Positions 1-41,936 of a DNA stretch of 41,936 bases are shown here, piece by piece (within the stretch, counting starts at the first letter, position 1; each line of letters starts with the position of its first letter). Below the pieces are notes generated by a model. The model was given only the letters and a program-made list of their open reading frames with translations, was not told the origin of the DNA and ran no database searches. The translations under genes were made by a program, and so were the position numbers. Origin of the DNA: Desulfonatronovibrionaceae bacterium (GTDB taxonomy: Bacteria; Desulfobacterota; Desulfovibrionia; Desulfovibrionales; Desulfonatronovibrionaceae); NCBI GenBank assembly GCA_046539845.1, contig JBKHGE010000018.1, positions 1-41,936 of the forward strand, in the 5' to 3' direction.

Positions 1-163
1 CTTTCCCGGATCCACATGCAAATTTATATAATCGGATAACAGGCGACTTCCGGGCAAATTTAGACCCTCAATGTTAGAAGGGAATTTTATCCGTCTTACT
101 TTTGTTCAATGCTTTTAACGAAGCATACCCACAAATTTTGCTGACTTCTTTGGGCCAATAAGA

Positions 164-397
164 TTACTTACTTACCTTGGTGCCGCTATAGGTAAAAGCC
201 TTGCGGATCATCTTATAATAAGTGCCCTTGTCCAGCCCCACTACCCGTCCGCAGAGGCAGAGCAATTTACCATGCTTCTCCTCAGCATCCAGCCACTTGT
301 CCACCCTGGACTTATGACAGCGAAGCACCGCTCCGGGTCCTATCTTGCGATATTTAAGCAGCTTTCTTTTGCACCCGGAACATTTGATGATCAGCAT
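164..397 (-). CDS. Small basic Cys/His-rich (putative zinc-binding) hypothetical protein, 77 aa
   Basis: ATG-started ORF with CSGC, RCH and CLCG motifs; Lys/Arg-rich; same strand as and downstream of the ParA gene. Confidence 0.65.
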   Translation of the reverse strand: MLIIKCSGCKRKLLKYRKIGPGAVLRCHKSRVDKWLDAEEKHGKLLCLCGRVVGLDKGTYYKMIRKAFTYSGTKVSK

Positions 398-612
398 ATA
401 AATTTCAGGGTTAAAAAAGGCGCGCCTGCAGAAAACAAATGAATCTTAAACTCGCCTGATCCGTTTGGATACTTTAAACGGAAGGTTGAAGTATTTTCTA
501 GTCCAACAAGTAAGTTAATGAATTCGAGCGGTTACATAAAAGAGCAAAGGCCGTGCGCTGCGGCTGAAATACACGTATCCCTGCAGGGAACAGACGGACA
601 AGAACCAGGAAA

Positions 613-1539
613 TCATTTGAAAAGATCCGGGTTGTCCGCTATGCGACGGACAAGATTACGGTAGTCCTCCGATCCCCTGGATCCGGGTGCAAACTCGAAA
701 ATGGTCTTGCCGTACATGGGCGCCTGGGACAGGAGATTATTATACCGGATCGGTTCACACAAGTATTTGGAATAATAGTCATTCAGCTTGTCCAGAAATG
801 TGTTCACCTTCTTTTTGACCCGCAGGTCCAAAAAAGTAGGGACCAGATACTTGAGTTCCAGTTCCGGACGGTACTTCTGGATGGAGGAGATGCTCTTCAA
901 AAACTCGGAAAGGCCCTGCAGGCTCATGATCTCCAGGGATACCGGGAGGAGCAGCTCCCGGACGTAAAAAAGCACATTCACTGTCAGCGGATCCCAGCCC
1001 GGAGAAGTATCCACGATCACAAAATCATAGTCGCTGTCCAGGGCCTTTAAGGCATTGGCAATGGTCCTTTCCCCGCCGAAATCCTGCCTGTCGATAAGCC
1101 GACGCACCCCGGCCAGGGACCGCCCGCCGGCCAGGACCCACAGATTCTTCCTGGCCTTGGTCAGGGCCTCCTGTGGCTCGAGCTCTCCGGTAACCAGCTC
1201 GGTAAGCCCGGCGGCCGGGTTGAGCCCCAGGATATAGCTGGCTTGGCCCTGGGTGTCCGCGTCTACCAAAAGGACCTTGTACCCAGCAAAAGCCAGTCCG
1301 GCGGAAATATTGACCGCGGTCGTGGTTTTGCCCACCCCTCCTTTGGACAGGGAAACCGCCAACTTCCGGGGCCGGACTTGTTTTCCCGACCCGGAAACGG
1401 TGTTATGGCTCTTCTGCAGCTGGGCCTTTAAATCGAATTTCTCCCCGCACACCTTGCAACGGGCAATTTTGACATTGTCCGGGATCTTGCGTTCATCGAT
1501 CTGGAACTCATGCTTGCAATGCGGACAAGTGATCAACAT
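613..1539 (-). CDS. ParA/Soj/MinD-family ATPase with N-terminal MJ0042-type zinc-ribbon
   Basis: Deviant Walker A SKGGVGKTT, Walker A' LLVDADTQG, Walker B FVIVDTSP; N-terminus MLITCPHC...ARCKVCGEKF is a CxxC..CxxC zinc ribbon. Confidence 0.92.
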   Translation of the reverse strand: MLITCPHCKHEFQIDERKIPDNVKIARCKVCGEKFDLKAQLQKSHNTVSGSGKQVRPRKLAVSLSKGGVGKTTTAVNISAGLAFAGYKVLLVDADTQGQASYILGLNPAAGLTELVTGELEPQEALTKARKNLWVLAGGRSLAGVRRLIDRQDFGGERTIANALKALDSDYDFVIVDTSPGWDPLTVNVLFYVRELLLPVSLEIMSLQGLSEFLKSISSIQKYRPELELKYLVPTFLDLRVKKKVNTFLDKLNDYYSKYLCEPIRYNNLLSQAPMYGKTIFEFAPGSRGSEDYRNLVRRIADNPDLFK

Positions 1540-1593
1540 TTCCCTCTCCAGACTGTAAAATATGACTGCCAGGCGGGCCCTTCGATCCGGAGA

Positions 1594-2520
1594 CTATTCC
1601 GGACTGTGAAACCCTATATCCGTCTCTATGTAATCCGTGAGCATGCTTGCCCAGGGATCGGACTCGTAGTCGCGCAAAACAATACTCAGGGCCACTTCCA
1701 CCAGATAGGATTTGCTGACTGCTGACTTCTTTTCCGGAGGAAGATAATCCATCAATCTTTTTTGAACCCGCTCCAGTCTCTGCAGGGTGTTGGGGCGCAG
1801 ATAATAGGTCCGTTTTATCTTCGGTCCGGAAAACTGTTCCGGGACAATGATTTTTTCCCCTTGGGAAGAATATACCCGGACGTATTCTTCCTCCTCCCTG
1901 TCCTCGTCCTCACCGCGGGCCTGCTTGTGCGTAAACTCATCCACCAGCTCGGCCATACCCCGCAAATCATCATGCACTTTAGGAGAACTTTCGGAAAAAA
2001 GATCCTCCATAATATTCGCCCGGGGATGGGAATCAAACATGGGCTTGGCCACAGCTTCCAGACGGTGCCAGAAATAGGCGGCGATCGCCGCGAATTTAGC
2101 ACCCAGATCCCCGGTCTGGCGGTCAAAGGGGAGATCACTTCTGCGATTGCCCAGCCACAGCAAGCCTTTGATCTCCGCCTCGGCCGAGATAACCGGCTGG
2201 ATAAGAATTGAACGGTTGCTGGCCCTTGAGCCACCGGGACCCAAATGCCGGGGCACATCCCGAATAAAGACCCTCTTGCGGGTCTGAAACGCCCGGCCCA
2301 GAATACTGCCCGCACCCATCTCCTTGCGCTTCCCGACCAGATCCGGCCGGTGTGCGGCCAGGACCACCAGTTCTTCTAGGCGGCCGTCTGGAGCCAGCAG
2401 GTAGGCCCCGCTTCCGCCCACAACCTCTGCCAGACGGTTCAGGGCGCGGTTCATCCGGACCGGAAAGGCATCCTCCCCGTATTCAAGAATGTCCGCGATA
2501 GCGGAGAGCTCATTATCCAT
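1594..2520 (-). CDS. GAF-domain protein with acidic linker and C-terminal ribbon-helix-helix-like segment
   Basis: N-terminal ~150 aa resemble a GAF domain (GSILGRAFQT, SILIQPV, GLLWLGN..PF); C-terminal KRTYYLRP..LQRLERVQ..VSKSYLVEVAL fits a beta-alpha-alpha pattern. ATG at 2520 preferred over TTG at 2532. Confidence 0.7.
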   Translation of the reverse strand: MDNELSAIADILEYGEDAFPVRMNRALNRLAEVVGGSGAYLLAPDGRLEELVVLAAHRPDLVGKRKEMGAGSILGRAFQTRKRVFIRDVPRHLGPGGSRASNRSILIQPVISAEAEIKGLLWLGNRRSDLPFDRQTGDLGAKFAAIAAYFWHRLEAVAKPMFDSHPRANIMEDLFSESSPKVHDDLRGMAELVDEFTHKQARGEDEDREEEEYVRVYSSQGEKIIVPEQFSGPKIKRTYYLRPNTLQRLERVQKRLMDYLPPEKKSAVSKSYLVEVALSIVLRDYESDPWASMLTDYIETDIGFHSPE

Positions 2521-2556
2521 CTCTGCAGTCAATTGTTTAACCCGTATTGTTCTTGT

Positions 2557-2925
2557 TTAATCGCCCTTGAGTACGGTTCGCCTCTTTTCAAGAATAAACT
2601 TCTCCAAAAACTCCAGGTCCGGCTCACTGATTTCATAAAAATATAAACCGCAAACGAAGCGATCCGGATCATAAGAAGTAGTGTACACGACCCGGGTCCG
2701 AACCTCTATCTCCCGGTCCCTTACCAAGAGCTTCGTCTGCTCTAGATCGGTATGCACTCGGAAGCCGTCTTGGGAAAAATAAATGATCTGCACGCCCCGG
2801 GCGGACAAATTCCTTACCGGAAATTCCTCTCCCCGGACCGAAATCCGAACATGGTCCTCTTCCCCTACCGGAACCCGGAACTCTCTGCGGACAATCTTTT
2901 CCTCTTCTCCGGAAATTTTCTCCAT
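2557..2925 (-). CDS. Stand-alone PilZ-domain protein (putative c-di-GMP receptor)
   Basis: RREFR (RxxxR) and NLSARG ((D/N)xSxxG) motifs, followed by a beta-rich body and C-terminal helix; 122 aa. Confidence 0.85.
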   Translation of the reverse strand: MEKISGEEEKIVRREFRVPVGEEDHVRISVRGEEFPVRNLSARGVQIIYFSQDGFRVHTDLEQTKLLVRDREIEVRTRVVYTTSYDPDRFVCGLYFYEISEPDLEFLEKFILEKRRTVLKGD

Positions 2926-3270
2926 CGCTCGCCTCTTTTAAAACCACCGGATTTAATTGGCTGTTGCAAAATTTCTTGTATCCCGGGCCGCTGAAAAAAT
3001 TAACGGGAGCGGTGCAAAAAAGTTCAAGGTCTAAGCGCGTACCTATCTGTAGGTAAGAATTTGAACTCATTGCCGGCTTGCTGCCATTGAAAGATTTAAA
3101 GGCGGCCTGTTGAACCGGTCGTAATTGACCCAATCACATCCTTTGGGTTGATACTCGGCTCCCGACAATTGTTGATAAGCCAAATATACTGTTCCACTAC
3201 CCCAGAGCCCAGCTGATTTCAACCGCTAACCGCATTTAAAAGAAATCGGCATAATCCCCGCGCTTCGCGT

Positions 3271-3304
3271 GAAAACAAAGAGCCGGCTGTTTTGAAGCCG
3301 GCTC
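3271..3304 (-). terminator. Intrinsic terminator downstream of the hisD-purC-fabI-small ORF run
   Basis: Perfect 9-bp inverted repeat GAGCCGGCT (3280-3288)/AGCCGGCTC (3296-3304), followed on the minus strand by TTTGTTTT. Confidence 0.65.
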
Positions 3305-3510
3305 CGGAGATCAGTTCTTGGTTTTCTCAAAATCAGAAAGGGTCTAACCCTTTTGCTCCTTGGCCCTGCTTTTAACAACGAGCCCAGCACTAAAATCTTG
3401 ATTTGAATGCTTGATTGGCGGGTGTTAAAATTTCCGAGCCGCAAATTTGGCAGCCAAAAGATAAGACGGATAGATATTAACACCCATAAGTCTTGTCCCT
3501 GGCCCAGTCT

Positions 3511-3645
3511 TTATTTCTTGTCCTTATCCTGCAGACTGCAGGAATCACCGGCACCTCAGGGATTTATTCCTAGCTTGGGGAAAACCACCCGGACCAGGAC
3601 TATCCAGACAACCACTATACCAACAATTAGAAGCAGACTTTTCAT
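3511..3645 (-). CDS. Putative small membrane-anchored selenoprotein, 44 aa: MKSLLLIVGIVVVWIVLVRVVFPKLGINP-U-GAGDSCSLQDKDKK (29 aa if the UGA terminates)
   Basis: ATG at 3645, 5 nt after the fabI stop, with AGGGGTG SD-like sequence in the fabI 3' end; hydrophobic TM-like N-terminus; in-frame TGA at 3556-3558; frame stays open to TAA at 3511-3513; SECIS-like hairpin follows the UGA. Not in the ORF track. Confidence 0.7.
3526..3558 (-). promoter_or_regulatory. Candidate bacterial SECIS element
   Basis: UGA-GGUGCCGGUGA-UUCCUGC-AGUCU-GCAGGAU: 11-nt spacer, then a stem with a possible bulged U and a GU-containing apical loop; closely resembles the E. coli fdhF SECIS (UGA + 11 nt + GGUUGCAGGUCUGCACC, from memory). 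Confidence 0.68.
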
Positions 3646-3650
3646 AACAA

Positions 3651-4415
3651 TCACACCCCTATGGTATTGTACCCAGAGTCTACGTACACGATCTCCCCGG
3701 TCACCCCGGAGGACAGATTCGAGGCCAGATATACAGCGGTCCGGCCCACATCATCCTGGGAAACATTGCGCTTAAGCGGGGCCTTGTCCTCTATTGTCCG
3801 GAAGATATCCTTAAATCCGGAAACTCCAGAGGAAGCCAGTGTCTTGATGGGCCCGGCGCTTATGCCGTTCACCCGTACGTCCTTTTCTCCCAGGTCGACC
3901 GCCAGGTAGCGTATCCCGGCTTCGAGCGCGGCCTTGGCCACCCCCATGACATTGTAGTTTTTGACCGCCCGCACTGATCCCAAATAGGTCATGGCCATCA
4001 CCGAGGCTTCCGGGGTGAAAAGGGGCTCAAAGGCCTTACACAACCGGATCAGGGAATAGGCGGATATGTCCAGGGCGGTATGATACCCCTGCCTGGAGGT
4101 CTCAATAAAACGCCCGGAGAGATCCTCCCGCTCGGCAAAAGCCACGGAATGGACCAATACGTCCACTTCGCCCCATTTTTCTTGCACCGTATTCGCGGCC
4201 AGATCAATATCCTCATCGCTACCCACGTCGCAATTAAAGGTGAACTCGCCTCCCAGCTCCTCGCTTATGGGGACTACCCTCTTCTCCAAGGCCTGACCCA
4301 CGTAGCTGAAAGCCAGTCTGGCCCCCTGAGCGCGGAAATTTTCAGCAACGCCGTAGGCAATGCTTTTTTTGTTGGCCACACCAAATATCAACGCCTTTTT
4401 GTCCTTAAGCAGCAT
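3651..4415 (-). CDS. fabI: Enoyl-ACP reductase (NADH)
   Basis: GVANKKSIAYG, HSVAFA, YNVMGVAKAALE (YxxMxxxK), RVNGISAGPIKTLA. Confidence 0.97.
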   Translation of the reverse strand: MLLKDKKALIFGVANKKSIAYGVAENFRAQGARLAFSYVGQALEKRVVPISEELGGEFTFNCDVGSDEDIDLAANTVQEKWGEVDVLVHSVAFAEREDLSGRFIETSRQGYHTALDISAYSLIRLCKAFEPLFTPEASVMAMTYLGSVRAVKNYNVMGVAKAALEAGIRYLAVDLGEKDVRVNGISAGPIKTLASSGVSGFKDIFRTIEDKAPLKRNVSQDDVGRTAVYLASNLSSGVTGEIVYVDSGYNTIGV

Positions 4416-4445
4416 AATTACTCCTCATGCGTTTGGGATTCTTTC

Positions 4446-5345
4446 TCAGTCTATTTCCGGCTCTTTTCCGGTCAGCAGTTTATAGGCCTGGAAATACTTG
4501 TTTTTGGTCTCATCTATCACTTCCTGCGGCAGGGAGGGGGCAGGGGCTGTCTTGTCCCATCCCGAGGACTCCAGCCAGTCCCGGAGGTATTGTTTGTCAA
4601 AACTGGACTGGGGACGGCCGGGCTCGTAGCTCTCGGCCGGCCAGAAACGGGAAGAATCCGGGGTTAACACCTCGTCGATTATGTACATCTTTCCCCCGGC
4701 CAGCCCGAATTCAAATTTGGTGTCCGCAATTATAATCCCTCGTTTGGCCGCATAATCCCGGGCCCGGGAATACATCTGCAATGAAAGATCCTCAACAAGG
4801 CGGAAAAGGCCCTCTCCGACAAGACTTTTGGCCTGATGCCCGGTGATATTTTCGTCGTGTTCCCCAACCCCGGCCTTGGTGGAGGGGGTAAAAAGCGGTT
4901 TTTCCAGCTTCTGGGACTGAATAAGTCCCGGAGGTAGTTCATGGCCGCATACCTTGCCGCTTCTCTGATAGTCTTTCCAGCCCGAGCCGCTGATATAGCC
5001 CCGGACAATGCATTCTACCGGCAAAGGCTTGGTCTTGCGGACTATGACCGAACGACCCCGCAATTGATCCTCGTATTTGCCCAGATAATCCGGAAACTGG
5101 GAGAAGTCAGCGTGCAGGATATGATTTTCTCCCAGATCGGAAAACATATCCATCCAGAAAAGGGTCATCTGATTCAAAACCACACCCTTGTAGGGAATGG
5201 GGTCGGGAAGGACCACATCAAATGCGCTCATCCGGTCCGTGGTCACGATCAACAGCTGCTCTTTATCCAATTCGTATATATCCCGGACCTTTCCGGCTGA
5301 AAGCAGCTTGGCCTCCCCGATTCTGGTCTTGGTCACCACCTGCAT
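4446..5345 (-). CDS. purC: SAICAR synthetase
   Basis: GKVRDIY, TDRMSAFD, ECIVRGYISGSGW, ADTKFEFG, DEVLTPDSSRFW, SFDKQYLRDWL. Confidence 0.97.
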   Translation of the reverse strand: MQVVTKTRIGEAKLLSAGKVRDIYELDKEQLLIVTTDRMSAFDVVLPDPIPYKGVVLNQMTLFWMDMFSDLGENHILHADFSQFPDYLGKYEDQLRGRSVIVRKTKPLPVECIVRGYISGSGWKDYQRSGKVCGHELPPGLIQSQKLEKPLFTPSTKAGVGEHDENITGHQAKSLVGEGLFRLVEDLSLQMYSRARDYAAKRGIIIADTKFEFGLAGGKMYIIDEVLTPDSSRFWPAESYEPGRPQSSFDKQYLRDWLESSGWDKTAPAPSLPQEVIDETKNKYFQAYKLLTGKEPEID

Positions 5346-5444
5346 TACTACCAGCCTCCTGTATTGTCTTGGTATAAATTAATTGATGCTTGTTTTCAGA
5401 AAACCCGGCCGGATCCGGTGCCGCCCTAAACAACAAGGCGGGCC

Positions 5445-6764
5445 TTAACTTTCCCGGAATTTCCCGGTGCGCATCTCTGCGCTACGCGCATGCGCCTCCA
5501 ATCCTTCCAATCGGGCCAGGGCGGCTATCTTGTCCCCATGCTCGCGCATATATTCCCGGGATGCGGCCACTATACTGGTCTTCTTAGTAAAAAAATCCAC
5601 GGACAAAGCCGAGGAATACCGGGCACTAAACAAGGTGGGCAGAACATGGTTGGGACCGGCGAAATAGTCGCCGGCTGCCTCGGGGGAAAAGTGGCCCAGA
5701 AACACCGCTCCTGCATTTTTCACCCTGCCCAACATCTCCCAGGGATCTCTCACGCACAGCTCAAAATGCTCGGGAGCAAGCATATTGATCAATTCTAAGC
5801 CTGTCTCCAGATCCGGGACTCTTATTAATGCCCCACAATTATTAAGCGATTCCAGGGCAATATCCCTTCGGGGAAGCGTATCCGCCTGGGCCTGTAGCTG
5901 CTGCCTGCAGCTGTCCAGAACTCTTTGTTCCGGAGAGACCAGGATCGAGGCGGCCAAGGGATCGTGTTCAGCCTGGGAGAGCATATCAGCGGCCAACCAT
6001 TCCGGATGGGCCGAATCATCAGCCAGAATGGCGATCTCGCTCGGACCGGCGATCATATCTATACCCACGATCCCGGAAACCATTTCCTTGGCCGAGGATA
6101 CGAATATATTCCCGGGGCCGGCTATGACATCTACCCTGGGGATTGTTTCCGTCCCCCAGGCCAAAGCGGCTATTGCCCAAGCCGATCCGCAGCAGAAAAT
6201 CCGGTTTAGCCCGAGAACCCCGGCAGTGGCCAGGATATAGTCGTTCAAACTCCCGTTTTTACCAGGGGGAGAAACCGGACAAATATTCTCCACTCCGGCC
6301 ACCAGGGCGGGCACAGCGGTCATTATCAGACTGGACACCAGCGGGGTTTTCCCCCCCTGGCCACCCGGGACATACAAACCTGCGCTTTGCACCGGGAGAT
6401 TCATCTGTCCGACCATTGCCCCGTCCGCGCCTGGATCAAACCAGGAATTTTCCCGCTGCCTTAGATGATAGCTGCGGATGCGTTCCACTGCCTCCTGTAT
6501 ATTGCGCAGTTGTTCGGTATCCACCCGGTGCATGGCCTCTTCCATATCCCGGGGGCCAAGCTCCAGATCGGAAGCAGAAAAATCAGGACAGTCAAACCTG
6601 CGTGTATATTTTACCAGGGCCTGGTCCCCGTGGGTGCGGACATCCTCCAGGATAGGCAGGACCTTGTCCCGGACCCCACCGGCCTCAAGCCCCCTGGACT
6701 GAAGACGGTCCCGAAGGAAAATAAAATCAGCCGGAGTACGGAATTCAAAATCGGCTATATCCAT
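5445..6764 (-). CDS. hisD: Histidinol dehydrogenase
   Basis: GLYVPGG, IAGPGNIFV, AGPSE, QAEHD, APEH, GDYFAGPNHVLPT, EGLEAHARS. Confidence 0.97.
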   Translation of the reverse strand: MDIADFEFRTPADFIFLRDRLQSRGLEAGGVRDKVLPILEDVRTHGDQALVKYTRRFDCPDFSASDLELGPRDMEEAMHRVDTEQLRNIQEAVERIRSYHLRQRENSWFDPGADGAMVGQMNLPVQSAGLYVPGGQGGKTPLVSSLIMTAVPALVAGVENICPVSPPGKNGSLNDYILATAGVLGLNRIFCCGSAWAIAALAWGTETIPRVDVIAGPGNIFVSSAKEMVSGIVGIDMIAGPSEIAILADDSAHPEWLAADMLSQAEHDPLAASILVSPEQRVLDSCRQQLQAQADTLPRRDIALESLNNCGALIRVPDLETGLELINMLAPEHFELCVRDPWEMLGRVKNAGAVFLGHFSPEAAGDYFAGPNHVLPTLFSARYSSALSVDFFTKKTSIVAASREYMREHGDKIAALARLEGLEAHARSAEMRTGKFRES

Positions 6765-6914
6765 AAATAGAAATAAATCCTTAAATTTAAGGGGTTGAAA
6801 CGTATAGGGTCAAAAGGCCTAAAAAGCCGCCTGATGCACATCATTAAGCGCTTTGCCCGGGCAGGTCAAGAATGGCCGACACAGCAGAGGGTCATCCTCG
6901 AGGGAAATTACTCC

Positions 6915-6943
6915 TTGCAAAAAAAAACCGTTTTATCTATAAA
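6915..6943 (+). promoter_or_regulatory. Sigma70-type promoter for tRNA-Ser/SRP RNA
   Basis: TTGCAA (6915-6920), 17-bp spacer, TATAAA (6938-6943), ending 17 nt upstream of the tRNA. Confidence 0.6.
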
Positions 6944-6960
6944 ACCACCTTCCCAAACGC

Positions 6961-7052
<92 letters not shown>

Positions 7053-7071
7053 GGAATAAACCCAAAAAACG

Positions 7072-7163
7072 CAGGGAAGCCGGGCGGCAGTGGACCTGTG
7101 AACCCCGTCAGGCCCGAAAGGGAGCAGCGGTAACAGGCATTCACTGGGTGCCCGGTTTCCTTG
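7072..7163 (+). ncRNA. ffs: Signal recognition particle (4.5S) RNA
   Basis: Conserved domain IV GTCAGGCCCGAAAGGGAGCAGC with GNRA loop; ends pair (GGGAAGCCGGGC/GCCCGGTTTCC). Ends approximate. Confidence 0.93.
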
Positions 7164-7197
7164 GCAGGAGCGATAACAATCGTTCCTGCTTTTTTTT
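7164..7197 (+). terminator. Intrinsic terminator after tRNA-Ser/ffs
   Basis: GCAGGAGCGAT-AACA-ATCGTTCCTGC hairpin followed by a T8 run. Confidence 0.85.
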
Positions 7198-7300
7198 ATT
7201 TGCAACCCCGGCTTGCCTTTGTCTCCCGTCTTAAATCCATGCGAATTTCACGCCTCGGCGGCTGAACATTTTTGTTTTATAAATAGATTAATAAAATAAG

Positions 7301-8206
7301 TTACTGGCCTCGAATCCGAAAAACCTTCTCCCAATCCGGATTACATTCAGCCTCGAACTCCGGGAAAACTATCTTTTCATGATGCAGATAGAGACGCCCT
7401 CCCTCTCCGGGCGGACCATAAAGACAGTCTCCGAGAACAGGATATCCGAGCGCGCCCAAATGGGCCCGGATCTGGTGCCTCTTGCCTTTTTTGATCCGCA
7501 CCCGGACCAGGGTGATGTCCGGCCCGGGCATTCGTACCGGCAAAATCTCGCTGTGCCGCAGCGGGTCAGGATCAAGCATTTCTTTTACCCGCACCTTCCT
7601 ACGCCTGGACTGATCAATGTATGCGGTTATTGTGCACCGCCCTTCCAGCCTGCCGCGGACCACGGCCGCATAGGTCTTGTCCACCAGACCCTGATTTTGA
7701 AGACATATATATGTTTTTGCCGCCTCAAAAGACAGCCCGACCAATAAAATCCCACTGGTGGCGAAATCCAGCCGGTTCAAAAGGGTCGCACCTCGGCCCG
7801 GGAACAGATCAGACAGCAAGGCGGCGACATTATTTTTGCTCCGGCCGGTATCGGAATGCACTCCGGCCGGCTTATACACAGCCGCCCACATTCCTCTCAC
7901 GCAAAGCACAGCCACGCCGACCGGTTTTGACTCCCGGACCTGTCCGCCTGAAACGGTAATCTTCCGCCCGGATTCAACTATAAACGCCTTGCGACGGACA
8001 ACTTGTCCGTCCATTCGGACTCGGCCGGAGGCAATCAACCCCCTGGCCAGGCGCAGGCCGCATCCCAGCCGATCACGCAAAAGCCGGTCCAGTCGGACCT
8101 CAGGACCCAAATAGGTAAAGGAGGTAAGTTCCCGGAGCATATTTATCACTGATTCTGCTCGGCCTGGAGGGACGAGTACCTCTTCAGGCGTGACGCTTAG
8201 CCGCAT
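7301..8206 (-). CDS. RluA/RluD-family pseudouridine synthase with S4-like N-terminus (start uncertain)
   Basis: RLDRLL S4-like segment, YKPAG, catalytic NRLDFATSG, KTYAAVV, GKRHQIRAH, GYPVLGD, LYLH. Confidence 0.9.
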   Translation of the reverse strand: MRLSVTPEEVLVPPGRAESVINMLRELTSFTYLGPEVRLDRLLRDRLGCGLRLARGLIASGRVRMDGQVVRRKAFIVESGRKITVSGGQVRESKPVGVAVLCVRGMWAAVYKPAGVHSDTGRSKNNVAALLSDLFPGRGATLLNRLDFATSGILLVGLSFEAAKTYICLQNQGLVDKTYAAVVRGRLEGRCTITAYIDQSRRRKVRVKEMLDPDPLRHSEILPVRMPGPDITLVRVRIKKGKRHQIRAHLGALGYPVLGDCLYGPPGEGGRLYLHHEKIVFPEFEAECNPDWEKVFRIRGQ

Positions 8207-8419
8207 GCGGCACTTCTAGAATGTTTTACAAACAAGAAGGCCCAGCCCGGAATCAAATTGGCGGTCATTAAGGTAACAAACACCGACAGTATCTTCTCCG
8301 GTTATGAGTATCGTGCATAAATCGTCTCCAGAGATAAAATCTTGCCCGGCAGAAAACCGGACTTTACGTCTTGGAGAAATTTTTTCAGGGCCTGAGGGCC
8401 AATCCGATGCGATTCAATG

Positions 8420-9760
8420 TCAGGTGAATATGAAGGTGGCCATGCCCAAAAAGAAAAAGAAACCTGCGCTGTCCGTGAGCATGGTCAAAAAAATGGACGA
8501 GGCCTGGGCCGGATCCCGGCCCATCTCCTTGAGGATAAGAGGAATGGAAGCTCCGGCCACAGCACCCAGAAACATGTCTCCGCCGAGCGCTATCCCCACC
8601 ACCAGGGACAGCGTTACATTATCCGTCCACAAAAATATGGCCCCAATAACCAAAAAGGAGAGCCCGGCCCCGTTCAAAAGTCCGATCCTCGCCTCTCTGA
8701 GCACAGCGGACCACACCTTTCTGCGATCAAAGCGTTCCAGGGCCAATTGCCGGATCATGACTGCCAAGGATTGCTGCCCGGTATTCCCGGCCTGATTGGC
8801 CACTATGGGCATAAGCACGGCCAGAACCGACATCTGGGCGATAGTACCCTCGAATAAATGGACCACCCAAGCGGAGACAGCGGAAGTAAAAAGGTTCATC
8901 ACCAGCCAGGGGGCCCTTTTTTGCACCGAATACAGCCACGGTGAATCAATGGTTTCATCCGAAGCGGCGCCGACCATCGTCTGCAGGTCCTCGCTGGCCT
9001 CCTCCTGAATGATGTCGATCACGTCGTCAACAGTAACGATCCCCAGAAGCCTCTGCTCCAAATCCACCACTGGAAGCGCGAGTAAATCATATCTGCCGAT
9101 CAGCTTGGCTACCTCTTCCTTGTCCTCGTTATAGGCCACGTATATGAGGTGCTGATCATGAAGAAGATTCTGGAGCTTGGTTCCGGAAGGGGCGAGCATA
9201 AGATCCCGGAGAGATAAAACCCCTTTTAAGTGCCTGAACTCATCAACTATATAGGCGTAATAAGGGATCTCTATTTCCTCTGCGCCCTTGCGGATCAGGG
9301 AGATGGCCTGGTCCACAGAGAGTTTGCGGTCCAGGACCAGAATTTCGGTATTCATGACCCCGCCGGCCGAATCAGGGTCGAATTTCAAAAGATCGTTGAT
9401 CAGAGCGGCGTCACTCCGATCTATATGCTTGAATACCTCGGAACGCTGCTCCCGGTCCAGATCGTCCAGGATATCCGCAGCGTCATCCGGGGACATCTCG
9501 GAGAGCATATCCGCGACAAAGCTTCCGGACAGCCGGGATAGAAGCTCCCTGCGGTCGTGCTTCTCCATCTCCACCACATACTCGGCCGCTTCCCCAGTCG
9601 GGCTTTCCTGCAGGATCTGTAGCTGCTCTTCCGGGGCTGCGTTCTCCAGGTGGTCGGCTACATCAGCGGGATGCCTGTTGTCGAATTCAACAGAAGGCCA
9701 TTCCACTGTCTTGTAATCCTTAGGATCGTGCTTGGTCTCTGATCTTTCTGGACGCTGCAT
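8420..9760 (-). CDS. mgtE: Magnesium transporter MgtE
   Basis: MgtE N-domain (HPADVAD, MSPDDAAD), SAGGVMN and CBS pair (ALPVVD, GIVTVDDV), TM region with GNTGQQ, DPAQASS, LTMLTD. Start set at ATG 9760 because the 10012 extension is not protein-like. Confidence 0.93.
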   Translation of the reverse strand: MQRPERSETKHDPKDYKTVEWPSVEFDNRHPADVADHLENAAPEEQLQILQESPTGEAAEYVVEMEKHDRRELLSRLSGSFVADMLSEMSPDDAADILDDLDREQRSEVFKHIDRSDAALINDLLKFDPDSAGGVMNTEILVLDRKLSVDQAISLIRKGAEEIEIPYYAYIVDEFRHLKGVLSLRDLMLAPSGTKLQNLLHDQHLIYVAYNEDKEEVAKLIGRYDLLALPVVDLEQRLLGIVTVDDVIDIIQEEASEDLQTMVGAASDETIDSPWLYSVQKRAPWLVMNLFTSAVSAWVVHLFEGTIAQMSVLAVLMPIVANQAGNTGQQSLAVMIRQLALERFDRRKVWSAVLREARIGLLNGAGLSFLVIGAIFLWTDNVTLSLVVGIALGGDMFLGAVAGASIPLILKEMGRDPAQASSIFLTMLTDSAGFFFFLGMATFIFT

Positions 9761-10127
9761 AAGTAAAAAAATATACTTTAAAACCAGTTTAAGGTCAAAA
9801 GGTTCACCGCAGATAACCCTCGGAGACAAATATACCCTCGGCCGCAAGATGTATAGCCGTTTGCTGCTAAAAACCTTATGACCCAGGCCGCGGAAGAAAT
9901 CTCCAAGGACGGTGCAAAAAAACCAAGGCCTAAGCTGCTTAGCTGTAAATAAAGATCTGAACTTATCGCCGCCATATCGGATTAAAAGATTTAAAAACGG
10001 GTTAGTCACCACGCCGCAGCTTGACCCGGACGGACTTAAACCTTAATTTTAAATTGGGACTTAATTTAACCGTAATCCGGCATAAATCACAGAAAAAACC
10101 GCCCGGATAAACATAAACTGGACATAA

Positions 10128-11012
10128 ATGAAACTTTTCAGCCGCTTCTTTACTCCATCCCGCCTGGCTTTTCTGGACCAAAGCATTTCTTTGGCCCTTG
10201 CCGAAGACGGCCGGGATCTGACCTCAACTGCTGTATTCAGAAAACAGGACCGGCTGGAAGCGGAAATTGTGAGTAAAGAAAAAGCGATAGTCTGCGGTTT
10301 GCCCATTATTTCACTTGTTTTACAACACATAGGCGGGGATATATCCTGCAATCTGATGGCAAAAGACGGGGAAACAACAGAGCCGGGACAAGTGGTGGCC
10401 GAGCTTTCCGGTGGAGCCGCCAAACTGCTCAAAGCGGAGCGGGTGATTCTAAATTTTATCTGTCATCTGTCCGGAGTGGCCAGCCGAAGCAGGCAATTCT
10501 GTGAAAAGGCCGGGAACTTTGGGACCAAAATCCTGGACACCAGAAAGACTTTGCCCGGACTGCGTTACCCGGAGAAATACGCAGTTCTAGTTGGAGGCGG
10601 CGAGAATCACCGCCTGGACCTGGAAGAGATGCTCATGCTCAAGGACAATCACATTGACCGCTGCGGGGGTATAAAAGAAGCAGTTTCAGCGCTTCGTAAC
10701 ACTTACTCTCCCTGTCCGCCCGTAGAAGTGGAATGCCGCAATATAAACGAAGTCCGGGAGGCGGTTGCAGCCGGGGCGGACAGGATTATGCTGGACAATA
10801 TGCGCCCGGAACAGATACGCAGCCTCCTGCCCCTGGTCCCGCAGGGCATAGAAACCGAAATAAGTGGGAACATCAGCCTAAAAAACTTGGCTGCATATGC
10901 AGGCCTGGGGGCAAACTACATCTCAATCGGCAGCCTGACTCATTCCGCACCGGCCGCAGATTTCAGCATGAAAATAAAGGCCCTCAACTGGCAGTCTACA
11001 TCAAGGACTTAA
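10128..11012 (+). CDS. nadC: Nicotinate-nucleotide pyrophosphorylase (QPRTase)
   Basis: AERVILN, DTRKTLPGLR, NHR, MLKDNH, EVEC, IMLDNM, SIGSLTHS. Confidence 0.96.
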   Translation: MKLFSRFFTPSRLAFLDQSISLALAEDGRDLTSTAVFRKQDRLEAEIVSKEKAIVCGLPIISLVLQHIGGDISCNLMAKDGETTEPGQVVAELSGGAAKLLKAERVILNFICHLSGVASRSRQFCEKAGNFGTKILDTRKTLPGLRYPEKYAVLVGGGENHRLDLEEMLMLKDNHIDRCGGIKEAVSALRNTYSPCPPVEVECRNINEVREAVAAGADRIMLDNMRPEQIRSLLPLVPQGIETEISGNISLKNLAAYAGLGANYISIGSLTHSAPAADFSMKIKALNWQSTSRT

Positions 11013-11033
11013 ATCTGAAGATAAGGGAAACGC

Positions 11034-12068
11034 ATGTCCTCCAAAGACATCCATCAAGAGATTGAGAGAATAAGAAAAAAGATGGGCCGAGATATGGTCA
11101 TTCTCGGCCATCACTATCAAAGCGACCAAATCGTGCGCCATACCGACATCCAGGGCGACTCCTTGGAACTGGCCCGGAAAATAACCGCCCTGGAGGCAAG
11201 ATACATAGTATTCTGCGGGGTGCATTTCATGGCCGAGACCGCGGCTGTACTGGCCGGATCCGAACAGTCGGTGTTTTTGCCCGACCACGGGGCGTCGTGC
11301 GTGATGGCGGATACCGCTCCAGGAGAGCTGGTCCAAAGGATACTCACCAGATTGAATGCCCAGGGCAAAAAAATAATTCCGGTAGCCTATGTGAATTCCG
11401 GTCTGGACATCAAAGAATTGTGCGGAGAATTTGGCGGCAGCGTGTGTACCTCAGCCAACGCCGCCAAAATGCTTGCCTGGGCCCTGGAAGAGGGTGACGG
11501 GGTGCTCTTTTTGCCGGATCGACATCTGGGAATAAATACCGCCAACGACCTGGGGATCCCGGAAAAAGAAAGGCAGATCCTGGACATCCGCTCCGCGGGC
11601 GGGAATATTGACTTTAGCGCGGCCGCGGCAAAAAAGATGCTCTTCTGGCCCGGGGTGTGCGCGGTACATCACAGGCTGAAGCCGAAATATCTGCACCGGG
11701 TAAGAGTAAACGACCCGGAAGCGAAGATAATAGTCCACCCGGAGTGCTCTCCGGAGGTGGTGGAGATCGCAGACAGCAAGGGGTCGACCTCCACGATAAT
11801 CAATTATGTCCAACAGGCCCCGGCCGGGAGTACCATATATGTGGGCACTGAAGACAACTTGGTTCGCCGCCTGGCTGCGGACTTCGCTCCTAATAAGGCA
11901 ATAAGACCCCTTTTTCCCACTTACTGCAGCAACATGGCCAAAATAACCCCGGAAAAGCTCCTGGACACCCTGCAAGATTTGGATCCGATAAACCGGGTGG
12001 AAGTGGATCCGAACATGGCCCTTCAGGCCCGCAAGGCCCTGGAAACCATGCTCAAGGTCTGCTTTTGA
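11034..12068 (+). CDS. nadA: Quinolinate synthase
   Basis: LGHHYQ, GDSLELAR, FCGVHFMAE, SCVMAD, AYVNS, CTSANA, HPEC, CSNMAK. Confidence 0.96.
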   Translation: MSSKDIHQEIERIRKKMGRDMVILGHHYQSDQIVRHTDIQGDSLELARKITALEARYIVFCGVHFMAETAAVLAGSEQSVFLPDHGASCVMADTAPGELVQRILTRLNAQGKKIIPVAYVNSGLDIKELCGEFGGSVCTSANAAKMLAWALEEGDGVLFLPDRHLGINTANDLGIPEKERQILDIRSAGGNIDFSAAAAKKMLFWPGVCAVHHRLKPKYLHRVRVNDPEAKIIVHPECSPEVVEIADSKGSTSTIINYVQQAPAGSTIYVGTEDNLVRRLAADFAPNKAIRPLFPTYCSNMAKITPEKLLDTLQDLDPINRVEVDPNMALQARKALETMLKVCF

Positions 12069-12091
12069 CTCCTATTTTACAGGACTCTGCA

Positions 12092-13672
12092 ATGACTGAA
12101 GACAGGATAAGGACTCAGGTCCTGGTGCTAGGAGCCGGGCTGGCCGGGGGAACGGCCGCGCTCACTCTGGCTGAAGCTGGGTTTGAGGTCCTTCTGATCT
12201 CCGCTGGCCCGGACCTCCTGGACGGCAATTCCGCTTTGGCCCAGGGAGGGATTGTCTATTCCGGGGATAATGACGATCCCAAGCTTCTGGAAAAAGATAT
12301 CCTCACTGCCGGCTGGGAGCACAATTACCTTCGGGCGGTACGTTTTCTGACCCTTAAGGGTCCGGAAACTGTACGCAAACTCCTGATCGACAAACTCGAG
12401 GTCCCGTTCGAGTCCGAGGACCATTCTTTTCGCCTGACCAGGGAAGGAGGACACTCCCTCCCCCGGGTCCTGTATTGCGCGGACTACACCGGTCGGATCA
12501 TAATGGATCGTCTGACAGAGGAGATCGCAAAGCAACCCGGAATCCGGCAGCTTACCGACTGCACAGCCATTGACCTGCTTACCTCCCACCATCACAGCCG
12601 GGAAATGGACTTCAGATATAATACAAGCAACCAGTGTGTGGGTGCGTATCTCTTAAACAACCAGACCAACAACGTGGTTACGGTCACGGCCGACTATACG
12701 GTCCTGGCCACGGGCGGGGTGGGTCAAATCTACCTGCACACCACCAACTCTCCTGCTTCTACCGGTTCCGGTCTGGCTATGGCCCACCGAGCCGGGGCCA
12801 AAATAATGAATGCTGAATACATCCAATTCCACCCCACCGCCCTTTTCCATCGCTCCAGCCGTAAATTTCTCATTTCCGAGGCGGTCCGAGGTGAGGGGGC
12901 CCGCCTGGTTAACTCCAGGGGCGAGGCCTTTATGAAAAAATATGACTCCCGGGGCGATCTGGCCCCGCGGGATATAGTCACCCGAGCGATCATCGAGGAG
13001 ATGCTTCATAACGGCGACGACTTTGTATTTCTGGATGCAGCCAATCATGTACCCCAAGACCTGAAGCATAGATTCCCGACTATCTACAAGAACTGTTTGG
13101 AAAACGGGATAGACATCTGTAAACAGGCCATTCCAGTGGTCCCGGCCGCCCACTATTTCTGCGGGGGGGTCCTGGTGGACCTGGCCGGAAAGACGACCAT
13201 AGACCGGCTCTATGCAGCGGGCGAATGCGCCTGCACGGGTATACACGGCGCCAACCGTCTGGCCAGCACATCTCTTCTGGAGGCCTTGCTGTGGGGGCAC
13301 AACCTGGCCCTGGACATCGTAAACCGTTACCACTCCGAACCCAAGGTGAGCAAAAGGCTTAGGGAGTCCATCCCGGACTGGGAATTCTTAGGGCAAGAGC
13401 ACAACGACGACCCCGCCCTCATAGCCCAGGACTGGACGACTATCAAAAACACCATGTGGAATTACGTGGGTATCAGCCGAAACACTCCAAGGCTCAAGCG
13501 GGCATTCGAGGACATGCGCAATCTGAACAAACGCCAGCACGATTTCTACCGATCCACCCCGGTTTCCAAGCCGCTTATCAATCTGTTCCACGGCTGCCAG
13601 GCCGCATATATCATCACCACTGCAGCCTTGAGAAACCAAAGAAGCAAGGGCTGCCACTTCCGGAGCAAATGA
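12092..13672 (+). CDS. nadB: L-aspartate oxidase
   Basis: GAGLAG FAD motif, SALAQGG, EGGHS, QFHPT, SEAVRGEG, LAPRDIV, AAHYFCGG, HGANRLASTSL. ATG 12092 with AGGA upstream (track start 12065). Confidence 0.95.
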   Translation: MTEDRIRTQVLVLGAGLAGGTAALTLAEAGFEVLLISAGPDLLDGNSALAQGGIVYSGDNDDPKLLEKDILTAGWEHNYLRAVRFLTLKGPETVRKLLIDKLEVPFESEDHSFRLTREGGHSLPRVLYCADYTGRIIMDRLTEEIAKQPGIRQLTDCTAIDLLTSHHHSREMDFRYNTSNQCVGAYLLNNQTNNVVTVTADYTVLATGGVGQIYLHTTNSPASTGSGLAMAHRAGAKIMNAEYIQFHPTALFHRSSRKFLISEAVRGEGARLVNSRGEAFMKKYDSRGDLAPRDIVTRAIIEEMLHNGDDFVFLDAANHVPQDLKHRFPTIYKNCLENGIDICKQAIPVVPAAHYFCGGVLVDLAGKTTIDRLYAAGECACTGIHGANRLASTSLLEALLWGHNLALDIVNRYHSEPKVSKRLRESIPDWEFLGQEHNDDPALIAQDWTTIKNTMWNYVGISRNTPRLKRAFEDMRNLNKRQHDFYRSTPVSKPLINLFHGCQAAYIITTAALRNQRSKGCHFRSK

Positions 13673-13717
13673 AAAGGCTGGCGGAAAGAGCAAGATCCAC
13701 TGTTCCTGTACAAGGGT

Positions 13718-13759
13718 CAAAAAAACCCCCGGGGCCTTATACGGCTTCGGGGGTTTTTG
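13718..13759. terminator. Bidirectional intrinsic terminator between convergent nadB and secF
   Basis: AAAAAAACCCCCGGGGCC-TTATAC-GGCTTCGGGGGTTTTT hairpin flanked by A and T tracts. Confidence 0.85.
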
Positions 13760-13776
13760 CCAAAAGAAAGTCAAGA

Positions 13777-14850
13777 TCAGTGCTCGGCTGCAGTTTCCTC
13801 AGCAGGCACTTCTTCCACCGGCCTGAATCCCAGAAGTACCGGGCTAGCCACATAGACCGAGGAGTAGGTCCCGACCAAGACCCCGACCAGGAGGGCAAAG
13901 GCAAAATTGTGGATCACTCCGCCGCCGAACAGGAACAAAGACAAGATAACCACAAGTGTGGTCCCGGAGGTCATTATGGTTCGGCTCAGGGTCTGATTGA
14001 TGCTCTTGTTTATGTTCTCCTTTAGGGAAGTGGAGAGCTTGCCGCGGATATTTTCCCGGATACGGTCAAAGACTATGATGGTATCGTTCAAGGAATAGCC
14101 GATAATGGTCAGAAAGGCGGCAACAATAGACAAATCAAATTCTTTGTTCAGAAGCGAGAATAGGCCCAGGGTGATCAACACGTCATGGATTAAAGCGACC
14201 ACCGCGCCCAGGGCGTAATTCAGCCTCAGATACCAGCAAAGGCCCAGAGTGATCAGTGTGGCCGCGATAATCAAAAAACCCATGGGCAGATAAAAAAGCT
14301 TAAGAAGATACACGCCCACTGCCAAGCCTCCGGCCATGACCGCAGCGGTCATCCAGCGTTTCTCAAACCGGCCGGAGATATAAATGGCAATGAGCAAGAC
14401 CGCATAAAAAAGAGCCTCCAGGGCATTGGAACGTAAATCAGAGCCCACCTTGGGTCCAACCATTTCCAAACGCTGAATCAAAAAATCATTGTCCGGAAAG
14501 GAGCTTTTTAATTGCGAACTGACCTCATCCCGGAGTTCTTCCGGGGATCTTTTGTCCTCCGAGGTACGCAGGAGATATTCGTTGTCCTGGCCGCTACCAA
14601 AATCCTGGACTGAAAATCCGGGCAGCTCAAGGTCTTCCAGGCTGTCCTTGAGTCCTCGGGTGTTGACCTGCTCATCGAATTTGACCTGGATTATGATCCC
14701 CCCGGAAAAATCGATCCCGTATCTGGGACCGCCCTTGGCCACAAGAGAAATCACCCCTATGGTTATCAACAGGGCGGAGAGCGCGAAGGCCACCTTCCTT
14801 GCCCCGATAAAATTTATATCAGTATCCGGTTTTATGATCCTAAGTCCCAT
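13777..14850 (-). CDS. secF: Protein translocase subunit SecF
   Basis: GIDFSGG, VGPKVG, HDVLIT, GYSLNDTIIVFDRIRE, TLSRTIMTS, GTYSS. Confidence 0.97.
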   Translation of the reverse strand: MGLRIIKPDTDINFIGARKVAFALSALLITIGVISLVAKGGPRYGIDFSGGIIIQVKFDEQVNTRGLKDSLEDLELPGFSVQDFGSGQDNEYLLRTSEDKRSPEELRDEVSSQLKSSFPDNDFLIQRLEMVGPKVGSDLRSNALEALFYAVLLIAIYISGRFEKRWMTAAVMAGGLAVGVYLLKLFYLPMGFLIIAATLITLGLCWYLRLNYALGAVVALIHDVLITLGLFSLLNKEFDLSIVAAFLTIIGYSLNDTIIVFDRIRENIRGKLSTSLKENINKSINQTLSRTIMTSGTTLVVILSLFLFGGGVIHNFAFALLVGVLVGTYSSVYVASPVLLGFRPVEEVPAEETAAEH

Positions 14851-14868
14851 TTAAAACTTCCTCCGAGA

Positions 14869-16458
14869 TTATATGCTCAAGGTAGAACCGGCTTTTCTCC
14901 GCTTAAGCCAAATGTCAAAAACCGTCCTGGACACGAAAATAGCGGTGAACATAGAAGCCAGGATCCCCAGGGTCAGGGTGACCGCGAATCCGCGCACTGG
15001 ACCGGTCCCGAACTGATACAGGATAATGGCCGCTATTATGGTGGTCACATTCGCGTCCAGAATGGTCAAAGTGGCCCGGCCGAAACCTTCGGATACAGCC
15101 ATGCGCGAGGAAAGACCGCGCCGAAGCTCTTCGCGGATACGCTCGAATATGAGCACGTTGGCGTCCACAGCCATACCAATGGTCAGAATAATTCCCGCGA
15201 TACCCGGCAGAGTGAGCGTGGCTCCAAACAAGGCCAAAGCGGCCATGACCAAAACGATATTAAAGACCAGGGCCACGTCGGCGACTAAACCGGCCATCCC
15301 ATAAAAAAGGACCATAATGATCAAAACCAAAGCACCCCCGAACAAAGCGGAGAAAATACCTTTGTCAATGGATTCCTGTCCTAGGGAGGGACCGACGCTA
15401 CGCTCCTCCATAATCTTAACCGGGGCCGGAAGCGAGCCGGCGCGAAGAACTATGGCCAGATCATGGGCCTCTTCCGCAGTGAACTGTCCGGAGATGCTAG
15501 CCTTGCCTCCGACGATTTTCTCCTGGATCACCGGAGCGGAATGGACATTGCCGTCCAAGACAATGGCCATACGCTTTTTAACATTCTCCTCGGTGATACG
15601 TTCAAATCGTTTGGCTCCGCGGCGATTAAAAGAAAGGGATACATACGGCTGGCCGTAGGAATCGAATGCCACCCGGGCATTGGAGATATTCTCTCCGGTC
15701 ATGACCGCTTCCTTGTACAAGATTAGCGGTTTGCCTTTGTCCCCCTCCTTGCTATCCATATGCACCAATTCGCTATCCGGGGGGACGATGCCTTGCTCAG
15801 CCTTTTGTATATCCGCTTCCTCATTGACGATCTTAAATTCCAGATGGGCCGTCTTGCCGATAATCTCGATGGCCCGGCCCGGGTCTTCGAGTCCGGGGAG
15901 CTGGACCTGAATACGGTTGTCTTCCTTCTTTCTTATATCCGGCTCGGCTACACCGAACTGATCAATACGATTGCGTATGGTCTTGACCGCCTGGTCAATG
16001 GTCATGGACTGCAGCTCTTTTAAGGCCTCTTGGGTATACTTCAGGCTATAGCGGATTTTGCCCTCTCCCTCCCGGTTTTTGGCGGTCACCTCTAGCTCGG
16101 GAAAATCGTCGGCCAGCAGCCCATCCAAAATTTTCTGCTTATCCTCTTTTAACAAAGTAAACTGCAGGGTATCCGAGTCTTTGACATCAGGCCTGAGGAC
16201 AAAGACATCCTGCTCCCTGGCCAGAGAGCGTATATCGCGTCCGTTCTGGGCCAGGGCATTTTCCACTGCTTCTTCTACGCCCACTCCCAGGGTGAGATGA
16301 ATCCCGCCCTTAAGATCCAGGCCGAGGTTTATCTGGTCGTCCGGGAGCTTTTCTCTCAGGGAAGAATCCCGGACTTGGGGGATGGAAGGAAAGACATAGA
16401 CCAAACCGCAGATCAGAACTATTAAAATCAGTATAATTCTCCAGCGTAAGCCACCCAT
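14869..16458 (-). CDS. secD: Protein translocase subunit SecD
   Basis: LGLDLKGG, RIDQFGVAEP, LRAGSLPAP, VGPSLG, GMAVDANVLIFERIREE. Confidence 0.97.
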   Translation of the reverse strand: MGGLRWRIILILIVLICGLVYVFPSIPQVRDSSLREKLPDDQINLGLDLKGGIHLTLGVGVEEAVENALAQNGRDIRSLAREQDVFVLRPDVKDSDTLQFTLLKEDKQKILDGLLADDFPELEVTAKNREGEGKIRYSLKYTQEALKELQSMTIDQAVKTIRNRIDQFGVAEPDIRKKEDNRIQVQLPGLEDPGRAIEIIGKTAHLEFKIVNEEADIQKAEQGIVPPDSELVHMDSKEGDKGKPLILYKEAVMTGENISNARVAFDSYGQPYVSLSFNRRGAKRFERITEENVKKRMAIVLDGNVHSAPVIQEKIVGGKASISGQFTAEEAHDLAIVLRAGSLPAPVKIMEERSVGPSLGQESIDKGIFSALFGGALVLIIMVLFYGMAGLVADVALVFNIVLVMAALALFGATLTLPGIAGIILTIGMAVDANVLIFERIREELRRGLSSRMAVSEGFGRATLTILDANVTTIIAAIILYQFGTGPVRGFAVTLTLGILASMFTAIFVSRTVFDIWLKRRKAGSTLSI

Positions 16459-16694
16459 TTTCAGATCCTTGTTCTATATTGCATTAGCCGCATCCCGGGT
16501 CGGCCGCCTGCTCGCAGACCTAATTTTGCCCGGAACATAGGGCGACGGAAAACGTAAAAAACCGGCCTGAAACCAGAACGGATAATTACCCATTTCCGGG
16601 TTTATCTTGCGATGACAACGGGGTACGGACAAAAAAATAAGCCTGCAGACATGCGTCAAACAGGCTTGGCTGTAACTCAAATTCAATTGATTGG

Positions 16695-17045
16695 CTACTT
16701 TTTTTCCTGGGCGGTTTCCGGGGTCTTTTTATCCGGATCAGCCAGCCCGGCCACATATCCCCGATTTATACGCACTTTATGGTTGTCGCTCACGCTCAGG
16801 GTCAAAACATCCCCGTCCATGTCCACGATCCGGCCATAAAGTCCACCATTGGTCAACACCCGGTCCCCTTTTTTCAAATTCTGCAGCATGATTCTGTGAT
16901 TTTTGGCTTTTTTCTGCTGCGGACGGATAAGGAGAAAATAGAAAATCGCAAACATAAGAATGAGGGGGATGAATGCGGAAAACGCATTCCCCTGACCCTG
17001 ACCTTCCGCCTGGCCCATTGCATGAGCTAAGTTATTAAAAAACAT
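16695..17045 (-). CDS. yajC: Preprotein translocase subunit YajC
   Basis: FYFLLIRPQQKK, LKKGDRVLTNGGLYG; GGAGG SD; upstream of secD. Confidence 0.96.
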   Translation of the reverse strand: MFFNNLAHAMGQAEGQGQGNAFSAFIPLILMFAIFYFLLIRPQQKKAKNHRIMLQNLKKGDRVLTNGGLYGRIVDMDGDVLTLSVSDNHKVRINRGYVAGLADPDKKTPETAQEKK

Positions 17046-17078
17046 AAAACCTCCGGGAAAATATTATTCATTGTCCCG

Positions 17079-17831
17079 CTAGTTCGGCACGTACATATTA
17101 CCGTACGGACGAAGCAAACGGGGCCGAATGCGGAGAAATGTGCTGTCCATGACCGCGGATCTGTCCTGTCCGAATTCACGACAAAAATTGGTCACAAAGC
17201 CGTCGATCAAGTCCAGATCTTCCGCACCTGCCTCTTCAACAAGCAGATTCTCTGCTAACTGATATTCCGAAATTTGTCCACGGACAAATATGGTCCCCCC
17301 GTGTATTCCTGTACCCAGGCATCTTCCGGCGATAGGGGCATCGCTTTTTACTCCGAAAAGGCCCAGGAGGATAATTACTCCCCCGGCCATATACTCGCCC
17401 AAAAAATCACCTGCCCGGCCGCCGATGATCAGGGTGGGCAGTTTATCCTTGTAGGCCTTCATATGGATGCCCGCCCGGTATCCGGCGTCACCCAGGACAT
17501 GGACCTGCCCGCCGCGCATGGCGTAGCCAAGGACATCCCCGCACATACCAGTGCAGAACACTTCTCCCTTGTCCATGGTATTGGCCAGTCCGTCCTGGGC
17601 ATTACCGTTTATGCGCAACTTCGGCCCACACATAAATGCCGCAGTGTCCTGCCCGGCCACACCGTTTATAGTGATTTCCAAATCCCCTTCCAGAGCGGTA
17701 CCTATATATCTCTGGCCGCTGACGTTGAGCAGCTCAAATTCCCTGGTCCCCTCTCTAGCCGCCTCCCGAATGCGCTCATTCAGGTCCCGGTAGTATATCC
17801 CCTGAGTATCGATAACCATCCTGGATTTCAT
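17079..17831 (-). CDS. Glutamate synthase GXGXG beta-helix subunit (GltB3/FwdC-like)
   Basis: GQRYIG, repeated GxxGx motifs, NTMDKG, GDFLGEYMAGG; last gene of the split glutamate synthase cluster. Confidence 0.88.
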   Translation of the reverse strand: MKSRMVIDTQGIYYRDLNERIREAAREGTREFELLNVSGQRYIGTALEGDLEITINGVAGQDTAAFMCGPKLRINGNAQDGLANTMDKGEVFCTGMCGDVLGYAMRGGQVHVLGDAGYRAGIHMKAYKDKLPTLIIGGRAGDFLGEYMAGGVIILLGLFGVKSDAPIAGRCLGTGIHGGTIFVRGQISEYQLAENLLVEEAGAEDLDLIDGFVTNFCREFGQDRSAVMDSTFLRIRPRLLRPYGNMYVPN

Positions 17832-18928
17832 TACTGGCCCTCCACCTCGGCTATTACCGGTTCACCCGCCTTGGGCGCCCACAAACGCTCCGGATCAGGA
17901 CAGGCGTTACGGATAGAGCAGTCTTCGCTGGCCATATACACCAGATCCCCTTTCTCTGCCACTATCAACGGACGGAGTTTTATCCGGTCGTTCAAGCCCA
18001 CAAGGCTGTGTGCATCCGCAAACAACACGGCAAACGGACCATTGAGCATGCCCGAACCGTAGACCATGCGCAGGGCGGTAAACGCCTTTCTCTCTTCCTC
18101 TTCCATACGGTCTATCTCCGCCCAAAAAGGCGGGGCAAAGACCTTGGCAGCCATATCCTTGGACATGTTGTGCTTGCGGATGAACATGTCCAAAAGATAC
18201 GCGACCACTTCCGTATCGGTCATCAATGTGCACTCGTAGTTATGCTGGCAGAGATAGCGCCGGTTTATGCCGTAGGAGGATATTTCCCCGTTATGGACTA
18301 TAGACCAGTCCAGAATGGTGAACGGATGTGCTCCGCCCCACCAGCCAGGTGTATTGGTTGGAAAACGGTTGTGAGCGGTCCAGATATAGCCCTTGTACTC
18401 GTCAAGGCGAAAGAATTCGCCAATGTCCTCGGGAAAGCCGACCCCCTTGAAAGCGCCCATATTCCTACCACTGGAAAATATGTACGCGCCAGGGATTTGC
18501 TTGTTTACGGTCATCACCACCCGGACCATGTAGTCGTTTTCGCTCAATTCGGTCCAGCAGGGACGGTCCTCAAGCGGGAGGACAAAAAACCTCCACAAAA
18601 CCGGACTCTCGCCCACTGCCGGGACCTTACGCACCGGGATGGCCTCGGAGAGATAGATATCAAAATGCCTTTTGATTATCTCCTCTGCCCGGTCCAGGGC
18701 GGCCTTGTCGTCACACATAAGATGCAGGGCAAATTTGTCCGCCAGATCCGGGTAAATCCCGTATGCGGCGAACCCCCCGCCCATACCGTTGCCGCGCTCC
18801 CTTTGCACGGCTATGGCATCTATAGCCGTCCGACCGGAAAAACGCGCTTTTTGCCTGTTGATCACTCCGAACAGACCGCAACCGGAAATATCTTTTTGAA
18901 AATCATAATCCGCTCTGGGCATATGCAT
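17831..18928 (-). CDS. Class II (Ntn) glutamine amidotransferase subunit of split glutamate synthase (GltB1-like)
   Basis: Short propeptide then CGLFG; ERGNGMGGG, HNRFPTN, AHPF, HNGEISSY, TDTEV, DRIKLRP, ASE. Confidence 0.9.
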   Translation of the reverse strand: MHMPRADYDFQKDISGCGLFGVINRQKARFSGRTAIDAIAVQRERGNGMGGGFAAYGIYPDLADKFALHLMCDDKAALDRAEEIIKRHFDIYLSEAIPVRKVPAVGESPVLWRFFVLPLEDRPCWTELSENDYMVRVVMTVNKQIPGAYIFSSGRNMGAFKGVGFPEDIGEFFRLDEYKGYIWTAHNRFPTNTPGWWGGAHPFTILDWSIVHNGEISSYGINRRYLCQHNYECTLMTDTEVVAYLLDMFIRKHNMSKDMAAKVFAPPFWAEIDRMEEEERKAFTALRMVYGSGMLNGPFAVLFADAHSLVGLNDRIKLRPLIVAEKGDLVYMASEDCSIRNACPDPERLWAPKAGEPVIAEVEGQ

Positions 18929-18966
18929 GTATCAAAGCTCCTTATATAAGTACCTGAAAATGCGCC

Positions 18967-20247
18967 CTATCTAAGTCTGGCCCGCGGGTTCCATTCCCGG
19001 CAGAACCTTTCCTCCGGCCATTGCAGGGCAGTGGGCTCTCCTTGAAGAAGGCGGCTTTTCGCGCTCTTGTCCAGGGGGAGCTGAAAGCGGATATAGCCGT
19101 TATACTGTCCGGCCCGTGATATGTCCCCGACCAGAACACAGCCCACAAGCCGGTCCTCTTTGAACACCAGCTTGCGGTAGTTCTGCTTCCCGGGATTTAT
19201 ATCCGCATGTACTTCAAAATCCGTGTCCTCCGGGGGATTGACTATGCCTATGGATACAGTGGACAGGCCGTAGAAACCTATGGAATTCATGGCCAGCCCA
19301 CCTGGATATTCGGACCGGCTTCCGGCCATGTTTCGGCCAGCGAACATACCCTGGCTGTAGGCATTGGGCCAGATCGGGGTCACCCGGCGGTCGCCCCACA
19401 AAAGGTCTCCAGCCTCAGCCACATCCCCTGCGGCATATACTCCTGATACACTGGTCTGCAAAAAATCGTCGACTACAATCCCCCTATTTACTTCCAGGCC
19501 GGCCTCTTTGGCCAGTTCGATACGGGGAGAAACTCCGATGGCCATAACCACTGCATCGGTTTCCAGAAAATCGCCGGCCTTCAAAAACACCCCTCTGACC
19601 CGACCGTTTTCCCTGCGCTCAATCCTTTCCACAGTATCCTGGCAACGGATATCAAAGCCCATATCCATGAGCCTGGAGGAGACCAGCCCCCCGGCTTGAT
19701 CATCAAACGCCACGCTCAGAATCCGGGGAGCGAGCTCAACAATGGTCACCTCCACACCGCGGTCAAAAAGGGCCTCGGCCGCCTTGAGGCCAATCAACCC
19801 ACCGCCGATGACCACGGCCCGGCGCATATCTTTAATCGCCCCGTCCAGCTTACGGGCGTCCTCCCAGCTTAAAAACGTAAACACATCCGATCCTTCCGCG
19901 CCCTGGATCGGGGGGAAGATAGGCGCCCCCCCGGTGGCCAGAAGTAGACGATCAAATTCCTCTTCCGGGCCGTGCGCAATTCCCAGGCGCAAACTTTCCC
20001 CATCCAGATCCCTTACCTCGGTGCCCAGCCTGGTCCGGACCTTGTTTTGCTCGTAGAATTCTTCCGGCCGCAGGAACATCCTGTCTTCGGGCACACCCCC
20101 GGCCAGGTAGTAGGAAATCAAGGGCCGGCCATAGGACATATCCGGCTCCCTGGAAAACAGGGTAATCTCTCCTCTGGGATCCAGACTGCGGATACCCTCC
20201 ACCGCGCCCAGGGAAGCGACTCCATTGCCCACTATTGCGTAGCGCAT
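18967..20247 (-). CDS. FAD-dependent NAD(P)H oxidoreductase (NirB-N/rubredoxin reductase-like)
   Basis: IVGNGVA FAD site, LLLATG, VIGGGLIGLKAAE NAD site, YAAGDVAE. Confidence 0.88.
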   Translation of the reverse strand: MRYAIVGNGVASLGAVEGIRSLDPRGEITLFSREPDMSYGRPLISYYLAGGVPEDRMFLRPEEFYEQNKVRTRLGTEVRDLDGESLRLGIAHGPEEEFDRLLLATGGAPIFPPIQGAEGSDVFTFLSWEDARKLDGAIKDMRRAVVIGGGLIGLKAAEALFDRGVEVTIVELAPRILSVAFDDQAGGLVSSRLMDMGFDIRCQDTVERIERRENGRVRGVFLKAGDFLETDAVVMAIGVSPRIELAKEAGLEVNRGIVVDDFLQTSVSGVYAAGDVAEAGDLLWGDRRVTPIWPNAYSQGMFAGRNMAGSRSEYPGGLAMNSIGFYGLSTVSIGIVNPPEDTDFEVHADINPGKQNYRKLVFKEDRLVGCVLVGDISRAGQYNGYIRFQLPLDKSAKSRLLQGEPTALQWPEERFCREWNPRARLR

Positions 20248-20705
20248 ACGCTCTCCTCCTCGTTTTCCTCCTCCCTGTATTCCAGGGCCTTGTTCGGGCA
20301 GGCGGACACACAGGCGGGCATGTCCCTATCCGGGCAGAGATCACACTTAACAATTTTGTCCCGGACCGGATGCTGCTTTATGGCCCCGAAGGGGCAGGCC
20401 ATGAGACAGGACCAGCAGCCCACGCACTGCTTTTCCTCATAAAGCACCCGCCCGGACTCCGGGTCCTTACGCAGGGCCCCGGAAATGCAAGCCTGGACGC
20501 AATACGGGGTGTCGCAGTGCCGACAGTTCAAAGAAGCGGTGATCCAACCCGCCTCTTCAACAGTGTTTCGGGGCAATAATCCCTGCGGCTCTTCATTCTT
20601 GACCGCCAGGATCAAATCCTTGCTCTCGGAATGCTCCAGCTGACAGGCCAGCTCGCAGAGTCTACATCCGATGCATACTTCCGGGTTTGTGTATACTCTT
20701 TTCAT
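20232..20705 (-). CDS. 4Fe-4S ferredoxin-like electron-transfer protein (HycB/CooF/DmsB-like)
   Basis: 16 Cys in CIGCRLCELAC, CRHCDTPYCVQAC, CVGCWSCLMACP, KCDLC..CVSACP. ATG 20705 lies just after the upstream stop, with a GAAGG SD. Confidence 0.9.
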   Translation of the reverse strand: MKRVYTNPEVCIGCRLCELACQLEHSESKDLILAVKNEEPQGLLPRNTVEEAGWITASLNCRHCDTPYCVQACISGALRKDPESGRVLYEEKQCVGCWSCLMACPFGAIKQHPVRDKIVKCDLCPDRDMPACVSACPNKALEYREEENEEESVCATQ

Positions 20706-20709
20706 TGCC

Positions 20710-22251
20710 TTACCTTCCGGCGTGCTTGACGCCCAAAATATCCATTTCGGTTTCATTCAGACCCACGGCCCGGAGCTTTTCCCGGTTCCCGCGCAGACTT
20801 TCTATGGAATTGAGCCCCATTCCGCCCAAAAGCTCTTCTATCTCGTGCCCCCAGGCGTGGATCAGATTGAACAGTTTGCGGGCGGCTATCTCCGGATTCT
20901 GTCGTTTGGCCAGGGCCGGGACATTGGTGGCTATGCCCCAGGGACATTTGCCGGTATAACACTTCTGGCACATGGTGCAGCCCACCGCCACCAGGGCGGC
21001 CGAACCGATATAGACCGCATCCGCCCCCAAGGCGATGGCCTTGGCCACATCCGCGCTACATCTGACTCCCCCGGCGGCCACTACAGAAGCGTGATTACGG
21101 ATACCTTCGTCACGCAGGCGCTGATCCACGGAAGCCAAAGCCAGCTCAATGGGAATTCCAACATTGTCCCTGGTCATGGTCGGAGCCGCGCCGGTCCCGC
21201 CCCGCAAGCCGTCAATTGCGATAATATCCGCCCCGGCCCGGACCACTCCGGCGGCGATGGCCGCTGAATTATGCACCCCGGCTATCTTAACCGAGACCGG
21301 AACCCGGTATTCCGAGGCCTCCTTAAGGGCGAAAATCAGCTGCCGCAGATCCTCGATGGAATAGATGTCATGATGCGGTGCCGGAGACAGGGCATCCGAG
21401 CCCTGGGGTATCATGCGGGTCATAGACACCCCGGCCCCCACTTTCTCTCCCGGCAGATGGCCGCCAATCCCCGGCTTAGCACCCTGGCCGATCTTGATCT
21501 CAATCCCGGCCCCGGCATTGAGATAATTGCGGTCCACTCCGAACCTGCCGGAGGCCACCTGGACAATTGTATTCGCTCCGTACTTGTAGAGGTCTGGGTG
21601 CAGCCCCCCCTCACCGGTGTTATAGACTATGCCCGCCTCGGTCGAAGCCCTAGCCATAGCCATATGCAGATTAAAATTTATGGAGCCGTAGGACATGGCC
21701 GAAAACATGATCGGATAATCCAATTTGATCTGCGGCGGGACCTCGGTCTTGAGCCGGACGTTGCGGCCGCCTTGCTCCTCGAACTGCAGACTGTCCGGCT
21801 TGCACCCCAAATAGGTCCTGAGTTCCATGGGTTCGCGCAAAGGATCGATAGAGGGATTAGTCACCTGGCTGGCATCCAACAGGAGATGATCCCAGTATAT
21901 TGGATAAGGCTGGGGATTGCCCATCCCGGACAAAAGCACACCGCCGCTGTCCGCCTGTTTGTAAATATTTTTCAAAAAACTGGGCTGCCACAAAGAATTC
22001 TCCCGAAACTGGGAGGGATTGCGGCGGATGGTCAAAGCCCCGGTGGGACAAAAGGCCTCACACCTGTGACACCCTACGCACTTGGTGTTGTCGTGGGCCA
22101 CCTTCTGCCGATTTTCATCCCAAAAATGAGCCAGATAGGAACACTGCCTCTCACAGACCCGACAATTGATACACAGGTTTTCATCCCGCTCAATTACAAA
22201 ATCGTAATAATTGGAGTTAATGGGCTTGTGCAGCAAAATAAGCTCCTGCAA
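20710..22251 (-). CDS. Glutamate synthase FMN-binding subunit with N-terminal 2x[4Fe-4S] ferredoxin domain (archaeal-type GltB2)
   Basis: CINCRVCERQC and CVGCHRCEAFCP; AMSYGS, NTGEGG, QVASGRFGV, EIKIGQGAKPGIGGHLPGEKV, SPAPHHDIYSIEDL, CTMCQKCYTGKCPWG. Start codon (TTG) uncertain. Confidence 0.93.
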   Translation of the reverse strand: MQELILLHKPINSNYYDFVIERDENLCINCRVCERQCSYLAHFWDENRQKVAHDNTKCVGCHRCEAFCPTGALTIRRNPSQFRENSLWQPSFLKNIYKQADSGGVLLSGMGNPQPYPIYWDHLLLDASQVTNPSIDPLREPMELRTYLGCKPDSLQFEEQGGRNVRLKTEVPPQIKLDYPIMFSAMSYGSINFNLHMAMARASTEAGIVYNTGEGGLHPDLYKYGANTIVQVASGRFGVDRNYLNAGAGIEIKIGQGAKPGIGGHLPGEKVGAGVSMTRMIPQGSDALSPAPHHDIYSIEDLRQLIFALKEASEYRVPVSVKIAGVHNSAAIAAGVVRAGADIIAIDGLRGGTGAAPTMTRDNVGIPIELALASVDQRLRDEGIRNHASVVAAGGVRCSADVAKAIALGADAVYIGSAALVAVGCTMCQKCYTGKCPWGIATNVPALAKRQNPEIAARKLFNLIHAWGHEIEELLGGMGLNSIESLRGNREKLRAVGLNETEMDILGVKHAGR

Positions 22252-22475
22252 TTATAGTTACTATTCACAAGATAGATTGGGAAAAACTATCGAGGCAACC
22301 AAAAATAAAGGTGGCTGCAGTTCAAGGAGACTCGTCCATGGAGGATATCTACCTAGGTCAAAAGGATGGGAGATGTCAACTGTGTGCAATAACGAGCAAG
22401 CCAGAAAAGCGCAAAAATCAAAAAAACTTGCTGAAATAAATTAATTATTGTGGAAAGGGGTATCTATCCGATCGG

Positions 22476-23912
22476 TTACCAGTATTTAGAGCGTAGCTTG
22501 AATTCCTTTTCCAGATCCTCGACCTCTTCTTTTTGCTCTCTGGTCTCTGCCAAGGCCGGCAGCTTTTCCAGATATAAACGTAGGTTGGACCTGTTCTCAG
22601 AATACAAAAATGAATAGGCCATCTGCAGGTGGGCGTCGAACATCTTTTTCTGGCGGGCATATACCCTGGCTAGAGTCCGGCGGACATCAGGATTCTCCGG
22701 GAGTTCCTTCAATACCCGTTCCAGAAAGGAAAGCGCCTGGGCATCCTTATTCTGCTCCGCCAGGACCCGGGCGTAATAAAATAGGGCCAGGCCATCCCTG
22801 GGAGAAAGAAATACCGCCTTTTGCAGGTACTCGGCGGCCTGATCAAGCTCGTCATAAGAGTAATAGAAACGCCCGGCCTCGCGCAGAAAGAGGGCATCGT
22901 CTTCGTTGCCGGACAAGGCCTTTTCAAAGACTTGAACGGCCTCTTCGATCCGATTCAGGCGGCTAAGAGTGATTCCCGCGCCCAATTGGCTGAGATCCGG
23001 GGAAGGCCACCCAGACTGGAAATGGCGTAGCGCGGTGGACGGATCCGAATATCTGGCCCGAAGCAGGGTCTGAATCCGGTGCAGACGATGATCCTCGTAT
23101 TCTCGCTTGCGGTATTCCGCTGACATCCGGTCCACTCTGTTCTCAAGATACCCCAACCTTTCATTCACCCCGGGATGGGTGCTCAGATAGGAGGGGATAT
23201 TACCGCCACCGGCTCCAAGTCGACTGGCCTTGCGGATTTTGTCAAAGGCGGAGACCATACACTCCGGATTGTACCCGGAATCCACCAAAAAGGACATGCC
23301 CAGCTGATCCGCCTGGCGCTCATGGTCCCGGCTGTATTTAAGAAGAGCGCTTTGAGAACCGGCCAGACTGCCGGCCACAATGGCCTCGGACCCTTCAGAG
23401 GACTGAGAGCCGATAAACACCCCGGCCAGCACGCCCAGAATGCTTCCCAGGGACAACCACTGCGATTTTTCAATATTTCGGGCTACATGGCGCTCAGATA
23501 CATGGGCCAGCTCATGGGCTATCACTGCGGCCAGCTCGTCCTCGTGCTCCACCTTCAATATGAGCCCGGAAAAAACGAACATATATCCGGCCACCGTGGC
23601 AAAGGCGTTCATGGAATTGTTGTTGATCACATTTGGCTTCAGGGAAAAGGGCTGGGGGGGCATGTTTTTCTCGATCCGGTCCACAATATAGCGGATATAC
23701 CCGGTGATTTCCGGATCATCGACTAGTTCGAATCTGGACCGGATCATCCTACTGAACTTTTCTCCGAGCTCAGCCTCCTCCTTAAGGGTAAATTCGCCGA
23801 ACCCGGCCCGGGCATGGACCGGCAACCAAAGAACATAAAGGAGTAAAAAAAGGAGAGAAAAACCCTTGCATACCGGGCGGTTCAAAATCATATATTCACC
23901 CGGACCTGTCAC
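22476..23912 (-). CDS. M48-family metalloprotease with TPR repeats (BepA/YfgC-like)
   Basis: Signal-peptide-like N-terminus, NAFA, HELAH (HExxH), [17 protein letters not shown]-terminal TPR-like helices. Confidence 0.9.
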
Positions 23913-25156
23913 TTGTTCATCAGGTCCAAAAATTCCTGGTTGCTTTTGGTCCCTCGCATTTTCTCTAACAAAAACTCCATACTGTCAATCGTGTTCATCG
24001 GGGCCAGTACCTTGCGCAGTATCCACATCCTGTTCAAGACTTGTTCGTCGAGCAAAAGCTCTTCTTTCCTGGTCCCGGAGCGATTGATGTCCAGAGCCGG
24101 GAATACACGTTTATCCGCCAAGTGTCTGTCCAGATATATCTCCATATTGCCGGTGCCCTTGAATTCCTCGAAAATGACCTCATCCATCCGCGACCCGGTG
24201 TCTATCAATGCGGTGGCTATAATGGACAGACTGCCGCCTTCCTCCACATTGCGGGCAGCACCAAAAAACCTCTTCGGCCGCTGCATGGCGTTGGCATCCA
24301 GCCCTCCGGAAAGCACTCTCCCGGAGGAAGGGATTATGGCATTAAATGCCCGGCCCAAACGGGTAATACTGTCCAGAAGGATAACCACATCCTTCTTGCG
24401 CTCCACCAGCCTCTTGGCCTTTTCCAGGACCATCTCCGCCACTTGCACGTGGCGCTGTGGGGGTTCGTCAAAAGTGGAGCTGACTACCTCCGCCCGGACC
24501 GTACGTTCCATATCCGTGACCTCTTCCGGCCTCTCATCGATCAATAGGACAATCAAATACGCATCCGGATTGTTCACACTTATGGAATTGGCGATAGTCT
24601 GCAAGAACATGGTCTTGCCGGTCCGGGGCGGAGCAACAATCAAACCACGCTGGCCGGTACCAATGGGTGCAAGCAGATCAATTATCCGGGCCGAATAATT
24701 CTCGCTCCCGTTTTCCAGCCGAAAGCGCTTGTCCGGGTAGATCGGAGTCAGATTATCAAAAAGGACCAGATTCTTGGAATGTTCCGGAGTATCGTACCCC
24801 ACCTCGTTGACCCGAAGCAGAGCGAAATAGCGCTCACCCTCCTTGGGCGGCCTAATCTGGCCGGCAACGACATCCCCGGTCCTCAACCCGAAACGCCTTA
24901 TCTGGGAGGGGGAGACATAAATATCGTCCGGACCCGGCATATAACTGTACATGGGGGAACGGAGGAACCCGAACCCGTCAGGCAGTATCTCCAAGACCCC
25001 CTCTCCGGAGATGCTCCCGTTCTGAGAGGCACAGGCCTGCAGGATGGCGAATATAAGCTCCTGCTTGCGCATACTGCTCGGGTTTTCAATGGAAAATTCC
25101 TTGGACAGTTCCATCAATTCAGGCATTGACTTACTCTTAAGCTCCGTCAGGTTCAT
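23909..25156 (-). CDS. rho: Transcription termination factor Rho
   Basis: [63 protein letters not shown]. Confidence 0.99.
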
Positions 25157-26285
25157 GCACTTTTCTCCTTAAATTAACTGATATGTGGATCAAAAATATA
25201 CAGACCGCAGCCTTGATAGGCGGCCTTCCACACTTGGAGTGGATTTTATCTACCCCAGGTCCGAAGGTCGCAAATGGAAAAAAACATATTACCAAAACGG
25301 CTTCGGGCCTTCCATGAAAAGGCTAGTCAAGAGTCCGACGTGACGGACCACTTTTTTCCTGCGAACCGCCCAAAGCCCCGATAAGTCATGCTTCCATTCG
25401 CACTCTTTAATGGGCCTTTGCCATTAGGCCCGGTGCACTCAAACGTAAAGATGGATTTTGAACACTTATTCGCCGGGCCCGTGAAGGACTTCGAAAAATT
25501 AACGGCCTATAAAAGAGCGTATCCGCGCTTATTTAGGAAAGGCCCGGACCGCCTGACCACTACGTGGCTGGCGACAAAGACACGAAGATAACGATACTCC
25601 CCAAAATTTGCATATAATCTCCAGGGACCCCAAAATACCCGATTTTGACCAAATACAGCTGGACAATAAGTCCCAGCGGCTACCGTAGCTCGGCACTCGG
25701 AGCTGCATTGTAAAGAAGTTTGCGGGGACGGCTAGGGTATTGAAAAGAAAAAATTTCCCGGTAATTGAATAGAGTTAATGCATCGAGCCCCAAAAACACC
25801 CAGTGATTATTGTCTTCTGGTGGACTGCAGCAACAACTGTTAATATTGTCAATATACGCCACAGATACAGCCTCAATCCCAATTCTGCTCTGGCCTGATA
25901 GGTAGTATTGCGTGTCGAATTCAGGGATGGACGGTGCACTCAATACACCATTTCCGGGATAAAATTATCCCTGCAGACTGGGCGATAAAGGCCTGAGCAC
26001 TATTTTTTGCTGAAACGATATAATTAATCCGGCAGGATCGTTCATATTAGCGGTTAATAATTTTGAATTAATACAGCCTTGAAAACTAGGGTACCTCAAG
26101 GGCCGGCCGAATGCAACAAATAATTGTGTACTTTGTATTCTATGCCGCCCGAAAATTATCTTCAGAATTGCAGAGCAAATAGGCGGTTCGGTTTTTTCCA
26201 ATAAAAGGAATGCTCAATCCGGCCTAAACCTGGGAGGTTGATAAAACCTGGATTCCTGTCGGTCAAGCAAAAAACTGGGCGGGGC

Positions 26286-26840
26286 TCACAGACTGTTTTC
26301 TTCTTCGTCCTCGTCACCTTCTCCGGAAGCTGACTCTTCCCTGGCCGCAATAATATCCGAAAACAGATCCTCCACCTTGGTTTTGGCCTCGCTCTGGGGG
26401 ATGTCCAGGGCATAAGACAACTCCATAGAGATAAGGCCCATGGCCTGTTCCATCAGCCGCCTTTCCCCGAAGGACAATTCCTTGTCCTTGCTTATCAGAA
26501 AAAGCTCCTTCAGGACATAGGCCACGTCCCTCAGATCCTCGCTCTTCAATTTTTCGGAATATTCGCGATACCGGCGGTTCCAATTCTGGCCAGAGTAGCC
26601 TGTAAAATCGGAACGATCCTGGAGGTAATCCATAATCTGCTGCCCTTTTTCCCGGGAATATATGGACCGCAGACCAACATTTTCCGCGTTGGTCACAGGC
26701 ACCATCAGGGTAACATTGTTGCTCAATATACGGACTATATACAGCTCGGTCTCTACACCGCCGATGGTCTGCTTCTCAATCCCCTCTACTTTACCCACTC
26801 CCTGTGCGGGATAGACAACCAATGCTCCGACTGAAAACAC
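26286..26840 (-). CDS. CarD/CdnL-family RNA polymerase-binding regulator
   Basis: FSVGALVVYPAQGVG, LMVPV..VGLR, NWNRRYREY, LSFGER; GTG at 26840 behind a GGAGG SD. Confidence 0.92.
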   Translation of the reverse strand: MFSVGALVVYPAQGVGKVEGIEKQTIGGVETELYIVRILSNNVTLMVPVTNAENVGLRSIYSREKGQQIMDYLQDRSDFTGYSGQNWNRRYREYSEKLKSEDLRDVAYVLKELFLISKDKELSFGERRLMEQAMGLISMELSYALDIPQSEAKTKVEDLFSDIIAAREESASGEGDEDEEENSL

Positions 26841-27062
26841 TCGTACCTCCAGAATAAAAAATAATGACCGCGCCAATCAGCAGCTGTGTACAGCATAACT
26901 GAATTTAAAGGAATAGTCTATGGCCAGAAGGACAATTTTGTCCGCGGAGGCAAACAAAAAATCCTGTAAACAAACCGGGCTTGCCGGAACAGCCCCAGGA
27001 CCAAAAATACCCGGCGGAAGGAAGCCACAACAAACGACGAGGAACCAAATAAAGGTTAGGGG

Positions 27063-27659
27063 TTATTGGCTGTTAACCCACTGCTGGGCCTTGGAAAAGT
27101 CCTGCTCCAGAAAAATGATTATCCCCTTAATCGCCGTGTTTACGGCCGCGGGCAGCTCTTGCCTTTCACCGGGGGTAAGCTTCTCCAGGACATAATCTGC
27201 TGTATTCGTGCCGGCCAGAGGCCTCCCTATCCCCATGCGAACCCTGGGAAATTCCCGGGTTCCAAGGGACTCGGCCACAGAGCGGAGTCCGTTATGCCCA
27301 GCCAGACCTCCACCCATCTTCATTCGAACCGTGCCCGGCTCGAGATCCAATTCATCATGGACTGTCAAAACCCGTTCTGGAGCGGTCATGTTTTTGCGCA
27401 GAATTTCGGCCACAGCCAATCCGCTGCGGTTCATATAGGTCGAGGGCTTTAAAACCGCCGTCCCCGGACCGAAGCCGGTTTTTTCGCAGACAAAACCTTT
27501 TGCCCTGCTGAGCCCGGGGATCTCCTTTACTCTCCAGTCAGAATCTGAAGCCAGGGCGTTGAGGAAAGCGTCAACGACCATAAAACCCAGATTATGTCTG
27601 GTGCGCCTGTAGCGGGGACCGGGGTTACCCAATCCGACAATCAGTGTTGACAGATTCAT
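27063..27659 (-). CDS. pth: Peptidyl-tRNA hydrolase
   Basis: IVGLGNPG, TRHNLGF, KPSTYMNRSG, VHDELD, GHNGLRS, RMGIGRP. ATG 27659 chosen over TTG 27674. Confidence 0.96.
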   Translation of the reverse strand: MNLSTLIVGLGNPGPRYRRTRHNLGFMVVDAFLNALASDSDWRVKEIPGLSRAKGFVCEKTGFGPGTAVLKPSTYMNRSGLAVAEILRKNMTAPERVLTVHDELDLEPGTVRMKMGGGLAGHNGLRSVAESLGTREFPRVRMGIGRPLAGTNTADYVLEKLTPGERQELPAAVNTAIKGIIIFLEQDFSKAQQWVNSQ

Positions 27660-27671
27660 CCTATAATCGCG

Positions 27672-27700
27672 CAAAATAAAAGCCCCTGCTCGGGGCTTTT
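27672..27700 (-). terminator. Terminator-like hairpin between rplY and pth
   Basis: Minus strand reads AAAAGCCCC-GAGCA-GGGGCTTTT then ATTTT. Confidence 0.65.
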
Positions 27701-27730
27701 GTTGTTTTGAAAACCAAAAAGAGAAAAGAG

Positions 27731-28396
27731 TTAGTCTTCGGATTCTTCCTGGTCTTCTGCTTCATCTTCCCCAGCAGGCCCTTCTTCTCCGATGATTTCG
27801 GCTTCCTCCTCCTCAATCTCGGGCTCAATAGCCTCCTCAACATAGTGGCTGACCCCGACAATGGCAAAATTCTCATTTTCGTCAAATATCGGAGTGACCC
27901 CTTCAGGCAAAGTGAGGTCCTCGATGTTGATATTGTCGTTTATATCCAGCTCACTGACATCAATGCTTATCTCATTGGGGATATTGTCCGGCAGGCAGGA
28001 AACTTCAATACTCTCCCGATAGACCTCCAACACACCGTCGTTGTCGGCCACTCCCTTGGGCTCTCCGGTAACCACCACCGGTACGGAGATGGTCAATTCC
28101 TTTTTCATGTCCACACCGTAAAAATCGGCATGGATATAAAAAGGCTTGACCGGATCCGAATCTACGGCCCAAATCAGAGCCGGCCTTTTCTTGCCGTCCA
28201 CATTCAGCTCCACCAGCTCCGTGGTTCCGGCCTGCTTCCAAACTTTGGTAAAGGGGACATACTTGACCTTGATGGCCACGTTATTGCCCTTGGTATCATA
28301 AAAAACAGCCGGCAGGTAACCGTTATCTCTCAGGGAGCGCAGGGCCCCTTTGGCCCTCTCCGGCCTGGATTCGGCGTTTAAATTGAGTTCGCTCAT
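27731..28396 (-). CDS. rplY: 50S ribosomal protein L25 / Ctc (long form, acidic tail)
   Basis: LRDNGYLPAVFY, HADFY, VPVVVTG..KGV, CLPDNIP; located between prs and pth; AAGGAGAG SD. Confidence 0.95.
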   Translation of the reverse strand: MSELNLNAESRPERAKGALRSLRDNGYLPAVFYDTKGNNVAIKVKYVPFTKVWKQAGTTELVELNVDGKKRPALIWAVDSDPVKPFYIHADFYGVDMKKELTISVPVVVTGEPKGVADNDGVLEVYRESIEVSCLPDNIPNEISIDVSELDINDNINIEDLTLPEGVTPIFDENENFAIVGVSHYVEEAIEPEIEEEEAEIIGEEGPAGEDEAEDQEESED

Positions 28397-28439
28397 CTCA
28401 TGCTCTCCTTTATATTGTAACTATTTATGCCCGGAAAAA

Positions 28440-29387
28440 TCAGCGGGAAAACAAAACACTAACCGAAGATTCGGTGTGAATATTATGAATGGCCTTGGCC
28501 AGTAGACTGGCCACAGATATGACCCGGACTTTACTCGACTTTTCCGCCTCCGGATTCAGTGGGATAGTGTCGGTGACAATTACCTCTGAATACAAAGAAT
28601 TCTCCAGCCTGTTAACCGCAGGTCCGGACAGGATGGGGTGAGTGGCGCAGGCCACGACCTGCTTGGCCCCGCTGTCGGAAAGTACCTTGGCTGCCGCTGC
28701 TATAGTCCCGGCGGTATCAATCATGTCATCCAAGACTATGGCTATCTTGTCCCTGACGTCCCCGATTACCCGCATGGCCTCCGCTTTATTGGGCATATCG
28801 CGCCTCTTGTCCACAATGGCCAAACCGGCACCCAGCCTCTTGGCAAAGGCCCGGGCCCGCTCGGTTCCGCCGGCATCCGGGGAAACAATCACCAGCTCAC
28901 CGTCGAAACTGTGCATATAATCGAGTAGTACTTCCGCGGCAAACAGGTTGTCCACCGGGATATTGAAAAAACCCTGTATTTGCCCCGCATGGAGGTCAAC
29001 GGTAAGCACCCTGTCCACTCCGGAGGTGGCAATAAAGTCAGCCACGAGCTTGGCACTTATAGGGACGCGGGGTACCACCTTGCGGTCCTGCCGGGCATAT
29101 CCGAAATAGGGGACCACGGCAGTTACCCGCCCCACGCTGGCTCTGCGCAGGGCGTCCAGCATGAGGCAAAGCTCCATGAGATTATGATTCACCGGGGCGC
29201 AAGTAGACTGGACAACAAAGACATCATCCCCGCGTACGTTATCCCCGATCTCTACCCTTATCTCGCCGTCACTGAAGGCGCTGACCATGGTCGGAGCCAG
29301 GGTAGTGCCCAAGTGATCGCAGATGCCCTCGGCCAGCCTTTGATTGGCCGTACCAGTAATGATTTTCAGCTCCCCGTGCCTGGCCAT
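28440..29387 (-). CDS. prs: Ribose-phosphate pyrophosphokinase
   Basis: [46 protein letters not shown] 29387 behind GGAG. Confidence 0.98.
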
Positions 29388-29492
29388 GGAATACTCTCCA
29401 CAAAATTGGTTATCCGACGTTAGCAATGGATCGGAAAAACAGGCCTGTTTGGGATCGGAAAAATCCATACCAAACGTCGAGCGGTAATAAAT

Positions 29493-29567
29493 TGGCTGGG
29501 GCGGAAGGATTCGAACCTTCGCATGACGGGACCAAAACCCGTTGCCTTACCGCTTGGCTACGCCCCA
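29493..29567 (-). tRNA. tRNA-Gln (anticodon TTG)
   Basis: TGGGGCGTAGCCAAGCGGTAAGGCAACGGGTTTTGGTCCCGTCATGCGAAGGTTCGAATCCTTCCGCCCCAGCCA folds as a cloverleaf with encoded CCA. Confidence 0.97.
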
Positions 29568-30425
29568 GTGCGAACACTCCAGCTCATAACTCAATACACC
29601 CCTCTTCTGCAGGCGATCCCTAAACCGGTCCCGAGCCCGCCTACCCCGGAAAAAGGCAAGCATTGCCGATCCGGAACCGCTCAGGATGCATGCAGAGGCA
29701 CCGTGCCGGAAGGCCGAACATTTAATACCGGCCAGCTCCGGATATTCTTGGAAAACAACCCCTTCAAAGCTGTTATAAAGAATCAAGTCACGGATGAAGA
29801 GCGATTTTTTATACACACGCTCAAGATTTGTCAAGGTCCGTGTCTGCGGGAGTCCGGCCTCGTCCCAGGCTTTGTACGCCCAGGCGGTGGAGATCCGGAT
29901 ATCGGGATAGATCAGCACCCCTAATGCCCTGGGATCCTGGACGTATACGGGCTGTATCCTCTCTCCCGCCCCGGAAACCCAGGCCGGAGTATTATCCAGG
30001 AAAAAAGGCACATCTGCCCCCAGGCGCATGGACATTTGTCTGAGTCTCTGCAGAGGCAGGGCCCTGTCCCCGGCCAGATCGTTCAAAAATCTGAGTACCG
30101 CTGCCGCATTGGAACTCCCGCCTCCCAGACCGGCCCCGTGGGGTATATTTTTTTCCAAATACACACTTACCCCGGGGCCAAAACCCGTACTCCCGGCAAA
30201 CAGCTCAAAGGCCTGAAGGACTATATTGTCTCGACTTAAATCCGGGACCGAGCACTTAAAATCAATGCCCAAGGTGGATTTAGGGATGATGAACAGGCGG
30301 TCAAAAGGGCGGTCCAGAGGCAAAAACAGGGAACGCAGGTCGTGAAGGCCATCTTTGCGTCGGCCGATAATACGCAGATAGATATTTGCCTTGCAACCAC
30401 AAACTATTTCCTGTTCTCTTGGCAC
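29547..30425 (-). CDS. ispE: 4-diphosphocytidyl-2-C-methyl-D-erythritol kinase
   Basis: KANIYL, HDLRSLF, KNIPHGAGLGGGSSNAA (GHMP), LGADVPFF, LSGSGSA. GTG 30425 behind AAGGA chosen as start. Confidence 0.93.
   Translation of the reverse strand: MPREQEIVCGCKANIYLRIIGRRKDGLHDLRSLFLPLDRPFDRLFIIPKSTLGIDFKCSVPDLSRDNIVLQAFELFAGSTGFGPGVSVYLEKNIPHGAGLGGGSSNAAAVLRFLNDLAGDRALPLQRLRQMSMRLGADVPFFLDNTPAWVSGAGERIQPVYVQDPRALGVLIYPDIRISTAWAYKAWDEAGLPQTRTLTNLERVYKKSLFIRDLILYNSFEGVVFQEYPELAGIKCSAFRHGASACILSGSGSAMLAFFRGRRARDRFRDRLQKRGVLSYELECSHWGVAKR
29806..29834 (-). promoter_or_regulatory. Candidate internal sigma70 promoter in ispE for tRNA-Gln-prs-rplY-pth
   Basis: Perfect TTGACA (29834-29829), with TAAAAA at 17-bp spacing (or TATAAA at 15 bp). 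Confidence 0.4.
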
Positions 30426-30481
30426 TAAAGATATCCTTAATTCAGGTGAGAGGCGGGTATCGCCGGGCGCACCAAAACAAG

Positions 30482-30505
30482 AGCCCCGGCCGGTCGGCCG
30501 GGGCT
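30482..30505 (-). terminator. GC-rich hairpin after the DegP/DegQ gene
   Basis: AGCCCCGGCC-N4-GGCCGGGGCT perfect 10-bp stem, followed on the minus strand by CTTGTTTT. Confidence 0.55.
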
Positions 30506-30527
30506 GAAACAAGACCCCTTTCCGGAT

Positions 30528-31961
30528 CTATTTCTCTTCCAGATCTATGGACAAAAACATGTTCTTCCCCTCGCGTTTGATAAGCAGGAGCAGGACTTCT
30601 TTCTTTTGGGCATCTTTTTCATAGATCTCTTCAAAGCCCTGGACATCCTGGACCATGCGGCCATTGGCCTGAAGGATAATATCTCCGGGCCGCACTCCGG
30701 CATCCGCAGCTTGGGACCCGGCCCGGACATCGGTTACCACTAGCCCGACATCAGAAGGTATGTCCATTGCCCTGGCTTCCTCAGGCTTCAACTGGCGCAG
30801 GACAAGTCCCAGGGAGCCTTTTTCTCCCTGCGGACCTTGGTCTTTTTCCGCCTTTTGAGCGATATCCCGCTCTCCCAGCTCCATATCTTTTTCCAAAATC
30901 TTGCCGTTGCGCCACAGGGTCAGATGTATTTCCTTTCCCGGAGTGAGCTGGCCGATCTGCCGGGTCAAATCAGAAGCGTCTTCCACCGGGTCCCCGTTTA
31001 CGGAAACAATTATGTCTCCTTCCTTGATCCCGGCCTTGTCCGCCGGATCTCCGGGCTGGACCGAGGCCACCAGGGCCCCTGTGGATTCGTCAAAGCCCAA
31101 GGCCCGGGCCGTGCTTTCGTCCACATCCTGTATGGACACCCCAAGCCAACCCCTTCTGACTTTTTTATGTTTTTCAAGCTGCTGGATCACATCTTCGGCA
31201 AGATTGCTGGGAATGGCAAAACCTATCCCTTGGCCAGAAGCAACTATAGCGGTGTTTATGCCTATGACCTCCCCGTCCATATTCAATAGGGGACCGCCGC
31301 TGTTGCCAGGATTAATGGAGGCGTCGGTCTGCAAAAAATTGTCATACGCTCCGGCCCCGATAACCCGCCCTTTGGCGCTAATAATTCCCGCGGTCACAGT
31401 GTGGTCCAGCCCAAAGGGATTTCCAATGGCTAACACCCACTGACCGACTTGCATGTCTTCGGAATCTCCGAATTCCAGAACCGGGAGTTCTATATCCGCA
31501 TTTATTTTTATCAAAGCCAGATCCGTTTCCGAATCCGTGCCGATTACCTCGGCCGGATAACTCTTCTCTCCCTCTTTTTCGGTCCGAAATTTGACATTAA
31601 TTTCATCTGCACCTTTGACCACGTGGTTATTGGTCACGATCAGCCCGTCATCGGAGATAATAAATCCGGACCCCAAAGACCTCTGCTCGCGGGGGCCGGA
31701 AAATCTGTCCCCAAAAAACTCCCGGAATTGATCAAAAAATTCCCCGAACGGGTGACCGCCTTTGGGCATACCCTGGAAAAAATCCTGCGCATCCGGCCCC
31801 TTGACCGTCTTTACCGTATAGATATTCACCACGGCGCTTCCGGCTTTGTCCGCGAGTTCGGTGAACTCCGGAAGCCCCTGCCTGGCGCATGCGCTGGAGC
31901 AGACAAAAAGCCCTATGAGCAGTATTGTAAGCAGAATAGTGGTGATCTTTTTATAAGCCAT
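30528..31961 (-). CDS. Periplasmic HtrA/DegP/DegQ serine protease with two PDZ domains
   Basis: Signal peptide, SLGSGFII, TNNHVV, TDLALIK, TDASINPGNSGGPL, two PDZ-like repeats; ATG 31961 behind AGGAGG. Confidence 0.96.
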   Translation of the reverse strand: MAYKKITTILLTILLIGLFVCSSACARQGLPEFTELADKAGSAVVNIYTVKTVKGPDAQDFFQGMPKGGHPFGEFFDQFREFFGDRFSGPREQRSLGSGFIISDDGLIVTNNHVVKGADEINVKFRTEKEGEKSYPAEVIGTDSETDLALIKINADIELPVLEFGDSEDMQVGQWVLAIGNPFGLDHTVTAGIISAKGRVIGAGAYDNFLQTDASINPGNSGGPLLNMDGEVIGINTAIVASGQGIGFAIPSNLAEDVIQQLEKHKKVRRGWLGVSIQDVDESTARALGFDESTGALVASVQPGDPADKAGIKEGDIIVSVNGDPVEDASDLTRQIGQLTPGKEIHLTLWRNGKILEKDMELGERDIAQKAEKDQGPQGEKGSLGLVLRQLKPEEARAMDIPSDVGLVVTDVRAGSQAADAGVRPGDIILQANGRMVQDVQGFEEIYEKDAQKKEVLLLLIKREGKNMFLSIDLEEK

Positions 31962-32342
31962 TGTCAAACCTCCTGATTCTAAATTTGCATTTTTATCACT
32001 TAAGCATTTTGTTTTATTACGCACGCAGATGTCAACTCCAGGCTGAGAACAAGAACAAGAACAAGGAAATAATAATTACGCAAACATGTTTGTAAAGAGA
32101 TCGCCCGGTTACTCCAAAAGACAAGCTCCCGGCCGGCGGCCTTGAAGCAGCAGCCGGATCAGACCAACCACCCGACTGAAAAGTTCTTAACCATAGCCCC
32201 AAGACCTGGTTTCAAAACCGAGGACCATACCTCAGTTTTTTAGCCACAAAGTACCCCTCCTTTGGAAGAGAAATTGCGTATTGATTTGCACTTTGATTTA
32301 CTTTACGGAAAGCCTGAACAACAGGAAGGGAGAGAAGCGCTG

Positions 32343-34046
32343 ATGAACAGTAATGAAGAGATAAACCGAGTCTGGCTAAAGAGCTACGACAAAGACGTAT
32401 CCTTCCAGCTCAACTATGAAAATATCCCGGTCTTCGAATACCTGGATCGGGCCGCGGAAAAATATCCTGACCACTGGGCGATAGTCTTCAACAATTGGAA
32501 GATTACCTACAGCGGACTGCGACAAACAACGGAAAGGATGGCCGCCAACCTCCGGTTCGCCGGACTCAACCCCGGAGACCGGGTGGCGATAATGCTCCCG
32601 AACACCCCGCAGGCAATCATGAGTTATTGGGCGGTGCTCAAGGCGGGGGGCACAGTGGTCATGACCAATCCGTTGTATATGGAAAAGGAGCTAGTCCACC
32701 ATTTCAATGATTCCAGAGCCAAATTTTTGATAACTTTAAACCTCTTGTGGCCCCGGATAGAGAGCCTCCTGGACCAGCTCCATCTGCAAAAGGTATTTGC
32801 CACTTCCATCTCCGACTGCCTGAGTTTCCCCTTGAATGTTCTTTACGACCTGAAGGCGAAAAAGAGCAAAGAGACCCCTACCCTCCCTTTTGACGAAAAG
32901 ACCCTTATCCCCTGGAAAAAGCTCCTTAAAAAAGGGGAGATATTTATAAAATACTCACCTAGCCCGCAGCAGGAATTAGCCGCTTTGCAGTATACCGGTG
33001 GCACCACAGGCGTATCCAAGGGGGTAATGCTCACCCATTACAACCTGGCTGCAAACGTACAGCAGTGCCTAGAGATACTGCATTCGGTCGGAGACGAGCG
33101 GGATACTGTTTTGGGCATTTTACCTTACTTCCATATCTATGGCTTGACCGTGTGCGTAAACTTCTCCACCGCCATAGGGGCTACACTGGCCCCATTCCCC
33201 AGATTCGTGCCCCACGACATCCTTAAGTCCATTCAAAAGCTCAAGCCGACCATTTTCCCTTCTGCGCCGGCCGTGTTTTCCGCGCTCCTGCAGCAAAAAG
33301 ACATCGAGCGTTTCGATATCTCGTCCATCAAGTACTGCATTTCCGGGTCCGCTCCCATACCGGTGGAAACCATAGAACGATTCAAAGAACTTACCGGGGC
33401 GGAGATTATCGAAGGCTACGGACTCACAGAGGCCTCACCCATCACCCACCTCAACCCCTTGAACGGGGAGCGAAAATACGGATCCATCGGACTGCCCTTT
33501 CCGGATACAGACGCCAGGATCGTGGATATGGAAGTGGGCACAGTCCCCCTCCCCCCGAGAAAAATCGGGGAGCTAACCCTCCGTGGCCCCCAGGTCATGA
33601 AGGGGTATTGGAACAGACCAGATGAGACAGCCACCGCCCTGCGCAACAATTGGCTGTATACGGGCGATATCGCCTATATGGACGAACAGGGGTATTTCTA
33701 CATCGTGGATCGGAAAAAAGACATGATAATCTCCGGAGGCTATAATATCTACCCCCGGGAGATAGACGAAGTCCTGCACGAGCACCCCAAGATCCGGGAG
33801 GCGGTCACTGTCGGCGTTCCGAACAAGACCCGCGGGGAGATAGTAAAGGCGTTCATCGTCCTGGAAGACGGGGCGGAGCTTGGCAAAAGCGAGATAATCT
33901 CCTTTTGCCGCCAGAAGATGGCCGCTTACAAGATCCCCAAAAAGATCGAATTCAGAGAGGAACTGCCCAAGACCATGGTGGGGAAGATACTGCGCCGCGC
34001 CTTACGGGAAGAGGAGATAAAAAATACCCGCTCCGCCTCTGAATAG
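32343..34046 (+). CDS. Long-chain-fatty-acid--CoA ligase (FadD-like)
   Basis: AMP-binding YTGGTTGVSKG, EGYGLTE, GPQVMKGYW, YTGD, DRKKDMII, PKTMVGK; ATG 32343. Confidence 0.93.
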   Translation: MNSNEEINRVWLKSYDKDVSFQLNYENIPVFEYLDRAAEKYPDHWAIVFNNWKITYSGLRQTTERMAANLRFAGLNPGDRVAIMLPNTPQAIMSYWAVLKAGGTVVMTNPLYMEKELVHHFNDSRAKFLITLNLLWPRIESLLDQLHLQKVFATSISDCLSFPLNVLYDLKAKKSKETPTLPFDEKTLIPWKKLLKKGEIFIKYSPSPQQELAALQYTGGTTGVSKGVMLTHYNLAANVQQCLEILHSVGDERDTVLGILPYFHIYGLTVCVNFSTAIGATLAPFPRFVPHDILKSIQKLKPTIFPSAPAVFSALLQQKDIERFDISSIKYCISGSAPIPVETIERFKELTGAEIIEGYGLTEASPITHLNPLNGERKYGSIGLPFPDTDARIVDMEVGTVPLPPRKIGELTLRGPQVMKGYWNRPDETATALRNNWLYTGDIAYMDEQGYFYIVDRKKDMIISGGYNIYPREIDEVLHEHPKIREAVTVGVPNKTRGEIVKAFIVLEDGAELGKSEIISFCRQKMAAYKIPKKIEFREELPKTMVGKILRRALREEEIKNTRSASE

Positions 34047-34226
34047 TGGATAAGACCCGCTCTTCGCCGCTCAGCTCTTTTCCATCGGTTGCACATTTGC
34101 TTTACGATCAGCGAAAGACCGGGAGACGCCCGTGTGCTGGCCGGACGATAAAACAGCAAACATTCCTTGCTTCTTTGCTCTTTCCGGGTTAAAGTGAAAT
34201 AAACATCTTTATGCCGGGGGAGGATC

Positions 34227-35051
34227 ATGTACTGTTTAAAATGCAAATACACATCTTTTGACAATCTGAACAAATGCCCCAAGTGCGGCCAAGACTGGAC
34301 CGCAACCAAAAAAAAGATCAATCTGGAGTGGATTGGCTACAGCGAGACCCCGTGGCTGGAGGTAAGCGAAGGTGATCTTGGATCCGGTTCGGCCAAAAAG
34401 AATTCCAATAACATCATCTCCGGATTCAATGTTGACGAGGATCTGGATTTTGAATTCGCAGATAGCGGCGCAGACGAGGACTTCGAGGAAATAGTCAATG
34501 ATCCCAGCCCGCCGACTGAAAACGCGGAAGAAGAAAACATTATCGACTACTTCGGTGAAGAGGGAAACGAGGCTGGCCCAACTCTGGATCTGGGTCTGGA
34601 CGAATTTGAAAATCAGTCCGAGCAGACTTTGGATGAAGACGGGGAAGAAATAGACATCTCCCAGCTGGAATGGGAAGAGGACGAGCTGGACCAGGGAACG
34701 GAGCAAGCGGCATCCGGGCCTTCAGGCGAAGAGGAGGCAGACATCGCCGATCTGCAGGATGTAGAGCTGGAAGGCATTGAAGTGCCGACAACAGAACAAC
34801 AAGGCACTCGGTCCGGCCAAAAACGGGAGGAAAGCCCCGAACAGGGAGTTGAGGAGGCCGCCGGAAGCGACGATTCCGGGGACAACGACCTGCTCGCGGA
34901 CCTCTCGATTGAAGACCTAGACGAGGAGATCTTGGAGCAGGCCTCGGCTGACTCCGGGCAGAGCGGGAAAGAGTCCGCCGGGGACAAAAAGCCCCCGGAA
35001 ATGGAAGGAGACATAGACTACCCGGAACTGGATCTCTCCGAGGACAAGTAG
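34227..35051 (+). CDS. Hypothetical protein: N-terminal zinc ribbon plus long, very acidic low-complexity region
   Basis: CLKC..CPKC at the N-terminus; remainder dominated by D/E; GGAGG SD before the ATG. Confidence 0.8.
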   Translation: MYCLKCKYTSFDNLNKCPKCGQDWTATKKKINLEWIGYSETPWLEVSEGDLGSGSAKKNSNNIISGFNVDEDLDFEFADSGADEDFEEIVNDPSPPTENAEEENIIDYFGEEGNEAGPTLDLGLDEFENQSEQTLDEDGEEIDISQLEWEEDELDQGTEQAASGPSGEEEADIADLQDVELEGIEVPTTEQQGTRSGQKREESPEQGVEEAAGSDDSGDNDLLADLSIEDLDEEILEQASADSGQSGKESAGDKKPPEMEGDIDYPELDLSEDK

Positions 35052-35167
35052 CCGCAAACTAATTTCGGCCTTTGACCGCCAGAACCCTGAAATATTTTTT
35101 TCAGGGACCGGAACGCTCAACGGATTCTGCCCTTTTCGGCTCAAAAGACAACAGTCAAAAGCTGATC

Positions 35168-36532
35168 TTAGTCACTAAGCGGTGGCTGAGCGCTTAGTTG
35201 CTCCGCCTCGCCGTGACTGTCACCAATGGGGATCCCGGGGATATAGTCCTCGATCATGTCCACCTTGGATTCCACAGAGACGAGCTTGTACCCGAGCATG
35301 TTCACCACTTCCTCATATTTGTGCATTACCTCCTCGTGACTGTCCCCGGGAATATCCAACACACAGTACCGGTAGCTGTCTGGATTATGCTTGAATTCGG
35401 ACAGATTGAATCCCTCGTGAACCAGATTGCGGACATGCACTTCCGGATATTTAAGATGCAGTTCTTCGTACGCACTCTGGGTCGGGGTCTGGACAATCCT
35501 GGCGTCCACAAAACTGTGGAGCTCAAAATTATAGCACAGATTAAAACACTTATCCCTTATCGGGTTCAGATCAGGCTTTTTACCCACGGCCACATCGCAC
35601 TGTAAATGCAGAGGATCAAACCCGCAGACCATCTCAATCGTCTTGGCGAACTGAAACGCAATCCGACTGTTGACCTCGACTATCTTAAAGGTCTCGTTTT
35701 CCTCGTCAACCCTTATCTCCACATTGAAAAAGCTGTTGGCCAGCCCTAGGGCCGGAATCAGTCGAGACAATTCTTCTTCTATTTTTTGGGTCAGCCCGGG
35801 AGTAAATGAATAAGGAAAGGAGTGATAAAAGAAGCTATTTGTATCCGAATGATAGTTGGCCTTGGTCACTCCAAAAAAGGTTATCTCCCCTTCAAAGACA
35901 TAGCCATCCAGTGTAACCTGCACGCCATCAATAAAATCCTCACACAAAAAACTGTTACATGTGGCTATATTCATTGCATTTCGGTATGAAGGCCGCCGGG
36001 AAAGGGCATCCAGGTAATACTGATTGAAGCGGGCGATATCTATGCTCTCCCGAGTTATATAGTCCTCCAGCTCTTTTTGCGATTCAACCCTGTGCGTCCC
36101 AAAAGAGATATTGGAGCGGACAGGTTTGATAAAAAAAGGCAACGACAGCCTGGACGGATCGCGCAAATAGTCCAGGGCAATAGCATAAGCCGGACAGGCC
36201 TCGGGCACTACCTGCTTCTGTATTCTCCGGCAGAGATACTTGTTCTGGCAATTGACTACGGCATCCACCGAGGCGAAGCGCTTTCCGGTTTCCTGGGCGA
36301 TTATAGCCGCAATAACCGCGGATGAGTCATGTGTGCCCACTATTCCGTCATACATCTCTGGGTTCTTGTTTATGCGCTCGATAGTCTCCTCTAAATAATC
36401 AAGAACACCGAAACGCAGAATCTTTTCAAACGATTCTATGGCTGTTTCATATTCAGGATGATCGGCAAAACTTTCAGTGACCACATCTATATCACTTGCA
36501 TCACAAAGATAGAGTATTTTTTTCTTGGACAT
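35168..36532 (-). CDS. ATP-grasp-domain ligase of unknown substrate
   Basis: NKYLCR, PFFIKP..SFG, CEDFIDG, FFNVE, VEVNSR (ExNxR); AAGGAAGGTG SD. Confidence 0.85.
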   Translation of the reverse strand: MSKKKILYLCDASDIDVVTESFADHPEYETAIESFEKILRFGVLDYLEETIERINKNPEMYDGIVGTHDSSAVIAAIIAQETGKRFASVDAVVNCQNKYLCRRIQKQVVPEACPAYAIALDYLRDPSRLSLPFFIKPVRSNISFGTHRVESQKELEDYITRESIDIARFNQYYLDALSRRPSYRNAMNIATCNSFLCEDFIDGVQVTLDGYVFEGEITFFGVTKANYHSDTNSFFYHSFPYSFTPGLTQKIEEELSRLIPALGLANSFFNVEIRVDEENETFKIVEVNSRIAFQFAKTIEMVCGFDPLHLQCDVAVGKKPDLNPIRDKCFNLCYNFELHSFVDARIVQTPTQSAYEELHLKYPEVHVRNLVHEGFNLSEFKHNPDSYRYCVLDIPGDSHEEVMHKYEEVVNMLGYKLVSVESKVDMIEDYIPGIPIGDSHGEAEQLSAQPPLSD

Positions 36533-36769
36533 AACTCACCTTCCTTTATGTGTATGAGAAAATTTTCAAAATTTGGGACCGGACCGCCAAATAATCGCGG
36601 CTCCTAAGAAAAAACTACTTTGAAAAAAACCGAAAACAGGCAAGCAGAGTGCGAATCGATCAAAGACCGCCGTTTACACACGGAATAAGAAGCAGGCAAC
36701 CTTTAAAACGGGTTTGAGGCCGAATCCAGTCCTCCCCCCCCAGCAGGGCGGAAAAACAGAGGTTCTTGA

Positions 36770-38020
36770 TCAGGCCGGTCCAAGGGGTGAAGCAGAAGAC
36801 CACTGCTCCACGTCCACCTCTCCCTTGACTGCCTCCCCGCCCTTAAAAACCAGAAGGATCTCGTCCAGAGAGGCCAAAACCTCAATATCCTGAAGCGGGT
36901 CCTTTCTGAGCACCAAGCAGTCGGCCAGCTTGCCCTTTTCCAGAGTGCCCACCCGTTTATGCAGACCTATGCCCTCGGCCGCGGTCCTAGTGGAGGCGAC
37001 AATAGCCGACATCTCATCCATTATCCCGGTCTTAACGAACTGGATCACTTCCATGGCATTTTTGCCATGAAAATTATATGGAGTGCCGGCATCTGTGCCC
37101 ATAATGATCTTTACTCCCATGGAGTGCGCCCGATGCAGGTTCTCCCGCCTGATTTTGGCCACCTCGTTGGCCTTATCAGCCATAAATTGGGGCAACTCAT
37201 TCCTGTTGTCCGTTTTCAGCATCCAGAAATTGGAACTCAGAGTCGAGGTCAGATAAACATTATTGTCCAGCATCATTTTTAGGGCCTGTTCATCGGCCAG
37301 GGTCCCGTGTTCCACGGTTCGCACCCCGGCCCGGACTGAATTCTTGATACCCTCGGCACCGTGGGCGTGGGCCGCGGTATGCTTGCCCACCTTTTTGCCC
37401 TCCTCAACCACGACCCGTATCTCATCCGTATCTAGCTGCGGGGCACCTGGCACTCCGCCGGGATTCATTATCGCCCCGGTGGCCATGACTTTTAAAAAGT
37501 CCGCCCCGTGCTTAAGCTGCTCCCGGGCCGCCCTGCGGTTCTCATCAATACCGCTGCCCTCCTGGTACAGGCCGTTGAAATATTCGTTCCCGGCCGCGTG
37601 CATACAGATTATTTTACCGCTGGCCAGAATTCTCGGCCCGACAATCAGCCCCTCCTCCACCGCCTTTTTGACCGCGATATCAATATAGTGCGCTGAGCCA
37701 GCGTTGCGCACCGTGGTTATTCCGGCCCTAATCGTATTTCCCATCTCCAGCCCGGAGCGGATAGAACGTAATTTGTCCTCCACCAGACTCTCATGATAGG
37801 TATCGGCCATACCGTGCATATCCAGATGGATATGCGCATCTATAATCCCTGGCATTACATATTTTCCCTGCAGGTCGTATTCCCTAGCCCCCTCCGGCAG
37901 ATTTATCTCTTGAGTCCTGCCCACATCACTGATGACCTCTCCGTCAAAGACCATGGCCGCATCCTGGAGGACCCGCCCCGTACCATCAATTAAGGTCATA
38001 TTCTTTAAAACCGTATGCAT
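36770..38020 (-). CDS. Amidohydrolase-superfamily metal-dependent hydrolase (dipeptidase/prolidase-like subgroup)
   Basis: PGIIDAHIH (HxH), FLKVMATG, AAHAHG, VEHG, GTDAG, GKLAD. Confidence 0.92.
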   Translation of the reverse strand: MHTVLKNMTLIDGTGRVLQDAAMVFDGEVISDVGRTQEINLPEGAREYDLQGKYVMPGIIDAHIHLDMHGMADTYHESLVEDKLRSIRSGLEMGNTIRAGITTVRNAGSAHYIDIAVKKAVEEGLIVGPRILASGKIICMHAAGNEYFNGLYQEGSGIDENRRAAREQLKHGADFLKVMATGAIMNPGGVPGAPQLDTDEIRVVVEEGKKVGKHTAAHAHGAEGIKNSVRAGVRTVEHGTLADEQALKMMLDNNVYLTSTLSSNFWMLKTDNRNELPQFMADKANEVAKIRRENLHRAHSMGVKIIMGTDAGTPYNFHGKNAMEVIQFVKTGIMDEMSAIVASTRTAAEGIGLHKRVGTLEKGKLADCLVLRKDPLQDIEVLASLDEILLVFKGGEAVKGEVDVEQWSSASPLGPA

Positions 38021-38406
38021 TTGATCCGCCTATATTTTCCAAACATATTGCAATATATGGTTATTCGTGGAAATGCCAATAGACACTTATTTAAGCAAAA
38101 ACCCGCATTAGTCAAGGGCAGGCCTTAATAACCGGACTGATGCTCAACAGCCCGTTCATTAAGACGGATTAAGGGCCTCTTTCAAGACGCTAGGCCCGGA
38201 TTTATGGAAACAAGATTTCTCCACGCGGCCGGTGGATCCCTGAGACTGCCGGTTTCTTGTACCTTTAATGCGAAAAGCCCCCGTCCGAGGCTGATAAACT
38301 CCCAAGTGCCGGAGCAGAGCGCTTGAGATCAACTTTCCTGCTCAGACAAAAATCAAAGGAAAACCCTTGACTAAACCCCAAGAAAAAAATAGTGGTCTCT
38401 GCTGTT

Positions 38407-38483
38407 GCGCCAGTAGCTCAGTTGGATAGAGCGCCGGACTACGAATCCGTAGGCCGGGGGTTCGAATCCTCCCTGGCGCACCA
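38407..38483 (+). tRNA. tRNA-Arg (anticodon ACG)
   Basis: GCGCCAG/CTGGCGC acceptor stem, AGCTCAGTTGGATAGAGC D-arm, CTACGAA loop, GGTTCGAATCC, 3' ACCA. Confidence 0.97.
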
Positions 38484-38493
38484 AAGAAGATTC

Positions 38494-38526
38494 GGGGCCT
38501 GAGGCAAATGCATCAGGCCCCTTTTT
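38494..38526 (+). terminator. Intrinsic terminator after tRNA-Arg
   Basis: GGGGCCTGA..TCAGGCCCC stem followed by TTTTT. Confidence 0.8.
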
Positions 38527-38569
38527 ATTAGGCCCGTTGACCAATATGTTTGAAGGACTTGAACTGATA

Positions 38570-41500
38570 TCATTCTTGACTGTCTGGGCCGGGCAGGTTT
38601 TTTTGCAGTGCTGCCAAAAGCTCATCCCTGTCCGCCGGCTTGGGGATATAGTCATCCATGCCCGCCTCAAGGAATCTTTCCCGGTCCCCGTCCATGGCAT
38701 AGGCGGTCAGGGCGATGATCGGGAGTCTTCTTCTACCCAGGCCAGCGGATTTTGATCCCTTCTCTATATCCTTCTGCCTCCTTATCTCCCGGGTGGCTTC
38801 CAGGCCATCCATAATGGGCATCTGCACGTCCATAAGCAGGCAATCAAACTCGTTTTCCGCCAGCTCATTTAGGGCCTCCCTGCCGTCCCCAACCACAGCC
38901 ACCTGAAAACCGTATTTCTCCAGAAGACGTCTGATATGCACTTGAGTCACTGGGTCATCATCGACCAAAAGGATGTGCTTTCCATAAAATGGATCCGTGC
39001 CCACCCCGGACTTGTCATCGCTATTTTGCTTATCCTGAAATTCTTCAGGGACGATGAAGGGCAGACTGACGCTTACCGTGGTCCCCTGACCACTGGAAGT
39101 GACTATGGAGGCATTGCCGCCCATAAGCCGGACCAGTCTCTTGACCAGGGGCAGGCCCAGCCCGGCCCCTTCATACTGCCGGGTATAGGGGGTCCCGGAC
39201 TCATTGGCCTGGGTAAAGGTCTCAAACACCTCATCCAGCTTGTCCTCCGGGATACCCGGGCCGGTATCTTCGACAGTAAACAGAACGCGGCAGCTTTCCG
39301 GACCCACAGCAGGCAAAAACGAGGCCTGGACCCGGATTTCTCCCTCATGGGTGTATTTGACTGCATTGCCGGTCAAATTGAATAAGATCTGGGTCAGGCG
39401 GGTCTGATCTCCGATCAGAGATTCCGGGATCCGCTCATCCCGCTCAACATGCAAAGAATTCTTATTCTTCTGGCAAGAATGGCGGAAGATATCCTCTATG
39501 GACTGCAGGACTTCACCCGGCCGAAATACTTCCTCGCTAAGCTCCAGCTTGCCGGCCTCAATCCGGGACAGATCCAGGATGTCCGTAAGGAGCTTATTCA
39601 AACGCCTGGAGGATTCATTGGCCATGCGCACGTATTCCTCCTGCTCCTCGTCTAGGTCCGTGGACTGCATGAGTTGGTGCATGCCCATGATCCCGTTTAA
39701 GGGGGTGCGGATCTCATGGCTCATATTGGCTAAAAACTCCGACTTGGCCCGGTTCGCGGCCTCGGCCTCCTCTTTGGCCGCGCGCAGGCCGTCTTCCGCC
39801 AGCTTACGGTCAGTCACATCCCAGACAGTGGAAACAACCAGATTGCTCTCCGGCAGGGGGATGTTCTGGGCGGTTATATAAAACGGCTCCTCGCCCGGAC
39901 GAAATATCGGGACATCCTCCCAGTACATGCGCTCCGGGTCTCCGCTGGCGCAGTCCTTCAGCACCCTGTCCCTTATCTTTTCCCGGAACTCCGGATCCGG
40001 GTAAACCACCTCCCAGAAATCGTTCGGCGGGGCCAGAGCCTCTCTGGTGGTCCGGTAGAAGCGGACAAAATTGTCGTTCATGTAGGTAAATTCCACCTCC
40101 GGATCGATCGAGTTTATGGCCACGCCCACGGGCAGATTGTCCAGGGTGGAAGTGATAAAGGCCTCGCGTTCCCGCAGATCCTCTTCCATTCGCTTGCGCT
40201 CGGAAATATCCCGACAAATGCCGATAATCATGTTCTGGCCCTGAATGCAGGCCCCGGAGAGGCTGACCTCAACATCGTACAATGAACCGTCTTTCCTGCG
40301 GTGCCGGCTTTCAAAAGTGGCGTCGAACTGGGGAAGATCTTGGAACTGCTTCCGAATCTGATCCTCAGACATATTCGCTTCATAATCCCAGGTATACAGA
40401 CCCCGCACCTCATCCGGGGAATAACCGAGCATGTCTGCAAAGCTCTGATTGGCCTCGATTATTCTGTGCTCCTGGTCAATGATCACGATACCGTCCCGGG
40501 AGCGGTTCATAAGGGCCTGGCGGCGCTCATCCACAGCCTTAAGAGAAGACTTGGCCTCCTCCAGTTCCTCTAATTTCTTTTGCAATTTGTGCTCGGCCCG
40601 CACCCGTTCACTAATGTCCAAGGCAATCCCGAAAATGACCGGCTGCCCGTTCAATGTGCTTGGGGTCAAGCGGACTTCAACCGGGAATTCGGAGCCGTCC
40701 TTGCGGGTATGATAGGAGTTATGGAGCCAGGTCTCACCCTCTTGCAGGTTATGCCATATGCCGGTGAAATGGTCCTTGCTTTTGGCCTGTCTGTCTATAT
40801 CCTCGACATTCATGCCCAAGAGTTCTTCCTTACTGTACCCGGTAGATGTGCAGGCGACATCATTGACCATCACAATCCTGCCATCCAGATAATGGACAAA
40901 AAGCCCCCCGGGCAGGCTTTGCAGAGCGATACGCAGACGCTCCTCGCTTTCCGCCCGGGCCTCCTCGGCCATTTTCTTGTCCGTTATATCCCGGGCCACC
41001 GCGATAATGCCCACAATACTTCCCCGGGCATCGCGGTACGGGGTCTTCAGTGTATCCAAAAGCACTGTCCGCCCGTCCGGATAAGTCACCCATTCCTCGT
41101 TGTGCCTCGGCGCCCCCTTCTCTAGCATCAATTTGTCGTTTTTGCGGAAAAAATCAGCCTTTTTTTTGCTGTAAAGGTCATAGTCGGATTTGCCGATAAT
41201 CTCCTCTTTCTCCCGGCCCACATGCCGGGCGAATTCGCTGTTGCACCCCAGGTATAGGCCATCAATATCCTTTATAAATATTATTTCCGGAATGGAATCC
41301 AGAACTGAGTTTATGAAATTGGACTGCTGCCTGGAGTTCTCTTCCTCTTTTTTCCGGGCACTGATATCGATCAAAAAGCCCTGATAATGGCTGACCTCGC
41401 CCCGGGAATCAAAGATGACCCGAATATTCTCCAGGGCCCAGAACACAGAGCCGTCCCTGCGGCAAAGCCGGCATTCATAGTTAAGCACCCGGCCCTGTTC

Positions 41501-41746
41501 CCGGGCAAGGCCCTTGAAACGTTCCCTGTCCTCCGGGTCCGCGTATATCTGCCCGGCAATATCTGTAACCGAGTCCATAAGCTCCTCGGGACTGTCATAT
41601 CCAAACAGCTCGGCCGTGGCCATATTGGCTGAAAGGAAACCCCCGCCAGGTGTAGATGTGAATATAGCAACCGGGGCATTCATCAGGATATCCTGGGGAT
41701 CCTGAAACAAAGATTGACTGTTTTTTTTACTGCCTGTTGAGGACAT
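38570..41746 (-). CDS. Cytoplasmic hybrid sensor histidine kinase (about five PAS/PAC domains, HisKA, HATPase, REC)
   Basis: Repeated PAC ends (DISARK, DITDKK, DISER, DISERK, DVTDRK); H-box FLANMSHEIRTP, N-box NLTGNAVKYT, DTGPGI, GAGLGL; receiver LLVDDD..MDVQMP..KP; no TM segment; GAGGTG SD. Confidence 0.95.
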   Translation of the reverse strand: MSSTGSKKNSQSLFQDPQDILMNAPVAIFTSTPGGGFLSANMATAELFGYDSPEELMDSVTDIAGQIYADPEDRERFKGLAREQGRVLNYECRLCRRDGSVFWALENIRVIFDSRGEVSHYQGFLIDISARKKEEENSRQQSNFINSVLDSIPEIIFIKDIDGLYLGCNSEFARHVGREKEEIIGKSDYDLYSKKKADFFRKNDKLMLEKGAPRHNEEWVTYPDGRTVLLDTLKTPYRDARGSIVGIIAVARDITDKKMAEEARAESEERLRIALQSLPGGLFVHYLDGRIVMVNDVACTSTGYSKEELLGMNVEDIDRQAKSKDHFTGIWHNLQEGETWLHNSYHTRKDGSEFPVEVRLTPSTLNGQPVIFGIALDISERVRAEHKLQKKLEELEEAKSSLKAVDERRQALMNRSRDGIVIIDQEHRIIEANQSFADMLGYSPDEVRGLYTWDYEANMSEDQIRKQFQDLPQFDATFESRHRRKDGSLYDVEVSLSGACIQGQNMIIGICRDISERKRMEEDLREREAFITSTLDNLPVGVAINSIDPEVEFTYMNDNFVRFYRTTREALAPPNDFWEVVYPDPEFREKIRDRVLKDCASGDPERMYWEDVPIFRPGEEPFYITAQNIPLPESNLVVSTVWDVTDRKLAEDGLRAAKEEAEAANRAKSEFLANMSHEIRTPLNGIMGMHQLMQSTDLDEEQEEYVRMANESSRRLNKLLTDILDLSRIEAGKLELSEEVFRPGEVLQSIEDIFRHSCQKNKNSLHVERDERIPESLIGDQTRLTQILFNLTGNAVKYTHEGEIRVQASFLPAVGPESCRVLFTVEDTGPGIPEDKLDEVFETFTQANESGTPYTRQYEGAGLGLPLVKRLVRLMGGNASIVTSSGQGTTVSVSLPFIVPEEFQDKQNSDDKSGVGTDPFYGKHILLVDDDPVTQVHIRRLLEKYGFQVAVVGDGREALNELAENEFDCLLMDVQMPIMDGLEATREIRRQKDIEKGSKSAGLGRRRLPIIALTAYAMDGDRERFLEAGMDDYIPKPADRDELLAALQKNLPGPDSQE

Positions 41747-41936
41747 GGGTATATCACCTCCCGGGAAGGGAAAATTAAACCGTAACGGAAATTAAAAACA
41801 GGTAAACGGCCTGTATAAAGAGCGATTAAAGCCCCGGAGTACTGGTTTGCGTACCAAAGACTATTTTTTTACTAACTAAATCCACTAGTGTCCCAACAAT
41901 AAATCAAACAATGTTAGGTGCTTATGTTTACCGCTA

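What the first reader, a model, noticed from the sequence alone, without database searches (positions are those of the whole stretch)
3511..3645. Hidden 44-aa membrane-anchored selenoprotein candidate with a SECIS-like hairpin, coupled to fabI
Seen: an ATG 5 nt after the fabI stop, with an SD-like sequence overlapping the fabI end. It encodes a single TM-like stretch, then PKLGINP, an in-frame UGA (3556-3558), then GAGDSCSLQDKDKK-TAA. Eleven nt after the UGA begins UUCCUGC-AGUCU-GCAGGAU (3544-3526). Established: bacterial SelB reads a hairpin just 3' of the Sec UGA; the E. coli fdhF element has 11-nt spacing, a bulged U and UGC-AGGUCU-GCA at its tip; many sulfate reducers use Sec. Inference: UGA is decoded as Sec, giving a U-x5-C pair on a membrane anchor that could act in redox or metal binding. 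I do not recognise the family, and gene callers would drop it or truncate it at 29 aa. No sel machinery genes lie in this window.
Basis: partly seen in the sequence, partly recalled or inferred. Interest (0 to 1): 0.9.

Follow-up and report, generated by a model that had tools for sequence, protein, structure and literature searches.

The report
Tiny membrane-anchored selenoprotein gene after fabI
A 44-codon gene hidden behind an apparent stop codon encodes a membrane-anchored peptide that carries the rare amino acid selenocysteine, and it belongs to a widespread family that databases hold only as truncated or 'hypothetical' proteins.

Summary
On the minus strand, 5 nt after the fabI stop, ATG 3645 opens a 44-codon frame. 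It has one in-frame TGA (3558-3556) and a 7-bp hairpin starting 12 nt after it.

Comparative evidence says the TGA is read as selenocysteine:
- The genome has tRNA-Sec, selA, selB and selD.
- 29 related genomes keep the frame, the TGA and a conserved tail.
- Of 301 sampled genomes of the phylum, 136 carry the gene. 140 of 141 matches have TGA at that codon; one has TAA.
- Homologues in other phyla have Cys there (..GIPT-C-MSG-x-C).
- The hairpin is kept through compensatory changes.

Protein libraries hold the family only as 29-aa truncations or as 'hypothetical protein'. Pfam and NCBIfam have no model. A 2026 inventory of 119 prokaryotic selenoprotein families lists nothing like it.

The product is an N-terminal membrane helix with a short, probably cytoplasmic tail bearing Sec30 and Cys36.

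Function is inferred only. Neighbours of homologues elsewhere are enriched in thioredoxin, DsbD, and rhodanese/persulfide-dioxygenase genes, but also in metal-related genes. A membrane-tethered selenol/thiol redox or thiophile-binding role is most likely. There is no experimental evidence.

The parts
4446..5345 (-). purC (SAICAR synthase), first gene of the conserved purC-fabI-small gene row
   Evidence: ORF. Pfam SAICAR_synt E 4e-51 on the part held in L009.
3651..4415 (-). fabI (enoyl-ACP reductase), stop TGA at 3653-3651
   Evidence: ORF. Pfam adh_short_C2 E 7e-85.
3656..3660 (-). Shine-Dalgarno-like AGGGG inside the last fabI codons, 10 nt before the ATG
   Evidence: Read from the sequence. 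Its function is inferred.
3511..3645 (-). 44-codon selenoprotein gene: ATG 3645, Sec-TGA 3558-3556, stop TAA 3513-3511
   Evidence: Translation. Orthologues with the same TGA.
3574..3642 (-). codons 2-24, predicted membrane helix
   Evidence: AlphaFold2 helix 2-24 with pLDDT about 90. The stretch is hydrophobic.
3556..3558 (-). TGA read as selenocysteine (residue 30)
   Evidence: Invariant column in 29 of 29 relatives. TGA in 140 of 141 matches of the phylum sample. Cys stands at this column in 32 library homologues.
3538..3540 (-). TGC, Cys36, likely partner of Sec30; its codon lies in the 5' arm of the hairpin
   Evidence: Cys in 28 of 29 relatives: TGC 25, TGT 3, CGT 1. Invariant in the 32 Cys-form homologues.
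3527..3543 (-). SECIS-like hairpin UCCUGCA-GUC-UGCAGGA, 12 nt after the TGA
   Evidence: Covariation. Synonymous-recoding control. Wider set.
3279..3353 (-). two terminator-like hairpins with U-rich tails (3353-3337 and 3305-3279), the likely end of the transcript
   Evidence: Consensus scan. Consensus matches only.

Best explanation
The frame 3645-3511 (minus strand) is a real gene for a 44-residue selenoprotein.

Shown by comparison:
- The UGA at 3558-3556 is recoded to selenocysteine. A short SECIS hairpin (3543-3527) starts 12 nt downstream and overlaps the codons for S-C-S-L-Q.
- The gene belongs to a large family that databases do not recognise. Its members have a single N-terminal membrane helix, the motif (F/L)P(K/R)(L/F/M)G(I/V)x(T/G), then Sec (in this phylum) or Cys (in other phyla), then usually a second Cys 5 to 8 residues on, then a charged tail.

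Inferred:
- Ribosomes probably reach the ATG by coupling to fabI, 5 nt upstream.
- The helix inserts N-out/C-in, so Sec30 and Cys36 sit on a flexible tail at the cytoplasmic face of the membrane.
- The selenol is the reactive centre. It attacks an oxidised or thiophilic substrate at the membrane surface, such as sulfane sulfur, a disulfide or a peroxide.
- Cys36 resolves the adduct as a selenenylsulfide, and a thioredoxin-type reductant recycles it.

I put about 0.9 on 'real Sec-containing membrane peptide'. I put about 0.4 on the redox/sulfur mechanism as against metal binding or an accessory-subunit role.
For: Sec machinery in the same genome:
- tRNA-Sec at 82.7 bits, anticodon TCA.
- selB 386 bits, selA 607 bits, and selD 331 bits with its own in-frame TGA. 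All exceed the curated cut-offs.

Orthologues:
- 29 loci from relatives give the same start, length and TGA column.
- G26 and U30 are invariant; P23, G31 and C36 are at least 90% conserved.

Coding signature after the TGA:
- Pairwise differences at codon positions 1/2/3 are 0.449/0.355/0.558 after the TGA, against 0.488/0.247/0.648 before it.
- Gly31 uses GGC/GGA/GGT; Pro32 uses CCG/CCC/CCA/CCT.

Phylum sample (301 genomes):
- 136 genomes have a match, giving 141 matches: 115 with the TGA inside the match, 25 ending just before it, and 1 with TAA.
- All 25 that end early have TGA as the next codon.

Cys homologues:
- A profile search of 1.84 billion representatives gave 219 hits at E <= 1e-3.
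- Of the 46 hits I fetched, 32 are full-length with Cys at the Sec column and a second invariant Cys.
- 43 such loci lie in Planctomycetota, 'Deltaproteobacteria'/Myxococcales, Acidobacteriota, Omnitrophota and Nitrospirota MAGs.

Hairpin:
- 78.8% of cells are paired, against 21-56% for slid controls.
- 7 of 7 pairs show double changes. Covariation is 0.321 against 0.130 shuffled, reached by 0 of 500 shuffles.
- RNAalifold finds the same 5-bp core unprompted.
- Stem length anchored at the Cys codon totals 160 bp, against 101.8 expected under synonymous recoding. None of 2000 simulations reached it.
- In 47 further distinct loci the mean hairpin score is 8.47 against 5.14 shuffled; 32 of the 47 are individually at <= 5%.
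- Hairpins persist where the second Cys is absent (L036; L100, L107, L114).

Not a terminator: no U-run follows the hairpin, and terminator-like sites lie about 160-230 nt further on.

Topology:
- Helix 2-24.
- K+R averages 2.07 in the 12 residues after the helix, against 0.14 before it. The reading rests on the positive-inside rule, which is established knowledge.

Function:
- 17 of 43 Cys-form loci have thioredoxin, DsbD_TM-thioredoxin, MBL-rhodanese (persulfide-dioxygenase type) plus TauE, or CoA-disulfide-reductase-rhodanese genes among at most 3 neighbours examined.
- 6 of 36 Sec-form loci across the phylum have thioredoxin, DsbD_TM or YeeE-type sulfur-transport neighbours.
Against: - There is no experimental evidence of any kind, and no RNA run was listed.
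- The window's hairpin alone is not better than shuffles. A 'best stem anywhere' test against synonymous recoding was not significant in any of 29 loci. A whole-region energy test reached p <= 0.05 in only 6 of 29.
- One genome (G028) has TAA at the Sec codon, although it has selB.
- One genome with the gene (G071, 94% complete) gave no selB hit.
- selB is present in 293 of 301 sampled genomes, so co-occurrence has no discriminating power.
- Related genomes are not independent, so the shuffle statistics overstate.
- The second Cys is missing in several members, so a U/C redox pair cannot be the whole story.
- Gene neighbourhoods are mixed. In the window's own order they are housekeeping genes (purC, fabI, hisD, serS).
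- Elsewhere many neighbours are metal-related: FeoB, CbiM, NikR, MerR, ArsR and RND/CusB-like efflux.
Confidence: 0.85

Rival explanations
1. The gene ends at the UGA and makes only a 29-residue membrane peptide. The conserved sequence after it is an RNA element of the 3' untranslated region, for example a stabilising or regulatory hairpin.
For: - Gene callers produce exactly this 29-aa product: by my count, 77 of the 150 listed hits.
- A conserved hairpin is present.
- G028 carries TAA at the site.
- Part of the 'SCSxQ' conservation coincides with the stem. Ser in the loop is AGT in 20 of 29 loci.
Against: - TGA and no other stop stands there in 140 of 141 matches.
- Homologues in other phyla have a Cys sense codon there and continue into a homologous C-x4-C tail.
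- The two codons after the TGA vary at synonymous third positions: GGN, CCN.
- The frame stays open for 14 to 28 further codons in all 29 relatives.
- No U-run follows the hairpin.
Confidence: 0.05
2. The gene is a real selenoprotein, but the Sec/Cys tail binds or hands over a thiophilic metal (Hg, Cu, Cd, Ni, Fe, As) at the inner face of the membrane, rather than doing thiol/selenol redox or sulfur chemistry.
For: Neighbours in some loci are metal-related.
- MerR plus NrfD-like genes in L140, L160 and L167; L139 has NrfD-like without MerR.
- ArsR in L134 and L162; FeoB in L135 and L158; CbiM in L139.
- NikR plus DUF364/DUF4213 'heavy-metal chelation' in L153.
- RND/CusB-like efflux in L151 and L161.
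- ArsR, AcrB, HlyD_D23 and ECF sigma/anti-sigma genes around the Cys-forms.

The inventory I read lists several metal-handling selenoproteins (PMC13188914, Table 1, section 7, parts 1-2).
Against: - More loci carry thioredoxin, DsbD, rhodanese or persulfide-dioxygenase type neighbours: 17 of 43.
- ArsR-family regulators also include sulfane-sulfur sensors (abstracts PMC5823870 and PMC12423496, seen in the listing).
- No metal-binding family model matches the peptide.
Confidence: 0.25
3. The gene is a real selenoprotein, but it acts as a small accessory subunit or regulator of a larger membrane protein (a transporter such as TauE, DsbD/CcdA or an RND pump, or an NrfD-type quinone module), not as a stand-alone catalyst. 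A variant of this reading: the UGA makes the amount of full-length product depend on selenium supply.
For: - The gene lies directly between cytoplasmic sulfur enzymes and a membrane protein in several architectures: PDO-rhodanese / small gene / TauE; Trx / small gene / DsbD_TM-Trx; AcrB / small gene / CoADR-rhodanese. NrfD / MerR / small gene also occurs.
- The protein is only a helix plus a tail.
Against: - The membrane neighbour differs from lineage to lineage.
- It is absent in the window's own order, where the neighbours are purC, fabI and hisD.
- No interaction was tested.
Confidence: 0.2
4. It is not a gene at all, but a chance open frame in the 3' region of the purC-fabI operon.
For: - The frame is short.
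- No Pfam or NCBIfam model matches.
- No transcript data are available.
Against: - Profile hits with the same architecture occur in 136 of 301 genomes of the phylum and in other phyla.
- Codon-position pattern before the TGA is 0.488/0.247/0.648.
- The ATG lies at a conserved distance from the TGA in 29 of 29 loci.
Confidence: 0.01

Closest known systems
Bacterial selenoprotein genes decoded by SelB at a SECIS hairpin just 3' of the UGA, with Cys-containing homologues (the general class; inventory in PMC13188914, Table 1)
   Same: - In-frame UGA with a stem-loop 12-17 nt downstream and G in the apical loop.
- Complete sel machinery in the genome.
- Sec/Cys pair across homologues.
- A nearby Cys that could form a selenenylsulfide.
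   Different: - Only 44 residues, single-pass membrane-anchored, with no thioredoxin-like or other fold (helix plus disordered tail).
- The SECIS stem is built from the codon of the partner Cys.
- The frame ends 14 codons after the UGA.
- It matches none of the models named in that table that NCBIfam or Pfam hold.
Eukaryotic SELENOS and SELENOK (single-pass ER membrane selenoproteins)
   Same: - A membrane anchor near the N-terminus and a disordered cytosolic tail carrying Sec near the C-terminus.
- For SELENOS, a proposed Sec188-Cys174 selenosulfide and reductase role (abstract of PMC3628699).
- The Sec of SELENOK lies in a disordered segment (abstract of 10.1101/2021.05.15.444318). Both abstracts were seen only in the listing.
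   Different: - No sequence relation was tested or expected.
- Those proteins are 94-189 residues (the SELENOK length is recalled).
- Their SECIS lies in the 3' UTR and their decoding machinery is eukaryotic.
- This is an analogy of architecture only.
FeoB-associated Cys-rich membrane protein (Pfam 'P12' family; name recalled, not from a call)
   Same: - A tiny protein with an N-terminal membrane helix followed by a short Cys-bearing tail.
- Two Sec-form loci lie near feoB (L135, L158).
   Different: - No match to any Pfam model at E <= 10 for the window's peptide, or at E <= 1 for 15 Cys-forms.
- The motif differs: one Sec/Cys plus one Cys after a conserved P-x-L-G-I-x-T.
Small predicted selenoproteins of the 2026 inventory (UGSC-containing protein NF041046; hypothetical proteins DG NF049953, DW NF041197, DF NF049942)
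   Same: Short, uncharacterised proteins predicted from Desulfobacterota-type genomes, with Sec next to Gly.
   Different: None of these NCBIfam models scores against the window's peptide (E <= 10) or against 34 further Sec-forms (E <= 0.01).

Membership tests
Bacterial SelB/SECIS-dependent selenoprotein gene | In-frame UGA conserved at the same codon in orthologues | tested here: met
   29 of 29 relatives. 140 of 141 matches in 301 sampled genomes; one has TAA.
Bacterial SelB/SECIS-dependent selenoprotein gene | Protein-level conservation continues past the UGA | tested here: met
   G31 and C36 are at least 90% conserved. Synonymous variation occurs at GGN and CCN, and codon position 3 varies most.
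Bacterial SelB/SECIS-dependent selenoprotein gene | Homologues with Cys aligned to Sec | tested here: met
   32 full-length Cys-forms. 43 genomic loci in other phyla.
Bacterial SelB/SECIS-dependent selenoprotein gene | Stem-loop shortly 3' of the UGA with G in the apical loop (SECIS) | tested here: met
   Covariation.

In 58 rows (47 distinct loci, 11 of them listed twice), 53 have a stem of at least 5 bp, 50 have G in the loop and 25 have GU.

bSECISearch itself was not run. The E. coli fdhF comparison is recalled only.
Bacterial SelB/SECIS-dependent selenoprotein gene | selA, selB, selC (tRNA-Sec) and selD in the genome | tested here: met
   All exceed the curated cut-offs.
Bacterial SelB/SECIS-dependent selenoprotein gene | Selenium actually incorporated into the product | not testable with these tools
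   Needs 75Se labelling or mass spectrometry.
Any curated protein family (Pfam-A, NCBIfam 20.0, including the selenoprotein models) | Score against the family profile | tested here: not met
   - Window peptide: 0 Pfam families and one spurious NCBIfam hit at E 4.3.
- 15 Cys-forms: nothing above the cut-offs.
- 34 Sec-forms: only weak matches to the membrane helix.
Intrinsic (rho-independent) terminator | G+C-rich hairpin followed directly by a run of U | tested here: not met
   The hairpin 3543-3527 is followed by AAGGACAAGAAAUAA. The scan places terminator-like sites at 3353-3337 and 3305-3279 instead.
Known RNA families (Rfam 15) | Match to a covariance model over 3150-3750 | tested here: not met
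   Only two chance-level matches (E 1.3 and 4.6), neither over the element.

The most novel reading that the evidence does not exclude
This is a hitherto undescribed selenoprotein family found across the phylum, in 136 of 301 sampled genomes. It is a single-pass 'selenopeptide' of 44 to about 60 residues, among the smallest bacterial selenoproteins.

Its selenol is tethered to the cytoplasmic face of the membrane. There it works as a catalytic or carrier centre for membrane-associated sulfane sulfur, disulfides or peroxides, and thioredoxin recycles it. That would make it a bacterial counterpart in architecture to SELENOS/SELENOK.

Its SECIS has co-evolved with the codon of the resolving Cys.
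Probability: 0.3. Interest if true: 0.8.

Novelty: new member of a known kind. Interest (0 to 1): 0.68.

Why it matters
Three reasons.

1. Annotation. A gene present in nearly half of the sampled genomes of a large, sulfur-cycling phylum is missing from annotation or cut to 29 residues. Selenoproteome counts for these organisms are therefore too low.

2. Method. Pipelines with a minimum ORF length, or that need a recognised domain, will miss selenoproteins of this size.

3. Biology. A membrane-tethered selenol with Cys-form relatives sitting in persulfide/thioredoxin operons of other phyla is a concrete, testable lead. It bears on how cells handle reactive sulfur, or thiophilic metals, at the membrane. 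The peptide is small enough to be made synthetically for direct chemistry.

Tried and rejected
**Searches that gave nothing**
- The word-indexed homologue search with the single peptide found no candidate. The profile searches did find homologues.
A 12-row subset worked.
- Rfam had no family over the element.
- A covariance model of the hairpin found only the element itself in the own genome: 43.6 bits, the next hit 18.3. So there is no paralogue and no look-alike SECIS. The selD SECIS of the same genome differs in sequence.
- FdhA (TIGR01553) was not found in the own genome at E <= 1e-20, so it could not serve as an internal SECIS control.

**Tests with no power or no significance**
- The window's hairpin alone does not beat shuffles.
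- The 'best stem anywhere' test against synonymous recoding was not significant in any of 29 loci.
- selB co-occurrence has no power: selB is in 57 of 61 relatives and 293 of 301 phylum genomes.

**A rejected lead**
- A 'conserved downstream ORF' in five relatives proved to be tRNA-Ser plus SRP RNA read as protein.

**Structure and atlas**
- The structure model is a helix plus a disordered tail, so no fold search was made.
- The protein atlas gave only an unnamed Planctomycetota cluster.

**Not available or not used**
- RNA runs: no RNA holder was listed.
- Complex prediction was not used, and no binding claim is made.

**Literature**
- Seven full-text searches were run. The five aimed at such a family (34, 41, 55, 73, 74) turned up no description of it.
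- The BSepDB supplement returned no occurrences for my terms and seems to be held only in part.
- Two papers by Haft and co-workers (PMC12013261, PMC9879109) are not held. I know their families only through Table 1 of PMC13188914.
Full report
**What is there**

On the minus strand, fabI (4415-3651; Pfam adh_short_C2 E 7e-85) ends with TGA at 3653-3651. Five bases later an ATG (3645-3643) opens a frame, preceded by AGGGG at 3660-3656. The frame reads MKSLLLIVGIVVVWIVLVRVVFPKLGINP, then TGA (3558-3556), then GAGDSCSLQDKDKK, then TAA (3513-3511).

Twelve bases after the TGA lies the hairpin UCCUGCA-GUC-UGCAGGA (3543-3527). Taken alone the hairpin is unremarkable: the 71-nt fold has z = -0.65, and 45 of 200 shuffles fold as well. 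It has no U-run after it. Terminator-like sites with U-rich tails lie further on, at 3353-3337 and 3305-3279.

**Can this organism read UGA as selenocysteine?**

Yes. The assembly (98.9% complete) holds:
- a tRNA-Sec at 82.7 bits, against a gathering score of 47, with anticodon TCA;
- selB at 386 bits, selA at 607 bits and selD at 331 bits, all above their curated cut-offs.

selD itself carries an in-frame TGA followed by a hairpin.

**Orthologues in close relatives**

I searched 61 genomes of the same order (the own genome included) with the read-through peptide. 43 gave a match at E <= 10, and the stronger matches span the whole 44 residues with exactly one in-frame TGA. Within the genus, identity is 77% and 59%.

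From the 30 loci returned I extracted 29 genes. The 30th, L037, is the TAA case described below. Each of the 29 has an ATG about 28-31 codons before the TGA and 14-28 codons after it. In their alignment G26 and the Sec column are invariant, and P23, G31 and C36 are at least 90% conserved.

A codon alignment shows that all 29 rows have TGA in one column. Pairwise differences at codon positions 1/2/3 are 0.488/0.247/0.648 before the TGA and 0.449/0.355/0.558 after it. The two codons after the TGA vary only at synonymous third positions: GGC/GGA/GGT, then CCG/CCC/CCA/CCT. So the stretch after the TGA is under protein-level selection.

**The whole phylum**

A profile of the 29 genes was run over 301 genomes drawn evenly from the phylum. 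It matched in 136 of them, giving 141 match rows.
- 115 rows contain the TGA.
- 25 rows end at profile position 29.
- 1 row (G028) has TAA.

I fetched the 25 short matches. In all 25 the next codon is TGA. These belong to a sister subfamily..LP(R/K)(L/M/F)G(V/I)xT-U-MSxxC.., whose tail the profile did not reach.

So 140 of 141 matches have TGA at the homologous codon. The exception keeps the tail (..KSCSMQP..) and a hairpin, and its genome has selB. A recent G-to-A change or a sequencing error are both possible.

Variation within the family:
- Several members lack the second Cys, for example ..KT-U-LVPxNRQ.. (L096, L100, L107, L109, L115).
- One member has Cys directly before Sec (L099).

selB is in 293 of the same 301 genomes. 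Co-occurrence is therefore consistent with Sec decoding but has no power. One carrier of the gene, G071 (94% complete), gave no selB hit.

**Cys homologues and database status**

The same profile was run against 1.84 billion representative proteins. It gave 219 hits at E <= 1e-3.
- I fetched 46 hits. 32 of them are full-length with Cys at the Sec column. In their alignment P23, that Cys and a second Cys are invariant..LPxLGIPT-C-MSG(A/S)-C...
- Five have W and one has G at that column. That is what a caller using another code for TGA would print, but this is my inference.

43 genomic loci of the Cys-form lie in MAGs titled Planctomycetota, 'Deltaproteobacteria'/Myxococcales, Acidobacteriota, Omnitrophota and Nitrospirota.

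No source gives a name other than 'hypothetical protein'. No precomputed Pfam domain is on record. Pfam-A and NCBIfam 20.0 have no model for the window's peptide, for 15 Cys-forms or for 34 further Sec-forms. The protein atlas returns an unnamed cluster.

**The SECIS**

In the 29 relatives the hairpin sits at the same place, with its 5' arm ending in the Cys codon.
- On the MAFFT alignment, 78.8% of cells pair, against 21-56% when the partner is slid by 1-3 columns.
- All 7 pairs show changes on both sides.
- The covariation score is 0.321 against 0.130 for shuffles; 0 of 500 shuffles reach it.
- RNAalifold, given no structure, predicts the same 5-bp core, with compensatory changes at all five pairs.

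Examples are CUGC/GCAG, CUGU/ACAG, UUGU/ACAA and UUGC/GCAA. Here a synonymous change in the Cys codon is matched by an amino-acid change in the partner codon. L036 has lost the Cys but kept a hairpin.

I ran three controls against synonymous recoding.
- Whole-region energy is only mildly low: mean z = -1.22, with 6 of 29 loci at p <= 0.05.
- The best stem anywhere in the region is not significant in any of 29 loci.
- The stem anchored at the Cys codon totals 160 bp over 28 loci, against 101.8 expected. None of 2000 simulations reached it; the maximum was 130.

Across the wider phylum set, 53 of 58 rows have a stem of at least 5 bp, mostly starting 12-17 nt after the TGA. The 58 rows are 47 distinct loci, 11 of them listed twice. 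50 rows have G in the loop and 25 have GU. The stems differ in sequence from subfamily to subfamily.

For the 47 distinct loci the mean hairpin score is 8.47 against 5.14 for shuffles, and 32 of the 47 are individually at <= 5%. Related genomes are not independent, so these figures overstate.

**The protein**

AlphaFold2, run with the 29-row alignment, gives one helix over residues 2-24 (pLDDT about 90) and a low-confidence tail over residues 25-44.

The 12 residues after the helix hold on average 2.07 K+R and 0.17 D+E. The short N-terminal flank holds 0.14 K+R and 0.48 D+E. The Cys-forms show the same bias, 1.5 against 0.44 K+R. By the positive-inside rule, the tail with Sec30 and Cys36 faces the cytoplasm. 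This is an inference.

The gene is single-copy in the genome.

**Surroundings and function**

In the window's order the gene sits in a housekeeping row.
- 12 of 29 loci lie directly after purC-fabI.
- One locus has an extra ORF after fabI.
- 11 lie directly after purC, often after hisD-purC.
- 3 lie after a SIR2-family gene.
- 2 are unclear.

The genes downstream vary. That says little about function.

The Cys-forms say more. I examined at most three neighbours per locus, 116 ORFs in all. 17 of 43 loci have thiol or sulfur genes:
- MBL-fold plus rhodanese (persulfide-dioxygenase type), followed by the small gene and a TauE exporter. Thioredoxin, rhodanese-YgaP or ArsR genes lie nearby (L053, L058, L061, L070, L072, L084).
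- Thioredoxin / small gene / DsbD_TM-thioredoxin (L054, L056, L060, L066, L068).
- Small gene / CoA-disulfide-reductase-rhodanese (L079, L083, L085, L087).
- Thioredoxins on both sides (L064, L093).

One further locus has CcmH. These layouts resemble the sulfide and persulfide detoxification operons described for CstB and BigR. I know those only from the abstracts of PMC12934615 and PMC5823870, seen in the listing.

I also examined 36 Sec-form loci from other families of the phylum (140 ORFs; four of the 40 fetched were dropped because the gene could not be placed). Six have thioredoxin, DsbD_TM or YeeE-type neighbours (L128, L135, L144, L151, L152, L158). L162 repeats the ArsR / small gene / DUF302 row seen in Acidobacteriota.

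Against a purely sulfur reading, many loci carry metal-related neighbours: MerR with an NrfD-like gene, FeoB, CbiM, NikR, and RND/CusB-like pumps.

I therefore commit to a membrane-tethered selenol/thiol centre recycled by thioredoxin as the most likely mechanism, at about 0.4. Thiophilic-metal handling is at about 0.25 and an accessory-subunit role at about 0.2.

**Comparison with what is known**

The decoding is ordinary bacterial Sec decoding. The family is not ordinary.

I read Table 1 of a 2026 review (PMC13188914, section 7, parts 1 and 2). It lists 119 families and subfamilies with their model accessions. None is a single-pass peptide of this kind, and none of the listed NCBIfam or Pfam models scores here.

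From deep-Sep (PMC12013277) I read passages found by term search. It needs Cys homologues and names three hypothetical families, whose models also do not match.

The nearest analogy in architecture is eukaryotic SELENOS/SELENOK. I saw only the abstracts.

My literature coverage is incomplete. Two papers by Haft and co-workers are not held, and the BSepDB supplement could not be searched properly. 'Not described' therefore means not found in the five searches aimed at such a family, nor in the table I read.

**Verdict**

This is a real, previously unannotated small selenoprotein gene and a member of a large Sec/Cys family without a name. It is new as a family and known as a kind. There is no experimental support yet.

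Noticed in passing
window 6961-7167 (+): tRNA-Ser(GGA) at 6961-7052 and bacterial small SRP RNA at 7071-7167 (68.9 bits). In relatives L013, L022, L027, L034 and L036 similar sequence lies just downstream of the small selenoprotein gene and reads as a spurious 'conserved ORF'.
   Followed up: yes
own genome G000:C4:33743-34672 (-), outside the window: selD carries an in-frame TGA followed by a strong hairpin, so selenophosphate synthetase is itself a selenoprotein here.
   Followed up: partly
L037 (G028:C11, about 1495-1640 of the locus): This is the only homologue with TAA instead of TGA at the Sec codon (..FPKLGIKF-TAA-IRQKSCSMQP..). The tail and a hairpin are kept, and the genome has selB. 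It could be a recent nonsense change, an assembly error or a truncated form.
   Followed up: partly
L099 (G123:C1:1542130-1542430) and L100/L157 (G086): Variants from one genus. One has Cys directly before Sec (..GIQPCUQIPFPPEGG..). The other has Sec alone with the same tail and no second Cys nearby.
   Followed up: no
protein P0002 (library) versus L028:1486-1635 (-): P0002 equals the L028 peptide except for S in place of U, H for P, W for C and L for P. Both reactive residues are lost in an otherwise identical protein. This is unexplained; it may be an error-prone assembly.
   Followed up: no
L139, L140, L160, L167 (phylum sample): In four families the Sec-form gene follows an NrfD-like (polysulfide-reductase membrane subunit type) gene. 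In three of the four a MerR-family regulator lies between them. hisG and an EngB-like GTPase gene are nearby in three of the four and in L128.
   Followed up: no
L162; L062, L067, L092: The small gene is directly followed by a DUF302 gene, both in a Sec-form locus of the phylum (there with ArsR upstream) and in Acidobacteriota Cys-form loci (there with a Usp gene upstream). The same pairing therefore recurs across phyla.
   Followed up: no
window 2926-3510: A gap of about 585 nt without a convincing ORF lies between the small gene and the next conserved gene (2925-2557, minus strand). That gene is homologous to the ORF downstream in L010 (tblastn E 6e-31). The gap holds the two terminator-like hairpins, and there is no Rfam match over 3150-3750. 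The 154-aa TTG ORF 2669-3133 is probably spurious.
   Followed up: partly
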